Positions 1 to 32,514 are shown, counted from the stretch's first letter. The stretch: DNA of 32,514 nt from Jimgerdemannia flammicorona (GCA_003990765.1 RBNJ01000343.1:1-32514); one strand, 5' to 3'. Numbers and translations are program-made. The notes: a model not told the origin generated them from the sequence alone.

Positions 1-13
1 AAAAAAAAAAGTG

Positions 14-536
14 TCAAGCGCGGCCCGAATTCTCGGATTTTGTGGAATTCGTCGAGATCGTTGTCGACCTCGACAAACCCGCTGCGAGCGAATCGACTTC
101 GTAGTCCTGACTACCCCTTACTCCCCTCCTCCTCATCTCCTCTTCCATCGCCGCCTTTGCCGCCCCAGCGCAGACCCCACCGGGCGCGTCGGGGATTGCC
201 AGGGGTCGTCTCCCAACTATGTTGTACACGTTACAGTAGGTATCCGACGTGTCCATCTCTGCAAGCGCGTCCTCGCAAAGCTGATCGTAGTTGTCGTTCG
301 ACAGACCCATCGCCGTCGCCATCACGGGCTGGAAACTGCGCAGGTACACCGACCACATGTTTCGGGCTGCCATGCCGGTCTTGCCGCCCCAGTTGCCCAT
401 CGGAAGCGAGAAAAATAACTTTTTGGCGTTCACGAGATCGTCTTTGAAGAAATTTTCGAGGTTGGGGCCAATACGGGGATTGAAGCCGCGGGCTTTGAGG
501 GCAAATATGACTATGGAAAAGGTCGAAGTTGATGGG

Positions 537-568
<32 letters not shown>

Positions 569-1982
569 AGGCAACTTGCACGGAAGAGAATTGATGGTAA
601 AACCAAGTTTAAAAATTGAATAGTAACCCTTGTCGTTCCAGTCGGCGAGTTTTGGGCCTCGTCGCTTGAGCTCGCTGAAAAATATTAAAATGTTGACATT
701 TAAGCCTCAATTGAAACCCGACAGCACTGTTATCGTTTTACAATCACTCTTTCAAATAGTCACCCAAATCTGATACTCACAAATCGGTGTCCAACAACTC
801 TACATATCCACCCAATTTCGTCACCCTCACTAGCTCACGGCATAAATTTTGCCAATCCTTTTCCCCCACCGCTAGCGACATGTTGCGCATGAACACGAAA
901 TCAAAGGTCGCATCGGGATAAGGCAACTGCTTGTTGTCCGCTATCAAGTTGTGCGTGCGGAAACCGACATTTTGAGGGACTTCCGTGCGGGGGAAAATGG
1001 GAGCTACGTCAATACCGGTGAAGCTCGAACGGGGATACTGTTGGGCCATTTCCTATAATACAAGAATAATAAAGCCGTGTTAGATGAGATCCCGATGGAT
1101 AACGATAAAACGCCTCCATGTCGATTAATCTCCCTTACCAATATCCAAGATCCGCAGCCACATCTATTTTGGATGTTGTACACGCCATAATTGACAGAAT
1201 TAGTTGAAAGGCGCGGTCAATATATCTCAAATGGGTCGCGTGCGAATGGATCAAAGGGCAAATTCGCAAACGATATTCCTACCCAACATCCAAGACAGCT
1301 ATTCCTCGGTCAAGATGCTTTGCTATCGGCGCTTTGTAAATCCTGGAACATGGTAATTCGAATGGATAGAGTGAGTGGCAAAGCAACCAAGTCACGGATC
1401 TACGTGTCAAATTTGCAACGAGCGAATTACCCATTAAAGAGATGCTTCAAAAGCTTGTGTTCGTCTGCTTGCCGAAGGAATTCTTTGTCGTCAAGCGGGA
1501 GCATGTACTTCAATCCTGAATTATTCAAGCCATTCCCGGTGGTCAGCACATTCCGAACATTTTCAACACCAAGAAGATCATTGCTAGAAATACATTCACT
1601 TCGTCTTACCGGGCACATTAGCAAACTTTCTCCCCTCTACCAACTTGAAAGGGTTATGCAAAAAAGCGGTACCGCTCTGCGATCCTGGCTTTGATCCACT
1701 ATGCCGACTCCCCGTGTTTGAAGTTGAGGGGGATAGGTTCGTATTGTTGGTTTTCGACATTGACGCAATGTGGCTACTGGACGACGATGTGGACGACGAT
1801 GAGCTATGCGTAGCGCCTGATCCGCGTCTGAATTCGTTGTTGTGGATATCGTTGATTTTCCTCACAACAGTACGGTCGGGTGTCTTGAGTTGGTCGAGGT
1901 TGTTCAGGCGCTCGGCGAGCGACTTGGAGGGAGTGAGGCCGGGGATAGAGAATGAGTGCCCTTTAGATTTCGTCGCCTTCAT
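14..1982 (-). CDS. Class I SAM-dependent methyltransferase (fungal Methyltransf_23/25, LaeA-like family) with Ser-rich N-terminal extension; 7 exons
   Basis: Manually spliced exons 1610-1982, 1431-1515, 1283-1342, 1139-1163, 781-1052, 628-674, 14-510 (all GT-AG; the exon 6 donor GTTACT is weak) give one frame. It reads YMLPLDDKEFLRQADEHKLLKHLFNG, motif I VLDVGCGCGSW, FTGIDVAPIFP, LPYPDATFDFVFMR, ELVRVTKLGGYVEL. Confidence 0.9.
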
Positions 1983-2974
1983 TTCCCGCAGGAGTAGATA
2001 TATTGGTTGAAAGATGGCTCTAGGGGTTTGCTGAACCGGGCTGAGCTTTTGTGGATGTATTCGTCGAAGACGGAATATACGGTGTTGTGGATAAACAGGC
2101 GAGAGAGACGCAGGCGATATAGAGGGTGACCGGAGAATGAATACCGCTCGTACTTTTTGAGTGAACGAGCTATAGTAAGCTAGCGGTCGCTTGAAGTTGA
2201 CATTACCATAACGCACAGTTATCCGTAAGACGTGGTGGTATAGATGGTTATATAAAGGCCAGGGAAATACATTTATGCAATCTCGGAACCAATTTCGTAG
2301 GCCCGCATATGCGGCATACGCGGTCACAAACCCCGTTTTTCATGGACAGATGAGGCGAATTGGCACTGTACCACACAGCGTATCACATCCATCAGTCCCA
2401 TATATGGAAGGTTCGACTAACAACGATCATGGATGGGTGCTACCCAAAATAAACTCTCCACTCAGCATCGAACCACTGATGAACCGCGCCTTCCGCCTGA
2501 CGATACCCTGCAACGTCGTCATATGTTCTGTGGGACAAAATCGCCTTGAGGCAGGTCCCCCGTTGGTTTTTATTTTGGGTCTTCTTGATCGCTTTTTTTT
2601 TTTTTTTCTTTCTCTTATTGAATGGCGGCTAGTCCATCCGCCCATTTCACACGCGACGTCAGCGCACTGTCACCTAACTCGAAAGCTTCGTAGGAAACGA
2701 TCCTTTGAAGGTTTTGGATTTTGTCTTGTAATTCAAATTTGTTTTTTGTCCTCTAACGTGTCCCTTGGACCTATATTTCACACGATCAGTTGCCAGAGCG
2801 TCTTTGCAAAAACCTAGAGACCACAACATCTTTGGTAATTCCTTTATTCTGCTCTTCCACGCGCCGGGGTTTTTATTGTCTAGGAGAGACAAGTGTCCCA
2901 GGTCTACGGGAACTGGAAACAGCAAAATTGATATTCATACTTCCATACCACCGGCCGCAGTAAGCTTTGCTCGC

Positions 2975-2975
<1 letters not shown>

Positions 2976-3028
<53 letters not shown>
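2976..3028. repeat. 53-nt poly(A) homopolymer, one of many long A/T tracts in the window
   Basis: Seen directly. Other long tracts lie near 537-566, 4361-4386, 10673-10695, 14619-14654, 28989-29022 and 32484-32514. Confidence 0.95.
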
Positions 3029-3029
<1 letters not shown>

Positions 3030-4655
3030 CGCATGTCGAAATAAGTTTGGGACACAGCGGGGTAAAAACTAAAAATTATTGTTGTTTTTGTTCGTCCTCT
3101 GGTCGGAGGCGGAGGATTACAGCCATCAACGACCACGATGAGTCAACTGACTGGTGGGGTGGTATGTATGAAAAAAAGAGCACGGGCTTGCGGGCAGAAA
3201 AGCGGTCGGAGTCCCGATTGAATCGTCGTAGGTTTTGAGTTCAATTACCGTCCGTTTGGCGCCTTCTATCCTCAACCTTCCGCATAACCTTTCCCATTTC
3301 GGGCCAAGCGCGCTCCTGTCACCCGCGAAGATCAGTCGCACAACCCAGCCCTTGGGCAATCACGCTGCCGTCGGCGGACCCTGTGCTTCCTTCATGTGCT
3401 ACCCGGTGGAGCCTGGATTCATGTGTTCGTGTGGCCCCGTCTAGATCACCGTGATATGTAGAACGCTTGTTTGAAGGACTGATAGAATAGTGACAGGCGG
3501 GGAATGAAATATCATTTCAAGGTTTCCAGTAATAAGAACGGAAGAGAGGAATTGATGCAAGGGCCAACGGGGGGTCCGGCCTTTACGCGCGCGGACAATC
3601 GTCGATATCGTGAGGTATTGTCAACAGCGAGATGGTTTGATAAAACCCCGAAGGGGATGCGTACGTACGCACATCTCGCAGAGTTCACTCCCACGTCGAC
3701 TTGAATACGCATTCGTCCAACACATGCAAGTTGCTCCGAGAAGCGGTGGGCGATGGAGTTAACTCCCTTCCCTCTTTCATTGCGTCATCGTAAGCAAATG
3801 ACGACGTCGCCGCATGTGCGCCGTCAAGTCGATGCTATACAATTATGTACTTTCACAGGCCCTGCACCAGCTTACATAACCGGCCATTTCGCACATGGGC
3901 TGCTGCATCCAACGCTAACCCCATTCGAAGATCGCGAGACAAGCCAGAACCTATTATACTATCCGCTTTGGGAAATATTCGTGCGCGATGGCAGACAGTA
4001 ATGAGTTGAAAGTACTTCCACGAAGATCACGATAAAGTTCCTTGATAGATGTGACCGAAATCTTGTTTTGGGCGTTGCCCCTGAATCAATTTCATCTTTG
4101 TCGCGAACTATATTGCTCACAATATCCGTTCGCCGCGCTTCTTGCTAGGATTGATCAAATAACCCGCGGATCTCGCTTCGAATGGGAAGAAACAAATGCA
4201 CCCAACACCGTGTTCCCCGGTTGTGCGGGGTCCAAGGACATCCGCAGGAAAACATGGATCTCGCGATAAAGAGCGACCGAATGGAGTTTCAAAAGATGTA
4301 TTGATTGTAATGATGAAAGAAAATTGAGATCCCACTACCAAGGTGGACATGTTGAACAATTTTTTTTCTTTTTTTTTTTTTTTTTTGAGTCGTGCATCGA
4401 GCTCCAAAAAAGCGAAAGCGAAAGCAAACAGAAATGAAAATTATACAGCAGCCAGATAAGAGTACGACAATATAGCAGAATGGTGGGAGATGGTGAAAAG
4501 CTATTGGGACTAATTCACACCACCCAACCTCACGACTTGCGACAAAAGATGGATCTACAACCGATACATTCCATACATGGCGTAAAACAGGAGATAGACG
4601 AATAGGTACGAGTTGCCAAGTTCGCAACGCCTCTGCTCGACGGAAAACCCACTCA

Positions 4656-6538
4656 CTACCAGGATGCCTCATCGTCATTCGAAACCCTCCCGTACTCATA
4701 TTGCTCGCGCCCGACCACATACGATACACTTGCTGGGCCCCTCCCACGGCCACGGCCCCTTCTTCTCCCGCCGCGGCTACCACCGCCCCTTGCGCCTGGC
4801 TCAGCTCGATAGATACCCCAATCGCCCATCCTTACCCACCTCCCGGATGGTACGTCCCCGTTCCCATCCCATTCTTCGTACGACTCGCGCTCCCGCTGCG
4901 CGCGCTGGGTGTTCCGTTCCCTTTCCGCCCCCGCCGCCTCCGACGCCGCCATCATCTCTCCAAGCATCATCATCTCCAGCATCCGCGCCAGTTCGTCCTC
5001 CCCGGACACGGGGTCGTCAGGGTGGTCCCCCCAACTGGTGGCCCGGTACGCCGTCTCGGTAGCCATGTCGATCATGAGGTTGAGCTCTGTCTGCATATCT
5101 GGGTACCCCCAATCGTCAAGCCGCAAAAAACGACCTCCGCCACCCCATCCGCCACGGTTCACGCGCCTCCCCCCCCGCGGCCGCTCCACGGGAACCCGTA
5201 CATCGGGCGCCACGGCCTCCGCGTGGCGGAAAAAGCAGTCGTCACCAAACAGGCAGGTGCGGCGATTGCGATTCGATTGCTCAAAATATCTGCAGGGGAT
5301 GCGTGACAACGAAGCTTTGTAGCGGTCGTTCATGACTGTCTTGTCTTGCGCCGTCGCGGGGTAGATGGACGAGGGAATGATGTAGGGTGAAGGTGTGCGG
5401 CAGAGGGGACAGGTTTTGGTCGGCCCAAGGTCCGCGGTGGAAGAAGAGGTAGTGCTGGAGCCCGAGGGAGAAACGGGGCGGTGGGAATTGCGGTCGGAGT
5501 TGAATGGGGAGGCAAGAGATGAGCCCGAGGATTTATTTTTACGCCATTCACGGATGCATTCTATGGATGGGTAACAGGGTGGGAGAATTATAAATCAGAG
5601 TGGGTCTATTGGCCAAAAATGAGAGTGAGCGTAGTCTTTGGTCATAAAATAACACTTACCTAGACAGTAAACGTGATCGCACGACACTGTGAGGATCATA
5701 GAAGATAAGAGGGAAGGAGATCAGCAGTATGCTATGAAGGATATATAACAAGTGCGATCAGATGGTTCAACTCGACAACATTCATATTAAAAATAATAAT
5801 CAAATAAAAATAAAATGTGCTCAGCAAACAAGCAAACTATTCACAGAGCACGACATAGCTTTCTGATTTCAACTCACCCAGTAACCCAAACGTCGCGGGA
5901 ACCTCAAAGCATATTGCGCATTGTCTTTCCTCCACAGTCTCTTCTAGAGGTTGCTTCTCGACAAACTCTGGCTGGTTGTCGAACTCGTCGAACTCGGTTA
6001 CAATTTCAGTGACCTCCTCATTCACAACCTCAGTGACCTCATCTAAGACCACACTGCCGACGTCATTCTCAAGCTCGTGTACAGGTTGTTCGTGGACCTT
6101 CGCCGGCCCGGCAATTACTGTAGACGTGGATGTAGTGGTGGAGTTGCTACTGGCGCTCGATGAGGACACAATGGTGGTGATGGTTCTAACGCTGGTAGTG
6201 TCGGAGGCGGTGGTGTCCCTCTCCAGGTCGATAATCAGGCGCGCGTCCTCCTCAATGGGCAGCTCGTGCAGGAACCAGCACGAAGCGCCGCGATGGCAGT
6301 AACCTTGCAGGAAATACTTACAATATATTCTTTGCTGAGAGGGCGAGGCAGTGGTGGTGGTGGGGGTGGGTGTTGGGGAGGTGAGCTGGTGCGGGAAGCG
6401 GGTTGTGGTGAATGAGGAGGAGGGGGAGGGAGTGGCGCTATCCGGAGTAGGGTTCTGGTGAGAGAAGAAGCAGTTCTGGCCGTAGATACAGGTGGACTGG
6501 AGAAAGAACCTGCAAACAGGTCTGTTCGTTGCGGCCAT
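4656..6538 (-). CDS. Makorin-family CCCH zinc finger / RING (C3HC4) E3 ubiquitin ligase; 3 exons
   Basis: Exons 5878-6538, 5660-5686, 4656-5560. Two N-terminal C3H1 fingers (CRFFLQSTCIYGQNCFFSH; CKYFLQGYCHRGASCWFLH). RING split across introns: CAICFEVPATFGLLVSCDHVYCLECIREWR...CPLCR. Makorin linker YIIPSSIYP and a C-terminal C3H1 finger (CRYFEQ...CLFGDDCFFRH). Confidence 0.92.
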
Positions 6539-6692
6539 GTGGTTTATGTTGTTTCTGTTTCTCTGATGGAGTAGGGTTGAGTAGGGGCCAGGGGGGGAAG
6601 GGATAGGGGGGTGGGAGAGGGAGTGGGAATGACGGGGGGGGGAGAATCAAGAAAATGTTGACGCTTGAGACTTCTGTCACATGACACTTTGG

Positions 6693-6735
6693 CCGCCATA
6701 ATTATTCCGCCATAATTATTCCGCCTCATAATTCT
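6693..6735. repeat. Tandem 14-bp repeat CCGCCATAATTATT (2 perfect + 1 degenerate) upstream of the makorin-like gene
   Basis: Units at 6693-6706, 6707-6720 and degenerate 6721-6735, about 155 bp upstream of the ATG at 6538. Confidence 0.85.
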
Positions 6736-6871
6736 CAATTCACACAATCAAATCCGAAAGAAACAAACAAATTTGCGCGAGAAATGTGACAAATGTATTG
6801 GGCCATGATCCATAATGATATATAACTACAACGTCTATTTGGACCAAGAAACTTCGCTAACCTGATTACAT

Positions 6872-8479
6872 CTAAACTATCTTAATACCGAGCCCCAATG
6901 AATCCAACGGGCTCAGCCGGTTGATGTACATCGCCGCGCTCCCATTACCGCCGCCTATCGCGCTCCCATTACCGCCGCCGCCTATCGCGCTCATGAGCGG
7001 ACTGAGCGACGGGCTGGTGGGCACAGGCATCCCGTCCGCCCCCAGTTCTCTTGACGCCATCGTGTAATGGTGATATCCGCTATACCTGTCGTCCGTCTCA
7101 TCATCCTCGCACATCTTGTCCTCGTGATGCCTGACGTGTGACCCCAGATCGTTCAGTTCAATCTTGACGTCGTTGTGATCGCGCTGCATCTTCGTCGCCG
7201 CCGCCGCGTCCTCCTTCGCAATGTCCGCCGCCAGCGTCGTCCCGACGCCCGCACGCGTGCCCCAAGCCACCTCGTGCAGCGTAAACAGCGCGTACAGCTT
7301 CATGATTGCAAAATAGTAACCAAAAATGAGCCACGCGGGAATATGGATGATGTCTTGCGGCCGCCGCAGAAGGTGCGGAGTGAGCTTGAACGCGCGTGTG
7401 AGTAGTAGCCAGCAGATATATGAGACGAGGATGTTCCAGAGCGGCTTGGGATGCGGGTGGTTGACCTGGTGGAAGGCGTAGACGCCGACGAGAAACGGTC
7501 CGGCCAGGAGCGTGAATGGGTTGAAAAATTTGTCCAACATCGTGAACGCCACGTACGGGTGCCGAAACCAAATGTAGCGCTCCATGAACAGCGAACGGAA
7601 ATCGGAGCGCCAGGTGTTGCGCGTCCATCGCAGCACCTGTTTGATGAACCGCCAATTGTTCTTGAACGTCGAGTACAGCTCTGCCTCCGGGCACACCTGG
7701 ATGTACGTGTTCCACCCGTGCGACACCATCCAACGCGTCAGGAACTTGTCGTCGCCCGAGTTTAGCGGGTACTTGTCCCGCCACAAATCGTTCGTGAACC
7801 CGTACTGGAATGCCGGGTCCTTGAGGATCAGCGTGCGATACGCCGCTGTCCGTCCCGAAATACAGCACACTCCGCCATCAATGTGCGTCGACGCCGCTAC
7901 CTCAATGTTGCGGAAGCTCAGCCGGAACCCGGCCAGCACCTCCCACACCGTCTGGTACCCTGACGGATCGACCGCGTGCACCGTCTGGCACGTGCCGACC
8001 CCACCCATCTTGAGGTCCTCGAAGCAGGCCAGCACGTACTCCAAAAATGTCGGCTTCCAGATGGCGTCGTCGTCGGCGAAGACAATGATCTCCGTATTGC
8101 AGTTATTTATTCCCTCAGTCATTTGGAGCCGCTTGTTCGCACGCGACACCGTCAATACGCGGATCTTGTCCGGGTTCACCTCGTCCGCGAGTTGCTGCAG
8201 CGGACCGCGCATCCGCTTCTCCGTGATAATCAAAATCTCGTGCGGGTCGTTCGCCATCCAGCTACGTGCTGCGATTTTGAACTCTTCGCCAGCGTCAATT
8301 GTCGGCACGATGATTGTGACATCGTCGGGCGAATACGTGGGGTTCGCCTTGGGCAACACAGGTCGATAGAAGAACCAAGCGGTCACCTTGATGAAGAACC
8401 ATAAGTAGCGAAAGAATCCGATGATACCGAGTGGCAGGAAGAAAGGTAGAAGTTGGTCGTCGTTGGTGAGATAAAGCAT
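6872..8479 (-). CDS. Processive glycosyltransferase family 2 membrane polysaccharide synthase (Cps1/hyaluronan-synthase-like), intronless, 535 aa
   Basis: Single ORF with an N-terminal TM segment, DVTIIVPT, KR..M, DxD motif (FADDDA), CISGRTAAYR, catalytic GDDKFLT, QxxRW (QVLRWTRN), several C-terminal TM helices and a WGTR motif. Confidence 0.93.
   Translation of the reverse strand: MLYLTNDDQLLPFFLPLGIIGFFRYLWFFIKVTAWFFYRPVLPKANPTYSPDDVTIIVPTIDAGEEFKIAARSWMANDPHEILIITEKRMRGPLQQLADEVNPDKIRVLTVSRANKRLQMTEGINNCNTEIIVFADDDAIWKPTFLEYVLACFEDLKMGGVGTCQTVHAVDPSGYQTVWEVLAGFRLSFRNIEVAASTHIDGGVCCISGRTAAYRTLILKDPAFQYGFTNDLWRDKYPLNSGDDKFLTRWMVSHGWNTYIQVCPEAELYSTFKNNWRFIKQVLRWTRNTWRSDFRSLFMERYIWFRHPYVAFTMLDKFFNPFTLLAGPFLVGVYAFHQVNHPHPKPLWNILVSYICWLLLTRAFKLTPHLLRRPQDIIHIPAWLIFGYYFAIMKLYALFTLHEVAWGTRAGVGTTLAADIAKEDAAAATKMQRDHNDVKIELNDLGSHVRHHEDKMCEDDETDDRYSGYHHYTMASRELGADGMPVPTSPSLSPLMSAIGGGGNGSAIGGGNGSAAMYINRLSPLDSLGLGIKIV
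6934..6992 (-). repeat. Short in-frame tandem repeat in the GT2 C-terminal tail (SAIGGGGNG SAIGGGNG SA)
   Basis: Repeated CGCGCTCCCATTACCGCCGCC(GCC)TAT units on the + strand. Confidence 0.85.
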
Positions 8480-11400
8480 CTTGGCTGCTCGAACTAGGGG
8501 GGGCCGGCGACTAACGGTGAGAGAGAGAAGTGAGGAGTTCTAAGAACAATGAATTTTCATTAATTTTATTATTATGGCGAGTAAAAAGGTCATTGTCACG
8601 ACCGGACAGTGCATCCTTCGTGATGGGAAGCACTCGCACCACACCTAAATTTACATTCTATAGCACAAAGTTCCCGAATTAGCTACATTAAAATTCTGAG
8701 TCTAATTTCGTCACCTGCTTCGGTGGCATGTTGCATGCAACTATAACATTTTCTCCTATTTCAGGTTTCTGTGAACACGAATCCATAACTATTGTTGGCA
8801 GGGCAAATTGGCGTCCCGATTTTTGAGCAACGTGCTTTGCATGCTGCCGAAATGTAGCTGACATAAAATGATCGCATGTGGCGGAGATACGACTGTACAA
8901 AGGCACATGAATCCATGAAACAAAGATTGAAAGCTTCAACTCCATCGTCTCTTCAAATTCCTAACCGCACTTGGTGACCAGCAAACCAACTCGACATCTT
9001 GTCTTGCATAATCTGATTTAGATATGATTGGTGTGTGCTATGGCTCGAACTGTATATACCAATCTTAAAGCACAAGTCGACAATAATTTCCTCAAGCTCG
9101 AATGGAGTATGCGGAAGCGGAAGAATGTCGATATCAGAATATCGGAAACGGTGCGACCTAGTTATTTACGTGCGGCCAGACCCCCCTTTGGTTCTCGTCA
9201 ATGGAATCGGGGTGTTTTTGGGTGTCGAGTGTTAGAAAATCCACAATTTCAACGATGCTTAATGTGACCGTAGTACATAGCATGGTTCCACTTAGCTTTA
9301 AATGAGAAGCTGACATAGTACCTGACAAACTTTTTATTTTTATTTTTATCTAGATTTCACCAGTGATTATCAATATGGCAAGTGATTAAAAATTCTAGAA
9401 GAAAGGACGGAATCAGACATTCGATGACGGGATATGGTGTGGCGATTAGAAAAGATCGCACCTATACGAGTGGCGGTACGAAATTAATAAACGAAGGGAG
9501 CATTACAATAATATCGGCTGGAAAATAGCATTATTCAAGATACAAATTCACTGTTATTCGCCAGCTTGAACCTTTAATGTCATATACTCGAACGACGCAA
9601 AAATAAAAATTTTCAAAGCAAAAAAAAAAATCCTATTCTATGTATAGGACCGTTCAAATAGCACAAGACACACTTTGCCAACTTGAAGTTAGTGTCGACT
9701 TGTATCATATTCAGCCTCATAACATTGTCATACAAAATCGGTATACGGCACTGGTGAGCAATATGTAATTATCCCTTTGTCTGTATTACCCCTATATTTA
9801 GAGGCATGACTTCACTTTTGAAATCACAATAGCTTTATAAAAATATTTTACGATAATATTTTCTACCTCTGATAAAAATTTTAAAAAAAAAAAAAAAATT
9901 GTTATATTTTCAACAGAAAAACAATGTTTCAAAAAATCTTTTTTTTTTTTTTTCAAACTTTAATTTATCTGCTAAATGAATTTAAAAGACATTCTTATCT
10001 ACAGACAAAGGGATAAATACCTTTCGTTCGACTGTGGATAAAATTAGGAGCTTTCCAAAGTCGGACGTATGTACAACCGGTGAAGACAACGGAAACAAAT
10101 GTGCCTCTTCACTTAGACAAAGTGCAATAGTAAATGACGGGAAATCGGTTGGCTTAATGCGTAAACATGTCCTCTCGGGCGATTCCGCTCGCATCCAAAT
10201 GGGGCCTGTTTATGTAATTACACACAATGTCTTGTCTGCCGTATGAATTAGGTTGGCACCTTGTATTGCTAATTTTCTCATCTATATCTCTCATATATCA
10301 CTGCCGCTTCGTGCATTGGTCTACTCAAGCGTGTAAAGCTTACCGCTTATCTATGTGAATTCCGCTTATGTCTGTGCAAGGTTTGTTGAGCGATTTACAA
10401 ATATCTAATCAGTATCAATATTAGTTTGCTCGTCGAAAATGTTATCTCTCTGATGATCTGTAAAGTCTGTCCACATTCATTCAAAGGTTATCGGTGTCCA
10501 TATAAAGTATTTCTTTCGATACACGTATATCTTGCCCATTGTTTATAATTCATAAAAGGCTGTCCACTGCATACTTGATGACATACTGCAGAAATTGAGA
10601 TTGACATTAGAGGCTGCGACAACAATCTTCTGTTGAAGCAAATACTATAATGGAAAAATATGGCTAGCAGAGTTTTTTTTTTTTTTTTTTTTTTTGAGCT
10701 GTTGGTACTCCGCCTGTGAATGGATGGACCGCGTATATATATATATATACGTTGAATCTGTGTCGGTCGGACATTTTGCCTAAAAGGTTGTGACGTGTTG
10801 ATGTGGACGATTTCGGGAAGGATTGGAATTGTAATTTTCACTGTCACGCGATACAAGTTGTTCATCGAGCACCCACTTGAGACTCATAAAAAAATTAAAA
10901 AAAAAGCTTCCATTGGTATAACTAGCAAAGATGCATTTCATATAATTTATAGAAATATGTCATCTAATCACTCTGATAAGGACAACTCACGCTTGCAATA
11001 TTTAAAGCAGTATAGCGACTTGGCCTGTTGAAGGTTCACGAGGAGAATGATTTTTGTGCTTGGAAAAGTACTATTATCATAACAATCTATGAAAAATAGG
11101 GATATACTTACAGGCATCGATGAGAATAGCCAGTTTTATCCCTCCAAAATCCATCCACACGGTATCGACCAGCTCATCGAGTCGGAAGATAGGCCGTCTG
11201 CTTTTTGCCGTTATTATTGAATTCGCGTTCATGCTTCATCAATCTCGGTACTGAATTACGAGTATCGTGCAAAATAATCCACCCAAATGTTTTTTTTTTT
11301 TTTATACTGTAGCATATTATACGGATATGCTTTGGTGCAGGCGGTAACAAAATATTCTTGTCGTATTCACCGAAATGTTTGACCTGACCCGCAACCCAGG

Positions 11401-12162
11401 GCCCAGGGTGATGTCACGTGTGATATTAACCCCACACAAAAAGCCACCCAATTCTCTTCTCCTTGCCGATCGGAAAAACGAGAAAAAAAAAATTCTATGG
11501 TAAATACACAATTTTTGTTTTTATTTATTTATTTATTTCATATTTTGTTATAGCGTCTCCTAAAACGTTTCTCTTACGCATAGATTACTGGACGCGAGCA
11601 AGCTCGAAGTGGGCTCAAAACTCTACGATTAAAAAGCACAATCATTACTAGAATCGGTGCAGGTCAGTCTTTCTCTTGTAATGCGATTCGCGAGCGCGAG
11701 GTATGCGCGGATGACAGAACTTATTTTTCGATAGTTCATGCATGTGGCATGTAAGAAGGAGCTTCACCACGTGTGGTTGATATTTTCCGCTTACGAAGGG
11801 TCACGAGGAATTGGTGCGCGAGAAGATTCCTACGGGTGTTTTAGGAATTTGGAGAGGTGTTTACGATTTGCGCTGTGATGTAGTCACAGGAAGCAACTTA
11901 ACAAGTATACTAACTTTTTAATATCATCTTAAATTTAGGAGAAAGTTCCGGCCGGATTCCGACTCCCCGACCATGGGACAAGCAAGAGGCACTGCAACAT
12001 AGTCGGTAGGGACGGAGACGTCGAGGAGGTCCAAAACGAAAGGGCTGTAAGGCCAATGGGAACAAAGTGCGTGAAATTCCTAATGGCCATTAGAGGTATA
12101 TATATACTAGAAATGGGCGATTTCTGGTTTGTTTTAAGATCATCTAATTATTAACCTGATCG

Positions 12163-14509
12163 TCCTCTCAAGCCCTATGTATATACATAACAATCTGGAG
12201 ACCTACTGAAATGACCTGGAGACACTCTGATGCAACAGGAGAAGTGATTTTATTGATAATCTATATAATATAAATTTATATATTCTGATCACTCTGATTA
12301 GTGACATCTCTTATTGATGATGTAATATATATTCTCATGTATATCAAGCTGTATCTCAATAATACTTTTAGAGATTGGTCACTATCTTGTAATTTGCTGA
12401 TATTATTCTACTATCTCTGTTGTCTATTTAGTAAGATAGTTGGGTCTATCTTCTATTATTATAGTATGTTGATCACAATTTGGAGTTGACTCTTCTATGA
12501 TATTACTGAGATAAGTAAGCTTATAGACTAGTAGTCTTGATAGAATAACTATTAGATCTGCTGTAATTTTTGGGTAGGCTTAATATTCTTAGTGGTAGTT
12601 CTATAATAGTACTGAGACCACTAATGTCAGGTTCAGATATCTCTTTAATTATTCTCTTAGGTCTAAATTATGTGACAGAGACCTTGCTAAGTCTAGCAGC
12701 TTATAGTTCTTATTATTGAATTATTCTCACTTATATATAGAGAATTCAATAATAGAAGTGAGATTTCTTTTAATAGTATTATATCTCTTATAGTTTAGAA
12801 AGATCTTAGCTTTATAGTAGCAATTATTAGAGAAGAGATTCAGAAAATTTTTACTTATAATCTCAATAGATTCTTATATATATTTTTCATAAAAGTATCT
12901 GCTAACTAGTTTGTTAAATTTCTCCTTAAGTTCAGTAATATAGAAAACTTCTTTGTTGAGTACAAAAAGATATTGAATATTTTTTTAAATAGTTTTATTG
13001 TTGAGTTTGTCAAACTTCTCTTAACTAGTATGAGTTTTAGTCTACTTAGTGCTAATTCTGTTAAATTCTTCAACTTGAGTCTGGGGAGTGTCTAAGGTAA
13101 AGATACTTCTTAACTACTACTAACAATGTTAGCAATATTGACTAGTTCTGATTATCTATAGTAGATTTTTGAAAAAAAATTGCTCATAGATAGAGAGTAA
13201 CTTCTGCTACTACTAAATTATAATAAAACTATATACTAATAAAATTAATATATTATAAATAATTAATAATGATTATCAAATCTAAGTTTTGAGTTCTTAA
13301 GAAAATACTAAGTTCTAATTATCTATTGTAGCAGAGTCTAGATATCACTTTTAGGTTCTTATATTAATAAAAGTACCATACTTGTGTTCTAAGTTAATCT
13401 GACTCAAAATTATTAACAAATTAGATCTGAGAGTTCTATAATAAGAATACTACTTTATTCTTATATTTAGAGAAAGTGAAGCTGAGGTTACAACATACTC
13501 AGTATAGAGAGTATTTATATATATATATATTTGAGACTATAACTAAATATAGTTTGCTAGATATATCTATATGTATTTATACTATTTTGGGTAGCTATGA
13601 CTGCTAGTTAAAATTTCTGTTAAAATTTTTATCAGAATTTTCAGTAGTTTATAGATATATAATAATTCATTATACTATAAGTCTATATATCAATACTAAT
13701 ATATTGATATATATAATCAATAGTATATTGATTTTATTTATATATCTACTAAGTAGTAAATCTACTACTTAGTCTATCTCTTCTATAAAAAGATAAGTAC
13801 TTATTAACTTTATAGTATCCAGACTATTATTAGCTACTAGACTTTAGCTATTAATGATATCTGCTTCTCTAAACTCTCTATGATCTCTTATCTTATTTAA
13901 AGAGTAGACAAATGTATATCTTCTCCCCTTTACCTAAGAATAAGATTTAATAGTAAGATATCTCTACTTTTATTCAATAATTAGACTCTTTGGACTTCTT
14001 TAATTTTATTAAACAGTGGGTTCTATAAGATAAGAAGATATATATTCTTCTTATACTCTATATATCATAATATATAGTAAACAACTTTATCTGCTATCAA
14101 GTAGTTGTTGGCTTCTGAAGTAACTAATATATATAACTGATTTGCTAAGATAATTCTTACCTTGGATATAACTAAAGAATATATGCTAGACACCTTGTTT
14201 AATACTTTATATATCATCCTGGCTCTTTCAAAAGATAAGAACATATGCTCTATATACTGAATTTTCTACTAAATATATAAAATGAAACTCCTCTACCTAC
14301 TGATTGACAGTAACTATACAGTGACTTCCAAAACTGGTCCAATGTTTCATTATTTTTTACTTTTTATTATTTTAAAAATATAAAAAAAAAATAGATAAAA
14401 ATATGAAACTAGAGTATATTGTAGCCCTATATCAGAAGTTTCTATAGATACTAATTTTATTATATTTATTATTGAGATTGCTATTGAAAATAATTTTTAA
14501 AAAAGTCTG
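12163..14509. other. AT-rich, CpG-free, TpA-rich hypermutated block (RIP-like relic of a repeat or transposon)
   Basis: I found no CG dinucleotide between 12161-12162 and 14510-14511. TA and CT/AG are abundant and CA/TG relatively scarce by eye, while the flanks have normal CpG content. Confidence 0.85.
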
Positions 14510-14617
14510 CGTATTGGACCAGTTTTGGAACGACCATCTCGATAAACATATTTTTGTGTCACAGACCAGAAATTTTGCATGATTATTCTCTTAACCCCTC
14601 TCCACACGCTCATATTT

Positions 14618-14655
<38 letters not shown>

Positions 14656-15010
14656 TCTATCTCTTTTTTTATTTTTAAAAAAAAGAATGAGAAAATTCTC
14701 GTTGGACACTCAAAAAAACGGCATCGCTCTGCTAAACTCGGGCATAGCGACGCGTCAAATCGCCGAACAGACTGGTGTTCGTATTAAAAAGGAGCATTGC
14801 TCTACTATGTCACCGAAAGGAGGTCGTCCAAAAATACTCTCGGATCGTGACAAATCATGGATTGTTCGCCAGGTGACTGGCGGTAAAGCTGATACAGTCC
14901 CCGAGGTTGCAAAACTACTCCAAGAAGACGGCCAAGCAAAAGCCAGTACCCAAACGGTGCGTCGTGCCCTGCAAGACGTCAAAAATCAACTCAAACCACA
15001 GACATTCTAA
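14319..15010 (+). mobile_element. Truncated Tc1/mariner (Tc1-like) DNA transposon: left terminus plus N-terminal transposase fragment
   Basis: TA at 14317-14318 is followed by CAGTG..., a typical Tc1 terminus. The 18-bp core TTCCAAAACTGGTCCAAT (14326-14343) recurs inverted at 14513-14530. A transposase DNA-binding region follows. No DDE domain or right terminus was found. Confidence 0.8.
14687..15010 (+). pseudogene. Tc1-type transposase N-terminal paired HTH domains (fragment)
   Basis: MRKFSLDTQKNGIALLNSGIATRQIAEQTGV..., the linker GGRPKILSDRDKSWIVRQV and a second HTH TVPEVAKLLQEDGQAKASTQTVRRAL. The ORF stops before the catalytic domain, and the first HTH recognition helix appears partly deleted. 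Confidence 0.85.
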
Positions 15011-15821
15011 TAGTCCTTGTCGATTGCTTTAAATTAATATTAGGATGAACTCTCTCGATACATAGATACTATTAAGACATTGCCAAACCGATTTTTTTTC
15101 ACAAAGATATCTCTGCTTCCAAACACATGTATAGTAAATACGAAAATAACCGAGATGACGAAATGAAGTTATAGGAATGAAAGGAGGATATGATTCAGCA
15201 GCCGTTGAAACGGTTTGTGATGTGGCAGTTTAAATTCCAATAAAAAAAAAATTCTCGTCTCCCAAAATATGTGAGCCCCGCAACCATGCATGTTTCCGTA
15301 CAATCGAGACTGATTTAAATAAAAAAACAATTGCACACTCCTTGCAGCCAGCACGGCAAGGCAGGCACCAAGTTCGACCATTCGCGCAGACATGGTTATA
15401 TCATAGTAAGTTGCATCTTTCCATATGGCGTCCTTGAGACTAAAACCACTGCCAGATTGTATTGTGTTTTGATTGCGCTTTGGTTTGCGTTGTGTGTTAA
15501 CAGGCAGCGCAGTGGCATGTGACCTTTTGTACAAATGACGACTGCTGGTGGATCGCTAAATAGCCAGAGCGCCAAACGAGGGGTGCAAAATTGCCGTTAT
15601 AAGATTTTCGTTGCTTTATTAAATTGCAATCTCAACTAAGCAATTATCGTGTGAAACGATTTACATCCCCCTTCTGAAACTATTTATACGCCATTTATAC
15701 TATGTAGCTCTGTGATACCCATATTTTCACAAATCCATACACTAATAGTATTTCTCGAAAACATCGAAAAGACAGGAAAAAATTGGAATGCGTGACAATC
15801 TCGGGTGCAGGAATGTTACGT

Positions 15822-15911
15822 AAGGGCGGACGTGATCATAAGGACAACTGAAAATTGACACCATTGCAATGGGCGGCGGAGAAAGGCCATGTCAAGGTGG
15901 TGAAGATATTT
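15822..15911 (+). pseudogene. Isolated ankyrin-repeat relic
   Basis: KG...HKDN*KLTPLQWAAEKGHVKVVKIF matches the ankyrin consensus TPLHxAAxxGHxxVVKLL, with an in-frame stop and no continuing repeats. Confidence 0.75.
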
Positions 15912-16325
15912 AGCAGGTCTTCAAGTTTGCAAGTGTCGGTCGTAGCTGGTGGATGTTGGTTTGGCCCTGGTGCGAGGAGAAAAGAGGCAATAAATGTTCC
16001 GAGGAGGTTAATTTCTTCCTCGATGGTGTGTATGGTTTGTCGCTGTGTTATCCATCTTCGAGAAGATAGTTGAGACATTGTTGGGATAGGAAGTGGTTGA
16101 AACTCTATCCCGGGAACGTTTTTTTCCGCACCCAAATAACAAAGACGAGATTCTAAGGGGTACTCACAAAGCGACTGTTTTGCAGCAGGATGTATGGAGT
16201 GGCTGTGGAGTAGTGCTCTGCATGGTTCGGGTGGCATCTCATTTAGCATTAACCTGAACTTAATCTGTAATAGTTAGAAAATCGAGGTTAGGTTAGGTTA
16301 CTCACCCGGAAGAAGATTCAACTTG

Positions 16326-16399
16326 GAAGACTAATGAAGACCCCAACACGAAGACCCCAACCCAGAGGACTAACGAAGACCCCCACCCAGCGCACGAAG
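16326..16399. repeat. Degenerate short tandem repeat built on GAAGACCCCAAC / GACTAAYGAAGAC
   Basis: gaagactaatgaagaccccaacacgaagaccccaacccagaggactaacgaagacccccacccag seen directly. Confidence 0.7.
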
Positions 16400-17167
16400 T
16401 CATTTTGGAACCATGGCTGGAAACTTGGCAGTACGAATCTCGGTGAAGGTCAGAATATCGTCGGGTACCCACGGCTGACCGGAATGCGTTCAAAGCAAGA
16501 AGCCCTCGGCAGACAATCTCAGTGGGGGTGGGGGATTTCGTCCCTGCAGTAGGTCATTTCAGTATCAGAGCGTATGTTGCGAGTGCGGGAACGAAGATGC
16601 ATGACTGTTATCATTTCACACTTGCTGTTAGCATATTCACGTAATTATTTTGTAGCCGATCGGTTTCGCCCTTACTCAAGGGGCTCGTCAGTTGGCTTCT
16701 AGAGTTGCCACTACCGATATGGCATTTTCATATCGGCCAAATATATCTTTCTTTCAAACAAACGATTACAAGTGCAAAGCAATAATATGAGTACTTAGCT
16801 TTTGCATAGACATGCAGTCCTGGTGGCTACGTTTGCAGATGTGAATAAAAATACGAGAAAATGAGCTTCAGTGTTAATTGCCAACTGTTGATACGACCGA
16901 CGGATATTTACCTAAATCACATGTTAGCTGCAGCGGGACGCATCGAGAATTGGGCGAATAGTATATCGATAAGTAATGTGTATAGACCAACGGCTGCCCG
17001 ATGGCAACCGCCAAAAAGCCACACCAATTGTGGGTAACGGAGGGTAAAGCCCGACCGCCCAGAATACAAGTAAGGACGGAAAAAGGTTGAGAATGTGGAG
17101 ATCGTTCTTACGAACGACTGTTGCTAGCTAACGACGGGGAAAGAAGGGCGAAGACCGCAAGGTTACA

Positions 17168-17523
17168 CTCCTCATTGGGAGGCCACACAAACAGGGGAAA
17201 TCCCCAAACCGGTCAAGCTCCCAAGCCTTCGATAGGGGTCATGGGGCTGGAGTACCTACCACCCACCTGATCCACGACTTGTCCCCCCCTGCTGGGGGTT
17301 AAGGCAAACTGCTTTCCCAGGAGTGGGACAGCTGCCTGCCGTGGGGTGAATGGGAATGCCGTGCATCCGACGAACCAGGCTATGCACCAAGCTTGGTATC
17401 TCCCCCAAGCCATAGCTCTGCCCACCCCGCCTCTGTCCCTCCCACGCCATAGGAGGTTAGGTGCACGGCAGACTGCACGCACACGCTACCAAGTGGTAGT
17501 GGGACGCGTAGCCTGGTAAAAAA
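17168..17523. other. GC-rich, hairpin-dense non-coding island ending in a short A-run (possible retroelement UTR/SINE or structured RNA)
   Basis: Many local stems (GGGGA/TCCCC, CCCCC/GGGGG, AGGCA/TGCCT enclosing TCCCA/TGGGA, GCTTGG/CCAAGC, CCTCC/GGAGG, GTGCA/TGCAC, CTACCA/TGGTAG) plus two long-range helices. No convincing ORF. Confidence 0.45.
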
Positions 17524-19034
17524 TAAGGGGGAGTAGGAGTGGAAAGGAATAGTAAAAGATTTTCGCGTTTGGTGGCGGTTTTTTTTTTTTTTATTGCTGG
17601 CTGACTCAATGACGTCATCGTCATTGCTGTCGCCATTTGAAATTGGACCAACCTCGACCACCGCATGAATTTTGTCACTAGCCAATATTTAATTCCGCGA
17701 GAAACGCACTAACCAAGTCCCCTCTTGAAAGCTCTGATTGTCGATCTTTTTATTTTTTATTTTTTTATTTTTTATTTTTTTTCTCAATATGTAATTATTA
17801 GTGAATTTAGGGGGCTGCAATGCTATTTAATTAGACCGATTTTAAAATTATCGTGTGTATATAATAAAATGTCTTGGGAGAGGACCACCCGAATCAGTAC
17901 AAAAAGTTGTACAGGTACGGATGGGCCTCGAACCGCACAATGAGTCATCTGCTAGATAAACTCATGGCCGAGCACTTGACGCTAATAAGGTGATGGGGAT
18001 GGTTGTATGGGTGAGGCAGAGATGGCGAAAGAGTAGCAATACGACTTGACCAACCAACTATCGTTATGTTAACCCCCGGATTATTTACCTGTCCATCGGA
18101 TCGTCGATGGCGCTGTAAAAATGGCGGGTATTCCTTTGACGGGATATGGGGCGGATCTTTGCCAAATAAAAATCTGCTGACGAAAAAGGTTATTCGTATA
18201 TATATATTATATAGAATATATGTCACTGATTATTTTGTGGCTTGTTATACCTTTGCTCTACATTCAAACAAAAGTATATACCAGATAAACCTATCGACCT
18301 GTCCAGCCCATACTACTGAGGACATCAACAACCCCCATCATTCCTGCAAACTGCATCACAGAGCTCGTCCACCTACTTTCCTTGACGCTACCATATTCAG
18401 CGTGACCATAGTCTCCGCAAACTCCAGCAACGCCATGCAATCTTCCCATACTCTCAAGATGGCCCTCGACGCCCCTGCCGCAGCAACTTGACATACTATA
18501 GCCCTCCCTGTCCCTATCGTCGCTCACATAACAGAACTCAGGCGAAGAACTCAGGCGAATTTCGACGGTATGCGAAATTCATCCTTCGCCATGTTTCTGT
18601 TCGTGTGGTGGTCGACCGTCTGTGGAATACCAGGGTGAAGGCTGTCAAGGAGCAGAAGAAGGTTGAAGAGGAGGTAATACAAAAGGTGGTGGAAGGTGTG
18701 GACGTTTGTCTTTCGGTTTTATGAATGTTTATATTTTTTGTATCAAGTCTATCATAAGCGCAATATGTACTTACCAATGCATCAATCCTCTCAACTCCAC
18801 CCCATCATTGTTTTGTGAAAATAAGGTCAATCAAGTGCGTCTGTTAACTGTCAGATCGACGAAACACTATATGTAGTGACGAAGGGAACGTAGGTGTTGA
18901 GATGGATTCAGGAGGTTATTAGGATTTGGGGGTGTGTTGGCTGGGTTAATATATGTCGCAAGAGAGAAATTATAATGGCACTATTCACTATTTCTTGATG
19001 GGCGGGAGGCCCCACTGCATGCGGTGGATGACGA

Positions 19035-19838
19035 ACACCCTTTTCGTCGGAGAGGATGAATATGACGCTCCAGTCAACAACAGTATGTTCATAGATGAAT
19101 GATATGAGGCAAAATTCAAGAAAGTCGCCCAGGTTGAGGATTTCTTCAAAACATGTTTCTTTGCTGTACTCAAGATGGGATGCGGAGGTTAAGGCATTAA
19201 TAGAATAAGCATCAGCAAGTATTTTCTTATGGGTGTTACCCCTGCATTTTGCGGTGGGTCCAGCCCAATTCGAACAGTAGATATAGTCTCAGATTTTTCA
19301 AATTTACACGGTGTGGTTACACGGAGAGCGAGGTCAGAGTCGTAGTGCAGCACTACCTTCACAAGGATGAACAAGAGACAGATTTGATTGTCGATGTTAT
19401 GCGGAAGTTGAACAATGGATATTATTTTTCCAGCTCCTGGGACGACAAACCAGACCCGCCACCTCTTCTCTATAACCCCCACCTAGTCTTCCACTACATC
19501 TCCGAGTTACGGGAACATGGAGTCGTCCGCAAATCAAACGAGTCCACTTCAGTTTATTCCACGCAAATCCTCAAAGCTGTCTCTGACATTGGGGCGTTCT
19601 CGGTAGACGATCTTGTCAACCTATTGTACGGATCTATTAAATCGGAAGTCATGTATGAATTTGACTACACCGATCTTCTCGATGTTGGGAAAGACAAGCG
19701 CCTCACTTATTCTCTCTTTCTTCACTTGGGAGTCCTGACTCGTATATAGTCCTACCGGAAATCTGCGGATCTCGAACGAAATCGCAAAAAGACAGGTATG
19801 TCTGTTTTCTATGCAGTCCATATCCTATCAACACAAAG

Positions 19839-19883
<45 letters not shown>

Positions 19884-20624
19884 TCGACTTTTTCCAGGGT
19901 TTAGAACGAATTGCAGGCCGATGAATCCCTACGTCAACTGATACATCCGGCATTTGATGATATCATAAGTGGCAATATAAAAAATTTCAAGAATCTTCTG
20001 GAGGTCGTCTTAAAAAAAGGGCGCCGAGGTCACTGCGGGCGACGAACGAGTTCGTACTCCAAGGCATCATCGAGGTACTTCTAGAAAACCGAGTAGTCGC
20101 GTGCCTAAGCTTCGTCTCGTGGTTGACGGAGGCAAGAAATATAGACATGGCAGCTACGGTTTCGTTGGCATGTTCATTCTTCCGATAGATTCTTCAATTG
20201 CGCGAACTCTTGGAGTTGTTGGTGAACACAAGGATATCACTTTGACAGGTCTGTGGAGGGGAGAAGCAGGAAATGGGATCAGCGCCCCATCTACTCAGAG
20301 TTGGAAAATCTGGGAAAGCAGCTTATTGAAGGGAATGAGAACAGTCTTCTGGCCAGAAATACATACATTGGTCAAAGGAACTTGGTGGACCGGTACCAAC
20401 GACAGTAGGTGATATCATGGAAGGTGCAGTGCAACAGCTAAAAATATATATGGAGACGATTTCAAAGGGTGAGCCAAAGGAATCTCATGATTGGACAAAC
20501 GGATTGAGAACAGGATAACCTGATGGGATATGTCATTTTGTTGATTGGTGGCCAACGCATCCTGGTGCACACTACGGAAATAATGCCGACCTCAAATGAG
20601 TATCGAGGGGTGTTGCAGTTTTGA
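19035..20624 (+). pseudogene. AAA-ATPase-like (PF09820-type) + PD-(D/E)xK nuclease gene, 5'-truncated copy A
   Basis: Walker B region TLFVGEDEYDAPVNN, YFLMGVTPAF, CGYTESEV, NGYYF, LYNPHLV, GNLRISNE. Intron 19796-19897. Nuclease-like C-terminus NEFVLQGIIEVLL...RVPKLRLVVDG...YGFVGMFILP...GEHKDITLTGLW...AVQQLKIY...LMGYVILLIGGQRILV. Multiple stops and frameshifts. Confidence 0.8.
19841..19881. repeat. (AAT)13 microsatellite inside the intron of copy A
   Basis: Seen directly. The equivalent position in copy B (about 24530-24550) is a short interrupted AAT/AGT/GAT run. Confidence 0.95.
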
Positions 20625-22634
20625 AGGTATTGTGATTTCCATCCTGTATTCGGGTATTTGCTTGCGAAACTTGAATTTTAATATGTTGCTGTTATTCATC
20701 TCACAGTTACAATTCGCGATGTGATCACTGGTCTTCATGTGTCATTTATCTGACATCAGAGACGTTCAATATTGAATACAATGTGCTATGAGAGAGGAGT
20801 TTGCAAATATAGCTATATATCTATCTATATTGAAAAATAAATTTCAAAAGTATATGGCAGAACAAGTTGAGATTATAATTAGTAAGAAAATAAAACTGGG
20901 AAGGAAGATGGCAAGGCTCTCCGTCTGAGGATCAAGATGCCACCTATGTTGCCACATTGGCGAATACGCTCGCCTCGCAAAGAACACCTGGTCATGCCAC
21001 TTTGAAGAAATCACCTGTCTTGAGGAAATCAGCCCTGCAGGAAGCAATGGGGTATCCGGCAACGATGATGCAACCCAACATGATAACAAGGAACCTGAAC
21101 GGGCATCGCCCTGAAAAGGCAAAGCCGCACGCTTGCTTGGCCCCCCTCGGAAAGCAACGATGACCTAAAAATACGTCCATAATAGGCCTGAGTAATACAA
21201 GGCAGATCGGTTGTGGAGCTCGCTATCTCTGAATCTTCTGTCATCCAGTAATTATGGTGGGCTGCAGAGGCGTTGCTCGGTCCGTGTTTGATGCGAGCCT
21301 TTGGCATTTTAATCGACTGGCAAGAGAATGGATGCCGATAACAACAACCTTACCGGTCTTGACTTCTGTCTCCTTCAAATATTTTGGCGACCTCGAAAGA
21401 GATGCGTGCCTTGTTGATTGTCATCAATCGTTCAATGGACACTGGCCTTTTGGTCAGCTTCCACTGACATCGTTTACTCGGATTGAATGCTACTGTCTGT
21501 AGGTGCTTTATGATATAAATACATATATATATTACTATTTTATTATTTAAACCAACTACAAAATGGAAGAAAAGAAAAAAAGGGAAAAAAAGGAGACTTA
21601 AATAGAATACTGGCTCGATCAATCACCCGATCTCTCCAATACCAATACTTTTCCCATAAGAACTGTCCGGGCATACGTGAATGAATAGAAACCGAACGAT
21701 CGCGTGGATGAAAAATCGGCTGGCGACGGGTATTTTTTTGTGCGGTTTCTTATATACATATGAGCCGTTTTTCAGACCGTAATTTCTTGCTATGGCATAT
21801 GAGGAATTGTACCACGTACGCGTGCTTGGGTTACTGGGAATCCAGGCCCTGATCTGGTTTAAAAATGTGAATCGATGGATTTTTAATTCCAAGGACCTCG
21901 CGGTCAATTAGTTCGAAATTTTGTGGAGTATAATTATATACTGAAAATTATTAGTTTATATGAAATAATTCCAGTGCAATGTTTCTTAATAACACATGGT
22001 AGGTTTTATAAAACCTGGTTCTGGCATTGTTTCTAAATTAACTTTAAAAGTATAATTACTGATCAGCGATTTCGGATGTGGTTGGCATATCCTTACCTCA
22101 ATGTTGTGGATCCGAACAAATATAAATAAAACAAACTCCGATGCTAAAGCTCCTCGATCATTATCAGACGTCCAACTCGCGTTCCCAGGTCAGAAAAAAG
22201 CAGGCATCAACAACCGCTACAAATAACGATGCGACCAAAAACACGAACGCTCAGAGGCCAAACGTGGCTGGACTATAGACCCGGATTTTTTAACCATGTT
22301 AATAAGAGAGCGAAATAAAGATATCAAGGTCACGGGTCGGAACATGAGGTCACATGGAACATTGAATTTTTTTCTTCCACTCAAGCCACTCAAGCCATTC
22401 CATCCATGATGACCAGCTCTTACCTTTGTCTCCGTATCAGAACGAACTCAGCTGTGAGTACTTAAACTGACAGCTTTACATGTACTTTCTCGCGCGATTT
22501 ATTCTGCGCATGCCCATTCCGTCCAGACAATTTTCCGAACTCAAGCGAACTCAAGCGCCAATCCTGTAATCCGTCAATCCCGTCTAATCTCCGGACTTTC
22601 CCAAAAGAACGCGACTAGTACCGGTACCGTCAAG

Positions 22635-24760
22635 ATGCCTCCAAAGGCCTGGTTCAAACTCGTGAACCCAGAAAGCGACTGGAACAAAGTTTCGTTAAGC
22701 GAAGCCAGAGATGTGACTGACCTCAAGAGACAAATCAAAACTGAGTCATTCCCCATCCTTGACAAATACAGTGCTACCCAACTTATTCTCAAGGCTACAA
22801 GGAAAGGCAATGATGTTAGTCAAGCAGTAGATTTTGGTGCACAACAAGACCTTGCTTCCATCCTCAAAGTACTTCAATGTGGAAGGTCTACTTGAAGATA
22901 TTGTGGTGGTAATGAATCTCTTCGCCGAAAATGTCTGGCTCTTTGTGAGTGCTCATGGTAAATAGTCCAAGTCTACAATTTTTTTTTTTTTTTTTTCCAC
23001 TTCCTTTCATTTTTGACCTTTTTCTTGCTCCTCTCAAAGATCCTTTAAAAACAAAGTGTGAGCAAGCAGAAAGTGGTTCCAAGAATTCAAACAAGGTTTA
23101 AAAGATTCTTGCTGCCAAGAGAATTTCAGAAACGAGTATATTTAAGTCAATCGCAGAGGTTGGCGCGATAGAGCAACACAATCAGGTGGGTATTTCGATA
23201 GTGTGACTCAGGCGTCATCCAATTTTTATTTTGCTCTAACTTTATTTTCCAACATTCGCAAAAGCTGCAACTCCCAAGAAACTTTCCGAGTTTTCATGCC
23301 TTCCGTGTTAGCCCAGGAATGCTATTAGCTGACAAGACAATATACATTGAGTACCTCGAGGAATACAACAACCAATTCAGATACACGTTCCTCCGGCCGC
23401 GTTTCTTGGAAAGTCGGCTTTTCTTGACATGCTCTGTACATACTACGACATTCATACACGATCTATTCGGTCCGCTCTACATTGGCAAACACCCTACTCC
23501 CTGGCACAACAAGCACATGGTCATGAAGTTTGATCTGTCATTCATCGATGTCAGCTCCTGGGACATGATGAATATGGGCTTTAATGACTATATCAACAGT
23601 GTGATAGAGAATTTCGTTGTCAAATACCAACGAGAGCTAGGGTTTCCAGAAATTGGTAACGTGATCAACACACAAAATGCCACTTCTTCTCTGAATAAAA
23701 TTATAGTGAGTTTCCATTTCTCTCATCTTTTGTTGGATAAACACTTGAAATGTGTTACTTAACCTGCTGTTATATATTCAGGCATTGGTTGGCTCGCGTA
23801 ACCACACCCTTTTCGTCGGAGTGGACGAATACGAACAACAGCATGTTCATAGACACAGCGATAGGGTTGGGCGAGGTTACATTCAAGAAAGTTACCGAGG
23901 TTGACCAATTCTTCAAATCGAATTTTTTTGCTGTGCTCAAGATGGGGTGCGAAGGTCAAGGTGCTCATAGCATAATCATCAGCAAGTATTTTCTTACAGG
24001 TGTTATCCCTGCATTTCGCACTGGAATCAGTCCGCTTCATGCAACCGATATGATCTCTGGTCATCGTCGTTTACACGGCATATGCAGATTCGACTGCCTA
24101 TGCTCTGAGTTTGTTGTACAATGGATATTATTTTGCCAACTCCGAGTACGACGAATCAACTCTTTTATACAATCCCCACCAAGTCTTCCACTTCATCTCC
24201 AACTCCCAGGCAAATGGAGTCGTCAGCAAACCTCCAGCTAATTCCAGCATATCCTCAAAGCTATCCCTGACATTGGGGAGTTTTCCGCAGCCGATCTTGT
24301 CGACTTGATGATACACAGATCCATTGAATCGACAGTCAAGGATGGATTTGGCTACGCCGATCTTCTCGGGGTCGGGAAAGACAAGGACATAACTTGCTCT
24401 CTCCTTCTCCATTTGGGAGTCTTGACTCGTAGTACAACCGGAAATCTGCGGATCGCGAACGAAACCGCAAAAACAGAGGTATGTCTTTTTCTTACGCAGT
24501 CCATTTCCTATCAACGCAAACAGAACACCAATAATAATAGTAATGATAATATCGACTTTTTCAGGTCTTAGAACGAACTTCCAGTTATCTGCAGAGTGAT
24601 GCTTTCCCAGCTCCACTGATAAAACCTCCTGGAGACATTATTTATGGAAAGGACGGTGATGTCTGATGGGATATGTCATTACGTTGATCGGAGGCAAAGG
24701 AATCCTGATGCACACTAAGGAAATAATGCCAACCTCAAGCAGTGTTTCAGTTTTGAAGGA
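22635..24760 (+). pseudogene. Crinkler (CRN)-type N-terminal ubiquitin-like domain + AAA-ATPase-like domain; nuclease domain largely deleted (copy B)
   Basis: MPPKAWFKLV...DVTDLKRQIKTESFPILDKYSATQLIL... with an FAENVWLFV end motif after a frameshift (CRN header-like). Then LQLPRNFPSFHAFR..MLLADKTIYIEYL, a Walker A of RPRRFGKS type (RPR..GKSAFLDMLCTYYDIH) broken by a frameshift near 23405, LFVGVDEY, YFLTGVIPAF, YNGYYF, LYNPHQV, GNLRIANE. Intron 24479-24564, then a short jump to LMGYVITLIGGKGILMH. Confidence 0.8.
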
Positions 24761-25813
24761 AATGCGATTCTATCCTGTATTCGAGTATTTGCCTGCGAAG
24801 CGTGAATTTAATGTTATCGTTTTTCATCTCACAGATACAATTTGCAATGCGGTCACTGGTCTCCATGTGTCATTGATCCGACATCAAATGAATGTATTGT
24901 TAGAAACGGATGTTCGATATTGAATACAATGTGCTATGAAGAGGAGTTTGCAAATGTAGCTATATATCTATCTGCATTGGAAAATAAAATTTAAAAAAGT
25001 AGATGGCAGAACAAGTTGAGATTATAATTAGTACGAAAATAAAACTGGGAAGGGAGATGGCAAGGCTCTCCGTCTGAGGATCGAAAGGTGGCAAAATGTC
25101 ACCTATGTTTCCGCCATTGGCGAAGACCCTCACCCCACAAAGAACACCTGGAATTCGATGGTCATGCCACTTTGAAGAAATCACCTTTCTTGAGGAAATC
25201 AGCCCTGCAGGAAGCAATGGGGTGTCCCGGCAACGATGATGCAACCCAACATGACAACAAGGAACCTGAGGACGACAATGAACGGACATCGTCAAAACCG
25301 TACGCTTGTCTGGAAGCCGCTGGCCACCTCTCGGAAAGCAACGATGGCCTGAGAATACTTCCATTATAGGTTACGGAGCTCGCTACCTCTAAATCTTCTG
25401 ACATCCAATAATTATGGAAGCGTTGCTCGGTCCGTGTTTGATGCGAGCCTTTGGCATTTTAGTCGACTGGCAAGAGAACGGATCGCCAGCCCTGCCGATA
25501 ACAACCTCACCGGCCTTGACTCCCGTCTCCTTCAAATCTTTTGGCGATCTCGAAAGAGATGCTTGCCGCCAATCATTCGATGGACACCAGCTTCCACTGG
25601 CATCGTTTACTTGGATTGAATGTTACTGTTTGTAGGCGCTTTATGATATGATTATATATATCATTTATTATTAAAACCAGCTACAAAAAAGAAAGAAAGA
25701 AAAAAAGAAACCAAAAAAGGAAAGGGATTTAAATATGACACTGGCTCGATCAAATACCCAATCTCTCCACCCATCTCCAATACCAATCCCTTTTCCCTAA
25801 GAACTGTTCGGGC
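23804..25813 (+). repeat. Segmental duplication copy B (direct repeat of 19035-21672)
   Basis: See copy A. Copy B is shorter mainly because the nuclease-coding segment (about 19930-20515 in copy A) is missing. Confidence 0.9.
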
Positions 25814-26630
25814 GTCCATCTCATCGGCTTGTTTAGCTGCGTGACCGCACAGCACCTTGCACGACAACATCGTGTCCTCTCCATCTCCGTGCCTTGTCCA
25901 TCGTCTTCGCCCTCCTTTCCCACTCACAATCGCCATTACCATCGCTAGTGCCTCGCCACCAGATTCCGGCAGCTCCGAACTTTAGCATCGCGAGTCAATA
26001 TGGGCGATATCGATCGTGATCATACACATCCCCCCCCGTTGAGTTGCGAGCGTGGAAGAAGACGCCGAAATCGACGCCCAACTAGATGAGGCCGCAGCGT
26101 CAATGGGGGGTGAAGACGTAGGTGGTCGTGGTGTTAGTCGTTTAGGTGTGGGTTGGAGGAGTGGGGAGACTGAGTGTGAGTACGGCGCAGAGATGCGAGC
26201 AGCAGTCGTGGTCGTCGATGCACCATCCAATTCTCAACATCCCCGTTTCCGTCATGTCAACTTTAGTACGCCAGCACCCCCACCATCACAAACTCCACAT
26301 CCGTTTCGTCCTGTGTACTGAGACAGGCCCGGGTCGAGTGGGTATTTACAACGAACACGGAGCCTGTGTCCACTGGAGTGCGTCATCTTGTGGACGGGCA
26401 AGACAATCGGAATGGAGCGGAGGGGGCGATCGAGGCAGCTGTCTCGTCCTCCTACGCCCTCGTCTTCCTCCTCGCCCACGTCTTCCTCGCTGGTTCCGTC
26501 GGCCAACTCATCAGTCTCCTTATCTCTGCGGGAGGGTTGAAGTTGGCATGGACCGTGATGCTGGGCCTTGCTATTCAGAGTAGGATTCGCCTGCCACTTG
26601 TGGGCCTGAGCGGAGGAGTGGTTTGAAACA
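24990..26630 (-). pseudogene. Unidentified degenerate coding-like region convergent with the CRN gene; its 3' part is duplicated at about 20845-21672
   Basis: GC-rich with broken ORFs (e.g. MLSCKVLCGHAAKQADEMDARTVLREKGLVLEMGGEIG) and an intron-like AT-rich gap with a conserved CTACA acceptor-like end in both copies. No family recognised. Confidence 0.3.
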
Positions 26631-27458
26631 TGATTTAGTGAATACGGTTGGGTAACGGATATCGGAACAACAACATTTTACGAATTCCAAAAATTGCAAT
26701 GTTTTCCATTGTCGTCTTCGATCCTTTCAAATTCCCAGCCCCTCAAAACCTAATTAATCAACATACCCAATCGCACGGCTGTCCATTGCACCAAAGCGGT
26801 TGATATAGGTTATCTGCCTAGAGAGTATGCCTGTGGTTGAGGAAGTATGAATGGATGCAAGCAAAGCAGAAATAGAATAGCACATTGAACGAGATATAAT
26901 CGTTGTCAAGCATCCCGAACCCCAAGCGAATATATAAATAAACATACGCTCTGAGGGGCTATCATGCAATATGTCGAATAATTGGATTTTCGTCACGGAG
27001 CTTCGAGGGTACTTGGGATAACCGTGGCGGTAACCTTGATGGCAAGGGTGGGAATGCAGCTGGTCGCAGTGGGGTTGGTTAGAGGAGAGTGGGGACAAGA
27101 AGCCTATGGTGGTGAAGATTGATTCTGTCGATGAACTGGCTGTTTGCCCTAGGGGGGTTGGAATGAGCGGTGGTCACGAACGGGTTGTGTGTCTCTATTC
27201 TATTCGAAAAGAATGTTGTCGACGCGGCGAAGCACGTGATTGGCATTCCTGCACCAGTAATAATTTCTAGAAATTATAGAATTTTTGGAATACACCATGT
27301 TAATTTTTGTTGTGACCAGGTGTCCGACACGCGTAAGTCACAAAGCTTGATTAGGACAAAGTCAATATCTGTCACATGCAAATGGGACGACGGGAGTATA
27401 TAACGCATCTGCTTTGCAATCCTTACTCCACAACTTTTTTCCCTCCTCTCCTCACATC

Positions 27459-28774
27459 ATGGGCCAATCATTTTCCATTGAAGACGTTCCCGATATGACT
27501 GGCAAGGTTTGCGTTGTCACCGGTGCGAACACTGGGGTAGGTGGCTGACGATATAAACTTTTTTGGAGGTATCCTGAAGAAAAGTACGTGGAGCTGACGT
27601 CTACTAGCAATAGGAACTTATATATTTTCCTTGCTCGCCATTATCAACTCGTCTTAGATGGGTAAGATATGCGCTACCGTCCTGGCGAAGAAGGGTGCTC
27701 ACGTGTAGGTGTTACTCTTCTCTGCGTTTTGTTCACTCCTGAGGATTTAAGAATAACTTTATCGTCCCCAGCTTCCTCGCATGCCGCACAGCCTCCAAAA
27801 CCAATCCCGTTATCGCCGAGATCAAATCCACGACTGGCAACGACAAAGTCGAGTTCCTTGAGCTAGACCTTCTCTCGCTCGCCTCCGTCGCCTCGTGCGC
27901 TGAGACCTTCAAGGCGCGCAAGCTGCCTCTGCACCTCCTCCTTAACAATGCTGGCGTCATGGCCTCTCCGTTCTCCCTTTCAGCTGATGGCCTGGAGTCA
28001 CAGTTCGCCACCAACCATGTCGGCCACTTCCTGCTGACGACGCAGCTGCTGTCGATCCTGGAGGCAAGCGCGCCGTCGCGCATCGTTGTGGTCTCGTCGA
28101 TGGGTCATATTATCACCTATGGTGGACTGGGGTTGGAGGATCTGAATGACCCGAATAAATATAACCCGTGGTTTGCATACGGAAGGAGCAAGTTGGCTAA
28201 TATTCTATTCGTCAGGGAGCTCACCAAGAAGCTGGAGGCTAAGGGCGTCAAGGTTTGTATATGAAAAACCTCCGCTTCATCCATGACATCACTGTCTCTG
28301 TGCTCACACCTCTTGTTGCTATCCACCGCAGAACGTCTATGTGAATGCGAACCATCCTGGCTTCGTTGCCACCGACCTCCACCGCCACGCTGAAGCCACG
28401 ACGCCCAAGTTCATTGCCGATTTCGTCACCAACTACATACATATATCGCCTGAGGTTGGCGCCGTGACGCACATGTATCTGGCGACCAGCCCCGAGGTCG
28501 AGGAGAAGGACATCCGGGGGCAGTACTACGTGAGTCGGGGCAACTTTATCCTCGCGTTCTTTAAGAACGCCACGTGGCTGTGGGTGGTTCACATAGGGAT
28601 GATTCTCATCTTTTTCGCATCCTCGTCATTTCTCCTCGTCCCCAGGTTCCCACCGCCAAACCCGGCCACATCTCCTGGGCCGCTCGTGATGACAAACTTG
28701 CCGAAGAGCTCTGGGCGTGGACGGTGAACACGTTGAAGGAGAAGGTGCCTGGGTATTCGGGGCCGACCATTTAG
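27459..28774 (+). CDS. Short-chain dehydrogenase/reductase, retinol dehydrogenase/WWOX-like classical SDR; 5 exons
   Basis: Exons 27459-27536, 27658-27704, 27772-28252, 28332-28529, 28646-28774. Motifs TGANTGMG (TGxxxGxG), LDL, LLNNAGVM, FATNHVGHFLLT, VVVSS, YGRSK (YxxxK), NANHPGFVATDL. Confidence 0.95.
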
Positions 28775-28987
28775 ATTATTATCAGTTTACCATCTATGCA
28801 TGAAAGTTGTGGTATCATTGTTTTAAATGTTGCGGGGAAGCCATTGACTTTGAAAACAAGGTTGACGATGTGTATCACTTTTCATAGAACATGTATGCAA
28901 TATTTATTTCGATAAAACGAAGACCAACCGGCCGCTGTACAATTTTGCAAGGCACTCTAATTGTGTAAAGCATCTCATGCTTATGAA

Positions 28988-29027
<40 letters not shown>

Positions 29028-29109
29028 TCATTGGATCGGCCGTTAATAAGAGACCACACACCGCCAAGCCACAGGACGATAATTCCGTGACCCATGCGTC
29101 CCCTTCACC

Positions 29110-30349
29110 ATGGTCCAAAGTTTCAACTTCTCCGGCCTCATCAATGCGTTTCGTGTCATCACCAAACCGAGCCTCGTCGTGCCGCATCTCGTCGTTCCTG
29201 GTAACTCTCGCTATTCCCCTCTGCTGATGCGTTGTAAACGGCCTCATCAACCCACGTTAACATATCTCTGCACATCGGCCCCCCAACTCTATGGCAAAGA
29301 CGTCCGCCACATCAACTTCCGCCAACTCAAGTCTTCTGGATTCCGTGCCCTGGCATTCGACAAGGATAATTGCTTGACAGCGCCATATCAGAGCATAATA
29401 TATCCTCCGTTTCAGGTGTGGGCCTGTATTCGATTCTTCGGTTCGGTTCGTGTCAGTCTACGCCCCCATACACGATTCTCACTTGGGAATTCTTTAGGAC
29501 GCGTGGAACGAGTGCAAGGAGGCCTTTGGCGAGGAGAATGTTGTGATTGTGTCAAATTCAGCAGGCACGCATGATGATGTGGGCGGGAAGCAGGTGAGGT
29601 TTCGGACAAGGGATGGTCGTTGTCGTTTGTGATGGCACAGGCTTTTCAGGAATGGTGCTGTTGGATCTTTAATGAGTGTCTCGTTATATAGGCCGATAGT
29701 CTTGAGAAATCTTTGGGTAAGTACTCTTTCGCTGTGAAAGTCATCGCCGCATGTAGCTGCAAGGTGTTCCTGACCAGTCGTGCTTACAACAGGTGTCTCG
29801 GTGCTAAGACACACAGAAAAGGTACACCACACTCTCTTCAAATCAGAAGTCTATCACTACTTCAATGCATCTCCAGTCCCGGCTGACGCATCCTCATACT
29901 TCCCCGAACCTAGAAACCTTCCGGCGGCGCCGCCCTCCTCGTCCACTTCCACACTCACTCCCCCGACACCCTCGTCGTGATCGGTGACCGCTTGTTCACG
30001 GACATAGTCTTTGGGAACACCATTGGAGCATTCACCGTACTGACCAGAAAGGTCGTGTCCGAGAAAAAGGATAATCCTGTGGCCATAGTGGTAGGTTGAG
30101 AATGTAGTCGTTGGGACGAGGGTCGAGTGAGGATGGTTCTATGGATTCTGTGGAGAGCATACTGGCCTAAAACTGTGTGTATTCATCACCACCGAATACC
30201 TTCCACGTCCGCCTCATTTTTCCGAACCTTCATAGATTCGCCGCTGGGAGCATCAGCTTCTAGATTGTCTCACACGGCATAAGATCCCAGCCTCGCCGCA
30301 TTCATCCGATAGCTGGCTCGACAAACGAGTGCTGGTCAAGGATACGTGA
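29110..30349 (+). CDS. GEP4: Mitochondrial phosphatidylglycerophosphatase (HAD subfamily IIIA, Gep4/YqeG-like); 7 exons
   Basis: Exons 29110-29200, 29300-29415, 29498-29593, 29692-29716, 29793-29821, 29914-30090, 30236-30349. Motifs FDKDNCLTAPY, IVSNSAGT, VLRHTEKKP, VIGDRLFTDIVFGN. Confidence 0.92.
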
Positions 30350-30708
30350 TAATAGCGATAATTCACGGCGGTGCTTGAACTGTAATAGAATATTTGGGGT
30401 TGGCAAGTTTTAGAAATATTTCTATGCATTTAGAGCTCGGAATTGAGTTAGACATCTTCAGTAATAAATCTAGCGTTGTTCTTGATTCGAGATGTACAGT
30501 GTGCGTTGATTCGAAATGTAATAATGTGCGCTTCGAGGTACATTTGGGGAGATTTTGAAAACAGAAAACAAGGGCCCGAGTACTCTTGATACAATTTCGA
30601 TAGATTGAAGGCAACAAGCGAAATAACATTGATCGACTCCCTTCACCGTTCAGAACAGATTACATTGCAAGCAAAATTGTAAAAATTCACCGCGACAAAT
30701 AATCGACC

Positions 30709-31046
30709 TTCCTCAATACGGCCACCCTGGCCGACGTCCTCAACGTGGGCCTCGCAGCCTTCAAGACTGCCAGCAGGGATTTCATTAAAAACATGCCTTA
30801 CAATGCTTTTGACATCGCGCACTGTTACATCATTAAGCCCGATCTGGGCCGCCGCTCTTTCTCTATCCACGTTATCGTGGACATCCTCTCCCTCCGCAAG
30901 TCAGTCATCAGATTGGCCGCTCGCCTTCAAATTTCAGGGGATTGACGAAATAAGGAACACCCTCATGTTCGATGACAACAACATTTTTCGAGTCTTTAAA
31001 TAGCTGATTTCAGAACGTCTGGGGGAGACCCTGTCGCGATATTAGG
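30709..31046 (+). pseudogene. Unidentified coding-like fragment
   Basis: Codon-like C-ending bias. Reads FLNTATLADVLNVGLAAFKTASRDFIKNMPYNAFDIAHCYII..., then a frameshift to FQGIDEIRNTLMFDDNNIFRVFK*. No family recognised. Confidence 0.3.
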
Positions 31047-31109
31047 TTGTACTTTCCCCTGTATCACGAATTTTTTTTGGACAATGAATCTCATCAGACT
31101 ATCCGCGGC

Positions 31110-31305
31110 CGAGGTCTTCCCCAAATCGGGTATACCCTCGAGGCGAACACGCTGGAGGAGCTACCATTCCCCGACGCGTCGTTCGACTACGTGTTCCAAC
31201 CGTTCATGCTGTTCGCTTCTCGCCCGTGGATTGAGAGAAGGCGATGATTGAGTTAGAAACCCGAACTGGTTGAGTCGAGCATGGGTGAAGTTCTCGTCGA
31301 CGCGG
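31110..31305 (+). pseudogene. SAM-dependent methyltransferase fragment, same family as the gene at 14-1982
   Basis: EANTLEELPFPDASFDYVFQPFMLFA..W parallels LPYPDATFDFVFMRNMSLA..W of the intact gene. Motif I is absent and the frame is disrupted. Confidence 0.7.
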
Positions 31306-31569
31306 TATGACGAGGTGGGTTGCGCTCGTAAGTAATCTTCGCTTTTTCTGTTTTCACCTCCTGATATTATGCATATGCAGGTGCTAGCGCCTGCGTGAAG
31401 GAGGGCGGAGCCAGAGACTCTGACATTTGGCACTGTCGATGAACTGGCTCTGGTTGCCTAGGTGAAGAATGGTGTGAAAGGTGAGATTTGGAGGCTTGGT
31501 GACAGGAGAAAACGACATGGGATGACTGAATGAATTGTGTAAATTATTACTCGATATTCGAGATCAAGT

Positions 31570-31980
31570 ATGTTATCGCAAGCCTCAATGAAGGAGCCCA
31601 ATGCCCGTTGGAGCAGTGGCTCTGCCTGGCTGGGAGTGGTAGAGCTGAGATTTCTTAGAGCTATTGCTGTACATGGGTTCCTTGTTTTTTTGCAAAATTT
31701 TCAGCTTTCATTTATTTGTTGGGGGAGGGGAGGTATATATATACCTTTTCCTCCATCGGGGAGCAACGTGATTAAGTTATATGGCCTCCCCTCTCCCAAG
31801 AAATAAATAACAGCTAACAAAAACAATCAACGAGTCGTATGGTCGTACTTTGTTCACATCAAGTTGGATTTCGTTCTCGTAAAAATCCTGGGCCAATGAT
31901 GACTTATTTGCCGGAGAGATTTGGTGCGGTCCCAATGTCTTCTCAGTACAGGGGTTCTGTTGTCAGTATATCCTGCATAT
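31570..31980 (-). pseudogene. Degenerate TPR (kinesin-light-chain/TPR_12-like) relic
   Basis: Minus-strand fragments TEPLY, TEKTLGPHQISPA...LAQDFY (about 31880-31960) and ALRNLS...QAEPLLQRAL (about 31599-31660) resemble the AEPLYxRALxIxEKxLGPxHP consensus. They lie in different frames. Confidence 0.4.
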
Positions 31981-32479
31981 AAGAAACAACTGGTTGTATT
32001 GGAAACTAAAGCAATCAAGTACAGTCGGTATCATTACTTGTTACCTCAACTGAGATATGAGTATGTAATGTCGCCTTCGACGAGAACTCTCTGGAATTTT
32101 GTAGAAGGCGATGGGGAGAAACTGCTGCCAAATACTGAAGTGTGACCCCTGCGATGTTATAATATCCCAAAGTTACTTTTTATTTTTTATTTTCATTTTT
32201 AAAAATTATAATGCCAGAATAACGTTCAAAGAAACCTACAAAGAGTTACCAAAGAACATTAAACTAACATCTATTATCATAATTATTATATTTTTTATTT
32301 TATAATACACTAGTATTATAAATAAATATAATTTACAAATTTACGTATCATGATAAGCCTATTTATTAGACTTATGATTTCCGCGTGCAAACCCCACGTC
32401 ATCAACCCGAGCTGGAGAATGGACTACCAAACAAACAATGGTGCTGACACTGGCTTGGCCTCTGAGTTTTCGCATCATA

Positions 32480-32514
<35 letters not shown>

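Follow-up and report, generated by a model that had tools for sequence, protein, structure and literature searches.

A sharply bounded, CpG-free island of RIP-like composition in a contig of an Endogonales fungus

A segment of about 2.35 kb in the analysed contig lacks CpG altogether, and its composition looks like that of ordinary DNA from the same contig after C-to-T change of about half its cytosines. Judged by composition, the change would have followed the 3' neighbour of each cytosine: every CpG, roughly half of the CpA and CpC sites and next to no CpT appear to have been altered. Our preferred explanation, which we favour by a modest measure, is methyltransferase-linked hypermutation confined to the relic of a silenced element. 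The outcome would resemble repeat-induced point mutation (RIP) without being canonical RIP.

The analysed DNA, referred to hereafter as the window, is a single stretch of 32,514 bases (N = 0) that contains 1647 CG dinucleotides. The longest interval between successive CGs in the window ran from 12161 to 14510 (2349 bases), and the runner-up was only 223 bases. The island and its parts are as follows.

12163 to 14509, no strand: CpG-free, TpA-rich island that retains CT/AG, recognized by GC content and dinucleotide counts
12239 to 14507, no strand: core of the island, from a Markov log-likelihood scan
12163 to 12238, no strand: left margin without CG (GC about 40% and about 3 CG expected, both estimates)

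The GC content of the island was 25.2%, compared to 47.3% in the left flank and 45.1% in the right flank. The observed/expected ratio (o/e) of CpG was 0.00 in the island and 0.94-1.15 in the flanks, while that of TpA was 1.20 in the island and 0.72-0.74 in the flanks. CpT (o/e 1.78) and ApG (1.53) were retained; CpA (0.61), CpC (0.62) and GpG (0.76) were low, and TpG stood at 0.93. Base composition predicts 37.2 CG where none was observed (Poisson P(0) = 7e-17), and in 5000 shuffles of the island CG numbered 37.3 on average and never fewer than 19. The Markov scan assigned 423 nats to 12239-14507, compared to 10 and 21 for the top segments elsewhere in the contig. The edges were sharp, within about 100-150 bases, although the left margin may, very tentatively, be an edge zone in which only CpG, the fastest target, was changed. 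These results confirm the observation made in the initial annotation, that a block of this size without CG, rich in TpA and retaining CT/AG lies beside DNA with ordinary CpG content; the interpretation given there was supported in part, as described below.

AT-richness as such does not explain this pattern, because AT-rich control windows of the same contig (500 bases, GC ≤35%) retained CpG in nine of nine cases (o/e 0.91-1.36). TpA/ApT was 0.82-1.02 in AT-rich DNA of the contig, compared to 1.2-1.37 in the island. Over the whole island the RIP indices were 1.21 for TpA/ApT and 0.84 for (CpA+TpG)/(ApC+GpT), while the flanks gave 0.70 and 1.14-1.22, respectively. Both island values lie on the RIP side of the published thresholds (≥0.89 and ≤1.03, respectively; PMC2621366), although Hane and Oliver (2008), the authors of RIPCAL, caution against trusting composition indices that are not backed by alignments (PMC2621366). 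The composite RIP index, calculated along the contig as had been proposed, was positive only in 1-kb windows starting at 12001-14001 (maximum +0.70) and ranged from -0.19 to -1.04 in all other 1-kb windows. The island is not a satellite; it contains short local arrays only and its compressibility is ordinary.

Two genes, one on each side of the island, served as markers for the host.

6872 to 8479, minus strand: GT2 polysaccharide synthase (535 aa), host marker of the left flank, 81% identical to Endogone sp.
29083 to 29571, plus strand: exon of a GEP4-type PGP phosphatase, host marker of the right flank, matching Jimgerdemannia flammicorona proteins

After Endogone sp., the best named relatives of the GT2 protein were from Jimgerdemannia flammicorona (77%), Bifiguratus (77%) and Umbelopsis (76%), while identities in Dikarya were at most 67% among the matches listed. 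The two best matches of the GEP4 exon were from Jimgerdemannia flammicorona, followed by the protein P0123 (57%) and by Endogone sp. (45%). By protein similarity, then, the host on either side of the island is assigned to an Endogonales fungus (Mucoromycotina). This assignment agrees with the earlier suggestion of a host in Mucoromycota and disposes of the case in which the host belongs to Pezizomycotina; with Endogonales on both flanks, ordinary Pezizomycotina RIP does not apply.

The mutational rule was modelled by simulating C-to-T change on both strands, with the rate set by the 3' neighbour, in random pieces of the contig's own DNA until the GC content had dropped to 25.2%. Only composition is tested by this model, and the progenitor is presumed to have resembled DNA of the contig itself. 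Among the 590 cytosines that survive on the two strands of the island, 367 precede T, 172 precede A, 51 precede C and none precedes G. The best models reproduced all 10 strand-symmetric dinucleotide counts (chi-square 6-9) with rates, relative to CpA, of at least 3-5x for CpG, 0.75-1.5x for CpC and at most 0.02-0.1x for CpT, for which the best value was 0. A uniform C-to-T model gave a dinucleotide chi-square of 276. Two Neurospora-like rate sets gave 230 and 259 and left 34-53 CpG, compared to none in the island. Across the 32 trinucleotide classes, the best model reached r = 0.98, while the uniform, Neurospora-like and base-composition-only rivals reached 0.83, 0.86 and 0.88, respectively; the trinucleotide chi-square was 72 for the best model and 1216 for the Neurospora-like model. 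The result held for each of four pools from which the progenitor was drawn, with fits that differed.

Right half of the contig (18000 to 32514): start GC 47%, best chi-square 3.6
GT2 and zinc-finger genes (4600 to 8500): start GC 54%, best chi-square 4.8
Non-coding flanks: start GC 41%, best chi-square 45
AT-rich intergenic DNA: start GC 36%, best chi-square 103

Models that reached the GC target without CpC targeting gave chi-square values of 124-3136, compared to 3.6-45. About 507 and 670 transitions in 2347 bases follow from the two pools that fitted best. Both strands were affected, as the island contains 296 C and 295 G and both bases were depleted in 12 of 12 bins of 200 bases (C 17-36, G 19-35); a mild GC skew changes sign along the island, from G>C on the left to C>G on the right. 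It is the 3' neighbour that governs, since CG occurs 0 times in the island and GC 33 times. The absence of CpG, the low CpA (o/e 0.61) and the model fit bear out the earlier claim that CpG and CpA both look mutated. The island contains 173 CpA/TpG sites that a single transition would turn into CpG, yet none has become one, which bounds reversion at less than about 2%, so that either the event was recent or purging continues.

The island gave no coding or RNA signal. A Pfam search of the six frames, with X in place of stops, returned no family apart from a single match in one frame at chance level (E 0.18). No Rfam family was found at E up to 1, a tRNA search found none, and the longest open frame was 85 aa, even with TGA read as tryptophan. 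The low GC content of the island is what an organellar or endobacterial insertion has in its favour, and such an insertion had been named earlier as a case that would undo the mutational reading. The missing Pfam domains, rRNA or other Rfam families and tRNAs, the short open frames and the 0 CpG against 37 expected all speak against it; lacking any coding, rRNA or tRNA signal, an insert of this kind is excluded for practical purposes, and we assign it a probability close to nil.

No copies of the island were detected by blastn elsewhere in the window, and purine/pyrimidine-collapsed blastn within the window scored no better than shuffled controls. When the island was aligned to a Tc1 transposase (P0223) with transitions tolerated, no signal emerged (scores of 42.5-54.5 for the real sequence, 42-52 for shuffled ones). 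A purine/pyrimidine period-3 test for a once-coding origin was without power, as the GT2 gene itself scored just 0.4-4.9 per window. A comparable island was absent from 36 metagenome loci that encode GT2 relatives (219,812 bases, a small sample of fungi). The longest CG-free gaps in those loci were 426 and 388 bases, both with a GC content of about 40% and rich in CA+TG.

The right edge of the island adjoins the remains of a transposon, with the following features.

14319 to 14343, plus strand: candidate Tc1-type terminal repeat (TA|CAGTG...), containing an 18-base core that recurs inverted
14513 to 14530, minus strand: second, inverted occurrence of the 18-base core, immediately beyond the island and flanked by CG at either end
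14620 to 14654, plus strand: 35 consecutive T, separating the island from the transposase relic
14687 to 15007, plus strand: truncated N-terminus of a Tc1/mariner transposase (107 aa, HTH_32), with 6-10 CG per 100 bases

The Tc1/mariner neighbour (14317-15007) is a truncated relic, because no DDE domain was found downstream of the HTH_32 fragment and no second terminal repeat was found within the window. Relatives of the fragment carry HTH_Tnp_Tc3_2 and DDE_3. An exhaustive search with the fragment found 115 relatives, three of them at E ≤1e-10 and all at ≤57% identity; no relative scored when the fragment was searched against longer proteins, and a metagenome scan with the candidate terminal repeat gave 0 matches. 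We take the TA-flanked CAGTG... at 14319 to be a Tc1 end from its likeness to Tc1 termini. If it is one, the mutated DNA ends near 14317 and the relic was inserted beside or into the island. The true right edge of the mutated DNA may therefore be 14317 instead of 14509, and the last 190 bases of the island, in which only about 2 CG are expected (estimate from length and GC), could be the naturally AT-rich end of the relic. The relic is not CpG-depleted and is hence unmutated wherever the right edge falls. A long inverted repeat at the right edge was considered and rejected; the 18-base core alone is real and the remainder is AT-rich noise.

A survey of fungal genomes reported RIP-like k-mer signatures in Ascomycota only (Badet and Croll 2025, PMC12543289). 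Jimgerdemannia flammicorona is entered in its Table S14 as 23/0/0 (k-mers enriched in non-coding DNA, repeats and both) with the label 'no_rip'. The same label is given to Leptosphaeria maculans (45/0/0), in which 90% of the C-to-T sites in transposable elements are at CpA (PMC12543289, PMC4352252), and so it does not exclude RIP-like tracts. The k-mer counts were restricted to scaffolds >50 kb and sequences of the species average 6.5 kb in length according to Table S1 (PMC12543289), so that the survey would have passed over most islands of this kind. About 169 of the 231 Mb are repeats in this species (Table S2), and at 95-100% identity Table S3 counts 37,472 sequences of 100 bases-1 kb and 274 of 1-5 kb, compared to 0 and 0 for Neurospora crassa (PMC12543289). 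This load of near-identical repeats argues against efficient, general RIP. Together with the CpGs kept by the adjoining Tc1/mariner relic, it also speaks against the genome defence that the initial annotation proposed, if this is taken to act on repeats generally. A paper that pairs the genus name with 'repeat-induced' (PMC7928374) contains nothing on RIP in the genus.

In the explanation that we prefer, the island would have begun as nuclear Endogonales DNA with an unremarkable GC content (about 47-54%), most probably as a dead mobile element. Roughly 500-670 of its C:G pairs, around half the total, would have become T:A on both strands in a manner dependent on the 3' neighbour, with every CpG and about half of CpA and CpC changed and CpT spared. 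The cause would most likely be linked to a cytosine methyltransferase and confined to one silenced segment, acting either by the deamination of densely placed 5mC in CG and non-CG contexts or through direct enzyme-driven deamination. It would be neither canonical RID-type RIP dominated by CpA nor a defence that sweeps all repeats of the genome. We prefer a methyltransferase-linked process because the 3' neighbour sets the rule and CpG comes first, because repeat-confined CG and non-CG methylation occurs in the same subphylum and because the host tolerates masses of near-identical repeats. Some observations sit less easily with it. CpG loss is seen neither in the adjoining Tc1/mariner relic nor elsewhere in the contig, which speaks against methylation-driven decay as a general fate of element relics here, and slow decay by itself should have left the composition of the island more blurred. 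A review supports the preferred explanation with the statement that C-to-T changes in methylated repeats are promoted by DIM-2, but its table gives CpT as the DIM-2 preference, the opposite of the sparing in the island (PMC13297926). The complete sparing of CpT is the oddest feature of the island and matches no enzyme preference that we found.

Among known systems, 5mC in Phycomyces blakesleeanus, a member of the same subphylum, is restricted to repeats and lies at CG and CHH, and the genome codes for DIM2 and DNMT1 (Lax 2024, PMC11258239). Its methylation covers whole elements, stops at their ends and includes CG and non-CG sites, although what that work is cited for here is methylation and not mutation. 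For the genus Jimgerdemannia, a literature search for papers that also mention 5mC returned none. Under RIP, the MATE elements of Aspergillus nidulans changed from CpG to TpG and then from CpA to TpA (PMC2621366). They share with the island CpG and CpA as targets, CpG as the first of them, the gain of TpA, AT-richness and change on both strands; the island differs in having a host outside Dikarya, in CpC being changed as strongly as CpA and in the sparing of CpT. Like RID- and DIM-2-dependent RIP in Neurospora crassa, the island is a dense, sharply bounded C:G to T:A tract whose indices fall in the RIP range, but CpA is not dominant (by composition, CpG changed at least 3-5x as fast as CpA and CpC about as fast) and, unlike N. 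crassa, its host keeps masses of near-identical repeats. The RIP-like texture described earlier stands as regards the indices and the gain of TpA. The initial annotation lacked two points, that CpC was changed about as strongly as CpA and that CpT was almost wholly spared, and with these the signature is not the CpA-dominated one of Pezizomycotina. CpA and CpT signatures have been tied to RID and CpG signatures to Masc2-type Dnmt1, with CpG-directed hypermutation in transposons of Microbotryum and rusts and CpG plus CpA signatures in Tuber melanosporum (Amselem 2015, PMC4352252). The island shares with these fungi a CpG bias outside RID, which is linked there to Masc2/Dnmt1-type methylation followed by deamination. 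The basidiomycete signatures, as described in that study, differ from the island in being CpG-only or (T)CpG, with neither a GC content of 25% nor depletion of CpA, TpG and CpC.

Could the island instead be the product of a true RIP-like system, triggered by homology, linked to the sexual cycle, acting on duplicated DNA and independent of Pezizomycotina RID, with a preference for CpG, CpA and CpC? The index values, the sharp edges and the mutation of both strands would fit, as would the loss of about half of the cytosines with no CpG back, which suits fast bursts. Endogonales form zygospore-bearing sporocarps, so that a sexual stage exists (PMC5729711), and the 23 non-coding-enriched k-mers of Jimgerdemannia flammicorona are the highest among the Mucoromycota rows consulted (0-23) (PMC12543289). 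Against this, efficient RIP would not allow the abundant repeats of 95-100% identity in the species and the adjoining transposon relic is untouched. [quoted passage not shown] We consider such a system doubtful, if worth keeping in view, and hold as tentatively the corresponding proposal that Endogonales own a repeat-directed C-to-T system without RID, whose rule would be every C not before T, with CpG first. Ordinary 5mCpG deamination in an intrinsically AT-rich element or spacer, from which CpGs alone were lost, is improbable. The loss of CpG is indeed total, elements in fungi often carry CpG methylation (PMC8647823) and two stretches with CpG-only loss occur in related metagenome contigs. 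Yet CpG-only decay raises TpG/CpA, and (CpA+TpG)/(ApC+GpT) was 0.84 in the island, compared to the higher flank values and to 1.18-1.38 in the CpG-only stretches of the metagenome loci L012 and L017. AT-rich progenitors also gave the worst fits (chi-square 45-103 versus 3.6-4.8), and the TpA/ApT of AT-rich DNA of the contig is unlike that of the island. Simple CpG-only deamination was likewise rejected, as the initial annotation had argued: CA+TG is depleted and not enriched, with CpA at 0.61 and TpG at 0.93 and no matching gain, and CpG loss alone cannot, by our estimate, bring GC from about 45% down to 25%.

Genomes of Endogonales were assembled from field-collected sporocarps, in which other fungi could be present, and the texture of the island resembles RIP-mutated DNA. 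A piece of a RIP-mutated ascomycete might in that case have been joined into the contig by an assembly artefact. We regard this as very unlikely, given that two chimeric joins would be needed in one gap-free contig, that both flanks are assigned to Endogonales and that the island is best reproduced from the contig's own composition. Its signature, moreover, with CpG all gone, CpC changed and CpT spared, is unlike CpA-dominated RIP. An APOBEC-like single-strand DNA deaminase, acting on a retroelement copy before integration or leaving a mutation cluster at a repaired break, would account for a sharply bounded tract and for the change of sign in GC skew, as expected around a resected break. Such an enzyme should strip one strand, however, and both were heavily mutated in every 200-base bin. 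A rule that depends only on the 5' neighbour, we reason, cannot clear CpG and yet leave 33 GpC, and a literature search on fungal APOBEC-like enzymes gave nothing relevant; this origin, too, strikes us as a long shot.

If real, the island is a RIP-like scar with its own context rule, seen at one locus through composition, in a lineage with no such scar on record. A dedicated system in Endogonales, if true, would mean that RIP-like defence is older than Dikarya or was invented more than once. Should many such islands exist, they would bear on the time at which fungi acquired a mutational defence of the genome and on why a repeat-filled genome of 231 Mb still expanded; an island that stands alone would be a curiosity.

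The residuals of the best mutation model suggest that a somewhat wider context also plays a part. CAT and CCT were rarer than predicted (z about -3), and CAG/CTG (CHG) survived above prediction (96 versus 74, sd 9). The CHG surplus goes in the direction of Phycomyces, where methylation is at CG and CHH.

Among metagenome contigs coding for GT2 relatives, L012 and L017 each carry a CpG-poor stretch with the appearance of classical 5mCpG deamination, in contrast to the island in the window. CG occurs once in L012:5088-5684 (23 expected) and is absent from L017:375-761 (16.5 expected), GC is kept at about 40% in both, and both are rich in CA and TG, with (CpA+TpG)/(ApC+GpT) indices of 1.38 and 1.18, respectively.

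The same index was high (1.33-1.59) in the right flank of the island, in windows covering 20001-21500 and 24001-25500. CpG observed/expected ratios were 0.78-0.84 in the windows beginning at 20001 and 20501 and 0.87-1.02 in the rest. The raised index may reflect mild decay of CpG to TpG, or it may be a product of codon usage in unannotated open frames. Two other features lie to the right of the island:

23202-24568, Predicted AAA-ATPase domain (PF09820) encoded by open frames, right flank
16334-16397, 25-base C-rich unit in three imperfect direct copies

The C-rich repeats are part of an open frame with a high content of Pro, Thr and Arg.

An exact 18-base inverted repeat spans the right boundary of the island. 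Its arms, in 14319-14343 and 14513-14530, are spaced about 170 bases apart and share no further similarity beyond the 18-base core. They could be the paired termini of a short Tc1-like, non-autonomous element or, alternatively, sub-repeats within one long terminal repeat.

To the right of the island, before the transposase relic, is a run of 35 T (14620-14654). A second long T run (32483-32514) forms the contig end and is preceded by an AT-rich stretch (about 32160-32350) in which CG is still present.
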